This document shows, piece after piece, positions 1 to 64,000 of a stretch of DNA of 64,000 nt. This stretch comes from an uncultured delta proteobacterium (GTDB lineage: Bacteria > Desulfobacterota > Desulfobacteria > Desulfobacterales > Desulfosalsimonadaceae): the NCBI GenBank assembly GCA_963826785.1, contig CAWGYD010000001.1, forward strand, positions 800,001 to 864,000. The letters are read 5' to 3'. The position numbers were made by a program, and so were the translations under genes. The notes below the pieces were generated by a model that worked only from the letters and a program-made list of their open reading frames with translations, ran no database searches and was not told the DNA's origin. Every line of letters starts with the position of its first letter. Position 1 is the stretch's first letter.

Positions 1-2424
1 GTCTATGGCTACGGCAAGTCCAAGAACATCGTCACCAGCCTGGAATATGAGCGCATCCTCTCGTCGTCGGGCCCCTATGGCGGGCACCTGGTCCGCCCCT
101 CGGACAAAAAGGAACCCGAAAAGATCGCATGGCTTCAGTGCATCGGATCAAGAGATGTGCACATCGGCGCCAGGGGATACTGTTCATCGGTCTGCTGCAC
201 CTATGCCATCAAGGAAGCCATGCTTTCCAAGGAGCACAGCAAAAACCCGCTGGATACGGCTATCTTTTACATGGATATCCGCGCCCATGGAAAAGACTTC
301 GAGCGATACTACAACCGGGCCCGGGATGAATACGGCGTCCGGTTCGTCAAATCAAAAATCACTCATATTGTTCCGACGGAGGGCGGCGGTCAGCTGATCC
401 GCTATTTCGATGAATCCGGCAGGCGGGTGGAAGAGGAATTTGACATCGTGGTGCTTTCGGTGGGGCTGGGCGCCAGTGAAGCCGCCGTCGCCCAGGCCCG
501 GGCCGCTCACATCGGCATGGATGCCTATGGGTTTGTCAAAACCAGCAGCTTTGCCCCCGTCAAGACATCCCGGCCCGGCATCTTCGTCTGCGGCGCTTTC
601 GAGGCCCCCAAGGATATCCCTTCTTCGGTGATTGAAGCAAGCGCATCCGCCGGAAGCGCCGGAAGCTGCCTGACCAGTGCGCGCTGGTCCCTGACCCGGA
701 AGAAACAGCCGCCCACAGAACTGGATACGCGCGGCGTCCCCCCCCGGATCGGCGTATTTGTCTGCTGCTGCGGCACCAATATCGCCGGTGTCATCGATGT
801 GCCGGCGGTGGTTGAATACGCAAAAACCCTGAAAGATGTCGTCTTTACAGAGCAGAACATGTTTTCCTGTTCCCAGGACACCCAGGACAATATGGCCCGG
901 ATTATCAAGGAGCAGAAATTGAACCGGGTGGTGGTGGCGGCCTGCACCCCTAAAACCCACGAACCGCTTTTCCAGGAGACCCTGATTAATGCCGGCCTGA
1001 ACAAGTATGTTTTTGAGATGGCCAACATCCGGAACCATTGCTCCTGGGTCAATAAAAGCAACCCTGAAACCGCGACCGACAAGGTGAAAGATCTTGTCCG
1101 GATGGCAGTGGCCAAGGTGGGGCTTATGGAGCCCCTCAAGGAAGCCGAACTCCAGATCAATCCGTCGGCCCTGGTCATCGGCGGCGGCATTGCCGGCATC
1201 ACGGCCGCAAAGACCCTTTCCGACCAGGGGTATCACGCGTATCTGGTGGAAAAAAGCGATCGGCTGGGGGGGCAGGCCCTTCAGATTCATGAGACCTGGC
1301 AGGGGGAGAATGTCGCAGAGAATGTAAACCGCATGATCGAGGAGATTTCCGCGGACAGCAACATCGATATTTTCACGAATGCCGAAATCATCGGAACGGA
1401 CGGATTCGTCGGAAACTTCAACACCACCATCCAGATTGCGGACCAAAAAACGGAGCTGCCGCACGGGGTTGCGATCATCGCGTCCGGTGCGGTGGAGTTA
1501 AAGCCGGATCAGTATCTGTACGGCCGGGATGATCGGGTTCTCACCGCACTTGAACTGGACCGCCGGCTCATTGATGATGATCCGGCTCTGTCGAAGAACA
1601 AAACCGCCCTTTTCATTCAGTGCGTCGGGTCCAGAATCCCCGAGCGGCCCTATTGTTCCAAAGTCTGCTGCACCCATTCCATCAAAAACGCCCTTGCGCT
1701 TCGAAAACTCAACCCGGAAATGGATATATACATTCTCTACCGGGATATGCGCGCCTATGGGCTTCGCGAGGACCTGTACCGGGAGGCAAGAGAAAAGGGC
1801 ATCATTTTCATCCGTTATGATGCGGACCCGGGGCTGGATGTTTATCGCGAAGAAGAAGATCTAAAGGTCGCCTTTTCCGACACGGTCCTTCGCCGCAAAC
1901 TGGAGATCAACCCGGATCTGCTGGTGCTGGCCACGGCCATCACACCGCCCATGGAAAATCCGCTCGCGCAGCAGTATAAAGTGACCTTGAACAACGACGG
2001 GTTCTTCATGGAAGCCCATGCCAAACTCAGGCCGGTGGACTGCGCAACCGACGGTATTTTCATCTGCGGACTGGCGCATGCACCCAAGCCGATTGACGAA
2101 TCCGTGGCCCAGGCCATCGCGGCGGCAACCCGGGCGGTGACCCTGCTGGCCCGAAAATCCATTCAGACCAGCGGAAATATCGCCGAAGTGGTCCCGGCGG
2201 CATGCAGCAGCTGCGGGGTCTGCGTTTCACTTTGCCCGTATTCGGCCCCTTCCTTTATCGATCAAAGCGCACGGTTTTTCCCCGGAAAAGCCACCATCAA
2301 CCCCGTGCTTTGCAAAGGGTGCGGATTGTGCGCGGCCTCCTGCCGCTCCGGCGCCATCCGGCTGAAGGGGTTTGACAATGATCAGATATTCGCGCAGATA
2401 AACGCGCTGACCGAAATCGCATAG
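1..2424 (+). CDS. hdrA: Heterodisulfide reductase subunit A-like FAD/Fe-S protein (5' end outside window)
   Basis: Frame 1 is open from base 1 (VYGYGKSKNIVTSLEYER). It carries two QCxGSR...YCSxVCC motifs, GVFVCCCGTNI, VIGGGIAG, EAHAKLRPVD and C-terminal ferredoxin motifs CSSCGVCVSLCP and CKGCGLCAASC. Confidence 0.92.
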   Translation, partial: VYGYGKSKNIVTSLEYERILSSSGPYGGHLVRPSDKKEPEKIAWLQCIGSRDVHIGARGYCSSVCCTYAIKEAMLSKEHSKNPLDTAIFYMDIRAHGKDFERYYNRARDEYGVRFVKSKITHIVPTEGGGQLIRYFDESGRRVEEEFDIVVLSVGLGASEAAVAQARAAHIGMDAYGFVKTSSFAPVKTSRPGIFVCGAFEAPKDIPSSVIEASASAGSAGSCLTSARWSLTRKKQPPTELDTRGVPPRIGVFVCCCGTNIAGVIDVPAVVEYAKTLKDVVFTEQNMFSCSQDTQDNMARIIKEQKLNRVVVAACTPKTHEPLFQETLINAGLNKYVFEMANIRNHCSWVNKSNPETATDKVKDLVRMAVAKVGLMEPLKEAELQINPSALVIGGGIAGITAAKTLSDQGYHAYLVEKSDRLGGQALQIHETWQGENVAENVNRMIEEISADSNIDIFTNAEIIGTDGFVGNFNTTIQIADQKTELPHGVAIIASGAVELKPDQYLYGRDDRVLTALELDRRLIDDDPALSKNKTALFIQCVGSRIPERPYCSKVCCTHSIKNALALRKLNPEMDIYILYRDMRAYGLREDLYREAREKGIIFIRYDADPGLDVYREEEDLKVAFSDTVLRRKLEINPDLLVLATAITPPMENPLAQQYKVTLNNDGFFMEAHAKLRPVDCATDGIFICGLAHAPKPIDESVAQAIAAATRAVTLLARKSIQTSGNIAEVVPAACSSCGVCVSLCPYSAPSFIDQSARFFPGKATINPVLCKGCGLCAASCRSGAIRLKGFDNDQIFAQINALTEIA

Positions 2425-2520
2425 CACAGCAATATTTTTAAGATTGTTGATAAAGATCACATTTCGCCGTATCGTTGGTAATAGCGGTATCCTGTCATTT
2501 TAAAATGAGCGGAGGGCGTT

Positions 2521-3621
2521 ATGAAAACTTTTTCCGATCTGATCGAGGAAGTTCAAAAACCGGGTCTCTGCCAGCGCTGCGGCGGCTGTGTCGCCTTTTG
2601 CACCGCCATTAATTACGGCGCCCTGGAATTGGATGAAGAAGGCCGGCCCCGGTATAAATCGGCAGAAAAGTGCATCGAAGGCGGTCTGTGCTACTCCATC
2701 TGCCCGGAGACCCATGAGCAGGATGAGGAAATCAAGAAGCTCGTGGGATGGCGTCCGCCCATGGGACGCGTTTTAAACACATTCGTCGCCCGGGCCAACC
2801 AGCCGGCCATTCAGCAGCGGGCCACCGATGGCGGTGTGGTGACCGCCCTGCTGCTCCATTTATATGATAAGGGCGATATTGACGGGGCCATTGTCACCAA
2901 AGAGACCGGATTGTTTCAGCGGTCGCCCTGGGTGGCCTTCTCCCGGGAGGAAATCCTGGAATCCGCCGGGTTCCACTTCGATGCGTCCCACGGCCTGGAG
3001 CTTTTTTCGGAACTGTATTCAACCTATTCCCCTGCATTTGTTAAAGCCGGATATTTAGGCGCAAAACGGCTGGAGCGGGTCGCCTTTGTTGGCTCCCCCT
3101 GCCAGGTAAACGCACTCCGACGAATCCAGGCGCTGAGCCTGGAACCCTCCAATTCCATTACCATCGTCTTCGGGCTCTTCTGTACGGGCAATTTTATCTT
3201 CGGCCCCGAACAACGGCTCCGGCTGGAAGAAATCGGCCGTTTTAACTGGAGCGAGGTCTCACGGATCAATGTGAAGGAAGATTTCATGATCCATCTTCGC
3301 AACGGGGAGGTTCGCCATCTTCCCATTGACCAGCTTGAATTCATGAAACGCCATGCCTGCCATTTCTGCTCCGATTACAGTGCCGAATACGCGGATTTAT
3401 CTTTCGGAGGCCTGGGCTCGCCGGAAGGGTGGACGACCGTTCTTACGCGCACACCCCTGGGGCAAACTGTATTAAACGATGCCCTGGGCGGGGCTGTGGA
3501 AACAATGCACAAGCGCAATCCCCAATTGGCGGCGGCTGCTTTTCAAAAAATCACCGGGCAATCCGAGAAGAAGAAGCAGTCGGCGAAAAACAGCAGGATG
3601 GAGGAAATGCGGCGTCAATAG
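2521..3621 (+). CDS. Coenzyme F420 hydrogenase/dehydrogenase beta-subunit family (FrhB/FdhB-like) Fe-S flavoprotein
   Basis: N-terminal CQRCGGCVAFC and CxxGGLCYSICP; ATDGGVVTALL, VGSPCQ, GLFC, ACHFCSDYSAEYADLSFGGLG. RBS GGAGG upstream. Confidence 0.88.
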   Translation: MKTFSDLIEEVQKPGLCQRCGGCVAFCTAINYGALELDEEGRPRYKSAEKCIEGGLCYSICPETHEQDEEIKKLVGWRPPMGRVLNTFVARANQPAIQQRATDGGVVTALLLHLYDKGDIDGAIVTKETGLFQRSPWVAFSREEILESAGFHFDASHGLELFSELYSTYSPAFVKAGYLGAKRLERVAFVGSPCQVNALRRIQALSLEPSNSITIVFGLFCTGNFIFGPEQRLRLEEIGRFNWSEVSRINVKEDFMIHLRNGEVRHLPIDQLEFMKRHACHFCSDYSAEYADLSFGGLGSPEGWTTVLTRTPLGQTVLNDALGGAVETMHKRNPQLAAAAFQKITGQSEKKKQSAKNSRMEEMRRQ

Positions 3622-3750
3622 CGCCCGTCGGCAGTCGGTCTTTGCATTCGGGCCCGTTTCGCACCCCTTGACTTTTGGTTAAGGGATCACCTGGGACTCT
3701 CGGTTTTCCGGGCACTTTCCGGAAATGGCCATCAGAACAGGAGGACGATA

Positions 3751-4665
3751 ATGTTCAGCAAAATTCTGTTTGCCACCAACGCATCCCCCACATGCGACGA
3801 GGCGGCCCGGGTGGCTTTTGATCTGGCCAGAAAATACGGGTCAAAACTTGTCCTGTTTCATGTCATGGGGATTCCCACCCGCGGGTTCAGCCCGTTTATC
3901 AAGGACATCCGCACGGGTGAGGAAGAAACCTACGATCAGGACTACACCGCCTGGGTGGTGGAAGAAATGGAAACCACCTATGCAAAGCAGCTGGCCGAGT
4001 GCAGGGATTTCAAGATCATCACCCGGATCGGCCAGCCGCACACGGAAATTTTACGGCTGTCCCGGGAGGAGGATGTCGACCTGATCGTCATGGGGGCGCA
4101 TTCCCGGTCGGAAAAGACAGGGGAGGCAAGCTACCGGGGAATGGCGGGCAATACCATGCGGAAGGTGACCAAATTCGCCAAGTGCCCCGTATTTATCATC
4201 AGCAGGCCTTGCATGACCTGTTTCTGTTATTTTTCCAATATCGTATTCGGAACCGATTTTTCAAAGGCATCTGACGCAGCATTTCTTTTTGCACGCAAGA
4301 CGGCGCTGGAAATCGGCTGCCGGTTGTTTTTGTTTCACGCCCTGGATGTAAATCCATTCAATCCGATCCGGATGATGCGCCAGGAGGAAATCGAAAAAGC
4401 ACTGGAGACGGCCCGAAAGAAAATCACGCATCGGTATGTGTCCAAAATGGATGGCTTCGACAACTACCAGGTGGATGTCCTGGAGGGAATACCCCATGTG
4501 GAAATCATCAAATATGCCAGGGAGAAGAAGGCCGATCTGATTGTCATGGCCCATCATGCCCGGGACATCGATCCGGAAGAAGCCGAACTGGGAAGTACGG
4601 TGGAACAGGTGGTGCTCAGAGCCTCCTGCCCGGTGGCCAGCGTGAACCGCCCGGATAAAATTTAG
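3751..4665 (+). CDS. Universal stress protein, tandem USP domains
   Basis: Two USP repeats (KILFAT...DLIVMGAH; NIVFGTDFS...DLIVMAHH...LGSTVEQVVLRASCPV); RBS GGAGG. Confidence 0.92.
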   Translation: MFSKILFATNASPTCDEAARVAFDLARKYGSKLVLFHVMGIPTRGFSPFIKDIRTGEEETYDQDYTAWVVEEMETTYAKQLAECRDFKIITRIGQPHTEILRLSREEDVDLIVMGAHSRSEKTGEASYRGMAGNTMRKVTKFAKCPVFIISRPCMTCFCYFSNIVFGTDFSKASDAAFLFARKTALEIGCRLFLFHALDVNPFNPIRMMRQEEIEKALETARKKITHRYVSKMDGFDNYQVDVLEGIPHVEIIKYAREKKADLIVMAHHARDIDPEEAELGSTVEQVVLRASCPVASVNRPDKI

Positions 4666-4738
4666 GAAGATCTTCACAGAACTTCGCACACCAGTCTCCT
4701 TCAATCTGTTCGCTTTCAGAAATGGGGAGATAGCCCTT

Positions 4739-4952
4739 AAACCTGCGATCCATGGGCGGTTTACAGTGCCCAAAATCTTCAAGCCCTGTCCGGTTCATCC
4801 CTGACGGCGATGCAGCCCGTGATCATCGGTTATCCTGGAAAAAACGGGCCGACATCGCCGGAAAAACTTGCATCCGACCTGAACCTGAGCAGGTCCGGGT
4901 TCGAGCGGGCAATGGCTTGCAGGAAGGCCGGAAACTGATCTGCCTGTGGTAA
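4739..4952 (+). pseudogene. Degenerate partial paralog of the small Cys-rich/HTH gene at 23688-24041
   Basis: The DNA aligns by eye with 23794-24041 (KTCDPWAVYSA...KNGPT.PEKLASDLNLS...LQEGRK.ICLW*). The 5' end is missing and there is an internal deletion of about 34 nt. Confidence 0.8.
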
Positions 4953-4963
4953 AAGGAAAACGC

Positions 4964-5581
4964 ATGACTTCAATGGCACCCGTATTTGAGAAGATATACA
5001 GAGATTATGTCGCGCAGGTGGCGGCCCTGGATCTGACCGGAAGGGCCGAAAAGCTCGGCATCCAGGTCGACGGGAACACCGCCCGGATCCCTTTTTTTCA
5101 TGAATTGTATACCATTGCCCCCGACGGGATCACGGATCGGCAGAAAAAGCGTCCCCCGCACGCCGTCAGCGTCATCCTCTGCAAATATCTCCTGCTCTGC
5201 CCCGAAAACGCCGGAAATGACCGTGATCTGGTAACCTACAAGGATTTCAGGGATGCCGCCCCCTATGTCGAAGGGTTCAAAAACACCGCGGAGAAGCCTG
5301 TCACCCGGCATTTTTCCGGAAAAATCGATGCGCTTGAAAAATGCTGCCGAAAACTGGGAGGATCACCCCACGATCTGGGCATCTCCTCTGAACTTTCCGA
5401 CCGCTTCCTGCCCCTGCCGGAGGTGCCTGTATATCTGCTCTTCAATGATAAAGACGATGAATTCCCAGCGGACTGCTCGCTGCTGTTTGAGCGCCGCGCT
5501 GCAAATTACCAGGATATGGAATGTCTGGCCATGATCGGGATGGTGCTGGCGGAGTGGCTGGTGAATGCGGATCGGCCCTGA
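4964..5581 (+). CDS. DUF3786-family protein
   Basis: Motifs ILCKYLL, TYKDF, F.PLP.VP.YLLFND.DDEFPA.CSLLF, DMECLAM. ATG at 4964 follows AAGGA. Confidence 0.8.
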   Translation: MTSMAPVFEKIYRDYVAQVAALDLTGRAEKLGIQVDGNTARIPFFHELYTIAPDGITDRQKKRPPHAVSVILCKYLLLCPENAGNDRDLVTYKDFRDAAPYVEGFKNTAEKPVTRHFSGKIDALEKCCRKLGGSPHDLGISSELSDRFLPLPEVPVYLLFNDKDDEFPADCSLLFERRAANYQDMECLAMIGMVLAEWLVNADRP

Positions 5582-5838
5582 CCACCGGGCACATGCTAAC
5601 GAAAGATCGACCGCCAGGTCCCGCTGGACCCGCTTCATCCATTCGGGCAGACAGATCCGGTCGGAAATGAACGGATCCGATAAGGTTTATTGGCTTTCCC
5701 GGGCATTGCAAGTGCAATGTAAACGATGTTTAATGAAGTGAACCGATTTTTGTTGTCTGCCATTAAATAAGATGATATTTTTTCTTTCCCACTGGTGCTC
5801 GACAAGAATGGAACACTCAAACAATATAAGGAGAGCTT

Positions 5839-7443
5839 ATGAACGACCCATCTGTTAATTATGAAGTTGAAACGCCGATCAGTTTTCTGGAACGCAGTGT
5901 GCAGGTGTATCCGGAGAAGACCGCCGTTGTTTACAATGAGAAACGATACAGCTACCAGGAATTTAACAACCGGATCAATCAGCTGGCCAGCGCATTGAAG
6001 AAAGCGGGGGTTGGCAGAGGAGACAAGGTTGCGTTTATCTGTCCCAACACCCCGCCTCTTTTAGAAGCCCATTACGCGGTGCCGCTCATCGGGGCCGCCC
6101 TGGTCAGCGTGAACATACGGCTCAGCCAGGGGGAAGTCGCCTACATCCTGGAGCATTCGGACAGCAAAATCGTTTTTGTCGACAATGAGTTCGCGCCCGT
6201 CGTACAGCCTTCCCTGGATCAACTCCACAAGGTCGAAGCCTTTGTCAACATATGCGACCAGTCCCCGGACCGCCCGCTTCCCGGCATGGAATATGAAGAG
6301 TTCCTCCTTACCGGTGACACCGCCCCAGTTGAGAGGGAAATAGACGATGAACGGGGGGTGATCACCATCAATTACACCAGCGGGACCACCGGTATGCCCA
6401 AGGGGGTCATGTACCATCACCGGGGCGCCTATCTCACGGCGATAGACGATGCCCTGGAAACGCTGATGTCCTATGAGTCGGTCTACCTGTGGACTCTGCC
6501 GATGTTTCACTGCAACGGCTGGTGCTTTACCTGGGGCGTGACCGCGGTCGGGGGCACCCATGTCTGTCTTCGAAAAGTCGATCCGGCGGAGATTTTCAAA
6601 CTCGTCGAAAGGGAAAAGGTGACCCACATGTGCGGCGCCCCGATCGTTTTGATCGGCATGGCCGATTACGCCAAGAACCATGAAGTCAAGCTGGAAAAGC
6701 CGCTGAAGATCGTCACCGGCGGTGCCCCGCCGTCACCCTCCATTATCGAGGCGATGGAATCGCTGGGGGCGCGGATTACCCATGTCTACGGTCTGACCGA
6801 GGTGTACGGCCCCAACACCATTTGCGCCTGGAACTCGGAATGGGACAACCTTTCCGCCGAAGCGCAGGCGAAGCTGAGATCGCGGCAGGGCGTACCCTAT
6901 ATCGTTTCGAAGAACATGGATGTCGTCCATCAGGAAACCATGGAACCGGTGCCCAAAGACGGGAAAACCATCGGTGAAATCGTCATGAAAGGCAATCTCG
7001 TGATGCTCGGGTATTACAAAGACCCCGAAGCAACCGAAAAAGCATTTCGCGGCGGATGGTTTCACACGGGCGACCTCGCGGTGACGCACCCGGACAATTA
7101 CATTCAGATCATGGACCGGGAAAAGGACATCATCATCAGCGGCGGCGAAAATATTTCCAGCGTAGAGGTGGAAAACACCCTGTACAAGCATCCGGATGTT
7201 CTGGAAGTGGCCGTGGTGGCCACCGCGGATCCGAAATGGGGGGAAGTGCCCAAGGCCTTCATCACCCTGAGGGCGGGCAGCAGCGCCACCGAAGAAGAGA
7301 TCATTTCATTTTGCAAGCAGCACCTCGCCCGATTCAAGGCGCCCAAGAAGATCGAGTTTACCGCGCTGCCCAAGACGGCGACCGGCAAGATCCAGAAATA
7401 CGTGCTCCGGCAGCAGGAGCGGGAGAAAAGTAAACAAAATTAG
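5839..7443 (+). CDS. Acyl-CoA synthetase / AMP-binding enzyme
   Basis: YTSGTTGMPKG, LPMFHCNGW, YGLTE, GWFHTGD, IISGGENISSVEVE, LPKTATGKIQK. Confidence 0.95.
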   Translation: MNDPSVNYEVETPISFLERSVQVYPEKTAVVYNEKRYSYQEFNNRINQLASALKKAGVGRGDKVAFICPNTPPLLEAHYAVPLIGAALVSVNIRLSQGEVAYILEHSDSKIVFVDNEFAPVVQPSLDQLHKVEAFVNICDQSPDRPLPGMEYEEFLLTGDTAPVEREIDDERGVITINYTSGTTGMPKGVMYHHRGAYLTAIDDALETLMSYESVYLWTLPMFHCNGWCFTWGVTAVGGTHVCLRKVDPAEIFKLVEREKVTHMCGAPIVLIGMADYAKNHEVKLEKPLKIVTGGAPPSPSIIEAMESLGARITHVYGLTEVYGPNTICAWNSEWDNLSAEAQAKLRSRQGVPYIVSKNMDVVHQETMEPVPKDGKTIGEIVMKGNLVMLGYYKDPEATEKAFRGGWFHTGDLAVTHPDNYIQIMDREKDIIISGGENISSVEVENTLYKHPDVLEVAVVATADPKWGEVPKAFITLRAGSSATEEEIISFCKQHLARFKAPKKIEFTALPKTATGKIQKYVLRQQEREKSKQN

Positions 7444-7537
7444 AAGCGGCAGGCAAACAGGTTTAAAAAAAAAATCACCTGAACCGTCCGATCCCATATC
7501 CTGCCGGACAAAATTAATGAAGTCGTAAAGTAAATCA

Positions 7538-7591
7538 GAAAGATCTGCTCACTGGGCATCAGCAAACTGTCAATGAGCAGATCTTTTATTT
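7538..7591. terminator. Probable bidirectional terminator between convergent genes
   Basis: Inverted repeat AGATCTGCTCA...TGAGCAGATCT followed by TTTATTT. Confidence 0.55.
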
Positions 7592-9025
7592 TCATCCGGA
7601 AGGCCGGATGTTCTGGTTGACGTGAAAGAAGTTGTCCGGGTCGTATTTATTCTTCAGTTCAACAAGCCGGGAATGGTTTTGCTGATAGCTGGCACGGATG
7701 CGCTCCTGGCCTTCCTCCATCATGAAATTCACGTATGCGCCCCCGGCATCGACCGCAAACGGGTGCAGCGCTTTCCAGTAGTCATCCGCCCATGCAATCA
7801 TACGCTCATTATTGGCCGGGTCCGGATCAACGGCGATAATGACCTCCGACCACACCACGTCACGATAGCTGAACGCAGTGTCCTGTTGTTCGATCCGATG
7901 TACGGCACCGTCAATCGGGTACAGGTGCATTCCGGACTGGAGTGTGGGCAGCTTCCGGGCATGCTCGACATGCTTCTTCACGGCTTCATCATTGATCTCT
8001 TTGACGAAATCTCCCTTCCAGTACCACTGATTGCCCGGAGGATAAATGCCGTCAAAGAGACTTTGCAAAACGGGATACGGCATCGGGCCGACCATGTCCA
8101 GCACCGGCGGACCGATTTTGCGTATCTCCTTGAAAATGTTTTCCGCCTCCGCAATCGACCCGGTATAGGACCAGGCCACACCGCAGACTTTCTGGTTGTG
8201 AAGACTTTCCGGAAAATGCGGTGATGGCGGAACGGTCATGAAAACGAAAAATCCGGAGAGCTCTTCGGGGGCAGCCGGCAGAAAATCCCGGTACCAGGAA
8301 AGGACTTGCCCGGCTTTGTCCATCGGCCAGAGCATGGGGCCGCCATAGACCGTCTGCACCGGATGCAGCCGGAACAGAAAAGACGTTACAATACCGAAAT
8401 TACCGCCGCCGCCCCGGATGCCCCAGAACAGATCCGGGTTTTCATCGACACTGGCGGTCACAAATTTTCCATCCGCCAGCACGACATCCACCGACAGCAG
8501 ATTGTCGATGGTCAGGCCGTACTTCCGGCTGAGATGGCCATGGCCGCCGCCAAGTGTCAGCCCCCCCACGCCGGTGGTGGAAACGACGCCGCTCACGGTG
8601 GCCAGGCCGAAGGGGTGGGTCGCATGATCCACATCTCCCCAGTTGGCCCCGGGCTGCACTCTCACTGTCCGGGATTTTGGATCGACATGGATGCCTTTCA
8701 TCGTGGAAAGGTCAATCACCAGCCCGTCATCGCAAAGGGCCAGGCCCGGCCCGTTGTGCCCCCCGCTTCGCACCGCAACCAGAAGGTTGTTTTTCCGGGC
8801 AAAAACAACGGACGCAATGACGTCGGCCTCGTCCCGGCAGCGGATGATCATCGCAGGCCGTTTATCGATCATGGCATTGTAGATCTGCCGCACTTCATCA
8901 TACTGCTCATCGTCAGGCAGGATGAGTTCCCCCCTCAGCTGATTCCGGAATGCGTCGATGCTTTCGGAAGGCAGATCCAGATATTGTTCTGATGAACTTT
9001 TGATTTGTATTTCAGGAATATACAT
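7592..9025 (-). CDS. FAD-binding oxidoreductase (PCMH/BBE-type, 6-hydroxy-D-nicotine oxidase-like)
   Basis: RSGGH covalent-FAD motif, GGLTLGGG, DLFWGIRGGGGNFGIVT, C-terminal AYVNF...LKNKYDPDNFF. Confidence 0.92.
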   Translation of the reverse strand: MYIPEIQIKSSSEQYLDLPSESIDAFRNQLRGELILPDDEQYDEVRQIYNAMIDKRPAMIIRCRDEADVIASVVFARKNNLLVAVRSGGHNGPGLALCDDGLVIDLSTMKGIHVDPKSRTVRVQPGANWGDVDHATHPFGLATVSGVVSTTGVGGLTLGGGHGHLSRKYGLTIDNLLSVDVVLADGKFVTASVDENPDLFWGIRGGGGNFGIVTSFLFRLHPVQTVYGGPMLWPMDKAGQVLSWYRDFLPAAPEELSGFFVFMTVPPSPHFPESLHNQKVCGVAWSYTGSIAEAENIFKEIRKIGPPVLDMVGPMPYPVLQSLFDGIYPPGNQWYWKGDFVKEINDEAVKKHVEHARKLPTLQSGMHLYPIDGAVHRIEQQDTAFSYRDVVWSEVIIAVDPDPANNERMIAWADDYWKALHPFAVDAGGAYVNFMMEEGQERIRASYQQNHSRLVELKNKYDPDNFFHVNQNIRPSG

Positions 9026-9623
9026 AATGTCACCTCCTTGAAGGTCTAAACGTCTGTTGTTTCGAAGGACTTCAAAATCCTGTTCAACATTCGTTTCTGC
9101 CGGACCGGGCTTACGGCTTTACCTTCAAAAGGCGAAATTCATATTTTCCAAATCTGTGTCCGGTAATCTGAACTTTGACATTTTACATCCAGCAGGCCCT
9201 CCTGTCAGGATTAACACAAAGTCCTTCTCGATGTCGCCAGTATCCGAAATATTCTAAAAATCACAGCTTCAACTTGCGGCATCGATTCGTCTGACTTTAG
9301 CGTAATGTTGATCAGGAACATGTCAACCCGCTTTTTGAACCGTTGGTATAAACCTCACATGTTGAGTCTTCGGATCATCCTTAGCGTTATACATGGGCGC
9401 ATTCTTTTCGTACAATTCTATGAGATGCTAAAAGGAATTTCAGGCGCTGATCGATTGCAAGCGGCTATTTTTATTGAACACGCATATGAAAAAATACTTA
9501 AAATTTTAGGAACTATTTACTGGCGTTATTATATGAAATAATGGTAAATCACGGACAATGGTGCCAATGAGTAGGATAAATCGGTATTTTTATATTTGAA
9601 CCATTTCATATGTGGAGGTTCGC

Positions 9624-11045
9624 ATGCATCCCACTGAAAAAGCAAACAAGCTTATCATCACACGCCGAAAGTTCTTAAAAGGTGCAAGCGCCTTAGCAGC
9701 AGCACCACTTTTGGCCGGTTTTAATAAAGAAGCGCTGGCGCAACCATCCCAAATGAATTCAAACAAATCCCCTGCAGGAAATTGCAGAACAAGGCTGATA
9801 CTTTTAGGAACTTCGGGAGGCGTATCATGGTGGCCGGGAACAAGCCGCACAAGTTCCTCATCGGCCCTGGTCGTTGGAGATGCCATTTATCTTATTGACC
9901 TGGGTCAAAACTCCACCTACCGGCTCTCGCAAGCCTTTAATTCGGGCTCTTTTGTGAATTCAAATACCATAGAAGATCCCGACAACTTCACCTTTCCTGG
10001 CGGAAAAGTTGAAGACGGCTCTCCAAACTTCCTTAATAAGATAAAAGCCCTCTTCTTTACGCATCTCCATCCGGATCATATTTCGGATTATCCCGCTTTT
10101 CTGCTTATTGGCAGTGGGGCAAGCCTTGGCAATCCTCAAAGAGACCCCGTTACAAAAGAGATGCTTTACAATCCACTGCAGGTTTTCGGCCCCTGCAGCC
10201 GGGGAGAACTGGAGGAAGATAAATCCAATTACCTTGGAGCTCCAACCAATGGAACTATCGTTCAGACTGATATGGCTGATCTGAATTCCATTGCGTATCC
10301 TGGTGTTGTAACCCCCACGCCCGGCACCCGGCAAATGACAAAAATTATCTGGCAGGCCTTTGCCCAATCAATTAATGATATGGCGTTGGACAACGGCTAT
10401 CCTGATTTTACAAAACTCATAAAAGTCAAAGAGATTGGAGGCACTGATTCCGATGCCGGAGACATTCCATGGCCCGCGGGTTTCTCCCCGGACCCAAACA
10501 CGAACACCTGTCCGGCGATTGATAAGTTTCTGATTTACCCTGAAGATGAAAACGGCGTCAGTGTCTGGGCTACGCTTGTTGACCATCATCAGGTATTTCC
10601 GGCGTTTGCATTTCGATTCGATACGCCTGATGGATCAGTGGTATTCTCGGGTGACACCGGTCACAACACTACGGGCATAACCAATCCCACCAATCAACAA
10701 CTTGCAGATGGCAATATACAGAAATTGGCCGACGGTGCAGACATTTTAGTACATGAAGTTATTGACCGGGCCTGGATCGATCAGAAGTTTGGACCCGCAC
10801 CGACAGGCAATCTGGCAGCACTGAAAACGCATATGTTAGGGTCGCACACGACGATTGATGAAGTGGGGACGGTTGCAGCAAATTGTAATGTAAAGACCTT
10901 GGTTCTAAATCATATCGTACCCGGTAATACACCGATTTCACATCTTCTGCAGGCAAAACAGAACTTCCCGGGAAAGCTAATAATCGGGGAGGACCTTATG
11001 CAGATTGGAATGGGTAAGGAAAGAAGAAGGATATCAGAAAAATAA
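9624..11045 (+). CDS. Tat-exported MBL-fold metallo-hydrolase (RNase Z/arylsulfatase-like)
   Basis: TRRKFLKG Tat signal; LLGTSGG, THLHPDH, FSGDTG, LVHEV, LVLNH. ATG 9624 follows GGAGGT. Confidence 0.85.
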   Translation: MHPTEKANKLIITRRKFLKGASALAAAPLLAGFNKEALAQPSQMNSNKSPAGNCRTRLILLGTSGGVSWWPGTSRTSSSSALVVGDAIYLIDLGQNSTYRLSQAFNSGSFVNSNTIEDPDNFTFPGGKVEDGSPNFLNKIKALFFTHLHPDHISDYPAFLLIGSGASLGNPQRDPVTKEMLYNPLQVFGPCSRGELEEDKSNYLGAPTNGTIVQTDMADLNSIAYPGVVTPTPGTRQMTKIIWQAFAQSINDMALDNGYPDFTKLIKVKEIGGTDSDAGDIPWPAGFSPDPNTNTCPAIDKFLIYPEDENGVSVWATLVDHHQVFPAFAFRFDTPDGSVVFSGDTGHNTTGITNPTNQQLADGNIQKLADGADILVHEVIDRAWIDQKFGPAPTGNLAALKTHMLGSHTTIDEVGTVAANCNVKTLVLNHIVPGNTPISHLLQAKQNFPGKLIIGEDLMQIGMGKERRRISEK

Positions 11046-11099
11046 GGCCTATTCAGTTGTCAGGCAAAAGCTGAATTACGGCTGAGCCATTGCCGGAAT

Positions 11100-11702
11100 A
11101 TGCATACAAGTCTAGTGCTGAAGCGTTATGAAGATAAGCCGGTCGAACCGCCGGTGCCAAACAGATTGTTAATGCCATACCATGAGGATGTGGTGCTGGA
11201 ACAGGAAGGAAAGCGGATTCTTCGGATTGGCAGCGCCCACGGCCACTTGCCCTTGAACGCCAGGGAGGGAAAAAGCTTTGACGGAAGCGAGCTTCTCCTC
11301 TGGCGGAAAGTCCAGCTGCGCAGTGAAGTGACGGGGAATCTGAACCGGAGCAGGGGGGCGGCCGGCCTTCAAAGCGGCGAAGCCGACCCGGTCATGATCC
11401 TCGGATTCGAGGTCCCCCGGGAGAGCAACATACTTGCTGCCGCAAAAAAAAGCATTTTTTTGACGCTGGTCACGGCACTCCTGTTCATATCCGTCAGTCT
11501 CATTACCTGGATCACGGTGATCCGGAGCCGTCTGCTGGCCGGGCAGCTCGAGGCTGAGCGGGCCCGCCGCGCCCACCTGGAAGAGTTGGGACTGGCCGCG
11601 GCCGGTCTGGCCCATGAAACCAAAAATCCCCTTGGCATCATCCTGGGACTGGCCCAGCAGATCTCCGCAAACCCAGGTGAGCCGGTGCAGAGCCGGAGGA
11701 TG
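11100..11702 (+). pseudogene. Truncated membrane sensor histidine kinase (no HATPase domain)
   Basis: TM helix, then H-box LAAAGLAHETKNPLG; the frame ends about 35 codons later, where regulator-type sequence begins. Confidence 0.75.
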
Positions 11703-12304
11703 CGTCGCTCTTAAGGGCCATCGAGACCGGCCGCATCAGGCCCGTGGGCGGCGACAGGGAAGTCGAGGTGGATTACCGGCTTTTATCGGCGACCAACCGG
11801 ATCCTGATGCAGGAGATCGAAAACGGCCGATTCCGCCAGGATCTCTATTACCGGTTGAATGTCATTTCCATCGAAATCCCTCCCCTTCGCCAACGGCCGG
11901 AGGACATCCTTCCGCTGGCGCGGCATTTTCTGCTTCAAGGGCAAACCGAAGCCCGGCGGCTTTCCCAGGCGGCGGCCAGAACGCTGACGGCCTATCCCTG
12001 GCCCGGAAACGTCCGTGAACTCATCAATGCCCTGGAACACGCCCGATTTCTCTCCCAGTCCGATGTCATCCTCCCCGAGCACCTTCCGCCCGCTGTTCGC
12101 AGTGCTGCGGCACATGGAAACACGGCGCATTCGGATAGTGGAGCAGACATGCCGGCGGAGGTCAAAACCCTGGGCGAAACTGAAATGGAAACCATACGGC
12201 ACGCCCTGGAGCAGACTGCGGGCAACCGAACCCGGGCCGCCAAACTGCTGGGCATTACCCGGCGCGGGCTTATCTACAAGCTGAAGCGGCTGGGAATCAA
12301 ATAG
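11703..12304 (+). pseudogene. C-terminal half of a sigma54-dependent NtrC-type regulator
   Basis: The frame reads LLRAIETGRIRPVGG...ATNR...FRQDLYYRLNV...YPWPGNVREL plus a Fis-type HTH. REC, Walker A and GAFTGA are absent. Confidence 0.8.
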
Positions 12305-12476
12305 AGCCCTCGGATTCTTTCACCGGCCCGGCGCAGTTTTCCCATGCAAAAATTTCACACCGGCCTCCCGGTGAGAAATTCTTTCCCACCCCATTTTTGC
12401 ATTCAAGATGATCCCCATGCGGCAGAAAGGAGGCGACCGGTAAAACCTTTCCGGCAATTCGCCTCTTTCCTGTGAC

Positions 12477-12492
12477 TGGCACATTTGTTGCT
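12477..12492 (+). promoter_or_regulatory. Sigma54 -24/-12 promoter
   Basis: TGGCAC-ATTTG-TTGCT matches TGGCAC-N5-TTGCW and lies just downstream of the EBP relic. Confidence 0.75.
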
Positions 12493-12524
12493 CCATTTAA
12501 GCCACTGATCGCGGCAAAAAGATC

Positions 12525-12884
12525 GTGTTAAACGAGATGGAGTGCATAATGACCCGGACATTGTCGATGGCCGCAGCGCCTGGTCGCGGGTGCAGCAGGC
12601 CGACGCCATTTACGCGCCAGGCGGCTGCAGTGCTGAAACCGGCCCTGTTCTGCACGGCCAGCGCCGAAAAGAACCGGCTGCAAACAAAGGAATCGAGCGC
12701 TGAAGCCGGGCGATCGAACACCGAAACCTTAGCTGCCGGATTGGGGGCATCTTATGAAATCGACCTGTGGGGCCGCCTCAATGCATTGCGCCACTCCGAG
12801 GTCTCAAGTTTTCAGGCGGCCCGGGAAGACCTGGCTTTTGCCGCAGTCACCGTTTCGGCGGAAGTCGCCTTCATTTGGATTTAA
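12525..12884 (+). pseudogene. Fragment of a TolC/NodT-type outer-membrane efflux protein
   Basis: ASYEIDLWGRL...AAREDL...VTVSAEVA is a NodT/OprM motif; only about 120 aa remain. Confidence 0.7.
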
Positions 12885-12908
12885 ACTGAACACATGATAG
12901 GAGGTTAA

Positions 12909-13199
12909 ATGATGAATTGCCCGATATGCAACATTTCGTTGGTCATGAGTGAAAGACAGGGGATTGAAATTGATTATTGTCCGCAATGCCGGGGGATCTG
13001 GCTGGACCGGGGTGAACTGGACAAAATTATCCAGCGATCGGCCCCGGAGATGGTCCGTGATTCCGGCGGGGAAATTGAGAGTTTGCATCCCGGTAAACTC
13101 CACGACCATGATCACGATCATAACCGCGGTCATGGTAAAAAGCATGGCAAAGGTTACTATAAGAAAAAAAACCTCCTTGCCGATCTGTTTGATTTCTAA
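12909..13199 (+). CDS. zf-TFIIB zinc-ribbon protein with His-rich tail
   Basis: CPIC...ERQGIEIDYCPQCRGIWLDRGELDK, C-terminal LADLFDF; RBS GGAGG. Confidence 0.85.
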   Translation: MMNCPICNISLVMSERQGIEIDYCPQCRGIWLDRGELDKIIQRSAPEMVRDSGGEIESLHPGKLHDHDHDHNRGHGKKHGKGYYKKKNLLADLFDF

Positions 13200-13226
13200 T
13201 GTTAAGCTGCAGAATCCGCGCCGATC

Positions 13227-14720
13227 ATGAATATCCAAAAATACAGATTAAACCGGTATATCATCACGGAATATGAAGGCAATGTCTTTACCTGGGAGAC
13301 GCACATCGCGCTGGGGTCTCAACTCTCGGGGAATTGTTTCATCATAGGGGATATCCTGGTGTTAGGGCCGCGCGAACATGAGGATTCCGGGTTTCTGATT
13401 CTGGAATTTCATGAACATCTTCGTAAATTGAGGGCTTGGGACCAGACACGGTATTACTGCCCGAGTTCAAGTTTGCAAGATATCGAATCCGGACAGAACC
13501 TTTGCCGGCATTTTAATCCTCAGCGCCTTAAAACCGCAGACAATGTTCAGTCGCCGGGTGTATTTCGCCTGGGAAAATATAAGATTGAAGTTGGGCAAAA
13601 TGGGAATATATCATGGCATGCCTATGAAGGCGTAAACCAGATCATCAGCGGAAAGTGCATGATTGAATCCGGCATCCTGTTCATTGGAAACAGGGAATCC
13701 GAGCGCTGCGACAGCCGGAAGAAGAAGGAATGGTTCAAGGCACTGAGTGCTTTTCCAAAATGGGACAAAACTTTTGCCTGGGGGCATTCGAGGGTTTTGC
13801 AGGATTGCCGGCATAAGGAAATTAAAAGGCGGTCCATCTGGGATTATGCGGACGGTAAAGACAGGATAAAAAGTAAAGATCAACTTTCAAGCCGGGAAAA
13901 GGATCATCCAGATCAGCAGATTGATCCATTACCGGATCTTGGAAGTATTTGGCGCCGCTTCCGGGACTGGGAGGGATGGCGAAATTGGGTGCTGCCTTTC
14001 CTCATCAAAAGTCTGTCGGCTTTCCTTTTCGTCCTCTGGTTCGTAATTGAAAAATCATTGAAATTGTTTGGCAAAATGATGAGGTGGAAAATGAATAAAT
14101 CCTTAAAGATATTATTGCTGTCATTTGCGCTTATGACCCCCACCGGATCGATGAATATGGCTGTGGCAGATGACCATGGAACAGACAGGCACAGCCATGA
14201 AATGGATTTCGAACATGATGATGAGCATAACAAAGGGGAAGAGGGCCATCAGGAAAGGCATAAACACCACGGAGATGGGGATGATGAGGAGAAGGGAGAA
14301 GACAAGCTGAAAGCCGTCGATAATCCGGTCTATAAAGAAAATTGCGGCGCATGCCACCTCGCATATCAGCCGGAACTCCTGCCTTCGGCTTCCTGGATGG
14401 AAATCATGAGCAGCCTCGATGGCCATTTCGGGGAGACGGTTGAACTCGGGGACGATTCCAAAAAAATCATTTCAGAATATCTCAAGGCCAACAGCGCTGA
14501 AAACAGCTCCGCCGAAGAAGCGGCTAAAATCATGCGCAGCCTGGGCGGCCGGACGCCCATGAGAATCACAGATATCCCCTATATTCAAGAAAAGCATCAC
14601 GATATTTCCCAAAGTCGCATAAGCAACCAGGCCGTTGGTTCGCTCTCAAATTGTTCAGCATGCCATCAAACTGCTGAAAATGGAAATTATGATGATGATA
14701 ATGTTACAGTCCCCAGATAA
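13227..14720 (+). CDS. Hypothetical repeat-domain membrane protein read in frame into a diheme cytochrome c (internal start 14091)
   Basis: C-terminal CGACH and CSACH with DHC motifs YQPELLP..SW, HFG, RIT. A second RBS (GAGGTGG), ATG and signal peptide sit at 14091. Confidence 0.75.
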   Translation: MNIQKYRLNRYIITEYEGNVFTWETHIALGSQLSGNCFIIGDILVLGPREHEDSGFLILEFHEHLRKLRAWDQTRYYCPSSSLQDIESGQNLCRHFNPQRLKTADNVQSPGVFRLGKYKIEVGQNGNISWHAYEGVNQIISGKCMIESGILFIGNRESERCDSRKKKEWFKALSAFPKWDKTFAWGHSRVLQDCRHKEIKRRSIWDYADGKDRIKSKDQLSSREKDHPDQQIDPLPDLGSIWRRFRDWEGWRNWVLPFLIKSLSAFLFVLWFVIEKSLKLFGKMMRWKMNKSLKILLLSFALMTPTGSMNMAVADDHGTDRHSHEMDFEHDDEHNKGEEGHQERHKHHGDGDDEEKGEDKLKAVDNPVYKENCGACHLAYQPELLPSASWMEIMSSLDGHFGETVELGDDSKKIISEYLKANSAENSSAEEAAKIMRSLGGRTPMRITDIPYIQEKHHDISQSRISNQAVGSLSNCSACHQTAENGNYDDDNVTVPR

Positions 14721-14872
14721 TCTTATGCGCCCATTTTGATATTGTTTGCCCGAAACATAGCATTTTCGCCTTAATCATTTACCAATATTGGCTCAGGATT
14801 TAGATGAGCAGTAAAATATTTGGAGAACCCATGCGATAGCCGAATAACAGCATGGGCAGGGAATCCGTAAAT

Positions 14873-17470
14873 ATGAAAAAAACAGACCGCTCCACCCTCG
14901 ATCTGAACGGTATGAAGGGGCTGAGCGAGCAAAGCGCGCGCAAGCGGCTGGAAGCGGAAGGACCGAATGAACTTCCGGCTCAGAAAAAACGGAGCCTGTT
15001 GGCCATCGGCCTTGAGGTCGTCCGTGAGCCCATGTTCATCATGCTGGTGGCGGCCGGAAGTATTTATCTCTTCATGGGCGAGCCGGCGGATGCCCTGATG
15101 CTGCTTGGATTTGTGGTCATCGTCATCGCCATTACCATCGTCCAGGAGCGGCGCACGGAGCGGGCACTGGATGCGCTGCGGGATCTATCCAGTCCCCGGG
15201 CGCTTGTCATCCGGGACGGACAGCAGCAGCGAATTGCCGGGCGCGAGGTGGTCAGGGGCGATTTCGTGGTGCTGTCCGAGGGAGACCGCGTCCCCGCCGA
15301 TGGCCTCCTGCGGCGGGGGATCAACCTTTCAGCCGACGAGTCCCTGCTGACCGGAGAGTCCGTGCCGGTCAGAAAGCTGCCCTCCATTAAAAGCGGGGAA
15401 CTCGAAAAGCCCGGAGGAGACGATCTTCCCTCGATGTTTTCCGGAACATTGGTCACCGCCGGGCAGGGTATCATTGAAATCCTGGCCACGGGGCCACGCT
15501 CGGAACTGGGCAAAATCGGCAAGGCGATAGAGAAAGTCAACCCGGAACGAACCCTTTTGCAGAAAGAGACAGGCCGCCTGGTCCGCACTTTTACCATCGT
15601 CGGGCTCACGGCTTGTGCGCTGGTGGTGGTGGCCTTTGCGATGACCCGCGGCGGTGGTCTTGGGATGTGGAAAGAGGGCCTGCTTGCCGGAATTGCCATG
15701 GCCATGGCGACGCTCCCGGAGGAATTTCCTGTTGTGCTCACGGTTTTTCTGGCCATGGGGGCGTGGCGGATTTCGCGCCGCAACGTGTTGACGCGGCGGA
15801 TGCCGGCCATTGAAATGCTGGGGGCGGCGACAGTCCTTTGCGTCGACAAGACCGGGACGCTCACCCAAAACCAAATGGGATTGCGCAGGCTTGCCGTGTC
15901 CGGAGATGCCATCGATCTTGCTGCAGATGGGTTGCCGGAAAAAATGCACAATCTTCTGGAATATGCCATTCTGGCGAGTAAACGCGACCCTTTCGACCCG
16001 ATGGAGCGGGCACTGCAGGAGACCGGTGATCGTTTGATCAAGGGTACCGAGCACCTGCATCCGGGCTGGTCACTTATACGCGAGTATCCATTAACCCCCG
16101 GCCTGCTTGCGGTAAGCCATGCCTGGCGGACCGGGAACGGGGAGGACGTCATGATTGCAGCCAAAGGTGCGCCCGAGGCCATAATGGATCTCTGCCACCT
16201 GACACCCTCTCAGCGCGAGTCCATGTCCCATGACGTGGCCGACCTCGCGTCCCGGGGACTCCGGGTACTGGGCGTCGCCCGGGGAGAAACCGCCCTGGGG
16301 GATCTTCCGGAGGCGCATCACGACCTTAGCCTTGATCTCGTCGGTTTTTTGGGTTTTGAGGACCCGCTGCGGCCGGATGTGCCTGCCGCTGTCGCTGAGT
16401 GCCGGGCCGCTGGCGTGCGTGTGGTGATGGTCACGGGTGATTACCCCCGGACAGCCCAGAGCATTGCCCGGCAGGCAGGCCTTGCACAATGCGGCAATGT
16501 GATTTCCGGGCCTGAACTTGACCGGATGTCTGACCAGGATCTTTCCGACAGAATCAAGGATGTGCAGATATTCGCCCGTGTCGTCCCCGAGCAGAAGCTG
16601 CGCATCGTCAGTGCGCTGAAGGCAAACGGAGAGGTGGTGGCCATGACCGGGGATGGCGTTAATGACGCCCCCGCCCTCAAGGCAGCGCATATCGGCATTG
16701 CCATGGGCGGCCGGGGAACGGATGTGGCCCGCGAGGCGGCCTCGCTGGTCCTGCTCGACGATGATTTTTCCTCCATTGTGGCCGCTATTCGGCTTGGCCG
16801 GCGTATTTTCGACAATATCAAGAAGGCCGTCGCGTTTATTCTGGCGGTGCATGTGCCCATTGCCGGCCTGTCCATGATCCCGGTCTTTTTTGCCGACTGG
16901 CCGTTGCTCCTTTTGCCGGTCCACATCGTTTTTCTGGAACTGATCATCGACCCCTCGTGCTCTCTTATTTTTGAGGCCGAGCATGCCGAAGCCGATGTGA
17001 TGAACCGGCCGCCCAGGAAACCGGATGAGCGGCTCTTCTCCATGCAGACCATCGGTATTGCCGTGATGCAGGGCCTGAGCACACTTGCGGTCTGTCTGGG
17101 TGTTTTCATGCTCGCCCGCAGCAGCCATTCAGCCGGGGCCGCCCGGGCCCTGACTTTTGTGACCCTGGTGATGGCCTTTCTAATGATTATTCTGGTCAAC
17201 CGGTCCTGGACAAGATCCCTGTTCGAGATGCTGCGTACGCCCAATGCCGCCCTTCACTGGGTGGTATTGGGCACCAGCGTTTTCCTCGCTGTTGTCCTGT
17301 CAGTCCCTTTTGCCCGGCGAATTTTTCATTTCGCTCCCCTTCACCCGACGGATCTTATCATCAGTCTCGGGGCCGGCCTGCTCTGCGTTTTGTGGTTCGA
17401 GCTGGTCAAGTTCGCCAGAAAGCGCCGCAAACCGGCCCTGCATTATGACAACCGGAGTGCCGCTCAGTAG
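14873..17470 (+). CDS. Cation-translocating P-type ATPase (type II, Ca2+-like)
   Basis: LTGES, LPEEFP, DKTGTLT, KGAPE, TGD, MTGDGVNDAPALK. Confidence 0.95.
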   Translation: MKKTDRSTLDLNGMKGLSEQSARKRLEAEGPNELPAQKKRSLLAIGLEVVREPMFIMLVAAGSIYLFMGEPADALMLLGFVVIVIAITIVQERRTERALDALRDLSSPRALVIRDGQQQRIAGREVVRGDFVVLSEGDRVPADGLLRRGINLSADESLLTGESVPVRKLPSIKSGELEKPGGDDLPSMFSGTLVTAGQGIIEILATGPRSELGKIGKAIEKVNPERTLLQKETGRLVRTFTIVGLTACALVVVAFAMTRGGGLGMWKEGLLAGIAMAMATLPEEFPVVLTVFLAMGAWRISRRNVLTRRMPAIEMLGAATVLCVDKTGTLTQNQMGLRRLAVSGDAIDLAADGLPEKMHNLLEYAILASKRDPFDPMERALQETGDRLIKGTEHLHPGWSLIREYPLTPGLLAVSHAWRTGNGEDVMIAAKGAPEAIMDLCHLTPSQRESMSHDVADLASRGLRVLGVARGETALGDLPEAHHDLSLDLVGFLGFEDPLRPDVPAAVAECRAAGVRVVMVTGDYPRTAQSIARQAGLAQCGNVISGPELDRMSDQDLSDRIKDVQIFARVVPEQKLRIVSALKANGEVVAMTGDGVNDAPALKAAHIGIAMGGRGTDVAREAASLVLLDDDFSSIVAAIRLGRRIFDNIKKAVAFILAVHVPIAGLSMIPVFFADWPLLLLPVHIVFLELIIDPSCSLIFEAEHAEADVMNRPPRKPDERLFSMQTIGIAVMQGLSTLAVCLGVFMLARSSHSAGAARALTFVTLVMAFLMIILVNRSWTRSLFEMLRTPNAALHWVVLGTSVFLAVVLSVPFARRIFHFAPLHPTDLIISLGAGLLCVLWFELVKFARKRRKPALHYDNRSAAQ

Positions 17471-17884
17471 ACCGCCGTCCTGTCCAAAAAACTTTCCGGT
17501 TCGTGGAGAAAGTCTATCGACTCCATACGCAGCCTCTTATTTTCTTTGCAATGATTCTGCTTGTGCTGGTGGGGCATCTGGTTGTGGATTAAAGCGGGAA
17601 GTGCGGCCCGGCTTCTGTGCATAAATCAGCATACTGAAAGGCCATGGCCGTTATGCCCGCGGTGGAAGAAAATAGCATGTACAAGACAATTACGGGGTAG
17701 GGATGAAGAAGGAAATACTTGCTTTCTGCATGACCTGGTCCCCGCCGGCAGTCGCTTTTTATTGTCACAGTGGTTTTCATATTCCAGAGGGCTAAAAGGG
17801 GTCTTGATTGCTATATCCGAACGAGGGCCTCCGGCACCCAGGTCGATTCTTTTAATCACAACTTCAACGGAATAAGAGGAAAAG

Positions 17885-18433
17885 ATGAAGCCATCTTTAA
17901 AAACCAATGATTCCAGAAAATTAACACTCAATAAGAAGCAGTACTACCGATTTCATGTCTCAAGTCTTCACCTCAGTTCGGCTTTCGGCAGTGATTGGTT
18001 TGGATTGAAGGCGGAAGCATTCGCCAGGTTTTTTGGGACGCCGACTTTTCTCATCTCCCAGACCGTGTTGGTGGGGATCTGGATCATCTCAAACGCGCTG
18101 GGCATTACCCATTTTGATGTTTACCCCTTCATTCTGCTCAATCTGGCATTCAGCCTGCAGGCGGCTTATGCGGCCCCCCTTATCCTTCTGGCGCAGACGC
18201 GGCAGGCAGATCGGGACAAGGCGCTCTCCGAGTCTGATGCCCAACATCGTGAAGCCCTGGCCCAAGCTGCCGAGCAGCGTCAGATCATTGCCGAACAGCA
18301 TTCAGCCCGCATTGTCGAGTTGGTCCAGCAGAATACCGATCTGACCGAAATGATCAAGAAAATGAGTCAGCATATCGAATCGCTGACAGTCGAGCTGCAC
18401 CGCACCGTCATTGCAGAAAGAAACGCTGATTAA
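17885..18433 (+). CDS. DUF1003 membrane protein
   Basis: FDVYPFILLNLAFSLQAAYAAPLILLAQTRQ. Confidence 0.88.
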   Translation: MKPSLKTNDSRKLTLNKKQYYRFHVSSLHLSSAFGSDWFGLKAEAFARFFGTPTFLISQTVLVGIWIISNALGITHFDVYPFILLNLAFSLQAAYAAPLILLAQTRQADRDKALSESDAQHREALAQAAEQRQIIAEQHSARIVELVQQNTDLTEMIKKMSQHIESLTVELHRTVIAERNAD

Positions 18434-18441
18434 TCTTTTCG

Positions 18442-19239
18442 TCAAGAATGATTTTGGTCCACTCGGCTCACCCGCAAAAGAGGATCCTGTCGGTAATATT
18501 CCTTAAGCACCCGATAGAGTTCAGGCGCATGTTGGTGCATTTGCCGGGGTTGATCGAAAAACTGTTCTGTGGCTACAGCAAAGAATTCAGCTTCATTGGT
18601 CGCACCATAAGAATCGAGAAATGATTTTTTTCCATGCTGGGCGTCATGCCTGAGGCGGAGATATTCAAGGGAACATATTTTCACCCAATCCTTGTATTCC
18701 TTGCGGTCCCGCATCGGCGGGGTGCCGTCGGCCGCGCCATCGAGCATATCCAGCTTGTGGGCGAATTCATGATATATGACATTGTGGCCCAGCTCCGGAT
18801 GGCGTCCGCCCTTTAGCGCAGCATCCCAGATAATGATGACAGGCCCTTGCCGGAAGGCCTGCCCGATAACGGGCCGGCTGATTTCCACAGGCGCCACGAC
18901 ATTTTCAAAAAAGCCCGGATGATGCTGAGGCGGAATGACCGTAGAGGGGTAAACGATGATAGATTGAACATTCCGATAATAGTCATGAGGGATCCCCAGC
19001 AGCAATAGACAAGCCTGGGCGGATATGGTGACCCGTATCTCATCGCTAAGCACCAGCCCCCCGGCCCCCTCCCAGTTTTTTTCGGCGATGAAAACTTGAA
19101 TCAAAGCACGCAACTGTGCGCGTTCATCAGAATTCAGCATGCAATAATGAGCCACATTATGCTGGATAATGGCTTCCCATGAGGAAGGAAATGGAGTTGC
19201 CATTAATTTTTTGCGCCGACCATGATCAAAAAAGCGCAT
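18442..19239 (-). CDS. MtfA-family (M90) zinc peptidase
   Basis: GHNVIYHEFAHKLD, YGATNEAEFFAVATEQFF, YYRQDP. Confidence 0.92.
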   Translation of the reverse strand: MRFFDHGRRKKLMATPFPSSWEAIIQHNVAHYCMLNSDERAQLRALIQVFIAEKNWEGAGGLVLSDEIRVTISAQACLLLLGIPHDYYRNVQSIIVYPSTVIPPQHHPGFFENVVAPVEISRPVIGQAFRQGPVIIIWDAALKGGRHPELGHNVIYHEFAHKLDMLDGAADGTPPMRDRKEYKDWVKICSLEYLRLRHDAQHGKKSFLDSYGATNEAEFFAVATEQFFDQPRQMHQHAPELYRVLKEYYRQDPLLRVSRVDQNHS

Positions 19240-19414
19240 GTTTTGATCCTCATCAAATTTAATTGAAACAGAAACCGGGAAAGATTGAATCTGTTCACTC
19301 TTTTACAAGATGCCAAATATCCAGGCAATAATTATCGAAGATTATGATAGAGACTGTATTCGATAGGCGACCCTCTTAGCTTGAAAGAGAAGAGGGTCGC
19401 CTTGGAAAAAATAC

Positions 19415-21607
19415 TTATGGCGTCACATAGGTTACCCGCCCAAGGGCAGTCCCTTCGGGGCCATAGACAACCGCGGGAACGGCGCCGCCGAATGTCGGGA
19501 GATAGTTGAGCAGGGCCATCCATTCCTTGAGTTCCATCACGCCGGCATCAGGAGTGGCATCGATGCGGTAGTTGATGAAGTCGGCTGACGCAAGGGGCGT
19601 TCCATCCGCCTTTTTGGGCTCAAGAGGGAATCCGTAGCCGGTAACCACGTTGAGCATCTGCAGGGCATAGAGGTCGACGGCTATGTGGTAGAGCCTGTCC
19701 GGATCAAATGGGTTGATAAATACCGGTGTACCGGTGCAGAACGGGTCGGCCGGCGAATAGAGGTACACGGCCTGAACCCCGTGAAAACTCGCCGCCTGGG
19801 AAGGATCATAGACGATGTTGAGCCCCGAAAAATTCAGGTAATAATCCGACCCGATCATCCGGGAAAGCGTCATCCCGACCTCGCACATGGTGTAGACTTC
19901 CATGCCGTTCAAGTATGCATGCATTAATGGGTAACCGGGAGGGGATGTCTGGTAGGGGGAAATCCCCAGGGGCAGGCAGTTGTAGGTGTCCATAAAGGAT
20001 ATCACCCCCGTGTTTCCGGCAAGGATCGGATCACGGATCACCCCGCTGGGCACAACACCGATCTCGACGGGGCTGGCCGGATAATTAAACGGCGCCACTG
20101 CATTGGCCACGTTTCGCACCGCGTCCGCGCAGAGGCTGCCCAGTCCGGTCACCTGGAAGGGGGCAAGATTAAGGTCGAAGCCGGTGGTGGAGACGGGATC
20201 GCTCAATGTCGGCAGGCCGGAATCGGTAAGCGTCGCATCGATGGCGGCATTATAACCTGCCACCATCCCCTGAACAGTGGAATTCCCCGGCACCGTATCG
20301 TTTACATCCAGCAGGTTTAACTCAAACCCCACCACCCGGTCCAGGTCCGGGCTGAAGATTGCATCAAGCCGGCTCAAGTACTCGCCATACTCGCCGGGAG
20401 AAAAGATGATGGTGTTGGAACCGCCTGTCACCACCGCCTCATGAGTGGCCGTGTGGAAGTGCCCGGAAGCAATGATATCGATACCGGAGACATTTTCGGC
20501 CAGGTCGGCATCGTCTCCGGTCCCGTTGTTTTCCACTCCGCCGTGGGACAGGACCACCACCAGATCAACCCCGTCGTTGTCTCGCAGATCGTTGACGCAA
20601 CTCTGGATGAATGCATAATCGTGATTGAAGGTCACCGGCGTAGCCACGGGGGCCTTTTCATCTGAATCGGGGCCTGTCAGCCCGAGAAGTCCGATTTTGA
20701 TGCCGTTGGGCAGTGTCATGATCTTCTTGCTGACGATTGTGCCTGACGGAAGATAATCGAGTGCTGAACCATTTGAAGCCATATTAGAAGCCACGATGGG
20801 CACCGAAAATCCGTTAGCCAGCCCGTTTCCCAGCAGCATCGCCAATCCCTGGGGCCCCCAGTCGAATTCATGGTTGCCGAGGGTGACCGCATCGTATCCC
20901 ATCGCCTGGAAAAACTGGAGAATAATGGGATTGTCGGCGGCAAGATCATAGGCGGTTCCCATGAAGAAATCCCCGGAATCAAACAGCAGCGTGGGGATTC
21001 CAGCCGCTGCCTGACTCTGCCGGACCATGCCGATCAAGGTCGCCAGCCGGGCGAATCCGCCCCGGATGCCGTCATCGTTTAGAGTAAGCGGGGTGTAATC
21101 AATAAACGGTCCATACCCGCTGGCATGGTCATGGACATCTGAGGTCTGCATGATCGTGAACTGCAGATCATTCTTCCCCGCCAGAATGACTTTGACCGTA
21201 TCGGTCCCGGTAAAGGTGTCTGTATCGGTCAGGCTGCCGGAGACCGTTAGTGTCTGGAGCCCCAAAAATAAATGGTCTTGAAGCTCCTGGCGGTCGAATT
21301 TGACCATCAGGTCGGGAACGCCGTCCTCGTCATAGTCGCCGATGCAGGTCGGCTCGGATTTAGCGGATATGTCGGTCCCGTTCGCTTTCAGGGCGACCGT
21401 GTTGACATCGATATCGGCGACATCGTAAGTATCAGGCAGCTCGATATAGGCGGTTACATTGTTGCCATTTGAATTCAGGATGATGGTTTTGGGGTTCAGG
21501 TCCACTACCGAAGAGATGATACCGGCCGCTGCATCAGCCGGATGCATTCCGGTGAACGCGGCAAAATACAAAATGCCAAGCGCCAGTGTTGTAATCGCTT
21601 TTTTCAT
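19415..21607 (-). CDS. Secreted 5'-nucleotidase/UDP-sugar hydrolase family metallophosphoesterase with extra N-terminal domain
   Basis: Signal peptide; TSDVH, DSGDF, LGNHEFD, LSHGG, ASGHFH and a 5'-NT C-terminal domain. ATG 21607 follows GGAGGT. Confidence 0.88.
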   Translation of the reverse strand: MKKAITTLALGILYFAAFTGMHPADAAAGIISSVVDLNPKTIILNSNGNNVTAYIELPDTYDVADIDVNTVALKANGTDISAKSEPTCIGDYDEDGVPDLMVKFDRQELQDHLFLGLQTLTVSGSLTDTDTFTGTDTVKVILAGKNDLQFTIMQTSDVHDHASGYGPFIDYTPLTLNDDGIRGGFARLATLIGMVRQSQAAAGIPTLLFDSGDFFMGTAYDLAADNPIILQFFQAMGYDAVTLGNHEFDWGPQGLAMLLGNGLANGFSVPIVASNMASNGSALDYLPSGTIVSKKIMTLPNGIKIGLLGLTGPDSDEKAPVATPVTFNHDYAFIQSCVNDLRDNDGVDLVVVLSHGGVENNGTGDDADLAENVSGIDIIASGHFHTATHEAVVTGGSNTIIFSPGEYGEYLSRLDAIFSPDLDRVVGFELNLLDVNDTVPGNSTVQGMVAGYNAAIDATLTDSGLPTLSDPVSTTGFDLNLAPFQVTGLGSLCADAVRNVANAVAPFNYPASPVEIGVVPSGVIRDPILAGNTGVISFMDTYNCLPLGISPYQTSPPGYPLMHAYLNGMEVYTMCEVGMTLSRMIGSDYYLNFSGLNIVYDPSQAASFHGVQAVYLYSPADPFCTGTPVFINPFDPDRLYHIAVDLYALQMLNVVTGYGFPLEPKKADGTPLASADFINYRIDATPDAGVMELKEWMALLNYLPTFGGAVPAVVYGPEGTALGRVTYVTP

Positions 21608-21840
21608 AAGATACCTCCATTTGCGGACCTTCATAGTCCGCCATCATGTGATTGGCAAAAAAAACGAAATCTGATAAAGATCCGCCTGTCTGCCTTGCGG
21701 GGGGATCCCGGGTATGCGGATTAGATACAGGAAGAAATCGTGTGTATAGAATATTTCTGGTGTTCATTTCATTTCTTTCCTTTGATTCAAACCAATCGTA
21801 AAAACCATAACCGACAGAAAAGGACTTTGTCGGTTTCAGG

Positions 21841-21880
21841 AAAATAAAAAAGCCGGGCGCTTTTCAGGCAACCCGGCTTT
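21841..21880 (-). terminator. Intrinsic terminator forming the riboswitch expression platform
   Basis: AAGCCGGG..GC/GC.CCCGGCTT stem followed by TTTTATTTT on the minus strand, overlapping the aptamer 3' end. Confidence 0.75.
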
Positions 21881-21938
21881 CTAAATAGATCCGTGGCTTT
21901 CCGTCTCCGAATTACATTCGGAGTTGGCTTTTTCTGAT
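21862..21938 (-). ncRNA. c-di-GMP-I (GEMM) riboswitch
   Basis: Minus strand reads AAAAAGCCAA-CTCCGAA-TGTAA-TTCGGAG-ACGGAAAGCCACGGATCT...AGAAAGCCGGGTTGCC, the delta-type GEMM pattern. Confidence 0.82.
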
Positions 21939-22102
21939 CTGTCGAGACGATATATTATGTGGTATTTCAATTATGAGGTACTGATAAGCAATATGTCAAA
22001 TATCCATTGTGCTAAGCGAATGGGGAAAGGTATGCAATATCAAGGGCTCAGATCATTGACAGGCTGGCATAGCGACGCCCTTGCGGGCACATTCCCAACT
22101 TA

Positions 22103-22768
22103 GTGAATCACTTATCTCACATGCGGAAAATGGCAAATCAAAGGTCAGGTCGGCGAAAGTATTACGATATCTTTTCCCACTTCTATGATGGATTTATAAG
22201 GCTGCATTCCCGCAATGACAATGCGGAAACCCGCGCCTTTTTAGTCGATTCGGCAGGGCTTGAGGGCCAGAAAAGCCCCGGCGTCCTGGATGTCTGCTGC
22301 GGCACCGGATCGGTGATTCTGGCGTTTGCGGAGCGGTTTGCCGAGATTGTACCCGTGGGCTGTGATTTTTCCCGGGGCATGCTGCGCCGGGCGCAGGAGA
22401 AGGACGCTTCCGGCAGACTGATCCTGGTGGAGGGGGATGCCGCGGCGCTGCCGTTTGAAAGCGACCTGTTCGATGCGGTCTGCTGCTCCCATGCGCTCTA
22501 TGAACTGAAAGGCCGGGCCAGGGAAGCGGCGCTTTTTGAAATGCGGCGGGTGGTCAAGCCCGGCGGCCGGGTGCTGATCATGGAGCATGAAGTCCCGGCC
22601 AAATTGTGGGTCAGGGTTCTGTTTCACATCCGGATGCGGATGGTGGGGTCAAAGGAGGCTTCCGCGTTTTTAAGGCAGGGCAGGGCGGCCTTCGAGAAAA
22701 TCTTTGCCGAAGTCTCCCTGTCGCACACCCCGTCCGGAAAAAGCCGGCTGTTTACGTGCCGGAAATAA
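22103..22768 (+). CDS. Class I SAM-dependent methyltransferase (UbiE-like)
   Basis: VLDVCCGTG, DFSRGML, GDAAALPF, EMRRVVKPGG. Start could be 22121. Confidence 0.88.
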   Translation: MNHLSHMRKMANQRSGRRKYYDIFSHFYDGFIRLHSRNDNAETRAFLVDSAGLEGQKSPGVLDVCCGTGSVILAFAERFAEIVPVGCDFSRGMLRRAQEKDASGRLILVEGDAAALPFESDLFDAVCCSHALYELKGRAREAALFEMRRVVKPGGRVLIMEHEVPAKLWVRVLFHIRMRMVGSKEASAFLRQGRAAFEKIFAEVSLSHTPSGKSRLFTCRK

Positions 22769-22853
22769 GCAATTCGCGTTTTGCCGCCCACATCAAAAAA
22801 TCCGCCTGACCGACACCCGAAGGGCTTTTTAAACTTCCGGCTTGCATCATTTA

Positions 22854-22867
22854 TGAGTATATGCTTA
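22854..22867. promoter_or_regulatory. Palindromic operator copy 1 (TGAGTATATGCTTA)
   Basis: Matches the recurring TGAGCATATGCTCA palindrome; upstream of the DUF364 gene. Confidence 0.65.
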
Positions 22868-22948
22868 TTATTCAAAATCAGTATCGAGAAAACAGTTACA
22901 TCCCCGGTTTCGGTTTCAAAATTTCTGAAAGGTACGATCGAAAAATCA

Positions 22949-23665
22949 ATGGATATTTATGAGCAATTGAAACAGGCGCTGAAAGAACAGATCCGCACCC
23001 GCCACCTTGCCGGAAAGCGGATTCACGTCAACTGCCGCGCCCTTTCCGCCCGGGAGGCCATCGGCGACCCCGAGCACGACGATTACCCCATCATCAAGGG
23101 CAAAGAATCGATGGTGGAGGCCGAGTTCTGCGGCGCCAGGGGCCAGGCGTTCTCTGATGATTTTGAAAACACCACCCTCGATATCGAGGATCTGCTCAGT
23201 CTCGATCTGGATTCGAACCGATCCAGGGCCACGTTTGTCGCCGCTTTGAATGCGATTTACCGGCATCTCGGACTGATCGAAAAGACGGTGCACTGCCGGG
23301 ACCAGGAGCCCGTGGAATGCGCCTCGCATCTTTCCGACATCATCGCCCCGGGGAAAAGGGTGCTTCTGGTGGGGCACCAGCCCAGATTTCTGGAAGCGCT
23401 TTCGGCAGGCAATCGGGTGCGGGCGGTGGATATGGATGCAGGCAATATCGGCAAAGCATTTTCCGGCATCATCATAGAGCCGCCGGAAAACACCGATGAT
23501 GCCATCGGGTGGGCGGATTTGATCTTCGCCACCGGCTCAACCCTGGTAAACGGCACTATTACGGTGCTTTTGAACCAGGATACGCCGGTGATCTTTTACG
23601 GGGTGAGTATTTCAGCGGCGGCCAGGATTTTGGGCCTTAATGTCTACTGCCGGTGCGGTCATTGA
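22949..23665 (+). CDS. DUF364 / Rossmann-like putative metal-chelation protein
   Basis: AIGDPEHDDYPIIKGKE, GQAFSD, AALNA, TVHCRDQEP..C, WADLIFATGSTLVNGT. Confidence 0.78.
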   Translation: MDIYEQLKQALKEQIRTRHLAGKRIHVNCRALSAREAIGDPEHDDYPIIKGKESMVEAEFCGARGQAFSDDFENTTLDIEDLLSLDLDSNRSRATFVAALNAIYRHLGLIEKTVHCRDQEPVECASHLSDIIAPGKRVLLVGHQPRFLEALSAGNRVRAVDMDAGNIGKAFSGIIIEPPENTDDAIGWADLIFATGSTLVNGTITVLLNQDTPVIFYGVSISAAARILGLNVYCRCGH

Positions 23666-23687
23666 TGGATGCCAGAAAGGATTTCAA

Positions 23688-24041
23688 ATGAAATGTCAAA
23701 AATGCGAAGTGGAGATAAAGGCGGATGACGCCATGGAAATCCATGGACAGGTCGTCTGCGAAGATTGTTATATCGATATGATGGCAAAACCGAAAACCTG
23801 TGATCCATGGGCGGTTTACAGCGCCAAAAACCTGGAGTCCCTGTCCGGCTCCAATATAACGGAATCACAGCAGGCGATCATCGATTATCTGGAAAAAAAC
23901 GGGCCGACTCCGCCGGAAAAACTCGCCTCCGATCTGAACCTGAGCCTCTCCGAGTTCGAGCGGGAAATGGCCGCCCTGCGGCACATGGAAAAAATACGGG
24001 CCCAGCTGCAGGAAGGCCGCAAGGTGATCTGCCTCTGGTAG
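23688..24041 (+). CDS. Small Cys-rich (CxxC..CxxC) protein with winged-helix-like C-terminus
   Basis: CQKC, CEDC, CDPW, then QQAIIDYLEKNGPTPPEKLASDLNLSLSEFEREMAAL. ATG follows AAAGGA. Confidence 0.75.
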   Translation: MKCQKCEVEIKADDAMEIHGQVVCEDCYIDMMAKPKTCDPWAVYSAKNLESLSGSNITESQQAIIDYLEKNGPTPPEKLASDLNLSLSEFEREMAALRHMEKIRAQLQEGRKVICLW

Positions 24042-24193
24042 CGGCGATTCGCAAATCCGGTACCGCAAAATTCCCCGCCAGGGGCGCACTTGTCAGTGGC
24101 GACGCTATATGGCGTTCAATGTGCCCTTATGGGCGCGGGACACGACGAACGGGTTGTTCAAGAAATGACGCCGCAGAGAACCCGTAATCGGAC

Positions 24194-24745
24194 TCACGAC
24201 AGATCGATCTCCAGGTCCCGGTGGATCTTTTTCATCCATTCGGGTATTTTCCGGTCGTCCGCTTTGTAAAAAGGCTGCACATAGGGCTTGATGTCGATAA
24301 TGGGGCTGCCGTCCACCGCGTCCAGTCCCTTTACGTTCAGCACATTGCCGTTGCGGCCGAGCAGCGGTACGGCCGACACCAGCACGGGATTGGGCCGGGC
24401 CGGGCTGCAGGTGGCGAAAATTCCCTGCAGGGGCAGGTCTTTGCGCCCCATGGGGTGCACCTTCTGAAGTTCCCGGCGCCCCGGTTCCACCAGGTGCGGC
24501 CAGTAAAGCACCAGGATGTGCGAAAAATCCTCGATGCCGTCCAGCAGGGCCGTCCATTTCGAAAAGATGATCAGTTCGCTGGTGCCCGCTTTGACCTTTT
24601 CGTGGTTTTCGCGGATTTTTTCAATCCGCTCCTCAAGCGCAATTCCTGATTCGCCCGCCGTCAGAAAGGGCTTTTTGATGCTGCTGCTCACCCGGCCGAT
24701 GGGGGTCAGCTGCATTTCCGGCCAGTTGTTCTGAATGTCGTCCAT
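24194..24745 (-). CDS. tsaA: tRNA m6t6A37 methyltransferase family (TsaA/TrmO)
   Basis: LTPIGRV, GIEDFSH, GIFATCSPARPNP, GLDAVDGSPIIDIKPY. Confidence 0.9.
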   Translation of the reverse strand: MDDIQNNWPEMQLTPIGRVSSSIKKPFLTAGESGIALEERIEKIRENHEKVKAGTSELIIFSKWTALLDGIEDFSHILVLYWPHLVEPGRRELQKVHPMGRKDLPLQGIFATCSPARPNPVLVSAVPLLGRNGNVLNVKGLDAVDGSPIIDIKPYVQPFYKADDRKIPEWMKKIHRDLEIDLS

Positions 24746-24819
24746 TCGGAATTCTCCTTTGAAGAATATTGATCAACATCATAAATATTGGCAGAGTTTG
24801 ACTTGAAATTCAAGTTTTA

Positions 24820-24833
24820 TGAGCATATGCTTA
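24820..24833. promoter_or_regulatory. Palindromic operator copy 2 (TGAGCATATGCTTA)
   Basis: Lies between the divergent tsaA and MBL genes, downstream of TTGACT. Confidence 0.7.
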
Positions 24834-24927
24834 AAAACTAAGCATAGCACGCGAAGGGGGAAAAAGAAATTTCTGGTCATCGGCGCAGATGCCGCAGGAG
24901 TCACGGGCAACACAGAAGGATCCGTTC

Positions 24928-25614
24928 ATGAAAATCACCATCCTCTATGACAATACCGCATGGGATAAAGATCTGATCGCCGACTGGGGCTTTGCCTGCC
25001 TGGTGGAGGCCCACGGCCGGTGCGTATTGTTTGACACCGGCGCCAGGTGGCCCATTCTTGATACGAACATGAAGACACTCGGCATCGATTCTTCCCGGAT
25101 CGACTGCGTCTTTATCTCGCATGACCACTGGGACCACACCGGCGGGCTTGCCGGGATGCTCAAGCAAATCCGGGTTCCGGTCTATGTCCCCGATTCCTTC
25201 AAGGGCGCCGGCAATATCGACGGCGCAGTCAGCATCCTGGAATCGCAGGCGATCGGTGAACATATTTTCTCCACGGGGGAGCTCAAGCACATCGAGCAGG
25301 CGCTTGTCATCCAAAACGGGGATGAACTGGTCGTGGTGGCCGGGTGCGCCCACCCGGGCGTGGGAGAGATTCTCGCAGCCGCATCGGAATTCGGAACTGT
25401 CGCCCACCTGGTCGGCGGATTGCACGGGTTTGATCAATTTTCCCTGGCCAATGATCTGAAAAGCATCTGCCCCACCCACTGCACCCGGCACATCCGGGAG
25501 ATTGCCGCCTACTGCCCGGACAAATACATCCCCGGCGGCGCAGGAAAGGTCATTTCAATTGATCAGACCGGCGGAATCAACCCGGACGCTAAACAGGCAG
25601 TAAATCCTCCATGA
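24928..25614 (+). CDS. MBL-fold metallo-hydrolase (dihydropterin-synthase-like family)
   Basis: KITILYDN, WGFACLVE, LFDTG, ISHDHWDHTGG, GCAHPG, GGLH, PTHCT. Confidence 0.88.
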   Translation: MKITILYDNTAWDKDLIADWGFACLVEAHGRCVLFDTGARWPILDTNMKTLGIDSSRIDCVFISHDHWDHTGGLAGMLKQIRVPVYVPDSFKGAGNIDGAVSILESQAIGEHIFSTGELKHIEQALVIQNGDELVVVAGCAHPGVGEILAAASEFGTVAHLVGGLHGFDQFSLANDLKSICPTHCTRHIREIAAYCPDKYIPGGAGKVISIDQTGGINPDAKQAVNPP

Positions 25615-26135
25615 GAAAAGGATATGTCCAAATCTATACCGGCGACGGCAAAGGAAAAACCACGGCAGCCCTGGGTCTGGCCCTTCGTGCGGCCGGCGCC
25701 GGCCTGAAAGTCTATTTCGGCCAGTTCTTAAAGAAATGGGACTACTGCGAGTTAAAAGCCCCGGAGCGCTGCGCAGACCTGATCACCATCGAGCAGTTCG
25801 GCAGCGGTGAACACATCATCGGCGCCCCCAAACCGCAGGACATCGAAGCCGCCCGGCGCGGCGTGTCCGCGGTCCGCGAGGCCATGGCCTCCGGCAGATG
25901 CGACATGGTGGTCATGGACGAGGCCGGCGTGGCCGAACACTTCGGCGTCATCCCAACCGGCGAGATCCTGAAGATCATCAGAGAAAAGCCGGACAGCATG
26001 GAGCTGGTCATCACCGGCCGATGGGTTTCGGAACAAATCCTCGTCGCGGCCGACCTGGTCACCGAAATGAAAATGATCCGCCACTACTACAACAAACCCC
26101 TGTGCGCCCGGGCGCGCAAAGGGATCGAAAACTGA
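25611..26135 (+). CDS. cobO: Cob(I)yrinate a,c-diamide adenosyltransferase
   Basis: GYVQIYTGDGKGKTTAALG, QFLK, MDE, ELVITGR, ADLVTEM...ARKGIE. Confidence 0.92.
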   Translation: MRKGYVQIYTGDGKGKTTAALGLALRAAGAGLKVYFGQFLKKWDYCELKAPERCADLITIEQFGSGEHIIGAPKPQDIEAARRGVSAVREAMASGRCDMVVMDEAGVAEHFGVIPTGEILKIIREKPDSMELVITGRWVSEQILVAADLVTEMKMIRHYYNKPLCARARKGIEN

Positions 26136-26503
26136 TTGTCGGCCCCTGAGACCCGGAACCGCCCCTTCCGATTTGTCCTTCCTGGGATGCCGGAGTTTCC
26201 AAAATTTCCTTCTTCAAAGCACCAGATCTGTTTGCCCCCGCGTAAAAATATCTCTTTAAATCGATATGTTTAATTGATATGCTCGAAGCAAAAGACAGAA
26301 GAAAATGACCATTTGGTCATTTACCATGAAAGCAACATATTGGAGAATGTGATATCGAGAACTTTTTCTGAATATCACCCTTCTGAAGTGAGATATTGAC
26401 CGAATTCGCTCGATATGAAGATTTCGTAAGCGAATTGGCTGTAAAATTAATGAGCGATTAGTACATTCATTTCTTGTTGGGCGTATAAACAAGGGAGGGA
26501 AAT

Positions 26504-27028
26504 ATGATCGACATTTCGTTTGAAATCGGTGGGAAGAAAGTTAATCCCAACAATATAGGTGATGCGCTTGAAAAAGCAATTCTGCAATCAGTAGTCGAAA
26601 ATATTACAAAGAAACTTAGCACTGTTCGTTGCGCAGAGCATGGTCGTCAACCTCAAGTGAAAGTGAAGGGGCATAGTACTGATAAATTATCATTTGAAGT
26701 CAAAGGGTGTTGCCAGACACTCATTGACAACTCTCTCAAAAAATTAAGGAAAATATCAGGAGAAAACAATGAATGGTCCGCCGGAAGTACCTCCTCATGT
26801 CAAGCTCGCTCAAGAAAAGGCCGAATGGGATGCAAAACAAAAGGAAAAAACAAAATCTCAATATGTTGTTATCACCGACATAGACATCCCATTCACGAAG
26901 CTTATAGGGTTTCTGGTAAAATTGGCAATTGCGGCCGTTCCTGCCGGTATAATTTTTGGCATTTTATGGATGATACTTGCAACAGTATTTTTTGGTGGGG
27001 CAATGAAGTAGCAATCCAATTTGATTAA
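26504..27028 (+). CDS. Cassette 1 ORF a, hypothetical (likely meaningful part about 80 aa; tail overlaps next ORF)
   Basis: Strong RBS GGGAGG; VRCAEHG and VKGCC motifs. After about residue 82 it runs in an alternative frame over 26769-27011. Confidence 0.55.
   Translation: MIDISFEIGGKKVNPNNIGDALEKAILQSVVENITKKLSTVRCAEHGRQPQVKVKGHSTDKLSFEVKGCCQTLIDNSLKKLRKISGENNEWSAGSTSSCQARSRKGRMGCKTKGKNKISICCYHRHRHPIHEAYRVSGKIGNCGRSCRYNFWHFMDDTCNSIFWWGNEVAIQFD
26769..27011 (+). CDS. Cassette 1 ORF b, small membrane protein
   Basis: RBS AGGAG; VVITDIDIPF..L.GFLVKLAIAAVPA hydrophobic segment. Confidence 0.6.
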   Translation: MNGPPEVPPHVKLAQEKAEWDAKQKEKTKSQYVVITDIDIPFTKLIGFLVKLAIAAVPAGIIFGILWMILATVFFGGAMK

Positions 27029-27072
27029 CCTATATTTGAAAGCGTCCTAATACTAACAAACTGAACGGAGTC

Positions 27073-27145
27073 GCCGAACGATCGGTTGCACATGGATTGC
27101 AATTCCGCTGCACTCCATTGCAAACCGTGAACCGAAGCGTTGGGC
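27073..27145 (+). repeat. attC site 1
   Basis: GCCGAAC-GAT-CGGTTGCAC...GTGAACCG-AAGC-GTTGGGC: R''/R' boxes, paired L arms with one extra base. Confidence 0.85.
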
Positions 27146-27150
27146 TTGAA

Positions 27151-27783
27151 ATGAAAAGTTTGCTCATGAGTAATGATATTCAAGCTATTTTTGAAAATAT
27201 AAAGACTCAGTACGGAGATGTTGCAAGCTGGGCAGTATGGAAACGTCATAGAGGCAATAGTTTGGTATCGAATATGGAAATAGAAGGTCTTTTTGATTTA
27301 GACATCAATTCTGAAATATTAGACCAGCTCAATAATAATATCATTATGGTTGGTTACAACTTTTCAATACCGCTGAATAATCCACCGAGATTTCATAATT
27401 TCCACACCTACAATGGTGCAAATATGAAACATAAGACCTTATGGAATGCATCAAAAATAAGATATGCTTTAACAGGCACTCCGTGTTATGGAGCATACAT
27501 GACTGATATAATAAAAAACTATGTTGAATCTAAATCGGAAAATGTGAAAACAGCCGACATTGATAACGACTTTAGGGTATTCCGCAAGGAACTTAAAACC
27601 TTACAATCTGATAAACCAACCATTATCGCTTTTGGAAGTAAAGTGTATAATTTGTTAAATAAACATTTAAAATCTTATGAATATTCAAAATTAATTGGTG
27701 TAACACACTATGCTCATTACGGTGATGGCTGCGCAACTCATGAAGGATACAGAGCAAAAGTACTAGACCAATTATCAAAATAA
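27151..27783 (+). CDS. Cassette 2, AT-rich hypothetical protein (possible UDG-like fold)
   Basis: Starts 6 nt after attC1 and stops 6 nt before attC2; motifs SWAVW, FHNFH, GAYMTDIIK, IIAFG...HYAH. Confidence 0.75.
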   Translation: MKSLLMSNDIQAIFENIKTQYGDVASWAVWKRHRGNSLVSNMEIEGLFDLDINSEILDQLNNNIIMVGYNFSIPLNNPPRFHNFHTYNGANMKHKTLWNASKIRYALTGTPCYGAYMTDIIKNYVESKSENVKTADIDNDFRVFRKELKTLQSDKPTIIAFGSKVYNLLNKHLKSYEYSKLIGVTHYAHYGDGCATHEGYRAKVLDQLSK

Positions 27784-27789
27784 ATGATG

Positions 27790-27877
27790 GCCCAACCACC
27801 GTCTCAACCAGATGCCGGATACTATGCGGTTTTTTAGCTGGCGTCCTTGGCGGCGCTGGTTAGCCGGAATGTTGGGC
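27790..27877 (+). repeat. attC site 2
   Basis: GCCCAAC-CAC-CGTCTCAACCAG...CTGGTTAGCCGG-AAT-GTTGGGC. Confidence 0.85.
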
Positions 27878-27926
27878 GTTAAGGCAGGTACGGTTCAGAG
27901 AGCTATAAACGGAGGAGAACGCGCCT

Positions 27927-28610
27927 ATGAAAGAACGCGAGATGGAGGATCTTCTGTGGGAGCATCCCGAAAAGCTCCTCAACGAGCCGCTGAAGCAATT
28001 TCGCCGGCAGCCTCGGCGGCCCGGGATTGGACGAGCGGACCTAGTATTTACGGATAGGCTCGACCGTCTTCTCGTGATCGAAATAAAGCACGGCACTCTA
28101 CCGCGGGGCGCGGTCCCGCAGGTGATCGATTATTTCGGCATGATGAAGAGGGAATTCCCCGATCGTCCGGTGGAAATGATGGTGGTTGCTAACGTGATTC
28201 CTGCCGAACGGCGAATCTCGTGCGAGCAGCATCACATTGAGCCGCGCGAGATCAGTGACAAAAAGTTTCGGGACGTCGCGAATGAAGTCGGCTACCTCAT
28301 CCAGTCTGAACAGGGTCAATCGGCCGAACCGGTTGCCGTTGGCAATACACAGCCGGTCCCGTCAGGCCGCCTCGTCACAACACCCCCCGCCACTCCACAC
28401 CCCCTCAAGGGCGAGGCCAAAGGGTTAGCGCGGAGCGGGATGCCGAGGTACGATGCGAATGGACGGATGTCCCCGGAGCGGAAGCGTCGAGTGGCCCTGA
28501 GGAAGGCGTTTGCAGCGAAAGGTTTGAGAATCGGGGCTGACCGCATTGATCCCCTCATCATGGCGGGGCTATCGGACGACGAGATTATTCGCCGTCTGAC
28601 CAACGTCTAA
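27927..28610 (+). CDS. Cassette 3, NucS-like PD-(D/E)xK endonuclease domain protein
   Basis: EREMEDLL..HPE, GRADLVFTD...LLVIEIK, QVIDY; RBS GGAGGAG; visibly more GC-rich than cassette 2. Confidence 0.8.
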   Translation: MKEREMEDLLWEHPEKLLNEPLKQFRRQPRRPGIGRADLVFTDRLDRLLVIEIKHGTLPRGAVPQVIDYFGMMKREFPDRPVEMMVVANVIPAERRISCEQHHIEPREISDKKFRDVANEVGYLIQSEQGQSAEPVAVGNTQPVPSGRLVTTPPATPHPLKGEAKGLARSGMPRYDANGRMSPERKRRVALRKAFAAKGLRIGADRIDPLIMAGLSDDEIIRRLTNV

Positions 28611-28663
28611 GCCAAGGACGATAGGCGGTGTCGGGTTTGCGAAGAGTCATACCAATTCGGATC

Positions 28664-28723
28664 GCCCAACAAGTCTAATGCAGCCGGCGCAAAAAGCAGC
28701 GCGGCTGATTAGCAGCGTTGGGC
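28664..28723 (+). repeat. attC site 3
   Basis: GCCCAAC-AAGT-CTAATGCAGCCG...CGGCTGATTAG-CAGC-GTTGGGC, a compact 60-bp attC. Confidence 0.9.
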
Positions 28724-28831
28724 TCTTATATGCTGCGAGCTGGGATTCCGGGGACACCTTACTAAATTCCAACCAGAAAATGCACCGAATAAAACCGGCG
28801 ATAAATGGTGGTCAAATTTTAATTTTTGCTA

Positions 28832-29098
28832 TCAGGGTAGGTTTCTATAAATATCTTTTCGGTGACCGATCCTGACAACCAGTATTAAGAGGTCATCCTC
28901 TTGAATCTCATAAATTATCCGATAATCTCCCACACGGATTTTGTGAAAAGGATTGTCGCCCTTCATTTTGGTTGTATCCGGATTTGGAGGGCCTTCAGTC
29001 AGGCTGTCAATTTTCTCGGCGATACGCTTTCTGTCAGCTTTCGGGATTTTTTTGAGCGTTCCTGCAGCAGACCTTTTGACCTCTATCCGATAACTCAA
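28832..29098 (-). CDS. relE: RelE/ParE-family toxin
   Basis: YRIEV...KIRVGDYRIIYEI...VVRIGHRKDIY. Confidence 0.9.
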   Translation of the reverse strand: MSYRIEVKRSAAGTLKKIPKADRKRIAEKIDSLTEGPPNPDTTKMKGDNPFHKIRVGDYRIIYEIQEDDLLILVVRIGHRKDIYRNLP

Positions 29099-29346
29099 AG
29101 TTCAAGGTCCTTTTTCAACTCTTCCCAGGGTATTGGATCACCTGGTTCTTTTTTGGCCTTCCAGGCATCCTCGATATCTATTTGATCTTCTAATTCCTGC
29201 AATAGTTTAAGTTCCTTCATCGAAACAAGAGCGGCAATCGGCTCCCCCCGGCGTGTCAGAACAAATGATTCATTTCCGAAGGCAACTCTGTTGATGATGT
29301 TTGAAAACTTTTTTCTGGCGTCGGCGGTCGTGATTTTGTTGAGCAT
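29095..29346 (-). CDS. Phd/YefM-family antitoxin
   Basis: ARKKFSNIINRV...LTRRGEPIAALVS; overlaps toxin start; RBS GAGGTG. Confidence 0.9.
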   Translation of the reverse strand: MLNKITTADARKKFSNIINRVAFGNESFVLTRRGEPIAALVSMKELKLLQELEDQIDIEDAWKAKKEPGDPIPWEELKKDLEL

Positions 29347-29361
29347 AACAAGCACCTCAAA

Positions 29362-29415
29362 TGTACAATTTGGTTAATTTGTACAAAATGTAAATATATA
29401 TTCGTAAATTGTCAA
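29362..29415 (-). promoter_or_regulatory. TA promoter with TGTACA operator palindromes
   Basis: TTGACA on the minus strand at 29410-29415; TGTACA at 29362 and 29380. Confidence 0.6.
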
Positions 29416-29611
29416 CCAATACAATCGATCACCTCAATGAATCTGCACGCGCAATAGCGGAGGCGGAAAACCGGGAAATCCGGCTGTATGAGAAATACAA
29501 AGCGCATTGCAGCTACGGTGTATATATTCTAAGAAAGCTGGATCCGCAAAACGCCGGCACAAATTCTTCTGGCACATGAACCCTTGCTGCATCAATGAAT
29601 GGAGTGACGCC

Positions 29612-30145
29612 ATGTTTATCGAACTTGCCACCAGACGCAGAAGCATTCGACAGTTCCAGAATCGGCCAATTGAAAAGGAAAAGGTCGATTTGCTCCTCGA
29701 GGCGGCCCTGCGGTCGCCTTCTTCCCGCGGACTCAACCCCTGGCGGTTTATCGTGGTGGACGATCCCAGAATCATTGCAAACCTGTCTGCGGCCAAACCC
29801 CACGGAGCGGCTTTTTTGAAAAATGCCCCCCTTGCCGTGGTGATCTGTGCCGAGCCGGAAATTTCGGACGTGTGGGTGGAGGACGCGGCCATCGCATCGA
29901 TTTTTGTTCACCTGGCGGCAACCGATCTGGGGCTGGGCAGCTGCTGGATCCAGATCCGGGGCCGCGACCACGATGCAAAGCAGTCGGCGGGCGCCTTTAT
30001 CGCCGGACTTCTGGGCATCCCGGAAGGGGTCGAAGTCGAATCGATCATGGCCATCGGCTATGCCGCCGAGGAAAAAGCGGCCCATCCCACAGACCGCCTG
30101 CTCTACGACAGGGTGAGTTACAACGCCTATGGCCGCACGCGCTGA
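29612..30145 (+). CDS. Nitroreductase family protein
   Basis: RRRSIR, RSPSS.GLNPWRFIVV, DAAIA, LGLGSCW, AIGY. Confidence 0.92.
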   Translation: MFIELATRRRSIRQFQNRPIEKEKVDLLLEAALRSPSSRGLNPWRFIVVDDPRIIANLSAAKPHGAAFLKNAPLAVVICAEPEISDVWVEDAAIASIFVHLAATDLGLGSCWIQIRGRDHDAKQSAGAFIAGLLGIPEGVEVESIMAIGYAAEEKAAHPTDRLLYDRVSYNAYGRTR

Positions 30146-30232
30146 TATGCCCGTCAGCTTATAGGCATTGAACGCGCGCGCCGGGAAGTGCCAGGGGGGG
30201 CTTAAAATTTTCATCGGATCATCATTTTCAGG

Positions 30233-30278
30233 TTGACAACAAAATCTTTTTCCGGTTATTTTTTCGAGCATATGCACA
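30233..30278 (+). promoter_or_regulatory. Sigma70-like promoter with operator copy 3 (CGAGCATATGCACA, 30265-30278)
   Basis: TTGACA at 30233, TATTTT at 30257, palindrome immediately downstream. Confidence 0.6.
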
Positions 30279-30399
30279 ATATGAAATTGTGCGGGTAAGC
30301 CGTTTTTTGCTGTCCTGATCGATGCGCCTGTGAAAGGCGTTGCCCAATTTTTGTGATCAAGCGGCAGCATTATTCAAAATAGTAATTATAGCCAATTTC

Positions 30400-30448
30400 A
30401 AGCCACGAAGGCCGTATTCCGATGGATCGGGTCTTCGTGGCTTTTTTT
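30400..30448 (+). terminator. Intrinsic terminator/attenuator in the TonB receptor leader
   Basis: AAGCCACGAAGGCC...GGTCTTCGTGGCTT stem plus T7 tract, about 55 nt before the start codon. Confidence 0.7.
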
Positions 30449-30504
30449 GTGCGCAGAACCCGGATCCGATTGACATGCAAACTGATACGGAAAGGTACTG
30501 TGAC

Positions 30505-32457
30505 ATGAAAAAATTGAAGCACCTGCTGGCGGCCATGATGATTTTTTTATCCGGCGCCGGCGGTATGGACGTTCATGCGGAGGAGGCCGCGGCCCAAAGC
30601 GTTGAACTGGAGGAAATCAAAATCACGGCATCGCCCATCATCGAGGGAAACCAGGTGGACCGGTATGCCGCTCCGAAAACCGTGGTCAGCCAAACCCAGA
30701 TCGAGGACCTGAATGCACAGGATCTGAGCGCTGCGCTTCGAATGTCGCCCGGGGTGAACATTTCCCGCTACAATCCGGTGGGGGCGTTCGGCGGCGGGGA
30801 GGGGGGCGCCGTGTTCATCCGCGGGATGGGCTCCAGCCGGCCGGGCGCGGAAATCAAGACCTATGTGGACGGCGTCCCCATGTACATGAGCGTGTGGAAC
30901 CATCCGCTGCTCGACCTGCTGGCCGTGGACCCGGCCGCGGCCATCGAGGTCTACAAATCCCCCCAGCCCCAGTATTTCGGCAATGCGGCCGCAGCCATCA
31001 ATATTGTCCCCAAACAGAAAACGACCCCGGGCTTCACCACACATGCGGAACTGGCGGGCGGCAGCTTCGGCACCGCCGTGGGACGTGCGGAGACCGGCGG
31101 AAGGGTCGATCGGTTCGATTACTACCTGGGCGGGGGATACCGGCGTTCAGACGGGCACCGGGACCATAGCGAAGGCAAAACCGGCAACGTGTTCGGCCGC
31201 ACGGGATACGAGATGTCTCAAAACTGGGACCTCTACTTTTTCGGGCTGTATACGGATAATTCCGCCGAGGACCCGGGGGCGAAGGGTGCAAAACCGGCCG
31301 AACGGCTGGGAACGTATGAGACCCGCGCCTGGCTGGCCAGCATGACCCTGTCCAACCACTATGCCCATGCGAACGGATATCTGAAGGTCTACCGCAACGC
31401 CGGGGAGGGGGACTGGCTCGATCAGCCGTATGATGAAAATCTCAGGGAGGACCTGTACAACGACTTCAGGTTTTACGGTATTAAGGCCAAAGAGACGTTT
31501 GGGTTCGGGGAAGGGGGCGAACTGATCACCGGCCTGGACTGGGAGAATACCCAGGGGGACTACAATGAAGCGCTCAGCGACGGCACCTCGGATCGATGGG
31601 ACGGTGAAGATTTTTCTCTGCTGATGCCCTATGCGGCCTTAAGCCAGCGTTTCGGTGATGAAAATGGCTGCTATGTTATTCCCTCGGCAGGGGCTCGGTA
31701 TTATGACCATACGGATTTCGAAGCTAAATGGGCCCCCTTTGCCGGCCTGGTGGTCGGCTACGGAAACATCAAGACCCATGCGGGATATTCGCGGGGCGTA
31801 GTCTATCCGGGTCTGGATGTGGTGGTCTTTTCCGAAAAGGTGATCCCCATGCTGGCAGACACCTGGAAAAACCTGGACCCGGAAATCGTGGACCATTATG
31901 AAGCCGGAATATCGTACCTGCTCGGGGAAAAGGCCGCTGTCGACCTGACCTGGTTTTACAATGACGGAAAAGACCGGTACGTGGTGGTCCCCCCGCCGCC
32001 GCCCCCGCCCGTTTACGCCAATATCGGCGAATATGTCACCCGGGGAGTCGAAGCGGATCTGCAGTACTATCCGGACGTAAACCTGTCTTTCTTTTTCGGG
32101 GCCACCCTGATGGACACGGATCCGTCCGATCTGCCCTATGCGCCGGAGGTTACCCTTTCCGCAGGTGCCAACTGGCGGTTTCTTAAATGTTTCACACTCA
32201 ACCTGGACGGCCAGTATCTCGATGACATGACGGTGAATTCCCAGGCCCGGCGGGCCGGCGCGGAAAACACAAACCGGGTGGACAGCTACTTCATTTTAAA
32301 TGGCAAGCTTTCCCGGGAATTTCAACTGGCCGGTTCAAAGCTGTCTGGAAGTGTTTTCGTGGCCGGAGAGAATCTGACCGACACGGATTATGAATACCAG
32401 CCCGGCTATCCCATGCCCGGCATCAACGGCATGGCCGGCGTTACCCTGACGTTCTGA
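30505..32457 (+). CDS. TonB-dependent receptor
   Basis: Signal peptide, LEEIKITA TonB box, plug motifs (PGV...IRG...YVDGVP...IEVYK), ENLTD..Y, terminal F. Confidence 0.93.
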   Translation: MKKLKHLLAAMMIFLSGAGGMDVHAEEAAAQSVELEEIKITASPIIEGNQVDRYAAPKTVVSQTQIEDLNAQDLSAALRMSPGVNISRYNPVGAFGGGEGGAVFIRGMGSSRPGAEIKTYVDGVPMYMSVWNHPLLDLLAVDPAAAIEVYKSPQPQYFGNAAAAINIVPKQKTTPGFTTHAELAGGSFGTAVGRAETGGRVDRFDYYLGGGYRRSDGHRDHSEGKTGNVFGRTGYEMSQNWDLYFFGLYTDNSAEDPGAKGAKPAERLGTYETRAWLASMTLSNHYAHANGYLKVYRNAGEGDWLDQPYDENLREDLYNDFRFYGIKAKETFGFGEGGELITGLDWENTQGDYNEALSDGTSDRWDGEDFSLLMPYAALSQRFGDENGCYVIPSAGARYYDHTDFEAKWAPFAGLVVGYGNIKTHAGYSRGVVYPGLDVVVFSEKVIPMLADTWKNLDPEIVDHYEAGISYLLGEKAAVDLTWFYNDGKDRYVVVPPPPPPPVYANIGEYVTRGVEADLQYYPDVNLSFFFGATLMDTDPSDLPYAPEVTLSAGANWRFLKCFTLNLDGQYLDDMTVNSQARRAGAENTNRVDSYFILNGKLSREFQLAGSKLSGSVFVAGENLTDTDYEYQPGYPMPGINGMAGVTLTF

Positions 32458-32471
32458 AGAGGAGGATTCAA

Positions 32472-34103
32472 ATGTTTGAGAAAGGAAATATTTTTACCGA
32501 TTCGAACAAATTTCCAGGTCTCACCGTATCTGTGGAAGCGGAAGCCGGGATTCAGCATCTCCCGGCATCACTGGATTCCCGCCTTTGCAGGAATGACGGC
32601 AAAGACATACGCCCCCCTTTCGGAAAGGAAGGAAGGGGGGGATTTTACGCAAGCACGCTTTGGCTGTGTCTTTTCATCCTGCTGGCGTGGGCATCGTCTG
32701 CTGCCGGGCACGGCATCGAGGTCCCCGTGATCGTGGACACGGACGGCGCCCTGGATGATATCCGGGCGGTGGCCATGCTGCTGAACACCAGCGGTAGTGT
32801 GCGGTTGATCGTCACCTCCGACGGCGTCCTGTCCCCGGAATCGGCCAAAACGAATATGAACCGGGTGCTAAAGGCCCTGGATCGCAGCGATATCCCCGTG
32901 GCAACGGGCCGCGGGCTTACGGCCGATCCACCGCCTTTCAGGGCATTCAACCAGTCTTTGATTCCCGCTTCATCATCGCCCCCGGAAACCGGGCCGCCCG
33001 CAGAAAAGGTCATCCGGGAAACGCTTTCGGAAACCGATGAGGTCATCTACCTATGTCTAGGCCCCATGACCAACCTGGCCGACGCCTTGAACGCCGATCC
33101 CGGGGCGGCCAAAAAGATTAACCGGGTGATCTACCTGGGCGATGCCCCGGATTCGGCGCATCCGGGATGGAATACCCTTCGGGATGAGGCCTCGGCGCGG
33201 GCGGTGTTTGCATCAGGCGTTCCCGTTTACGCCATCGCCCTGCCGGATGACGAATATCTGGGATTTGACCAGCGGACATATGAAGGGATCTGCAGGATAT
33301 CGACCCCTGCGGCCCGCCTGCTGTGCCAAATACATGCAGCAGACGCCGTCCAGGCGCGGATTGCCGAAAATCATCTGCGCATCTGGGATGAAATGGCGGT
33401 GATGTACATGAACCGTCCGGAATATTTCAGCTATGATGTCTTTTCAGGCGGGGGCGGCTACCGCCGGGTGGGCCATGCGGACCTGGCGGCCATCCGCGCG
33501 GCTTACCTGAAACTCCTGGAAAATCCGGCCGATTTTCATCTGCACGCGCGAGAAAGCGTGGTATTGCGCGAATTTCCCGCCGATCCCGGCCTGTTCCGGG
33601 ATGATGTCGCCCCCCGGGCGGCGGAAATCATCAATGCCCACGGCCTGGAAGAGTGGAAAGCCTGTCTGCTGACCAATGAACTGCACCGGCACCTGGGCAT
33701 CTATTCTCTGGTGGGGGCCAAGATGGGCATCTACGCCCGGGAATTGCTCGAGGCGCCCTTTGACACCCTCACGGTCGTCTCCCATGCGGGATCAGCGCCG
33801 CCGTTGAGCTGCCTGAACGACGGGCTGCAGGTGTCCACCGGCGCCAGCCTCGGCAGGGGGACCATTAGCGTAAATCCCGATGGGCATCAACCTGCGGCGG
33901 AATTCATCTATCGCGGCATGGTCCTTACGCTGACCCTCAAGCCGGAATATGTGAAACAGATCCGGGCGGACATCTCGGCGGCCCTGGACCGGTTCGGGAC
34001 CACCAGCCCGGCGTATTTCGCACATGTCCGCAGCCTTTCCATCGATTACTGGCGAAAGTTCGACCGCACCCGAATGTTTGATGCCGCCTGGCAGCGCCAA
34101 TAG
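32472..34103 (+). CDS. Exported nucleoside-hydrolase-like protein fused to an FmdE domain
   Basis: VIVDTDGALDD, LGPMTNLA, WN...D, IWDEMA; then ELHRHLGIYSLVGAKMG and SCLNDGLQVSTGASLGRGTI. Confidence 0.85.
   Translation: MFEKGNIFTDSNKFPGLTVSVEAEAGIQHLPASLDSRLCRNDGKDIRPPFGKEGRGGFYASTLWLCLFILLAWASSAAGHGIEVPVIVDTDGALDDIRAVAMLLNTSGSVRLIVTSDGVLSPESAKTNMNRVLKALDRSDIPVATGRGLTADPPPFRAFNQSLIPASSSPPETGPPAEKVIRETLSETDEVIYLCLGPMTNLADALNADPGAAKKINRVIYLGDAPDSAHPGWNTLRDEASARAVFASGVPVYAIALPDDEYLGFDQRTYEGICRISTPAARLLCQIHAADAVQARIAENHLRIWDEMAVMYMNRPEYFSYDVFSGGGGYRRVGHADLAAIRAAYLKLLENPADFHLHARESVVLREFPADPGLFRDDVAPRAAEIINAHGLEEWKACLLTNELHRHLGIYSLVGAKMGIYARELLEAPFDTLTVVSHAGSAPPLSCLNDGLQVSTGASLGRGTISVNPDGHQPAAEFIYRGMVLTLTLKPEYVKQIRADISAALDRFGTTSPAYFAHVRSLSIDYWRKFDRTRMFDAAWQRQ
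32524..32645. repeat. Two REP-like palindromic elements inside the 5' end of the CDS
   Basis: GCGGAAGCCGGGATTCAG...CTGGATTCCCGCCTTTGCAGGAATGACGG and CCCCCCTTTCGGAAAGGAAGGAAGGGGGGGATTT. Confidence 0.65.
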
Positions 34104-34117
34104 CGGCAGTTCGATGA

Positions 34118-34492
34118 TCAGCCCTTGATTACCCGGATGCCGCTTTTTGCTGCCGCCTGCTGACGGATGTTTTTCAGCTGCTCGGCAAGGTCCATGCAGT
34201 GGCCCCTTAAAAATCGGGGGTCACCTTCCTGGAGGGGATCGATATTCCGGTAAAAGTATTGAAAAATGGGGCCGGAATGGCGCTGATTCAGTTTTTGAAG
34301 CAAAAGGGCCAGCCGGCGGGCGGTGGAGAAATATTGACCGATGTCGATGGTATCGGAAACCACATGATGGAGAAGATCGGTGAGTTCCCTGCATGAAGAG
34401 GGGTCTGAGCGCATGGCCATTTCCGAATGCGAAAGGGCCTGCGTCCATTTTTGCTTAAGTTCGGCAATGGTGACCGGTGTCATGCCGTTCAT
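34118..34492 (-). CDS. Hypothetical protein
   Basis: 124-aa ORF following the Fe-S gene; no motif recognised. Confidence 0.55.
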   Translation of the reverse strand: MNGMTPVTIAELKQKWTQALSHSEMAMRSDPSSCRELTDLLHHVVSDTIDIGQYFSTARRLALLLQKLNQRHSGPIFQYFYRNIDPLQEGDPRFLRGHCMDLAEQLKNIRQQAAAKSGIRVIKG

Positions 34493-34618
34493 GGTTTTGT
34501 CCCCGGAGAGGTTGGTAAACCCGCCGCGGATCGCGAGAAATCGAAAGACGGAGGTAGATTTTCTTCTGATTTCTTTATAAGATCCGCGACAGGTACACCA
34601 ATGGAGGAAACATATGCA

Positions 34619-35939
34619 CTACATCTCTGTTTCCGGGTGAAACACATTGACTTCTTTTAAATCATCGCCCAGGTACTCACGTTCGTTGGGCCCCAGGATG
34701 CCCAATGACAGGCAGATCAGGGTCCACAGGTGAACCACACTGTAATGACCGCCGTAATGCTCGCTCAGTTCATGAATCTGTGCGTGGCAATTATGGCATC
34801 CGGCAATGCAGTAAGTGGCGCCGGTGGCCTGGATCTGTTCGTCTTTCAACCGGCCGTATTCCAGCCGGGCTTCCTTGTAGCCGGATTGCAGAAAACCGCC
34901 GCCGCCCCCGCAGCAGTAATTATTGGATCGGTTGGGGGTCATGTCGATGAAGTTTTCTTCCCCCACCACCGATTTCACCACGTAATCGCAGATCTTCGGC
35001 GATTGGATCTCCGTAGCTCTTGCGGACGATCTGGCAGGGATCCTGAACCGTGAACTTGATCTTTAAATCCCGGTTCCAGTCGGAGTTGACTTTGAGCTTT
35101 CCTTCCCGGATCCATTTGGCATAATATTCATAGATGTTTTTAACGTCGAAGCGATGCTCGATATTGAATTTTTTCAGTCCGGCCCGGACTGCGAAGGTGA
35201 CGTGCCCTCACTCTGTATTGAGAAAGGTCTTGCACCCCAGTTCATGGGCCTGGTCCGTGGCCGTCTGGACGATGTGTTTCCAGGCGTCGTTGTCGGCCAG
35301 AAACATGCAGTAGTTTTCGCCGGCCCATCCTTTGGAACCGTAGGTCCAGTTCGCTCCCACCAGATGCAGGATTTTCCAGAGGGGCACCATTTCGTCGGGT
35401 TCCGTCACCGGTTCACGGGAATTCTGGTTCAGGAAGAACTCGGCCCCCTGTTTGTCGATGGGCGCCTCCATTTTGGCAAATTCCGGCTGGGCTTCCCGGT
35501 ATTCCTCCAGCACATCTTCCACCACGAATTGGAAGTCATCCGGAGTGGTTCCCATGGCGCTGCAGCTTTCCGTGTTCAGGGCCATGTCGCACGATCCCAG
35601 GATCCCCTTGGGCCGGCTCTCCCGGGGCCAGGTGGTCCGGGCATTGAACACCAGTTGGGGAATATCGATCTTCATGGGGCAGACATGAACGCACCGCTGG
35701 CACATGCTGCACATCCAGACCCAGGGGGTGCTGGTAATCTCTTCATCCATTCCAAGGGCGGCCATGCGCAGAAACTTGCGCGGGTCCATTCCCTCCAGCC
35801 CGGTGGCCGGGCATCCTGCGGCACAGGCGCCGCAGGTGAGGCAAAGATTGAGATTGCCGCCCTCGGGCAATAGCGCTTTCACCTTGTCCATGAAGGTGCT
35901 CTTTTTTGCGCCGCCGAGCTTGATGGTGTCTGTTTTCAT
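34619..35939 (-). CDS. HdrD/DsrK-like (Fe-S, CCG-domain) selenoprotein; in-frame UGA at 35208-35210 and a 1-nt frameshift near 34984
   Basis: CLTCGACAAGCP, CSMCQRCVHVCP, FLNTE-UGA-GH (the position of ECGH); reading continues to QDPCQIVR...DLR, then in a shifted frame YVVKS...CCGGGGG...GCHNCHAQ. Confidence 0.85.
35174..35210 (-). promoter_or_regulatory. Bacterial SECIS element
   Basis: TGA, 16 nt, then hairpin CAGTCC-GGGCC-GGACTG with a G-led apical loop. Confidence 0.75.
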
Positions 35940-36016
35940 CTTTTCTCCTGTTTTAGCGGTCCATCATAAAAATGGTTTCGAAAAGGGATGTTCTGAATAA
36001 AATCCAGTATTCAAAA

Positions 36017-36146
36017 TAGACGGTCTCGAAAAAGCCGGTTTTCACTAAATATCTGTCTTACTCAATAAGTACTTGTTATTTCAGTATTTATGCCTTTGCG
36101 ACAATGGCGGCGACTACGCTTGCCAGACTTTTAACGACTTCGGCAA
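36017..36146. repeat. Possible degenerate MITE/REP-like element
   Basis: Imperfect terminal inverted repeats TAGACGGTCTCGAAAAAGCC and GACTTTTAACGACTTCGGCAA; a related half-site TGAAGTCGTAAAG is near 7518. Confidence 0.3.
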
Positions 36147-36147
36147 A

Positions 36148-36327
36148 TAAGCATATGCTCAAAATAAAATTGCAGGCATCTGCTTGTCAAGGGGTTTTTA
36201 TCATATGCTCAAAAAAAGAAGAGGTGAGACTCGATGACATCGAAATCGGATGCCATTGTGGTATTTTTTGAAAATATGGATTGAATTCGACCCCGCAGTG
36301 AATATTTTGATATTGAGCATATGCCCA
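36148..36327. promoter_or_regulatory. Operator copies 4-6 (36148-36161, 36198-36211, 36314-36327)
   Basis: TAAGCATATGCTCA, TTATCATATGCTCA and TGAGCATATGCCCA between the divergent selenoprotein and orpR-like genes. Confidence 0.72.
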
Positions 36328-36409
36328 AAAAATTGTAAGCTGATCAAAAAAGGTCAAGTGCAGCGGGCACGATCAAGAATTGGAAATATACGAATAAACC
36401 GCTAATAAA

Positions 36410-37795
36410 ATGCCCAAAAACGACAATATGGATCAAAATACGACTCGGATCATCCTGGAGAGCATCTCAGACGGTGTATTCACGGTTGATCCCAACTGGA
36501 AAATCACCTCCTTCAACCGGGCCGCCGAAGAAATCACCGGGATTTGTCGCTCGGAAGCCATCGGGCGGCACTGCTGGGAGGTGTTTCGTTCCAATATGTG
36601 CGAGGGCGACTGCGCCCTGAAACGGACCATGAAAGAGAACAAGTCGTTCGTCAGCACGGCGACGTATATCATCAACAGCCAGAAAAAACGGATTCCGATC
36701 ACCGTCTCCACATCGCCCTTGAAAAACAGCGACGGCGAAATCCTCGGCGGTGTGGAAACATTTCGCGACCACAGCCTGGTGGAGGAACTGCGCAAAGCGC
36801 TTTCCGCCCGATTCCAGATGGGAGATATGGTGAGCAGCAGCCCGGCCATGATAAAAATTTTCAATATTCTTCCCCAGGTGGCCCAAAGCGACTCAACGGT
36901 CCTGATTGAAGGTGAAACCGGCACCGGCAAGGAACTGGCGGCAAGGGCGATCCACAACGCCAGTCCCCGAAGAAACAAGCCGTTTGTCGCCATCAACTGC
37001 GGCGCCCTTCCGGATACCCTGCTTGAATCGGAGCTGTTCGGTTACAAGGCCGGCGCATTCACGAACGCCGTCAAGGACAAACCGGGGCATTTCGCCATGG
37101 CGGAAGGCGGAACGATCTTTCTGGACGAAATAGGGGATACCAGTCCGGCTTTTCAGGTGCGACTCCTGCGGGTTCTGGAGGAGAAAGCGTACCAGCCCCT
37201 GGGCGGCATCAAAAAAACAGCCGCGGATATCCGCATCATTACGGCAACCAACAAGGTTCTTTTGGAAATGGTGGAAGAAGGAACCTTTCGCCAGGACCTC
37301 TTTTATCGCATCAATGTGGTCCGTATCGGGCTTCCGCCGCTTCGGGAGCGGATGGAGGACATTCCGCTTCTGGTCGAATATTTCATCGGCAAGTTCAACC
37401 GGATCAAAGGAAAAGCCGTCAGCGGAATGGTGCACGAGGCGCTGGAAAGGCTCATGTCTCATAATTTTCCCGGCAATATCCGGGAACTGGAAAATATCCT
37501 GGAACATGCTTTCGTCCTTTGCTCGGAAGGCGATATCGGCTTGCCGCATTTTCCCGGACACCTGTCGTCACCGGCTCTTGTTAAGGATAATCGCATTTTT
37601 GTGTCTGACCCCATAAAGGCTGCGGAAATAGAGGTCATCACAGAGGCGTTGAAACGGAACCGCTACAATCGGCGGGCTGCGGCCGCTGATCTTGGAATGC
37701 ACAAAAGCACGCTTTTCCGCAAAATTCATAAACTCGGCATCCATCTCCCGGAAGCGGACGGGCGCTCCGAACGCTCCAGCCAATCGCCCTCATAA
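36410..37795 (+). CDS. orpR: PAS-domain sigma54 activator, OrpR-like
   Basis: PAS with C-X8-C-X3-C (CWEVFRSNMCEGDC), GETGTGKE, ESELFG...GAFT, Fis HTH; adjacent to ORP-type genes. Confidence 0.85.
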   Translation: MPKNDNMDQNTTRIILESISDGVFTVDPNWKITSFNRAAEEITGICRSEAIGRHCWEVFRSNMCEGDCALKRTMKENKSFVSTATYIINSQKKRIPITVSTSPLKNSDGEILGGVETFRDHSLVEELRKALSARFQMGDMVSSSPAMIKIFNILPQVAQSDSTVLIEGETGTGKELAARAIHNASPRRNKPFVAINCGALPDTLLESELFGYKAGAFTNAVKDKPGHFAMAEGGTIFLDEIGDTSPAFQVRLLRVLEEKAYQPLGGIKKTAADIRIITATNKVLLEMVEEGTFRQDLFYRINVVRIGLPPLRERMEDIPLLVEYFIGKFNRIKGKAVSGMVHEALERLMSHNFPGNIRELENILEHAFVLCSEGDIGLPHFPGHLSSPALVKDNRIFVSDPIKAAEIEVITEALKRNRYNRRAAAADLGMHKSTLFRKIHKLGIHLPEADGRSERSSQSPS

Positions 37796-37796
37796 C

Positions 37797-37935
37797 GACG
37801 CATGGTTGCGACCATACGGTCGCATCGTTGCGCCTGTCGATGGAGTCTCCATCTTTAAAAATCTCGCCGTTCTTTTTTAAATATTTGATATGATATTATA
37901 TATTTACTTACAAATCATATGGCACGCTTGATGCA
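37797..37935 (+). promoter_or_regulatory. Two candidate UAS sites plus sigma54 promoter of the ORP operon
   Basis: GACGCATGGTTGCGACC (37797) and GGTCGCATCGTTGCGCC (37818), an AT-rich spacer, then TGGCACGCTTGATGCA (37920-37935). Confidence 0.72.
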
Positions 37936-37964
37936 AACTTGAAGATGAGAGGAGAGCTTCCGGT

Positions 37965-38501
37965 ATGAGAATCGCACTGACAGTCTGGGAAGACCGGATT
38001 TCACCGGTCTTTGATGCAGCAACGACGCTGCTGATCGTCGATCTGGTGGAGGAAGGCTTGACCGATCGGCATTTGGCGACGCTCCCCCGGAGGGGTTCAG
38101 CGCAGCAAGCCGGGATACTGAAACAGCTCGGGGTATCGATTCTGATCTGCGGGGCCATTTCGGAAGGGCACGCAAACAATATCGCTTTCAGCGGCATCGA
38201 GCTGATACCTTTTATTTCCGGAAAAACCGAGAACATCCTTGAGGCGTTTGCAAGCGGGGAGCCGATTATACCGGCATTTTCCATGCCGGGATGCGGCGGA
38301 CCCTGCCGCAGACGTATGATGAAACATGAGGAGGTGATGAATATGCCGAAAAAAGATGGAACCGGGCCTGCGGGCAAGGGGCCAGCCACTGGAAAAGCCC
38401 GTGGCGGATGCAGATCCGGGAAGGTCGGAGGAAAAGGCAGAGGTCCTGGACGCGGCCAGGGTCGCAAATCCGGGCAGAATCAGGACCCGCGCCCGGAATA
38501 A
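37965..38501 (+). CDS. NifB/NifX-family protein with in-frame Gly/Arg-rich tail
   Basis: MRIALTVWEDRISPVFDAA, LICGAIS, MPGC; the tail MPKKDGTGP has its own RBS. Confidence 0.8.
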   Translation: MRIALTVWEDRISPVFDAATTLLIVDLVEEGLTDRHLATLPRRGSAQQAGILKQLGVSILICGAISEGHANNIAFSGIELIPFISGKTENILEAFASGEPIIPAFSMPGCGGPCRRRMMKHEEVMNMPKKDGTGPAGKGPATGKARGGCRSGKVGGKGRGPGRGQGRKSGQNQDPRPE

Positions 38502-38532
38502 AAAAATCAATCTCAGTGACGGAGGATACATC

Positions 38533-38856
38533 ATGCCAGGATATGACAGAAGCGGCCCGCTCGGCACCGGGCCCATGACCGGCAGAAGGCGCGGTCTGTG
38601 CAACAACACATTCGCACAATTTCGTCCCGGCTTTGGAAGAGGCCCGGGACTGGCAAGGGGATTCCGGGGCGGTTCGGGACCCGATTTGAGAGGCGGTTTC
38701 GGCAGGTGGTTCGGCCGGCAGCCAATGGATTACAACCAAAATCCGGATGACTCTGCGCATGAACTTCAAACATTGAAAGTCCAGGTGAATTCGTTGAAAG
38801 ATTCGCTTGAGGCGGTCATCAGAAGGCTTGCTGATCTGGGAAAAAACGAAAATTAG
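38533..38856 (+). CDS. DUF5320-like Gly/Arg-rich protein
   Basis: MPGYDRSGPLGTGPMTGRRRGLC and a C-terminal coiled coil; RBS GGAGGA. Confidence 0.82.
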   Translation: MPGYDRSGPLGTGPMTGRRRGLCNNTFAQFRPGFGRGPGLARGFRGGSGPDLRGGFGRWFGRQPMDYNQNPDDSAHELQTLKVQVNSLKDSLEAVIRRLADLGKNEN

Positions 38857-38943
38857 GCGAATCCATTCAAGTTATCTTATCCATGCGAAACGCAAGGGCG
38901 CTAAAACCCTTGCGTTTCAGGTGAGGTTTTTGCGGGGAAAGAA

Positions 38944-39327
38944 ATGACCCAGGTACTTCTGGTCACTGGCGACGAGACACATTTTTCTTACATGTGTTCC
39001 GTGTTTGCCGAAAAAGAAATGAAAACAGTGTGTGTCCATTCCGGTTCCGAGGCGCTTTCGACTGCGGCGGGCCGAGGTTTTGACCTGATCGTCGCCGATG
39101 AACACCTGCCGGACATGACCGGTCTTGAACTGGCGGCAAAGACGCTATCCGAAAACCCCTTCACCCATTTTGCGGTTGTCAGCACGCTTTCCGACGGGGA
39201 GTTCCACGAGTCCAGCGAAGGCATGGGGATCCTGATGCAGCTTTCGCCCTCTCCCGGAAAAGAAGAAGCCGAAGAACTGGTGAATCATCTCAATAGGGTT
39301 CTCCTGCTGACGCATAAAATAAATTAA
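38944..39327 (+). CDS. Single-domain response regulator (atypical receiver)
   Basis: FDLIVADEHLPDMTGLELA. Confidence 0.8.
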   Translation: MTQVLLVTGDETHFSYMCSVFAEKEMKTVCVHSGSEALSTAAGRGFDLIVADEHLPDMTGLELAAKTLSENPFTHFAVVSTLSDGEFHESSEGMGILMQLSPSPGKEEAEELVNHLNRVLLLTHKIN

Positions 39328-39419
39328 AGTGGAGGACTTGATCGCCGGGAAACTGCAGGAAATCCAAAATGATCAGGTATGCGGCGGAGGCGTCGGCCAT
39401 TGACAAAAAGGAGGATCAA

Positions 39420-39776
39420 ATGAAAATTGCAGTGACATCCCAGGGTAAAAGCCTTGACTCGCCCATCGACCCACGCTTCGGAAGGGCTCCCTATTTTTTG
39501 ATCGTGGATACGGAAAGTCTCGAGTTTGAAGTCGTGGACAATTCCGTCAATATGGGCGCGTTCAAGGGGGCCGGTATTCAGGCGGCGGCTTCGGTGAGTA
39601 AAAATGGCGCCAGGGCCTTACTGACCGGTTACTGCGGGCCCAAAGCGTTCCAGGCACTGGAAGCGGCGAAAATCAAGGTGGCGAGCGACGTTTCCGGCAC
39701 GGTCAGGGAAGCCGTGGCGGCGTTTAACCAGGGGAAGGTATCGTTTGCCTATGCCCCCAATGTGGCGGCGCGCTGA
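39420..39776 (+). CDS. NifB/NifX (MTH1175-like) orange-protein homolog
   Basis: MKIAVTS, DPRFGRAPYF, GAGIQAA, LTGYCGPKAF; RBS AGGAGG. Confidence 0.9.
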   Translation: MKIAVTSQGKSLDSPIDPRFGRAPYFLIVDTESLEFEVVDNSVNMGAFKGAGIQAAASVSKNGARALLTGYCGPKAFQALEAAKIKVASDVSGTVREAVAAFNQGKVSFAYAPNVAAR

Positions 39777-39822
39777 TAATGCGTCCCGGAAATCCTATGT
39801 GTATTAAAAAAAGGACCAGACC

Positions 39823-40665
39823 ATGAAGATGCATACTTCTGAAGGGATCGGAATCATGGAGAAACCGCCGGAAAAGGATCCGGATGAGTTGGCGCGGCAA
39901 TCGCTGACCCGGATCAGGCATAAACTCCTTGTCATGAGCGGCAAGGGGGGCGTGGGAAAGACAAGCGTTTCGGTCAACCTGGCCATTGCCCTGGCCGGCA
40001 GGGGATACAAGGTCGGCCTGATGGACGTGGATGTTCACGGTCCCGATATCCCGCGGATGCTCGGCCTGAAAGGAATGATCGGCGGTGATGACAGTGGAAA
40101 GCTTCTCCCCTTGCATTATTCCGATCATTTATCCGCGATTTCAATTGAATCGCTCATGCCTGACAAGGATGCCGCCGTGATCTGGCGGGGACCGGTCAAG
40201 CATTCCCTCATCCGCCAGTTTATCGGGGATGTGGCGTGGGGAGATCTCGATTACCTGATCATCGATTCCCCGCCGGGAACGGGTGATGAACCGCTGACCG
40301 TCGCTCAGTTGGTCAAGGATGCGCAAGCCGTCATCGTCACCACTCCCCAGGAAGTCGCGTTGGCGGACGTCCGGAAATCGATCAATTTCTGCAAAAAGAT
40401 GGGAATGGTAATTTTCGGGCTGGTGGAAAACATGAGCGGCCTGACCTGCCCCCACTGCGGCAAAGTGGTCGAAATATTCGGGGCCGGAGGCGGCGAGCAT
40501 ACCGCGGCCGACGCGGCAATCCCGTTTCTCGGCCGCATTCCTTTCGATCCGAATATGGTCAATTGCGGTGATAACGGGATTTCCTATCAAGAACGGTATG
40601 GGGAATCGCCCGTTACCGCTGCATTTGCCAAAATAGCTGAAAATATAAGAGCAACCCTGAAATAA
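39823..40665 (+). CDS. mrp: Mrp/NBP35 (ApbC) Fe-S carrier ATPase
   Basis: SGKGGVGKT, DVHGP, IWRGP, DSPPGTGDE, ENMS...CPHC. Confidence 0.93.
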   Translation: MKMHTSEGIGIMEKPPEKDPDELARQSLTRIRHKLLVMSGKGGVGKTSVSVNLAIALAGRGYKVGLMDVDVHGPDIPRMLGLKGMIGGDDSGKLLPLHYSDHLSAISIESLMPDKDAAVIWRGPVKHSLIRQFIGDVAWGDLDYLIIDSPPGTGDEPLTVAQLVKDAQAVIVTTPQEVALADVRKSINFCKKMGMVIFGLVENMSGLTCPHCGKVVEIFGAGGGEHTAADAAIPFLGRIPFDPNMVNCGDNGISYQERYGESPVTAAFAKIAENIRATLK

Positions 40666-40688
40666 ACTTCAAAAAGTGACGGAAAGGA

Positions 40689-41039
40689 ATGAAAATGAAA
40701 AAAGTGGCGATTGTCGGATGCGGGGCTTACATGGAAAGCGGGTACGGGTGCCCCGGGGAATGGCGCTGTCTGAAAGCGGCCGCCCTGGGAGAAGGTAAAT
40801 TCGAGGACCCTTCTTCGGTTGTGGCGTTTGTCAAATGTGAATGCCCGGGCCGGGCACTTGCGCCGAACACGGGGATGGCGATGAAGCTTTCGGAAATGAA
40901 ACCGGATGCCATTTATTTGAGTTCCTGCTTGGTTAACGCAAAACCGGGATGCCCGTACGCCACTGCCGAGGAAATGGCAGAGATTCTCCAGAACAAGACC
41001 GGCGTTCCCGTTATCCTGGGAACGCATGAATATCACTGA
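40689..41039 (+). CDS. CGGC-domain-like Cys-rich protein
   Basis: IVGC, CPGEWRC, CECPG, LSSC, CPY, GTH. Confidence 0.75.
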   Translation: MKMKKVAIVGCGAYMESGYGCPGEWRCLKAAALGEGKFEDPSSVVAFVKCECPGRALAPNTGMAMKLSEMKPDAIYLSSCLVNAKPGCPYATAEEMAEILQNKTGVPVILGTHEYH

Positions 41040-41059
41040 AGGCAAAAAAGGAGAATCGG

Positions 41060-41905
41060 ATGATCATCAGTGTGGCCAGCGGTAAAGGCGGCACGGGAAA
41101 GACGACGATCGCCACCAACCTGGCCTTGTCTTGTGGAGGCGATGTCCAGTTTTTGGATTGCGATGTGGAAGAACCAAACGCGCATCTTTTTATCCGTCCA
41201 GATGTCCGGGAGATCATTGCCGTCAGCACGCCCGTTCCGGAGGTGGACATGGAAAAATGCACCCTCTGCGGGAAATGCAGTGAAATATGCCAATTTAATG
41301 CCATTGTGGTCCTCGGAGAAACTGTTTTGCCCTTCCCTGAACTCTGCCACAGCTGCGGCGGATGCATGTTGGTATGCCCGGAAAAAGCCATTTTGGAAAC
41401 AGGCAGGGAACTCGGTGTCATTGAGCGCGGCAGCCGCAACGGAATGGAATTCATCCACGGGAAACTGCGGATCGGCGAGGCGATGGCCCCGCCGCTCATC
41501 CGTAAAGTGCGGGAATACCAAAGGCCGGACATCCTGACGATCATCGATGCGCCGCCCGGCACCTCCTGCCCGGTGATCACCTCAATGCGGGGCGCGGATT
41601 TCGTGCTGTTGGTGACGGAGCCCACCCCGTTTGGCCTTCACGATCTGAAACTTGCGGTCGGGGCGGTCGAAATTCTCGGAATTCCTTGCGGACTGGTGAT
41701 CAACCGTTCCGATATGGGCGATGACCATGTCCGGGAGTATGCCGAATCGGAGGGTTTACCTATCCTGATGGAGATCCCGTTTGACCGGAAAATAGCGGAA
41801 GCCTATTCCAGGGGTGAAATGATTATCGACGCCATCAGCGGATGGAAGGAACGTTTTCTGGATCTGCACCGGCGCATCGAGAGTATCGTCACGCAGAAAT
41901 CGTAA
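41060..41905 (+). CDS. MinD/CobQ-like P-loop ATPase with inserted ferredoxin domain (ORP-associated)
   Basis: ASGKGGTGKTT, DCDVEEPN, CTLCGKCSEIC, CHSCGGCMLVCP, DAPPGTSC, VTEPTPFGLHDL. Confidence 0.92.
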   Translation: MIISVASGKGGTGKTTIATNLALSCGGDVQFLDCDVEEPNAHLFIRPDVREIIAVSTPVPEVDMEKCTLCGKCSEICQFNAIVVLGETVLPFPELCHSCGGCMLVCPEKAILETGRELGVIERGSRNGMEFIHGKLRIGEAMAPPLIRKVREYQRPDILTIIDAPPGTSCPVITSMRGADFVLLVTEPTPFGLHDLKLAVGAVEILGIPCGLVINRSDMGDDHVREYAESEGLPILMEIPFDRKIAEAYSRGEMIIDAISGWKERFLDLHRRIESIVTQKS

Positions 41906-42004
41906 CCGGGGAAACGACATAAAAGGCCATGAACACGGCTATGGTGCACTTGAAAAGAAACTGTCCGCTTTTTGGAAATTGGAAAAAAAGAACCCATAGC
42001 AGAT

Positions 42005-43084
42005 ATGAATACGGAAGAAGTCGATACCATCATCATCGGGGGCGGCCTCAGCGGGATTTATGCGGCCTCTCTGATGGCGGCAAGGAAGAAATCTATAGTT
42101 TTGCTTGAGGCCCGTTCCCGTGTCGGGGGAAGGATTTTGAGTTTGGAGCACCAGGGCTTTTTTGCTGATCTGGGACCATCCTGGTATTGGCCCATGGTCA
42201 ATCCAAAGGTAGCCGCGCTGATACAGGAACTGGGCATTAAAGGATATCCTCAGTTCGAAACAGGACTGGGTCGACTTCAGGCCAGGGATGGTCATGCCGA
42301 AACCATTGCAGGTTATCCGATGGATCCACCCGGATGGCGGCTTATCGGTGGAATGATCTCCCTTGTTAAGGGGCTTTGCGCTCGGATTCCCGAAGATATC
42401 ATTAGACTGAATCATCCGGTCAGCGAAATTGAACGGCTGGGCAATGGCGTCCGGGTCACAGTGGGGCGTCATGACCAGGAGCCCAAATGCCGGCTGAAGG
42501 CATCCAGAATCATTCTTGCCATGCCGCCCCGGCTTGCGGCTCGCTCCATTTTGTTTACACCTGATTTATCCTACGATCTTATCCAGGCAATGTTAAAATC
42601 GAGCACCTGGATGGCAGGACATGCAAAGTTCTTTGCCCTTTATGATAAGGCGGATTGGCGAAAAATGGGCCTTTCCGGGCAGGGGTTCAGCATGTGCGGC
42701 CCCCTGGCGGAGATCCATGACGGATCCAGTGAAGCAAACAGCCCCTATGGGCTGACCGGATTTGTCGGCATCCCGGCTTTGCGGCGTAACAATAGAAAAG
42801 ACATGATCCAGTCCATCCTCAATCAGCTCACCCTTCTTTACGGATATGGGGCGGGACAGCCGATCCAAATTTATTATCAGGATTGGGCAAAAGAAGAATT
42901 TACAGCCACCGAATATGACCAGCGGTCTGCCCACAATCACCCGGAGTTCTGCCCGCCTTCCGGGAAAACGAGCATCTGGGGCGGCATGTTTCACTTTGCC
43001 GGCACTGAAACCGCGGACCATTTCGGCGGTTACCTCGAAGGCGCATTATCCAGCGCTGAACGCGCATCTTCTTTTTCTTTGTAA
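42005..43084 (+). CDS. Flavin monoamine oxidase family protein
   Basis: IIGGGLSG, EARSRVGGR, DLGPSWYW, TWMAGHAK, FAGTET...GYLEGA. Confidence 0.9.
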   Translation: MNTEEVDTIIIGGGLSGIYAASLMAARKKSIVLLEARSRVGGRILSLEHQGFFADLGPSWYWPMVNPKVAALIQELGIKGYPQFETGLGRLQARDGHAETIAGYPMDPPGWRLIGGMISLVKGLCARIPEDIIRLNHPVSEIERLGNGVRVTVGRHDQEPKCRLKASRIILAMPPRLAARSILFTPDLSYDLIQAMLKSSTWMAGHAKFFALYDKADWRKMGLSGQGFSMCGPLAEIHDGSSEANSPYGLTGFVGIPALRRNNRKDMIQSILNQLTLLYGYGAGQPIQIYYQDWAKEEFTATEYDQRSAHNHPEFCPPSGKTSIWGGMFHFAGTETADHFGGYLEGALSSAERASSFSL

Positions 43085-43095
43085 TGTCATTCGGA

Positions 43096-45621
43096 TCAGC
43101 TGCGCTTTTCCAGAATTTCCCGGACCTTTTTCGCGAATGCTTTGACGGAAAACGGTTTCTGAATAAAGTTTACCCCTTTATTCAGTACGCCGTGTTGGGC
43201 GATGGCCTCGGCGGTATATCCGGACATGAACAGGTGCCGGATTCCCTGCTGTAGCGGCAAAATGGCCGCTATCAGTTCCCTGCCGTTCATCTCCGGCATG
43301 ACAACATCTGTGATCAGCAGATGAATCGGGCTCGTATGGCGTTCGGCAATGACGATCGCCTCGGAGGGCTTCTGGGTGGCAAGGACGGTATAGCCATATT
43401 TTTTCAGGATATTGACCGTCAATTTCAAGATTGAGCCTTCATCCTCCACCAGCAGTATCGTCTCAGTGCCGTTTAAGTGGTTCTCTTCCGGCTTTTCAGT
43501 TTGCGCAGCGGTTTGCCCGTCTGCCCGCGGCAGGTAAATCTTTGCAGTGGTCCCTTTTCCGGATTCGCTGTAAACATAGATGAACCCGTTGTTTTGCTTG
43601 ACCACGCCGTAAACCGTGGATAGTCCCAGACCGGTTCCTTTGCCCACCTCTTTTGTCGTGAAAAAAGGTTCGAATATGTGTTCGATGATACCTCTGTCCA
43701 TCCCCGACCCGGTGTCACTCACTGCGATCATGGCATAATCGCCCGGGACAAGGCCCGCGTGCGATTTGCAGTGAATCTGGTCGAATGAGATATTTGTCGT
43801 TTCGATAATCACCCGGCCTACCCCGGCAATTGCATCTTTCGCATTGACCAGGAGGTTGGCCAGGATCTGGTCCACCTGGGCCGGATCAATTTTCACCGGC
43901 CAGAGATTTACCCCTGGTTTCCACGCCAGCTCGATGCCTTCTCCGATAATTCGCCTGAGCATCTTGAGCATACCGGAAATGGTATCATTGATATCCAGTA
44001 CTACGGGATTGATGGCCTGCCGGCGGGCAAACGCCAGAAGCTGACGGGTGAGGTCCGCAGAGCGCCTTGCGGCTTTCTGGATTTCCAGCAGGTCCTCATA
44101 GATCGGATCAGCTTGATTCGCCTGGTCTATCGCCATTTCAGCATGTCCGATGATGACCCCGAGCATGTTGTTGAAATCGTGCGCCACGCCTCCGGCCAGC
44201 CGGCCCACGGATTCCATTTTCTGGGCCTGGGACAATTTCGCCTCAAGAAGTTTGCGATCCGTAATGTCTTTGGTGATATTAAAAAAATGCGGTGCCCCAT
44301 CCAAATCGATAATGGACAATGACATCAAGCCGTCGATGATTTCTCCGTTTTTCAGGCGGAAGCGAGATTCAAAATTTTTTACTGAGCCTTCTGTTTTCAC
44401 TTTTTCAATGACCATTTCCCGGTCCCGGGGATTCTCCCAGATATTGATATCAAGGGCCGTTTTGGCGATGAGATCTTCTTCAGTGTACCCGGTCACATTA
44501 TAAAATTCCTGGTTTGCCATTACCATCATGCCGTCGCTGCACCTGGTGATGGCAACCGGGTCGGGATTGGTCATGAAGACTTTTCTAAATTTTTCTTTAC
44601 TTGATCGAAGTGCCATCTCAACCCGCTTGCGCTCGGAAACATCCCGGGTCAGGGCGAGGATGCTTTCGGGTTTGCCCTCGGCATCCCGGATAAAAGAGAA
44701 CGTGTTTTCCAGCCAGACGACTGAGCCGTCCTTTTTGTATTCCTGCAGTTCCAGGACACGTGACCGGTTCGGGTCTGCTGTTCCCGATGCCTCCAGTCGC
44801 ATCTCTTCATCAAACACTTCGTAAATGATCCGGAGCGACTCCGGGGTCATGATCTGATCCAGAGTCTGCTCCATGGCCTCTTCAGCAGTGTACCCGCGTA
44901 CCCTGTAGATGGAGGGGCTGACATAGGTGAATCGAAGATTCATGTCGACTACGCTGATGACATTGGCCATGTGGTCCGCGATCAGCCGGTATTTTTCCTC
45001 TGATTTTTGCAGATCTTCCAGCAGCGCATCTTTTTGGGCGATAATTTCACTCAGCTGGGACCGGCTCTGGGCCAGAGATGAAATCAATCCGGCAAAACCG
45101 GCGTAGAATGTCTTGGCTTTTTCAATGGTTTCGCGTCCCCATCGCGGGACCTTTTCGAGAGCTGAAAGATACTCGTTTTCATCAAAACCATACTGCTGGG
45201 CAGCCTTGCGAAAAAATTCGGTATCCGGCGGATCCTCTTTCAGAAAGAACTGCCCGATAAACAGGGTTCCCACTTGCCGATTTTCCACAATGACGGGCGT
45301 GACCATATCCCACATGTGATTCCTGCAGCGATAGGATTTGAATTTTCCGGGCTCCAAATCAATTGTCAGCTGCGTGTCGCTCTCTATGCACTTTTTTCGG
45401 GTTTCAGGATGAATCCTGTGGAATTTTGAACAGATTTCCTGCCACCCGACAGACGCCAGAATATTGCCGGACAGGTCGAGAATGGCCCCCCCGATGCGGG
45501 TGAACTGGTAAAAGTCCTCAATCATTGTCTGCAATGTTTCCGCATCGATTATATCTGAAAGGTTGAGCGGCGGGTCTTGCAGGCGGTCTGCCGTGTCTTT
45601 CATTCTGTTTGATTTACTCAT
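43096..45621 (-). CDS. Hybrid histidine kinase (PocR-PAS-PAS-HK-REC)
   Basis: PocR motifs ([23 protein letters not shown]), AHDFNN, GTGLGL, C-terminal receiver. Confidence 0.92.
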
Positions 45622-45623
45622 TC

Positions 45624-48600
45624 TCAGGCCTCGATTACCTCCCGGACTTTGATCAGCAGCGTTTTTACGGAAAACGGCTTTTGAAGAAAATTAACCCCTT
45701 CATCCAGTACGCCATGGTGGACGATAGTGTTTGCCGTATATCCGGACATGAAAAGATGCTTCAATTCCGGATATAGTGGCATAAGCGCATCCAGCAATTC
45801 TCTGCCATCCATTTCCGGCATCACCACATCCGTGACCAGCAGGTGAATATGCTCCGGGCTGCTTTTGGCCAGGACCATCGCCTCGCTCGGTTTCCGGGCC
45901 GCAAATACCGTGTACCCATGATTTTCCAGAATAGATTTTGCCATATTCAATATGGCCTCCTCGTCTTCCACCAGCAGGATGGTTTCTGTACCGTTCAGTT
46001 GTGAGGCAACCGATCTTTTCGTTGCTGTTTTGACGGGTTGTCCTGCTCCGGGCAGATATATTTTGAAAACAGTCCCTTGTCCGGGTTCGCTGTAGACATT
46101 GATAAACCCGTTGTTCTGTTTGACAATGCCGTACACCGTGGCAAGTCCGAGTCCGGTCCCTTGTCCCACATCCTTAGTAGTATAAAATGGCTCAAAAATG
46201 ATGTCCCTCATTTCCTTGGGAATGCCCGAACCGGTGTCGCTCACTGCCATCATGACATATTTGCCCGGGATGAAGCCGTTATGCGATTCACAGTAGATTT
46301 CGTCAAAAACCACTTTTTCCGTTTCAATGGTCACAGAGCCGACGCCTTTAATGGCATCTTTTGCATTGACCAGGAGATTGGCCAGGATCTGATCGACTTG
46401 AGACGGATCAATTTTCACCGGCCAGGGTTCCGGACATGGCAGCCACACCAGTTCGATGTCTTCTCCGATCATCCGTCTCAGCATTTTCAGCATGCTCGAA
46501 ATCGTCTCATTAATATCAAGAAGAACAGGCAGAGCGACCTGTTTTCGGGCAAACCCTAGAAGCTGCCGGGTCAGAAGCGCTGAGCGCTGGGCGGCATTTA
46601 AGACTTCCTGCAGTTCCCCGATGATGGGTCGGGTCAGATCCCTGCGCTCCAGCATCATTTCGGTATGCCCGATGATAACGCCCAGCATGTTGTTGAAGTC
46701 ATGGGCAATTCCGCCGGCCAGCCGGCCCACGGATTCCATTTTCTGGGCATGCCGGAACTGCTCCTGAAGCACCCGCTGATCGGTGATGTCCCGGGCGGAG
46801 GACAATCCACCGACCGGTTCTCCGTTTTCATTTTTCAGCACCTTGCACCACCAGGCCAGAAGCCTTTTCTTCCCATCTTTCCGGCGCTGCCAGCTCTCCA
46901 AATGGATCACCTCCTCCTTGACGTCAAACAACGGCTGCGCCCGGTCATAGGTGTCCTGTTCCCCCTCGAAATAGAACGCGGCTTCCCTGCCGATGACATC
47001 ATCACCGAAAAAGGCATAGCCGGCCGGGTTCGCCCAGGTATAGACCTTGTTGATATCCACTTCCATGACAATATCGGGAATGGCGGACAAGAGCGCTGCC
47101 TGGCGGCTGGTTAAGTTACGGAGCGTCTCTTCCGCCCGCTTTTGGCCCACAATCTCCCAGGTGGCATCTGCAAGATGGGAGATGATTTCGATATCCTTTT
47201 CAGTGTAATCCTCGGGCTTGTTGCCCACCCCCAGGATGGCAACGACGAGATCGTCCCTGATAATGGGGACCACAAGCTCCCGCACGACGGTGGCGTGTCC
47301 CTCGGGCATCCCCTTTTTGTGCAAAAGGATATTATGATCGTTGTGGATGACCGGCCTGCGCGCATGAACGCAATCCACCCACACGCCGGCATTGTCGATG
47401 TCGTAATGCAACCCTTTGCCCTCGGCCTTGCAGAATTCATTCAGTGTGCGGGTGGACCAGGTCTGAAGCGAAATGGTTTTTTGGTCGGGTTCGAGAAAAT
47501 GATAGAATCCGATGGGGCTGCGGGTCATGGAACCCAGTTCATCCAGTGTTTTCTGCAGCAGTTCCCCGAGAGAGTGGTCATTGGCATATTCCAGCAGGCA
47601 GAGTCTTGCATGGATCAGGTTTTCGATTTCACGCTCGCGAACCTGATCCCGGAATACCAGCACCACACCGGCAATCTCACCCTCGGCGTCCCGGATGGGG
47701 GCGCCGCTGTCCGTGATCGGGATCTCGTCTCCTGCTTTTGTGACCAAAAGGGTATGATTGGCCAGGCCCACCACCCGCCCGCTCTTCAATACTTTTTGGA
47801 TCGGGTTTTCCGCCATTTCCCGCGTCTTTTCGCTGATAATGCTGAAAACCGATTCGATGGGGTTCCCCTGCGCGTCCTTTTCCGTCCATCCCGTCAGCTG
47901 CTCGGCGATCGGGTTGATCCGGCGCACCCGCCCCTGAACATCCGTGGTGATCACTGCATCGCCAATGCTGTATAATGTTGTCTTGAATTCCTCATGGGTC
48001 TCGACGCGCTCCTTCTCGGCGGCATAAAGTGCCTCGAATGTCCTTTTTCCCCTGTGCTTGTAGTAGAAAGAGAGACCGGCACCCGACAGAAGAATCAGCA
48101 TGAGGGTGAGAAACCCGATCAGATAGGTCTCCCGGCGAACGTCCGCAAAGATCTCATCTGAATCGATTTTACAGATCATGCACCAGGAGGCGCCCGGAAT
48201 GCTGCGGATATCGGTCAGCACGGCCACGTCCCGGTAATCCCTGCCTTCAAACAGCCCGGTTTGCCCCATTACCGCGCGGGTGGCGGGAAGGTCGGATGCC
48301 GACACCGGCTTTGTCAGGGAAAGGGGCGGTTCGGATCGATGGCGAAGGCGGTTCAAGAACAGCACGTTGTTGCCTTCTTTTCGCACCAGGAGGGATTCTC
48401 CGCTCCTGCTGGGCAGGGGCCAGGATTGAATCATCGGGTAAAGAAACGTTTCCGGGTTCACCCGCAGGATGAGAACGGCCAGCGGACGGTTTTGATCATC
48501 CATAATCGGCGCGGCCACATCCAGATGCACCTGGCCGCAGACCGGGCAGCGGAAGAAATCACCGAAGAAAGCATCATCGGAAGATACGGCAAAATGAACC

Positions 48601-49046
48601 AGCTCGAGGGACTGGGGCTCAAGTTTGGTCAGGCGGGGATCCAGGGAGAGCAGAATGCGGCCGTCAGGGCCGGCCAGCATTATATTTTCATAGTCATACA
48701 TGTCCTGCAGCATGCTGAGGCCAGTCCGCATATCCGCGCGCAGGGCCGAATCATTCGGATGAAGGATGAACTGGTGGACCGCATCGCGAACAAAAGGGGA
48801 GGCGGAATGAAGCCTTGCATCGGAGATGCGCTCTTTTCTCCATGAGATGATCTGATCGCTTTTCAGATCTGCAATGGCTTTCAGGTCGTGATATTTTTCA
48901 TCCCTGATGAGGTCGGTTTCATGTTTCTGGAATAGATATCCGGCTGCGATAAATGCAATGGCAACCACGGCAAACAGCAGCATCAACCACCGTTTGGAAT
49001 CGCCATCGTTTTCCGGTGGTGCCCGGTTTTCGCTGGTCATATCCAA
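45624..49046 (-). CDS. Membrane hybrid histidine kinase (Cache-PAS-GAF-PAS-HK-REC)
   Basis: Two TM helices flanking a periplasmic domain, SIGDAVITTD PAS, GAF, AHDFNN, receiver. Confidence 0.92.
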   Translation of the reverse strand: MDMTSENRAPPENDGDSKRWLMLLFAVVAIAFIAAGYLFQKHETDLIRDEKYHDLKAIADLKSDQIISWRKERISDARLHSASPFVRDAVHQFILHPNDSALRADMRTGLSMLQDMYDYENIMLAGPDGRILLSLDPRLTKLEPQSLELVHFAVSSDDAFFGDFFRCPVCGQVHLDVAAPIMDDQNRPLAVLILRVNPETFLYPMIQSWPLPSRSGESLLVRKEGNNVLFLNRLRHRSEPPLSLTKPVSASDLPATRAVMGQTGLFEGRDYRDVAVLTDIRSIPGASWCMICKIDSDEIFADVRRETYLIGFLTLMLILLSGAGLSFYYKHRGKRTFEALYAAEKERVETHEEFKTTLYSIGDAVITTDVQGRVRRINPIAEQLTGWTEKDAQGNPIESVFSIISEKTREMAENPIQKVLKSGRVVGLANHTLLVTKAGDEIPITDSGAPIRDAEGEIAGVVLVFRDQVREREIENLIHARLCLLEYANDHSLGELLQKTLDELGSMTRSPIGFYHFLEPDQKTISLQTWSTRTLNEFCKAEGKGLHYDIDNAGVWVDCVHARRPVIHNDHNILLHKKGMPEGHATVVRELVVPIIRDDLVVAILGVGNKPEDYTEKDIEIISHLADATWEIVGQKRAEETLRNLTSRQAALLSAIPDIVMEVDINKVYTWANPAGYAFFGDDVIGREAAFYFEGEQDTYDRAQPLFDVKEEVIHLESWQRRKDGKKRLLAWWCKVLKNENGEPVGGLSSARDITDQRVLQEQFRHAQKMESVGRLAGGIAHDFNNMLGVIIGHTEMMLERRDLTRPIIGELQEVLNAAQRSALLTRQLLGFARKQVALPVLLDINETISSMLKMLRRMIGEDIELVWLPCPEPWPVKIDPSQVDQILANLLVNAKDAIKGVGSVTIETEKVVFDEIYCESHNGFIPGKYVMMAVSDTGSGIPKEMRDIIFEPFYTTKDVGQGTGLGLATVYGIVKQNNGFINVYSEPGQGTVFKIYLPGAGQPVKTATKRSVASQLNGTETILLVEDEEAILNMAKSILENHGYTVFAARKPSEAMVLAKSSPEHIHLLVTDVVMPEMDGRELLDALMPLYPELKHLFMSGYTANTIVHHGVLDEGVNFLQKPFSVKTLLIKVREVIEA

Positions 49047-49451
49047 ATCTCTCCTAAGGGTAAACTTTAAATTTTATTATATATTTTTAATACAACTTAA
49101 GATTGGACAAAGTCAACGGGATAAAAAATAGTGAGGAGAAGCTGTCATCTTCTTCGTTACAAATATCACGATTCGGATATGTTTGGTTACCCAAGCCGAA
49201 CGACGAGACTGATGCGCCAATATACATCGGTGACCCACCTTACAGTCGGCAAGAGATGCCGCTATCGAAAAGGTCTGAGAAAGAATATCTGAAAAATCTC
49301 ATTTCTCACACCAATGGTGATTTTGAACCAGCCATTAATATCTTCTGGCCTTTGCCAGTCTCACTTATATCACCTGCACAAAAAATATGGCATCAAGCAT
49401 CGATAAATTTAACCTGCGACCAGCAATCCTCAGATCTAAACATTGTTAATG

Positions 49452-49600
49452 TTTCCTTCCATATAAGAATTTTCCTGTTTAAAAGGAAAATTCCTCCCGA
49501 AAAATGTTTTTGAGGCTTGAACCGTGTTCTCTTATTTGTGATAAGTTATTTAATTTATTCTAATTACACTGAAATAAATTGGTTTGGCACAGGTTTTGTA
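49452..49600 (+). promoter_or_regulatory. Sigma54 promoter module A (upstream box plus TGGCAC-AGGTT-TTGTA)
   Basis: -24/-12 at 49585-49600; upstream block shared with module B. Confidence 0.62.
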
Positions 49601-49676
49601 AGTTTGTCCTTCAATCCATAGAATATCCTTTTGAAGCAGCAGCCGAACTTCATTGTACTTGGGACGGGAGAATTTT

Positions 49677-51407
49677 GTGAAAACCACTTTTGCCAGAAAA
49701 AAAATGATTTTTCTGATTCGCCTGCTAGTGATCGTCACCACTGCTTATTTCATTCTTTTCACCCCTTCCAGCAACCAAATGCAATTTTGGGGCTATATCT
49801 TTATAGGGGTTTATGTATCAACCAACTGTTTGGTCGCGCTACTTCCCAATCGTCTTTTTTACCAGGATAAATTATTTTACACGCTTATTCTCTGCGATAG
49901 CATTATGTTACCGGCAGGAATTTACCTTTCCGGGTATGTCGGGTCCGACTTATACCTGATGTATTTTTTCATTATCTCACTGACCACAATGGGGGCTCGC
50001 TTTGAGTATTTAATGCTCAATACCATCATTTTTTCGATTATTTATGGATCAATTCTATACCAAAACGGGATGCTGGCGGGTTTGTCTGCCGTTAGTTACG
50101 GCCTAAGGATACCATTTATCATTTCAATCACCACATTTTACGGCTTTCTCGTTACTACCCGGATAAAGGATAAGGAAGACAAGATTCGTGAAATACAAGA
50201 AAGATATGAGCAGATCGTCCAGGCGACTGATGTGTTGATCTGCATTGTCGACGATAGAGCCAGACTGATCTTTGCCAATCAAAAATTCGTCACCATGTAC
50301 AGCAGGGTAGAAGATAATAAAATTCTCGGAAAATTCTTCTCTGACTTTCATTCACCCGGGGATTCAAAAGATACAATAGACTATATTCATGCGGTGTATC
50401 AAACAAACAAACAGGTTCAGTATGAAGCTTACGATCCATCAAATCAAAGATGGTTTTCAAATACGCTTAGTCCTGTAAGAAATCCCAATGATCGAAACGT
50501 TTATGCAGTCAGTATTATATCGAAAGATATTACAGAACGGATTAAAAGAGAAAAGCAGCTCAATGATACCATCATACTGCTCAGACGGACCCGGGATCAG
50601 CTGATTCAAAAGGATAAAATGGCTGCACTCGGCCGTATGGCCTCCGGCATTGCGCATGAAATCAGGAATCCATTGGAAATCATTTCCATGGGAATGGATT
50701 ATATCGACTATAACATTCCGAATGATAACGTTATGCTTCGGCAATCCATAGAAAAAATCTATAATGCGATAACCCGCGCCAATAACATTATCAGAGATGT
50801 TCTATCTTTTTCTCGAAAATCAATTGTAAAAATATCAAATATCCCACTTATTCCCCTGCTGGACAACACGCTTTCTCTTACCAAGCATAACCTGCGGAAA
50901 ACCGGAATCACTCTCAAGCGCGAATACGCATCTGAAACAATGGAAGTCGCAGCGGATCACAATATGCTGCAGCAGGTATTTTTGAACCTGATCAACAATG
51001 CCGTTGATGCAATGCAAAACCGGGCAGAAAAACAATTAACGATTCGCGTTTACAAACAGAAAGTATATCAGATCGACTATAAGGCCGGCCGCCGGCGATC
51101 CGATTTCTTTAAAATTGGGGATGAAATTGTGGTGGTGGAAATTTCAGACACCGGAAGAGGGATACCTAAAAGCGAACTTCCCAAAATTTTTGAACCATTC
51201 TTTACGACTAAATCTACCAGTGGGGGCACAGGATTAGGCCTCAGCCTCTGTCATATGATCATTGACAGATTAAAGGGCGTTATTGATGTCGAGAGCAGTT
51301 TAGAAAAGGGGAGTACCTTTTCTGTAAAGATTCTGCCTGCAACTAAAAAACCAAAGATCAGAACAGGAATTGAAAATGCAGCCCAAATGGAAAATCGTCT
51401 TAATTGA
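49677..51407 (+). CDS. Membrane PAS sensor histidine kinase
   Basis: Multi-TM N-terminus, PAS, IAHEIRNPL, NLINNA, DTGRG, GTGLGL. Start GTG 49677 or ATG 49704. Confidence 0.9.
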   Translation: MKTTFARKKMIFLIRLLVIVTTAYFILFTPSSNQMQFWGYIFIGVYVSTNCLVALLPNRLFYQDKLFYTLILCDSIMLPAGIYLSGYVGSDLYLMYFFIISLTTMGARFEYLMLNTIIFSIIYGSILYQNGMLAGLSAVSYGLRIPFIISITTFYGFLVTTRIKDKEDKIREIQERYEQIVQATDVLICIVDDRARLIFANQKFVTMYSRVEDNKILGKFFSDFHSPGDSKDTIDYIHAVYQTNKQVQYEAYDPSNQRWFSNTLSPVRNPNDRNVYAVSIISKDITERIKREKQLNDTIILLRRTRDQLIQKDKMAALGRMASGIAHEIRNPLEIISMGMDYIDYNIPNDNVMLRQSIEKIYNAITRANNIIRDVLSFSRKSIVKISNIPLIPLLDNTLSLTKHNLRKTGITLKREYASETMEVAADHNMLQQVFLNLINNAVDAMQNRAEKQLTIRVYKQKVYQIDYKAGRRRSDFFKIGDEIVVVEISDTGRGIPKSELPKIFEPFFTTKSTSGGTGLGLSLCHMIIDRLKGVIDVESSLEKGSTFSVKILPATKKPKIRTGIENAAQMENRLN

Positions 51408-51780
51408 TGATGAAGAGGATTTTTGTTTTTTTGTCCGGGAGAACCTGAAGAACAGCGGTCTTTTTGATGTATTCATTGCAACAAACGGGAAATACGGCAT
51501 CGGATTGGCAATAACAGAAAAGCCCGACATTATTCTTCTGGATCTGGTCATGCCGGACATGTCCGGGGAAGATGTCGCAGATATGCTAAAAAGGTCACCG
51601 GAAACCTCAAGCATACCCATTTTATACCTCACAGCCCTGGCAACTGATGATGACATTGAAGATATTACCATTGGAAATCGATATATTCTTGCCAAACCGG
51701 TAAGAACAAAGAAACTTATCGATACGGTTCAAAAAATTTTGTTGGATTCGCAGACGCGTTCAATCTCTATCTCGAATTGA
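51376..51780 (+). CDS. Single-domain response regulator
   Basis: LIDDE, LLDLVMPDMSG, LTA, KP. Confidence 0.9.
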   Translation: MQPKWKIVLIDDEEDFCFFVRENLKNSGLFDVFIATNGKYGIGLAITEKPDIILLDLVMPDMSGEDVADMLKRSPETSSIPILYLTALATDDDIEDITIGNRYILAKPVRTKKLIDTVQKILLDSQTRSISISN

Positions 51781-51856
51781 ATTTTCATTTCCGTTTTTTA
51801 CAGTTATGCGTGCGGGGTAATCGGCGTTTGTGTATACGTCATGAATTTTTCCAATC

Positions 51857-52004
51857 TTTCCTTCCGTATGGGAATTTTTCCTGCAACACAAGAAATCTGC
51901 TCCAAGTACAATTATTTCGTGATTGATTTTTCACGTGCTTATTGGAGTAACGATTTGGAAATACATAATGTTATTAATTTAAAAGTGTTGGCATAAATTT
52001 TGTA
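51857..52004 (+). promoter_or_regulatory. Sigma54 promoter module B (upstream box plus TGGCAT-AAATT-TTGTA)
   Basis: -24/-12 at 51989-52004; upstream block shared with module A. Confidence 0.62.
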
Positions 52005-52021
52005 AGGTAGTCATTTAGGGA

Positions 52022-53245
52022 ATGAAGAATTTTAACCAGGAGATCGACATGGCCCCTCAATGTGCGGAAGGAAAGCTGGAAAACATGGATGATAATTTGG
52101 CAAAGCAAGATGCATTGCCCGAAGAGACGTTTATTGGCAAAACCAGTGAGGTCAAGGAGAAGATCATGCCTGAATTGGCGTTTATAGAGAAAGAATCCCG
52201 GATCAGGAGCGCTAATCCGATAAAGATTTTGGTCGTGGACGATGAATCCGCTATTCGGAAAATGCTCACGCACCTTTTGGAGAAGGAGGGGTATGACTGC
52301 GTTACCGCCGAAAATGCCGGATCAGCCATTCGCTACCTGTCCGCTCATTCGGTCGATATGGTGATCAGCGATGTTTCCATGCCGGGAAAAACCGGGATAG
52401 AACTTCTAAAGCATATCAAAATAAACTTTCCGACGATTGCCACCATCATCATGACAGGGGTCGGCAGCCAGAATATTGCCGAAACTGCAATCTCCATGGG
52501 CGCATACGGCTATCTGTATAAGCCATTTCAGAAGCGCCAGGTCTTGGCCAATATTTCAGATGCATTACGCCGCAGGTCAATGGATCTTCAAAGCCAGTTT
52601 GAAATGGAGCATCTGGAGCAGATCATCGATGAAAATAAGCGCGATCTCTCCACCTTTAATGATAAAATCACAAAAATTCTTGAGAGCATCATCCGGGCCA
52701 TGTCCATGGCAATTGAATCAAGGGACCCATATACCGCCGGTCATCAGCACCGGGTGGGAAGACTGGCTGCGGTGGTCGCTTCTGAAATGGGTTTTTCCGA
52801 GGAACAGACCCAGTATATCCGAATGGCCGGCATTATTCACGATTTGGGCAAAATTTCGGTGCCGGCCGAGATCCTGAGCAAGCCGGGCAGGCTCACCGAA
52901 TCCGAGATGAACATCATCAAGGACCATCCCCGGATCGGCTATCAGATCTTAAAAGAGATCGAATTTCCTTATCCCCTGGCCCAGATCGTTTATCAGCATC
53001 ATGAGCGGATAGACGGTTCAGGATACCCCCAGGGACTTACCGGAGACGAGATTCTCCCCGAATCCAAAATCCTGGCGGTGGCGGATGTGGTGGAGGCCAT
53101 GATGTCGCACCGGCCCTACCGGCCATCTCTGGGGATCGAGGCGGCCCTTGGGGAAATTAAGAAACACAGGGGCGTATGCTTCGATCCGGCGGCGGTGGAC
53201 GCTTGCTGCCGGGTATTTTCAAACGACAGCTTTCAATTCGAATGA
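52022..53245 (+). CDS. Response regulator with HD-GYP phosphodiesterase domain (RpfG-like)
   Basis: REC (VVDDE, ISDVSMPG), RDPYTAGH, HDLGK, HHERIDGSGYP, RPYR. True start may be further downstream. Confidence 0.92.
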   Translation: MKNFNQEIDMAPQCAEGKLENMDDNLAKQDALPEETFIGKTSEVKEKIMPELAFIEKESRIRSANPIKILVVDDESAIRKMLTHLLEKEGYDCVTAENAGSAIRYLSAHSVDMVISDVSMPGKTGIELLKHIKINFPTIATIIMTGVGSQNIAETAISMGAYGYLYKPFQKRQVLANISDALRRRSMDLQSQFEMEHLEQIIDENKRDLSTFNDKITKILESIIRAMSMAIESRDPYTAGHQHRVGRLAAVVASEMGFSEEQTQYIRMAGIIHDLGKISVPAEILSKPGRLTESEMNIIKDHPRIGYQILKEIEFPYPLAQIVYQHHERIDGSGYPQGLTGDEILPESKILAVADVVEAMMSHRPYRPSLGIEAALGEIKKHRGVCFDPAAVDACCRVFSNDSFQFE

Positions 53246-53457
53246 TCATCAAAAAAGATCAGCGGATCAAGACCATTTTCGACAGGCATCAGCTGTTTGA
53301 CCAGGTGAAAGCGGTTATGAACGTTGAAGTATAAGCATAATTTCTTGCTCTCGGATCATCAGGGAAACATGTAATTAAGGGCTTTGCGATTGCGGTATGT
53401 GTTTTGTCTCTATTTCGGTTCAGCTTATCTTTAGAGTTGGTGTAACAGGAGGTAACC

Positions 53458-53712
53458 ATGGATGATGGTTCTGAAAAACAAAGAGTTTTAATTTTCACCC
53501 GTCAATTTGAGATTACGGGCAACCTTCATATCCTATACGGGGTCAGGCTGACCGACTATATGAATGAGTCAAAAGAATTCATAGCGTTAACGGATGTTGA
53601 AGTAAAACGTCCAGATAGTGAAGCGGTCGTATCCTCGTCTTTTTTAAATATAAATAAAGCAGATATTGAAATTATCATGCCGGCGCATTTAGTGACGCAA
53701 ACCACTCCCTGA
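53458..53712 (+). CDS. Small conserved hypothetical protein
   Basis: RBS AGGAGG; ITGNLH...RLTDYMN...FIALTDV...INK.DIEII. Confidence 0.7.
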
Positions 53713-53737
53713 TGATGGGCAACTAAGGACACGTTCC

Positions 53738-55642
53738 ATGGCAAAATTAGATGAACTGTTCAGTGCCGCGATTAACGTGAATGCATCTGATATACATATT
53801 GTAGCGGGTGAGCCCGTCATCATAAGGCATTTGGGAAAGTTGAAAAAAACTGACTGCGCGCCGCTGTCGATGACGAAATGCCGGGAAGTTGTTTTTGAAC
53901 TGTTGTCCGAGCCGCAGAAAAAAGAGTTTGAAGAAAAATTTCAACTGGATTTTGTGTATGAGATTTCCGGTATTGGCCGTTTCCGGGGTAGCGTTATGCA
54001 GCATCAACGCGGGATGAGTGCCGTGTTTCGCGTTATTCCGCCGAAAATTATACCCCTGGATGCCCTCGGATTACCGGACACTATAAATGAAATTCTGGAT
54101 AATCATCAGGGGATCATACTGGTCACCGGCGCAACCGGGCAAGGCAAATCTACTACACTTGCGGCAATGATCGATTATATCAATGAAAACCGCTCACACC
54201 ATATACTGACGATCGAAGATCCGATTGAATTTGTCCATCCGTTCAAAAAAGGGGTGGTCAATCAACGACAAATTGGAACCGGCACATTACAAGTAGCGGT
54301 TTTCGGAGTTTTGGCCAAAGACCGGTTTGCCCTTCCGGTGGATGTCCGGTTGTACCTGCCTAAAAAATGGACCGATGATCCGGAGCGCTGCGACAAGGCA
54401 GGCATCCCTGAAACAGCGCGCACATTTCGCACCAAAGAGGAGCTTGCCCTTGAAATCGTCGCCCATGCCAGAGAAAATGATCTGCATTATGCCTGGGTGG
54501 GGGCTGACGGCGGATATGGAAAAGGTCCTGGATTTTGTATCGCCCTGGATCGGATGGGTGAACGCTTTGTAGTGGATCTGCACTCGGATTTTCGAGTTTA
54601 TGTGGAAAAACCGAACCCCTATCTTCCTGTAAGCCGAAAAGGTCGGAAGTTTACCCGCTATCGTGTTGATGAAAAAAGCATAGAGGTCAAAGATGCTGTT
54701 GAACGGATGGGCCTTTCCGTCCAGCCCATTCTGGAAGTGAGAAATACCACGCGTGGAATACTCAAAATGCGGGCGTTGCGCATTCCCGTTTATATTTGGG
54801 AAAATGGAGACGGCATGATTCATCGGTATTCTCTCATTGCGACACAGACGCTGGGCAAAAATCCCGAAACAAAAATATCGCTCTCCAACGCGCCGGAAAC
54901 GCTTGACCTGAAAACCATTGCATGGATGCAACTTCAACGATTCTGGGTAGAGCGGGCCTTTGAAGATGCAAAAAGCGAGTGCGGCATGGCCGATTACCAA
55001 GTCCGTAAATGGAGAGCGTGGCATCATCATATGGCTCTGGTGATGATGGCAATGCTGTTTATGCTCAATGAACGGATAAGACACAAAGACACATATCCCC
55101 TGTTATCATGTTCGGACATTGAAGAACTTACCTATGCCAATGCATTAAAAAGCGCGCTTCGTCAGGACCCCGACGTTATCATGATCGGTGAACTCAGGGA
55201 CCTGGAAACAATCTCAATGGCCATAACAGCTTCGGAAACCGGACATCTTGTCATTGGAACCCTGTCAACATCCAGTGCCCATAAAACAGTGGAGCGGATC
55301 ATCGATTCGTTTCCGGCAAAGGAACAGAATCAAATCCGATCGATGGTGAGCGAAACGTTGAAAGGCATTATTACGCAACGCCTGGTGCCGGCAGTGGATG
55401 GCAGTAAAATGGAACTGGCTCTTGAAATTTTAATTGGCACATTGCCTATGGCCAACTTAATCCGAGATGAAAAGACCTACCAGATTCCATCCATGATGCA
55501 GACCAAAAAAAAAGAAGGAATGATCCTGATGGATGAATCACTGATGATGCTGATGCAGGATGGAAAAATTACGGCAAAAGATGCCATGGCCAATGCGAAT
55601 AAACCGGATAGATTCAAAACATATCTGGACAAAACAAACTGA
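53738..55642 (+). CDS. pilT: PilT/PilU-family ATPase carrying an in-frame 280-codon IS701 transposase-derived insert
   Basis: [22 protein letters not shown]...[10 protein letters not shown] | insert | [40 protein letters not shown]. Confidence 0.88.
54287..55129 (+). mobile_element. Internal fragment of an IS701-family DDE transposase (no IRs, start or stop)
   Basis: QVAVF...[21 protein letters not shown]...FRTKEELAL...WVGADGGYG...[36 protein letters not shown]. Confidence 0.9.
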
Positions 55643-55691
55643 ACCGGTCTGACAGCAAGTTCATATCCATATCTATAACAGGGATGAATGA

Positions 55692-56735
55692 ATGACGAAA
55701 CAGCTTCATCAATATTTCACGGAAATGGAAGAGAAGGGCGCAAGCGACCTGCATATGGTGATCGGATTGCCCCCCATGATCCGGCTCAACGGTGAACTGT
55801 TACCACTGGACCATCCAGTCATTACACCGGACTCGAACAGGGAGATTCTCTATGATATCCTGCTGCCCGAGCAACAGGCCCGGCTTGAGGAAAACCTCGA
55901 TTTTGACATGGCCTATGAGCTTGAAAACGTCGGGCGGTTCCGGTGTAATTTTTTCTATCAGCACCGCGGCATCGGTGCGGTATTCAGAATAATTCCTTCA
56001 AAAATATTGACTTTGGATGAGCTTTCGCTTCCCGAGGTTCTTAAAACCATTGCTGAATATCGGAAGGGCCTTGTTTTGGTTACCGGACCCACCGGAAGCG
56101 GGAAATCAACGACGCTGGCGGCGATCATCGATTACATCAATGACAGAAGGGACGCTCACATCATTACAATAGAAGACCCGCTTGAATTTGTTCATCAAAA
56201 CAAAAAATGTCTGATTACACATCGCGAAATAGGCTCTCATGCGAGAAGTTTTGGTGAGGCATTAAAAGTTGCCAGCCGGGAAAATCCGGATATTATCCTT
56301 GTGGGCGAAATGCGGGATCTTGAAACAATTGCGCTCGCTTTGACCTGTGCGGAATTGGGCATCCTGGTATTCGGAACATTGCATACGAACAGTGCGGCAC
56401 GAACCATAGACCGAATCATTAATGTCTTTCCCACAGACCAACAGGCCCAGATCAGGACCATGCTGTCCGAATCCATCCTGGCGGTCATTGCTCAGCAGCT
56501 CATCAAAACCAAAACTGGCGGAAGGTGTGCGGCCAATGAAATCCTGATCGGCTCGACGGCCCTGGCCAATATGATCAGGGAAGGGAAAATTTCGCAGATC
56601 GGTTCGCTTTTACAAACGGGCATTTCGAAGGGAATGCAAAGCATGGACAGCCATTTGTCGAGATTGGTCAAAGAAAATAAAATAACCAAGGAATCCGCAT
56701 ATGAAAAAGCCATCGAAAAAACGCTTTTTTTATAA
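55692..56735 (+). CDS. pilT: Type IV pilus retraction ATPase PilT
   Basis: GASDLH, GPTGSGKSTT, EDPLEF, RENPDIILVGEMRD, GTLHTNSA, ANMIREGK. Confidence 0.93.
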   Translation: MTKQLHQYFTEMEEKGASDLHMVIGLPPMIRLNGELLPLDHPVITPDSNREILYDILLPEQQARLEENLDFDMAYELENVGRFRCNFFYQHRGIGAVFRIIPSKILTLDELSLPEVLKTIAEYRKGLVLVTGPTGSGKSTTLAAIIDYINDRRDAHIITIEDPLEFVHQNKKCLITHREIGSHARSFGEALKVASRENPDIILVGEMRDLETIALALTCAELGILVFGTLHTNSAARTIDRIINVFPTDQQAQIRTMLSESILAVIAQQLIKTKTGGRCAANEILIGSTALANMIREGKISQIGSLLQTGISKGMQSMDSHLSRLVKENKITKESAYEKAIEKTLFL

Positions 56736-56762
56736 GGACATGTCATCTTAGGAAAATTGAAA

Positions 56763-58481
56763 ATGGAAAATCCAGCTTTTAATGAACTAAACATTGCGGC
56801 GCAAAGGCTTTTTGGGGCGCTTGAAAGCAATGGTTTTGATGCTGCCAGTAATTTTATAGATGAACTTGAGCAGTTGAACAACTGGCGTAAAAGCCTCTTG
56901 GATTTCACCAACGATTTGGCCGTTGCCATGGGTAGTTTTCACATTAACGATACGGCCACCAACAAGAGTCATATTCATTCTTTTGTCAAAGGGATCAGCA
57001 CCATCACCGCCATTCCGACCAAGGACAGCGATAAAAGTATCGTTATCCGACACCGCGGATTGAGCCCATCGGACAAACATACGGATCAGGAGTACTTTTT
57101 AAATAATGACTATGTGATATCCGTCGGAGATTGCGTTATTGATAACCAGCAACTGGATTATCTTGTAAAATTCGGGATCATGGATGCCAAAGAGTTGGCC
57201 GAGCAATTGAAAAAAACATTTCAGTTTTTTCACATGGCAAACATTTACATCATCACCATCCGTTATAACAACTGGGAACTCAAGGAGCAGCAAACGGTCC
57301 ATGACGCGCTGATGGCATGGGGGCAATATTTTACGGGGTATAAGAAAGGGTTTGGTATTGTTTTAGATGAAACCGGGCGGCCGAACGCCGGCCTGACGAT
57401 TCTCGCGGGATTAAATAAACTGAAACTGGAAAAATTTCAGGCGGTGGCGGACAAGGTCCAGAAACTTGTGAGCCAGGACAAATCCGGGATGAGGTTTAAA
57501 GGCGTATACAGCTTATATGATGCCATTTTCGCTATTGACGAGTTGAAATCAAAATTTAAGAAATCGCCCATCGAGATCAACAATGACAAATATATACAGG
57601 TATGGCAAAACTGCTTTGACAAAAACGGGCGGTTTAACCGAATTAAGTTTAATCAACACCGGCGTGTTTTTCAGGACTGGAAAAACGCCTTTTATGTCTT
57701 CTGGATGGATCTAAAATCCGTGATCATCGCTGAAGACAGGGAAACCATTCTCAACTGCATCATCCGGTTTATCGCCGACAGCAAATTGCTCAATGAATAT
57801 GTGGATTATATTCTTAAAGATTTTTATTATTACCCGTTGAATCTTCAATTCTCCGACAGGGATTCATTGTTTGTCGCCAACCTGCTGTTATTTAAGAACT
57901 ACGTGAACATCTCCTATGACTTCGGTCATACGCCGGGGGAAGTCCTTTTTTCCGAGGACCCGTTAAATGAGGATTTGGTGGAACGGCTGCACACTGAAAT
58001 CAATGACAAATGGGCGGAAAAATTTTTACAAAAGCATGTCACTGTCAAAAAAAACTTACATCAGGCGCTTAAAGAGATTGAAGAGCAGGACAATATCATG
58101 CCCCCTCCGTTTTTGATCAATGTGATGCGGGAGCTTTACATTTTTTTAACACTTGTTTGGGGCAAGGAGTTTAAATCGATTGTTTTAGATACGGTGAAAG
58201 AATATGCCAATCCAAAATCAGATCTTTACTGTTCTGAAAACAGCCCAAAGGTCCTTTTGCCGCTTTTGCAGTTTTTTCAGATTACCATTTTATGCCTGAT
58301 CAAGCTGGGTGATGAAAGTGACGTCGATTTGTTAAATTCCATCCGGTTCAGGGAGACCGATTTTTTGTCCATGAAAGGGGTTCTTCCGTCTGAATCATCG
58401 CCTCAAAAAAAATTGATTCACAAAATAATGAGCGTGGTAGCAGAGGGGGTCGTTTCAGTTGGGAAAAAACCGGGGCCTTAA
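56763..58481 (+). CDS. Large hypothetical protein
   Basis: About 572-aa uninterrupted ORF right after pilT; no motif recognised. Confidence 0.75.
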   Translation: MENPAFNELNIAAQRLFGALESNGFDAASNFIDELEQLNNWRKSLLDFTNDLAVAMGSFHINDTATNKSHIHSFVKGISTITAIPTKDSDKSIVIRHRGLSPSDKHTDQEYFLNNDYVISVGDCVIDNQQLDYLVKFGIMDAKELAEQLKKTFQFFHMANIYIITIRYNNWELKEQQTVHDALMAWGQYFTGYKKGFGIVLDETGRPNAGLTILAGLNKLKLEKFQAVADKVQKLVSQDKSGMRFKGVYSLYDAIFAIDELKSKFKKSPIEINNDKYIQVWQNCFDKNGRFNRIKFNQHRRVFQDWKNAFYVFWMDLKSVIIAEDRETILNCIIRFIADSKLLNEYVDYILKDFYYYPLNLQFSDRDSLFVANLLLFKNYVNISYDFGHTPGEVLFSEDPLNEDLVERLHTEINDKWAEKFLQKHVTVKKNLHQALKEIEEQDNIMPPPFLINVMRELYIFLTLVWGKEFKSIVLDTVKEYANPKSDLYCSENSPKVLLPLLQFFQITILCLIKLGDESDVDLLNSIRFRETDFLSMKGVLPSESSPQKKLIHKIMSVVAEGVVSVGKKPGP

Positions 58482-58625
58482 GAGCAGAAACAGTCAATGG
58501 ATATGCTGTTTTCGTGCTTTGTTCAATTGAGATAGTTCAATAATCCAAACGGCTCAGCGGTATGATAAATAAATTAATTTCAAGTGTTGAATTTGCCCAG
58601 AATCATGTAAGGCGCGCGGGTTCCC

Positions 58626-58922
58626 TCAATCTCCATATAGGTCCATTTCCGGATAATATTTCTCCGCGCAACCCGGGCAGATACCATGGCTGAATTCGGC
58701 CCGTGAGTGTTCGCTGATATATGATTCAATCTGTATCCAATTACCACTTTCAGATCTTATCATTTTACAATGCGAACAGATGGGGAGCAGTCCCTGCAAT
58801 GTTTCAATACGATCCAGGGCGGCCTGCAGTTCCGCATTCCTTTTCGTCAATTTGCGCTGAAGATTGACCAGCTCATTATTCAGGCGGGACAATTCTTCAT
58901 ATGTATCTTCATGTTCGGTCAT
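58626..58922 (-). CDS. Small coiled-coil protein with LPICxxCK...SHGICPxC zinc-type tail
   Basis: YEELSRLNNELVNLQR...LQGLLPICSHCKMIR...W..IE.YI...FSHGICPGC. Confidence 0.8.
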   Translation of the reverse strand: MTEHEDTYEELSRLNNELVNLQRKLTKRNAELQAALDRIETLQGLLPICSHCKMIRSESGNWIQIESYISEHSRAEFSHGICPGCAEKYYPEMDLYGD

Positions 58923-58940
58923 TCCAATGCTCTCGTGATT

Positions 58941-59360
58941 TTATATGTTCGTCATGCGCTGCTGCATGATCATCATTCCATTCAGGTAGGGTTTGATTTC
59001 CATAAATGCCTGATCGGGAATTTTTCTCTCCAACGCATGGGAATACCGTTTTAAGTTGTCCATTACCATTTTTGCGGATACACCATAAACCGGCAGACGT
59101 GTTTTCGCCCATTCCATTTCATTTTCGAGAATACCCCCGGCCGCAAATACCATTGCAGAACGAAGCATGCGGGTCACAAATCCCAGCCCGTTTCGTATCA
59201 TCGGTTCTGCGTCGGCACCCATTGTAGATTGCGGATCATCCTCGGCCATGCAAATTTTGGCCACTTCCACCTCGACCTCGGCACAAACCACATCAAAACA
59301 GGCCAGGGACGCCTCTGATACCGCCTTCGAATCTTTAAACGGACTTTCATTTTCTGACAT
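58941..59360 (-). CDS. Hypothetical helical protein (possibly globin-like)
   Basis: 139-aa ORF overlapping the upstream gene's stop codon. Confidence 0.6.
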   Translation of the reverse strand: MSENESPFKDSKAVSEASLACFDVVCAEVEVEVAKICMAEDDPQSTMGADAEPMIRNGLGFVTRMLRSAMVFAAGGILENEMEWAKTRLPVYGVSAKMVMDNLKRYSHALERKIPDQAFMEIKPYLNGMMIMQQRMTNI

Positions 59361-60036
59361 TTTTTATCCCGCTCTGTATCATTTCATCTGCCAAGCGAAT
59401 GGCCTGCTGAGCGTCTGTTGCCGTTCCATCCGCCCCGATTTTTTGCCACATGGAATCCACATGTAGGAACGTATATCCCCCCACAAATATGGGGATATCT
59501 CCTGTTTGGGGCGAAGCATTTACGGCATGGATCAATTTTTTTGCATCCTCCAGTCGATCGTGCATGGTGACGCTGACGGCAAGCAAATCATATTTCGTCG
59601 ATTCCAGCACACTGACAATGCTTTCACTCGGTGTATTCGCACCAATATAATCCGTGTTCCATCCTTCCATCTCAAAGAAATCCGATAACATGCGCAGGCC
59701 CAGTTCATGAAGTTCACCCTGCACACAGGCGGCAAGCAATCGTCTTCCTTTTGCAGCGCCAGTGAATATTCTGGAATAGAGCATTGACATAATGAGTTGC
59801 GTCGCATTGGTGCAATAATGCTCCTGGCCAACCGATATCTTTCCGGATTCCCAGAGCCAGCCGACCTCGTACTGGACCGGCTGGAAAACATACAGGTAAA
59901 TATCTTTGATGCTGACACCTTTCTCCACTGCCTGCAAAATCAACTCTTTTGACTGACTTGTTTCGCGCGAGAGCAAGGCTTTCAGATACTTGCGGGACAA
60001 TTCGGATAACGGCATATTCGGAGTGATGAACTTCAT
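59347..60036 (-). CDS. Cobalamin B12-binding domain protein (cap plus Rossmann)
   Basis: VGWLWESGKISVGQEH, GELHELG, YIGANTP, SVT, IFVGG, IGADG. Confidence 0.9.
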   Translation of the reverse strand: MKFITPNMPLSELSRKYLKALLSRETSQSKELILQAVEKGVSIKDIYLYVFQPVQYEVGWLWESGKISVGQEHYCTNATQLIMSMLYSRIFTGAAKGRRLLAACVQGELHELGLRMLSDFFEMEGWNTDYIGANTPSESIVSVLESTKYDLLAVSVTMHDRLEDAKKLIHAVNASPQTGDIPIFVGGYTFLHVDSMWQKIGADGTATDAQQAIRLADEMIQSGIKNVRK

Positions 60037-60451
60037 ACCTTGCGCAATATCAAAGATTTCGTCGTTTACAGGAGTAAGATCAAGGTTTCAAGCGTACGGC
60101 CACCACGAATATCATAGATTTTTAAACAGAAAAAGTAATCTTTATGAATATTGTTATAGAATTGAAGAATTCTTGCCAGTGTTTTTAACAATCCCGCCTT
60201 TTCTGCCTCATGAATACTGGATCTGGCAATCCGCAACGGGCGAATTAGCTTTTAATCGTGAAAAATGGGAGACCAGTGTTTTGAAAATTCAGGATAGCCA
60301 AATAGGAAATGTTTTAAATTCAGGAATTCAGGCTCAAATAATTAACTCATTCGATAATAAATATTTAAAAATATAATACTTAATTGCCAACCCGAATCAC
60401 AGGGACTCACGAATTTTTGACACAGATCAAATGGGAAATATCATGTTTTGA

Positions 60452-60553
60452 CATGATAAAGCTAAACCTGCCGTAAGGCAGGGACGGAAAGTCACGGGTC
60501 TTTTCGTTCTCGTCTTCAAATTGCGCCCCAAGAAGATAGCCGGACTGCCGATT
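60452..60553 (+). ncRNA. c-di-GMP-I (GEMM) riboswitch
   Basis: GATAAAGCTAAA-CCTGCC-GTAA-GGCAGG-GACGGAAAGTCACGGGTCTT...AAGATAGCCGGACTGCCG. Confidence 0.88.
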
Positions 60554-60636
60554 CCCCACACCCTTTCCGACTTGCCTTTTCCGATACGAGGAGTTGGGGT
60601 GTATGGACTCACTTCTATCTCCAGGAGGAGACGAAT

Positions 60637-61254
60637 ATGGTCAGGACAATGTCAAAGTTCGGCTATTTTCTTGTTGCAGCGGCAATACTTGGCGGACTTG
60701 CAACGTCATCTTCGGCGAAAAGCCGCGCTGCAGATAAAGCGGGCCAGCACCCGGCCGGCAACCTGACAGAGGCCACGGAGTCTATCCCCGATGAGTTTAC
60801 CGGGGCGCTGATCGGTAGCCTGGAGCAACGCGGCTTTCAGGTCAGCGTGGGCTTCGCCACGGAGACCGGTAACGCCACCTATGTGGGCTTGTCCGCCAAT
60901 GACGCCGCTATCATGGGGGGAGTCCCGAACGGGACCCTATTGGATACTGAGCTCAAGGGATCCGCAGATGTTTATGCGCCCGTGGACAAACCCGACAAGT
61001 TCAGCAAGTTCTTCGTGCATTTTTTTGCCAGTGACTGTGCCGTACTCGAGGGACTATCCAGTGACTGTGAAGCCGATCCCGTATCCGGCGGATCGAAGTG
61101 CTGCACCAGGATCAGCGGCATGTCGACAATAGGAGATCCGGTTCTGCAGGGCATGATCATGATTTCGCTGCGCAACTACATCTCCCCGGAAACGCAGAGC
61201 GGGCCGGATTCCTCCAGACTTTTGACACCGAGGATCATCACATTCAAGCCATAG
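60637..61254 (+). CDS. Secreted hypothetical protein
   Basis: RBS AGGAGGAG, signal peptide, Cys-containing C-terminal part. Confidence 0.7.
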   Translation: MVRTMSKFGYFLVAAAILGGLATSSSAKSRAADKAGQHPAGNLTEATESIPDEFTGALIGSLEQRGFQVSVGFATETGNATYVGLSANDAAIMGGVPNGTLLDTELKGSADVYAPVDKPDKFSKFFVHFFASDCAVLEGLSSDCEADPVSGGSKCCTRISGMSTIGDPVLQGMIMISLRNYISPETQSGPDSSRLLTPRIITFKP

Positions 61255-61274
61255 CGGCTGAAGAGGTCTGCAAA

Positions 61275-64000
61275 ATGGAAAGAAAACGCATCCGTAAATC
61301 CTTTTTGACCCTGGGGTTGATTTGCCTTTCGGCTCTCTTGCTCCCCACGGCAGCCTTTGCCTGGAATCAGGCCACTCATGCCTATATCGCCGACCGGCTG
61401 AATGCGCACGTCGGGCATGACAACCTGCTTGAAATGTGGGGGAGCGTCGCGCCGGATTTCTTTAATTACATCTTCGACCCGGCGGTCTGCCCCGGCTGGG
61501 TGTCGGATCAGACCCATGGAATGGTCTCCGATACCTTTCTGAAGGTATGGAATGCCGCAGACTCAGAGAAGGAAGCCGCCCTTGCCTACGGGTTCGTCAG
61601 CCACAATGAGGCCTGGGGCGCCGATCACATCGCCCATGAATCGAGCCTGACGCTCGGGTCCGGATGAAGGGTATGTCATCACCAAGGCCAGACTGCTGTT
61701 GAACGCGCCGGTGGATCCGACCACCCCCCACCCGACCTTCGACGAAGTCTTCACCGGGAATTTCGGCATGGAACCTGACGAGGCGCTGCTGATTGCCCAT
61801 GCAATCACGGAATATGCCGTCGATATCCGGCTGGGGGGCGAGGTCGATCCCTCCCTCGGCCGGAAGCTGGCAAGGGCGGCCCGCGGTGAAACCAAGCGGT
61901 TTGCCGACCTGCTCGTCGCGGCTTTTGCTGCCGATTACGCAGCCTATTGCTTCGACGGCGACACTGCGACTGCCGCCTCCGTGTTGGTCGCCGCCGAGAA
62001 AAAGCATAGAGAGGACATGATCTATCTGGGTCGGGCGATTTCCCAACCTGAGCCGGTTGCGGTTCAACTGATGGCCGGGCAGCTCGTGGCGATACTCCCC
62101 GACTTTTTGGGCACCCCGCTCCCTGCAAATACGCAGGCGATCATGGAAGCTGGAATTTCCACCGCCATGGTCCTTTGCGACGACTATCGGCCGGAGATTG
62201 AGGCAACGATCAAATTCGTGGCTGACAACCTGCGGGATCACTGGATTGTCTATGAATATCAAGGCAAAAAGGGGCCATCCGACTCCTGCAAGGCGCTCGA
62301 GCGCTGGGTCGCGTCGGACCTCTGTTCATCGTTTGATCCGCAGGCGCTGGCGGACCAGCTCCGCTCGGAAGACACGCAGTGGCCGGACATCCCGACATCC
62401 ATCACCTCGGACGTCGCCCTTACCGATGACGACAAGGCATTCCTCAAGCTTGCCGTGGAAGCCTACGTCTGGGGCTACGCGCCGATGACCATCTACAGAC
62501 TGGAGCAGCAGAAAACCAACAGCCAGGCGCCCCTGAATCATTTCTACCATCCCACGCACCTGGCCCACTGGCAGCTCCCGTCGCCGGTGTCCGCTCCCAA
62601 CATGGATGTGCTCTACAGCAGCGCATTCCTCGACCTTTCGCAGGGACCATTTGTCTTCACGATACCGTCTGTGGAAGGCTACTATGTGATCCAACTCGAT
62701 GATGCGTACGGCAATTCCCAGGCCTCGCTGGGCAGCCGAACCCAGCCGGGCGGAGCGGCCGAAGAGTACCTGATCGTCGGTCCGTCGGACCCGGGCTACA
62801 CCGACCCCGTCAGCTACCTGGGCCAGGGGTTCGATCAGCAGCATGTGCTTCCGGTGGACACGGAACACGCCTGGCTCATCGTGAGGATCCCCGTGAATCC
62901 ATATGCGGAGCCCGGCTCGCCGATATCCCTCACCCAAAGCGACAGCTACCAGGCCAATGCCGCCTTCGACCTGACGCCGCTATCGAACCCGCAACCGGTC
63001 CCGCCCATGGACCCGGCGGTGGCGAAGGAATTCGAGGCGCCGCCCTCCGACGCGATGACCTTCTTCACGTGGCTGGGAATGGCCGTGAAGAACAGTCCTC
63101 TCCCCATGCAGGCGGCCTTCAGCAACGCGGTGCTACCGCCTTACCTGATGAGTCCCAGCCCCTCGGTGAGCGATGCGCAGCAGGCGCTGCTCGACTCTTT
63201 CCAACCCCTCGGGCTTGACGCTTCAGGCTTCCACCCAGAGGTTCTCGACTGCCGTCAGCGTGCGCTGCTGGAGGCCGGTATGGTCATCGGGGACTGCATC
63301 CTCAAAGCGGGACAGAACTTCATCACCGTCGGGCCACCCGAACAGAACTACTGGCACGTCATCGGCACCTCCAATATCGGCAAGTACCCTAACACGCCGA
63401 GCGGCTGGTCGGTGCGCTCGGTCGCGGCCTACGAGGGCGGCATCGCCAGTCTGGCGCCGGACGGCACTTACCCCACCACGACCCACGATATCAACCGCGC
63501 TCGCATCAGGGGCGGCCGCGCCTATACCATTACCTTTGATGCACACAGCCTGCCACCCGTGAGCGAGGGCGGCTTCTGGAGCCTGACAATCTACTCCGAC
63601 GACAGCGCGAGCGGCGTGCAGACAAACCTTCCCGCAGTCTCCTCCGCGGCCGTCCTCAACACGGCCTACTCACAGCCCCCTGTCGATGCCACCTCAGTGG
63701 TGGACACGACGCACTTCTACAACCCTGATTACCAGGAGGACGACACCATCTATTTCGCAGTGTCCGGGGGCGGGATCGACGCGGAGCGCCCGTATTTTGT
63801 GATCGACGTGAGGTGCGGCGTCTTCCAGCTGAGTCGCGGCCCATGGACACCCGATCACAGCGGCATGGCGGCAATCACCGTGGATCCGTCCCTTGTCGGC
63901 AAGACGCTGATGACGGGGCTCGTCATCCCCGTTCATTCCCTGGGTTCGCAGCAGCTGCCGGCCGCCCCGCCCGCGCTCCGCGGCACCCAGCTGGCATTCG
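61275..64000 (+). CDS. Secreted Zn-dependent phospholipase C-like domain fused to DUF1254/DUF1214 (frameshift near 61657; runs off window)
   Basis: Signal peptide AFA|WNQATH, GSVAPD, GFVSHN..GADHIAH. After a 1-nt shift: DEGYVITKA...HAITEYAVD...AYVWGYAP...PNMDVLYSSAFLDLSQGP...GFWSLTIY, with no stop seen to 64000. Confidence 0.72.

Follow-up and report, generated by a model that had tools for sequence, protein, structure and literature searches.

A transposase core without ends inside a pilT gene of an uncultured Desulfobacterales bacterium is probably an ordinary IS701 insertion in altered form

How can the middle of a transposase gene come to lie in frame, without either end of its element, inside the gene for a pilus retraction ATPase from which no base is missing? 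This question is raised by an open reading frame of 634 aa (53738-55642, + strand, zero internal stops) in a stretch of 64,000 nucleotides from an uncultured delta proteobacterium, here called the window, which corresponds to C1:800001-864000 of the source assembly G000 (4.43 Mb, 11 long contigs, 87.8% completeness). An earlier note on this DNA had listed a domesticated domain, an element removed at the RNA or protein level, an accident buffered by the intact pilT next door, and an assembly or construct chimera as options. Of these, the assembly chimera and the buffered accident are the ones favoured by the evidence described below. The locus contains the following features, with positions given in the window:

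53458-53712, + strand: DUF6812 gene, first of a three-gene unit (Pfam PF20660, 60.7 bits)
53738-54289, + strand: 5' part of pilT paralogue 1, aa 1-184, with the N-terminal domain, Walker A GATGQGKS (54128-54151) and Asp box TIEDPIE (profile match, 3jvu comparison)
54287-54289, + strand: TTA, the left three bases of the target 4-mer TTAA and the Leu184 codon of pilT (orthologue codons, target statistics)
54290-55129, + strand: 840 nt from the interior of an IS701 transposase gene (QVAVFG...DIEEL) in the strand and frame of pilT, both element ends absent (NF033540, P0025 match)
55130-55642, + strand: 3' part of pilT paralogue 1, aa 465-634, starting with the last A of TTAA, with RQDPD, Walker B IMIGE and the His-box variant TLSTSS
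55692-56735, + strand: pilT paralogue 2, intact, 347 aa, directly downstream (TIGR01420, 456 bits; 72-90% identity to orthologues)

Residues 4-185 and 462-627 of the 634-aa ORF match PilT (Pfam T2SSE; TIGR01420 with 414 bits at a cut-off of 319) and residues 185-445 match the IS701 transposase NF033540 over positions 117-362 of the 363 in the profile (190.5 bits, 193 bits for the insert; cut-off 150). Compared with P. aeruginosa PilT (3jvu), the ORF splits at L183 of the latter. The claim of the earlier note that removal of 840 nt restores PilT was reproduced by script: in-silico removal of 54290-55129 yields a 354-aa protein with 62-83% identity to nine orthologues from relatives, and 83% over 350 aa to the L002 orthologue. 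The rejoined protein has Walker A, Asp box, Walker B and His box, the latter as TLSTSS. It thus resembles the PilT/PilU retraction ATPases (TIGR01420; PDB 3jvu, 6ojx) in having all motifs and in belonging to a tandem paralogue pair, and differs from them by the insert of 280 aa, which falls at P. aeruginosa L183, and by a His box that reads TLSTSS, not TLHT. The insert splits the RecA-like core, with Walker A and Asp box on one side and Walker B on the other, and the ORF and profile matches agree with its earlier description as stop-free, on the same strand and placed between these motifs.

The named homologues of the window PilT come from Desulfobacterales/Desulfobacteraceae MAGs, and the DNA upstream of pilT is also matched in relatives (query 47-890 in G011, G013 and G024). 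Other intact pilT genes in G000 are a canonical pair beside proC on contig C6 and one paralogue on C10. Since the neighbour, the proC pair and the C10 paralogue are all intact, the interrupted pilT is regarded as an accessory gene. Across the alignment consensus of the accessory PilT subfamily, the His box is TLSTSS and not the usual TLHT, and in the relatives seen the accessory PilT is always located upstream of a second PilT. The pilT pair lies in a stretch of lower GC content (window 48000-60000, 40-48% vs. about 55% for the contig) that is rich in signalling genes, namely two histidine kinases, a response regulator, an HD-GYP protein and a cobalamin-binding-like protein.

The insert corresponds to residues 124-405 of the 448-aa transposase P0025 with 81% identity, and at the DNA level it shows 77% identity to an element in L007 that is complete. 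Of the transposase, the IDES Asp region at the N-terminus and the last 43 aa are absent, and the ADGGYG Asp (aa 257, 54506-54508) and the WVE Glu (aa 405, 54950-54952) are kept; these three residues are presumably the catalytic triad of the IS701 transposase. No inverted or direct repeats marking the insert junctions were found. In all these respects the earlier description, which had noted missing terminal inverted repeats, a missing N- and C-terminus and the loss of the first Asp region with retention of the other two residues, proved accurate. At the 15 closest IS701 loci (61-78% identity), the element reaches 504-511 nt beyond the core on the left (measured at 7 loci) and 155-169 nt on the right (at 9). 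At pilT, about 505-512 nt on the left and 158-172 nt on the right (~670 nt) and one copy of the target duplication are missing, and pilT itself loses nothing. According to the accessible part of De Palmenaer et al. (2008; PMC2266710), the IS701 family has a length of 1400-1550 bp and a highly conserved 4-bp duplication. The insert is like this family in its DDE transposase sequence and its conserved, family-type 4-bp target, but unlike its members (relatives ~1.5 kb) it comprises the middle 840 nt only and has no inverted repeats, no target duplication and, with the first Asp region gone, no full D-D-E triad. It is incapable of transposition. The best parent candidate in the searches made is the protein with 81% identity, with none above it. 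A full parent in G000, for which a search had been suggested, was not found; the two other IS701 copies of this genome show ~27% protein identity to the insert, which is therefore not identical to a resident IS.

The break in pilT is located at TTA^ACC, inside a TTAA. At the break codon, the closest of ten orthologues read have ACG TTA AGC (L002), ACA TTA ACC TAT (L003) and ACA TTC ACC (L004), and the empty site would most simply be ACA TTA ACC TAT. The target preference was derived from a survey of IS701 ends at 123 loci (43 + 80), which contained 107 full-length cores and 58 elements with both ends as located by a motif derived here. NTAN flanks were present on both sides in 57 of these 58 relatives, and of the 74 4-mers on each side 59 on the left and 60 on the right were YTAR, several copies per genome being included so that the counts are not independent. 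The 1065-nt rejoined gene contains six YTAR sites, and a random break would fall inside one of them with p about 0.02-0.03. As the break lies inside an IS701 target 4-mer, the spot in pilT appears to have been chosen by IS701 transposition. The left and right pilT flanks sum to one undamaged empty site with a single TTAA. As judged from the sequence, it is well supported that ordinary transposition placed a full IS701 element at this TTAA; its ends would have been lost afterwards. The statement of the earlier note that ordinary transposition does not give this structure is therefore wrong for the placement, TTAA being the element's own target, and right for the loss of the ends, which needs another cause. 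Likewise, its finding of only a TTAC microhomology is correct in that the flanks contain no duplication, but the break is better parsed as the TTAA target, which had been missed.

Two other interpretations of the flanks were considered. The parse CTT ACC, with TTAC as a true duplication, also yields NTAN but requires the loss of an extra nucleotide, and the closest orthologues favour TTA ACC; it was ranked lower. Among the IS701 relatives, TTAC is the flank at 5 of 74 left ends and at 4 of 74 right ends. The Gly in GTGT, which is Asp in most orthologues, was rejected as a sign of damage because it varies naturally: of 61 homologues, two have LGTGTLSY and one has LGVGTLSY.

Among the surveyed elements (L016-L058, L063-L142), identical 4-mers on both sides were observed in only 28 of 58, with the central TA kept in 57 of 58. 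Some flank pairs differ even where the copies belong to one element and to a single genome with long contigs (L021 TTAC/CTAA, L023 CTAT/TTAT). The true IS701 duplication may be TA; the neighbouring base would then have come along from the donor site, and a circle intermediate would be suggested. Part of the unequal flank pairs could be caused by chimeric short-read flanks. One IS701 relative (L031:652-2930) is apparently inserted in an array, with CRISPR-like repeats (CCCCGCGGGCGCGGGGAACAC) on both sides.

In the public protein collection, the 634-aa fusion is represented by one sequence on one contig. No second protein with both PilT and transposase domains was detected among the best 120 of 8000 matches, and among the 27 insert matches of 491-2000 aa no other fusion of a host protein with an IS701 core was present, only the 634-aa protein having a second Pfam family. 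Five of these 27 were read and are transposases with read-through or longer termini. Further PilT-DDE fusions, which the earlier note had thought worth seeking, are thus missing from both sets, and a literature search retrieved, among the papers listed, no description of such a fusion or of an end-less IS core produced by polishing at a heterogeneous IS site. An uninterrupted orthologue (at least 61% identity to P0004), in one piece each time, was found in 20 of 57 genomes of the family at an E cut-off of 1e-95, which the half from G000 itself barely passes and which a more distant split copy could escape. The JGI metagenome contigs contained no exact 24-nt match to the pilT flanks. It had been argued that a real fusion that is unique, unexpressed and identical to a resident IS would be an accident; its uniqueness holds.

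At columns where all other sequences agree, private changes amount to 1 of 154 in the PilT halves (orthologues 0-17), 1 of 195 in the second pilT and 2 of 104 in the insert (relatives 0-8). Because neither decay nor adaptation is visible in either partner, the event should be very recent or should never have occurred in a cell. The insert is as conserved relative to free transposases as those are among themselves, which argues that it has spent no time under a new role. Of the two marks of a domesticated domain, neither conservation at the same site in relatives nor selected divergence from free transposases was found.

Structure prediction was limited by the alignments. With transposase rows, AlphaFold2 assigned the insert a pLDDT of 80-97 over aa 211-400, and the ATPase core was not confident; with PilT rows only, most of PilT was folded and aa 161-464 remained below 50, again as an alignment-limited result. 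The pTM values were 0.49 and 0.51, with low confidence around the joins. Two mixed PilT and transposase alignments misaligned the PilT rows (33-49% identity vs. 65-83% in the PilT-only alignment). A Foldseek search, with a query model limited in the same way, returned only PilT-like ATPases among the matches listed.

Damaged IS copies are present elsewhere in the same assembly, which is of the long-read type. By self-comparison of G000, the region C6:387295-388295 (L143, L158) was identified as a 1001-nt end-less core with 98% identity to the central part of a complete IS1634-like element, the parent being located at C6:697240-698859 and encoding a 540-aa transposase. Roughly 470 and 190 nt of the ends are missing, as judged by eye from the ends of the parent. 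The core is situated in a REP-like array, and its joins contain a few odd bases. It differs from the parent by 21 substitutions (11 synonymous, 8 missense, 2 nonsense) and one deletion, and could be a real, old and decayed remnant. Furthermore, an IS110 copy at C10:259128-260790 splits a small Cys-motif gene, which rejoins seamlessly without it. Compared with the intact copy on C4, the first 100 nt of this element contain 6 substitutions and 30 indel bases, whereas elsewhere 0-4 substitutions per 100 nt and almost no indels are found. Its first 82 nt are shrunk to 51 via about 10 separate gaps, a score that none of 2000 shuffles reached with gap costs of our own choice. The IS110 copy on C6 equals the C4 copy over the first 100 nt. 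The left end of the C10 copy is probably a consensus hybrid, as many scattered deletions confined to the tip would fit averaged reads with and without the element, and we know of no biological process that gives such deletions only at the tip of an element. Since the other IS copies in G000 (two IS701, two IS110 and the IS1634-like parent) are intact at both ends, the damage to IS ends is locus-specific.

General noise in the assembly was estimated by a crude count, true pseudogenes included, which gave frameshift-like breaks at 51 of 676 paralogue-hit loci; an hdrL-like gene contains multiple frameshifts with homopolymer-type breaks. When G000 was scanned for seamless inserts on the basis of paralogues, the pilT locus and three others were recovered, of which two are natural HdrA/GltD-like domain insertions and the third is located at C6:393188-393542. 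HdrA genes with an inserted GltD-like module lie at C6:661308-665792 and C1:62278-66525, the former broken by several one-base indels that resemble sequencing errors. Family searches detected no rve, mutator or IS1182-type transposases in G000 and one long IS66 copy.

Other repeats were noticed in G000. A repeat of ~500 nt with a 103-aa ORF occurs at C3:319638-320156 and in at least six further copies (C1:528095, C5:261525, C5:294105, C5:314819, C8:28194 and C8:22687), bracketed by inverted ends and REP-like CCCCCCTCGAGGGG hairpins, together with five internally deleted derivatives of ~290 nt. The ORF looks GIY-YIG-like in our reading, and the repeat may be a small mobile unit that carries a nuclease and is linked to REP arrays. 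Three 2-kb copies, nearly identical and each with a 582-aa ORF, are located in short palindromic repeats at C10:16653-18647, C5:280845-282841 and C5:304611-306614; their 3' end is presumably group II intron-like.

Which origin of the fusion agrees best with these observations? A working fusion, in which the transposase core with its DNA-binding RNase H fold is tolerated or domesticated on the retraction ATPase, or in which the element is removed at the RNA or protein level, is very improbable. The exact frame on the same strand, the complete set of host residues and the undecayed state of both partners would suit it, as would the folding of the insert as a domain of its own in one of the predicted models. 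Both the domestication and the splicing option of the earlier note nevertheless suffer from the fusion being a singleton and from the 20 close orthologues of the family being uninterrupted, and domestication also from the absence of adaptive changes in an insert no less conserved than free transposases. Like an intein, the insert is the protein of a mobile element that is translated in frame as part of a host enzyme, but it is without ends, catalytically incomplete and unique. Inteins are marked by an N-terminal Cys/Ser, a C-terminal His-Asn/Gln, a +1 Cys/Ser/Thr and a Hint domain. The insert starts with Leu/Gln and ends with Leu, leaving neither an intein nucleophile nor a terminal His-Asn; of the hallmarks only the +1 Thr fits and no Hint family matched in Pfam and NCBIfam, in agreement with the earlier observation that intein termini are missing. 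Moreover, neither AlphaFold2 model predicts a confident join, and the insert separates the Asp box from Walker B within the RecA-like core. Hexameric ATPases of the PilT type require both motifs to bind nucleotides, and in them Walker A, Asp box and Walker B cooperate at the subunit interfaces (PMC5424180). Scarcely credible is a chimera unrelated to transposition, in which foreign IS DNA was joined at a random spot during library preparation or assembly, or which stems from a laboratory construct. It would account for the codon-exact borders and for the missing close parent in G000 (best paralogue 27% identical), but it would leave a break inside the element's own target 4-mer to the small chance calculated above; in addition, the public collection contains the protein in its deposited form, and the host is an uncultured MAG with no close DNA match listed.

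We consider it probable that the fusion is a hybrid of an IS-bearing and an empty allele that arose in the assembly consensus. A complete IS701 of ~1.5 kb would have transposed recently, and probably in part of the population, into the TTAA at codons 184-185 in the orientation of pilT. Long reads of the mixed population would then have been assembled and both alleles blended in the consensus step. Near both junctions the reads of the empty allele would have prevailed and erased the IS ends and one duplication copy; in the middle of the element they would have offered no sequence, so that the IS core was kept. With a duplicated TTAA, an IS-free read could be split at five equivalent points, one of which is TTA^A, and this would explain why left and right flank add up to exactly one empty site. 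The cells would have a 354-aa PilT that is intact or one inactivated by the full IS701, and the 634-aa fusion would not exist. Under this reading the open frame is luck of about 1 in 18 (same orientation and two in-frame borders), at a locus picked by a scan that flags such cases. The consensus hybrid is favoured by the break in the target site, the flanks that equal one empty site, the end-damaged IS copies on C6 and C10, the singleton status and the lack of decay. Against it stand the clean junctions at pilT, unlike the garbled bases at C10 and C6, the stop-free state of the 840 nt and of the four neighbouring ORFs, the lack of a close parent IS in G000, and the C6 core, which differs from its parent mainly by substitutions and fits a real decayed copy equally well. 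The presence of Ku and LigD, which provides a real end-joining route, and an in-frame product of the kind that selection would favour also speak against it. Common polishers use windows of 500 bases; arithmetic with this window size fits the C6 core and places the left loss at pilT near one window, yet the 840-nt core is no multiple of 500, and the lengths at pilT agree with such windows only loosely. Long-read metagenome contigs can hold all or part of the sequence of each subpopulation at one locus, and bases without read support, as reported in the accessible part of 10.1101/2025.04.22.649783. The pilT case resembles these haplotyping chimeras (Fig. 4A/B according to the text of that source) in containing, at a conserved locus, part of a sequence specific to a subpopulation, in a MAG with several end-damaged IS copies. 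It differs in that end-less IS cores at target sites are not described in the accessible part of that source, where the error is defined by read clipping.

A real and recent scar in the genome is rather unlikely. According to this reading, a full IS701 at TTAA was cut at its ends and the end-chewed fragment was resealed by Ku/LigD joining or by two illegitimate deletions; the in-frame outcome was kept by relieved polarity on the second pilT and by the intact other pilT genes, and the 634-aa protein may be made, but as a motor subunit it would be dead or crippled. The clean junctions and the unbroken frame agree with this, as do the other pilT genes that are intact, namely the neighbour, the proC pair on C6 and the gene on C10. 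TTA^A is one of two possible cut positions if the stagger is the central TA, as inferred from the 30 of 58 non-identical flank pairs. G000 encodes two adjacent Ku genes (C3:288458-289691) and LigD (C3:321003-321320), and the capture of DNA fragments in chromosomal breaks by NHEJ, described for Sinorhizobium in the accessible part of PMC6379672, counts in favour of the scar. As in that system, a homology-free fragment could have entered a break and the genes are present; there, however, a supplied cassette was captured at an I-SceI cut, whereas at pilT it would be the trimmed body of the transposon at its own site. The scar has to explain the loss of ~670 nt from the element with zero host bases, although the unfaithful NHEJ junctions in the accessible part of PMC6379672 show fill-in, resection and added bases, faithful joins being common there as well. 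The path via two deletions runs through an unselected intermediate, and the deletion-riddled end of the C10 IS110 is left unexplained. An NHEJ set with several Ku genes was observed here in a probable deltaproteobacterial sulfate reducer.

In conclusion, the pilT locus is an ordinary IS701 insertion whose strange form probably exists in no cell. If the consensus hybrid is the correct reading, long-read MAGs can contain clean, in-frame fusions of a host enzyme with a mobile-element core that enter protein databases. Such artefacts would be recognised by a break in the target motif of the element, flanks that equal one empty site and eroded IS ends elsewhere in the assembly. At the accessory pilT, an IS insertion would then be segregating in the population. 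Should the allele be real, it would document a rare natural loss of IS ends by end-joining that restores the reading frame, and it would offer a direct test of the tolerance of the PilT hexamer for a large domain beside its active site. That an end-trimmed IS701 was re-ligated in frame by NHEJ and that the PilT with its 280-aa passenger of transposase fold still assembles into the pilus motor is improbable in our estimate; if true, it would be a one-step route, caught at birth, from the knock-out of a gene by an IS to a new protein domain.
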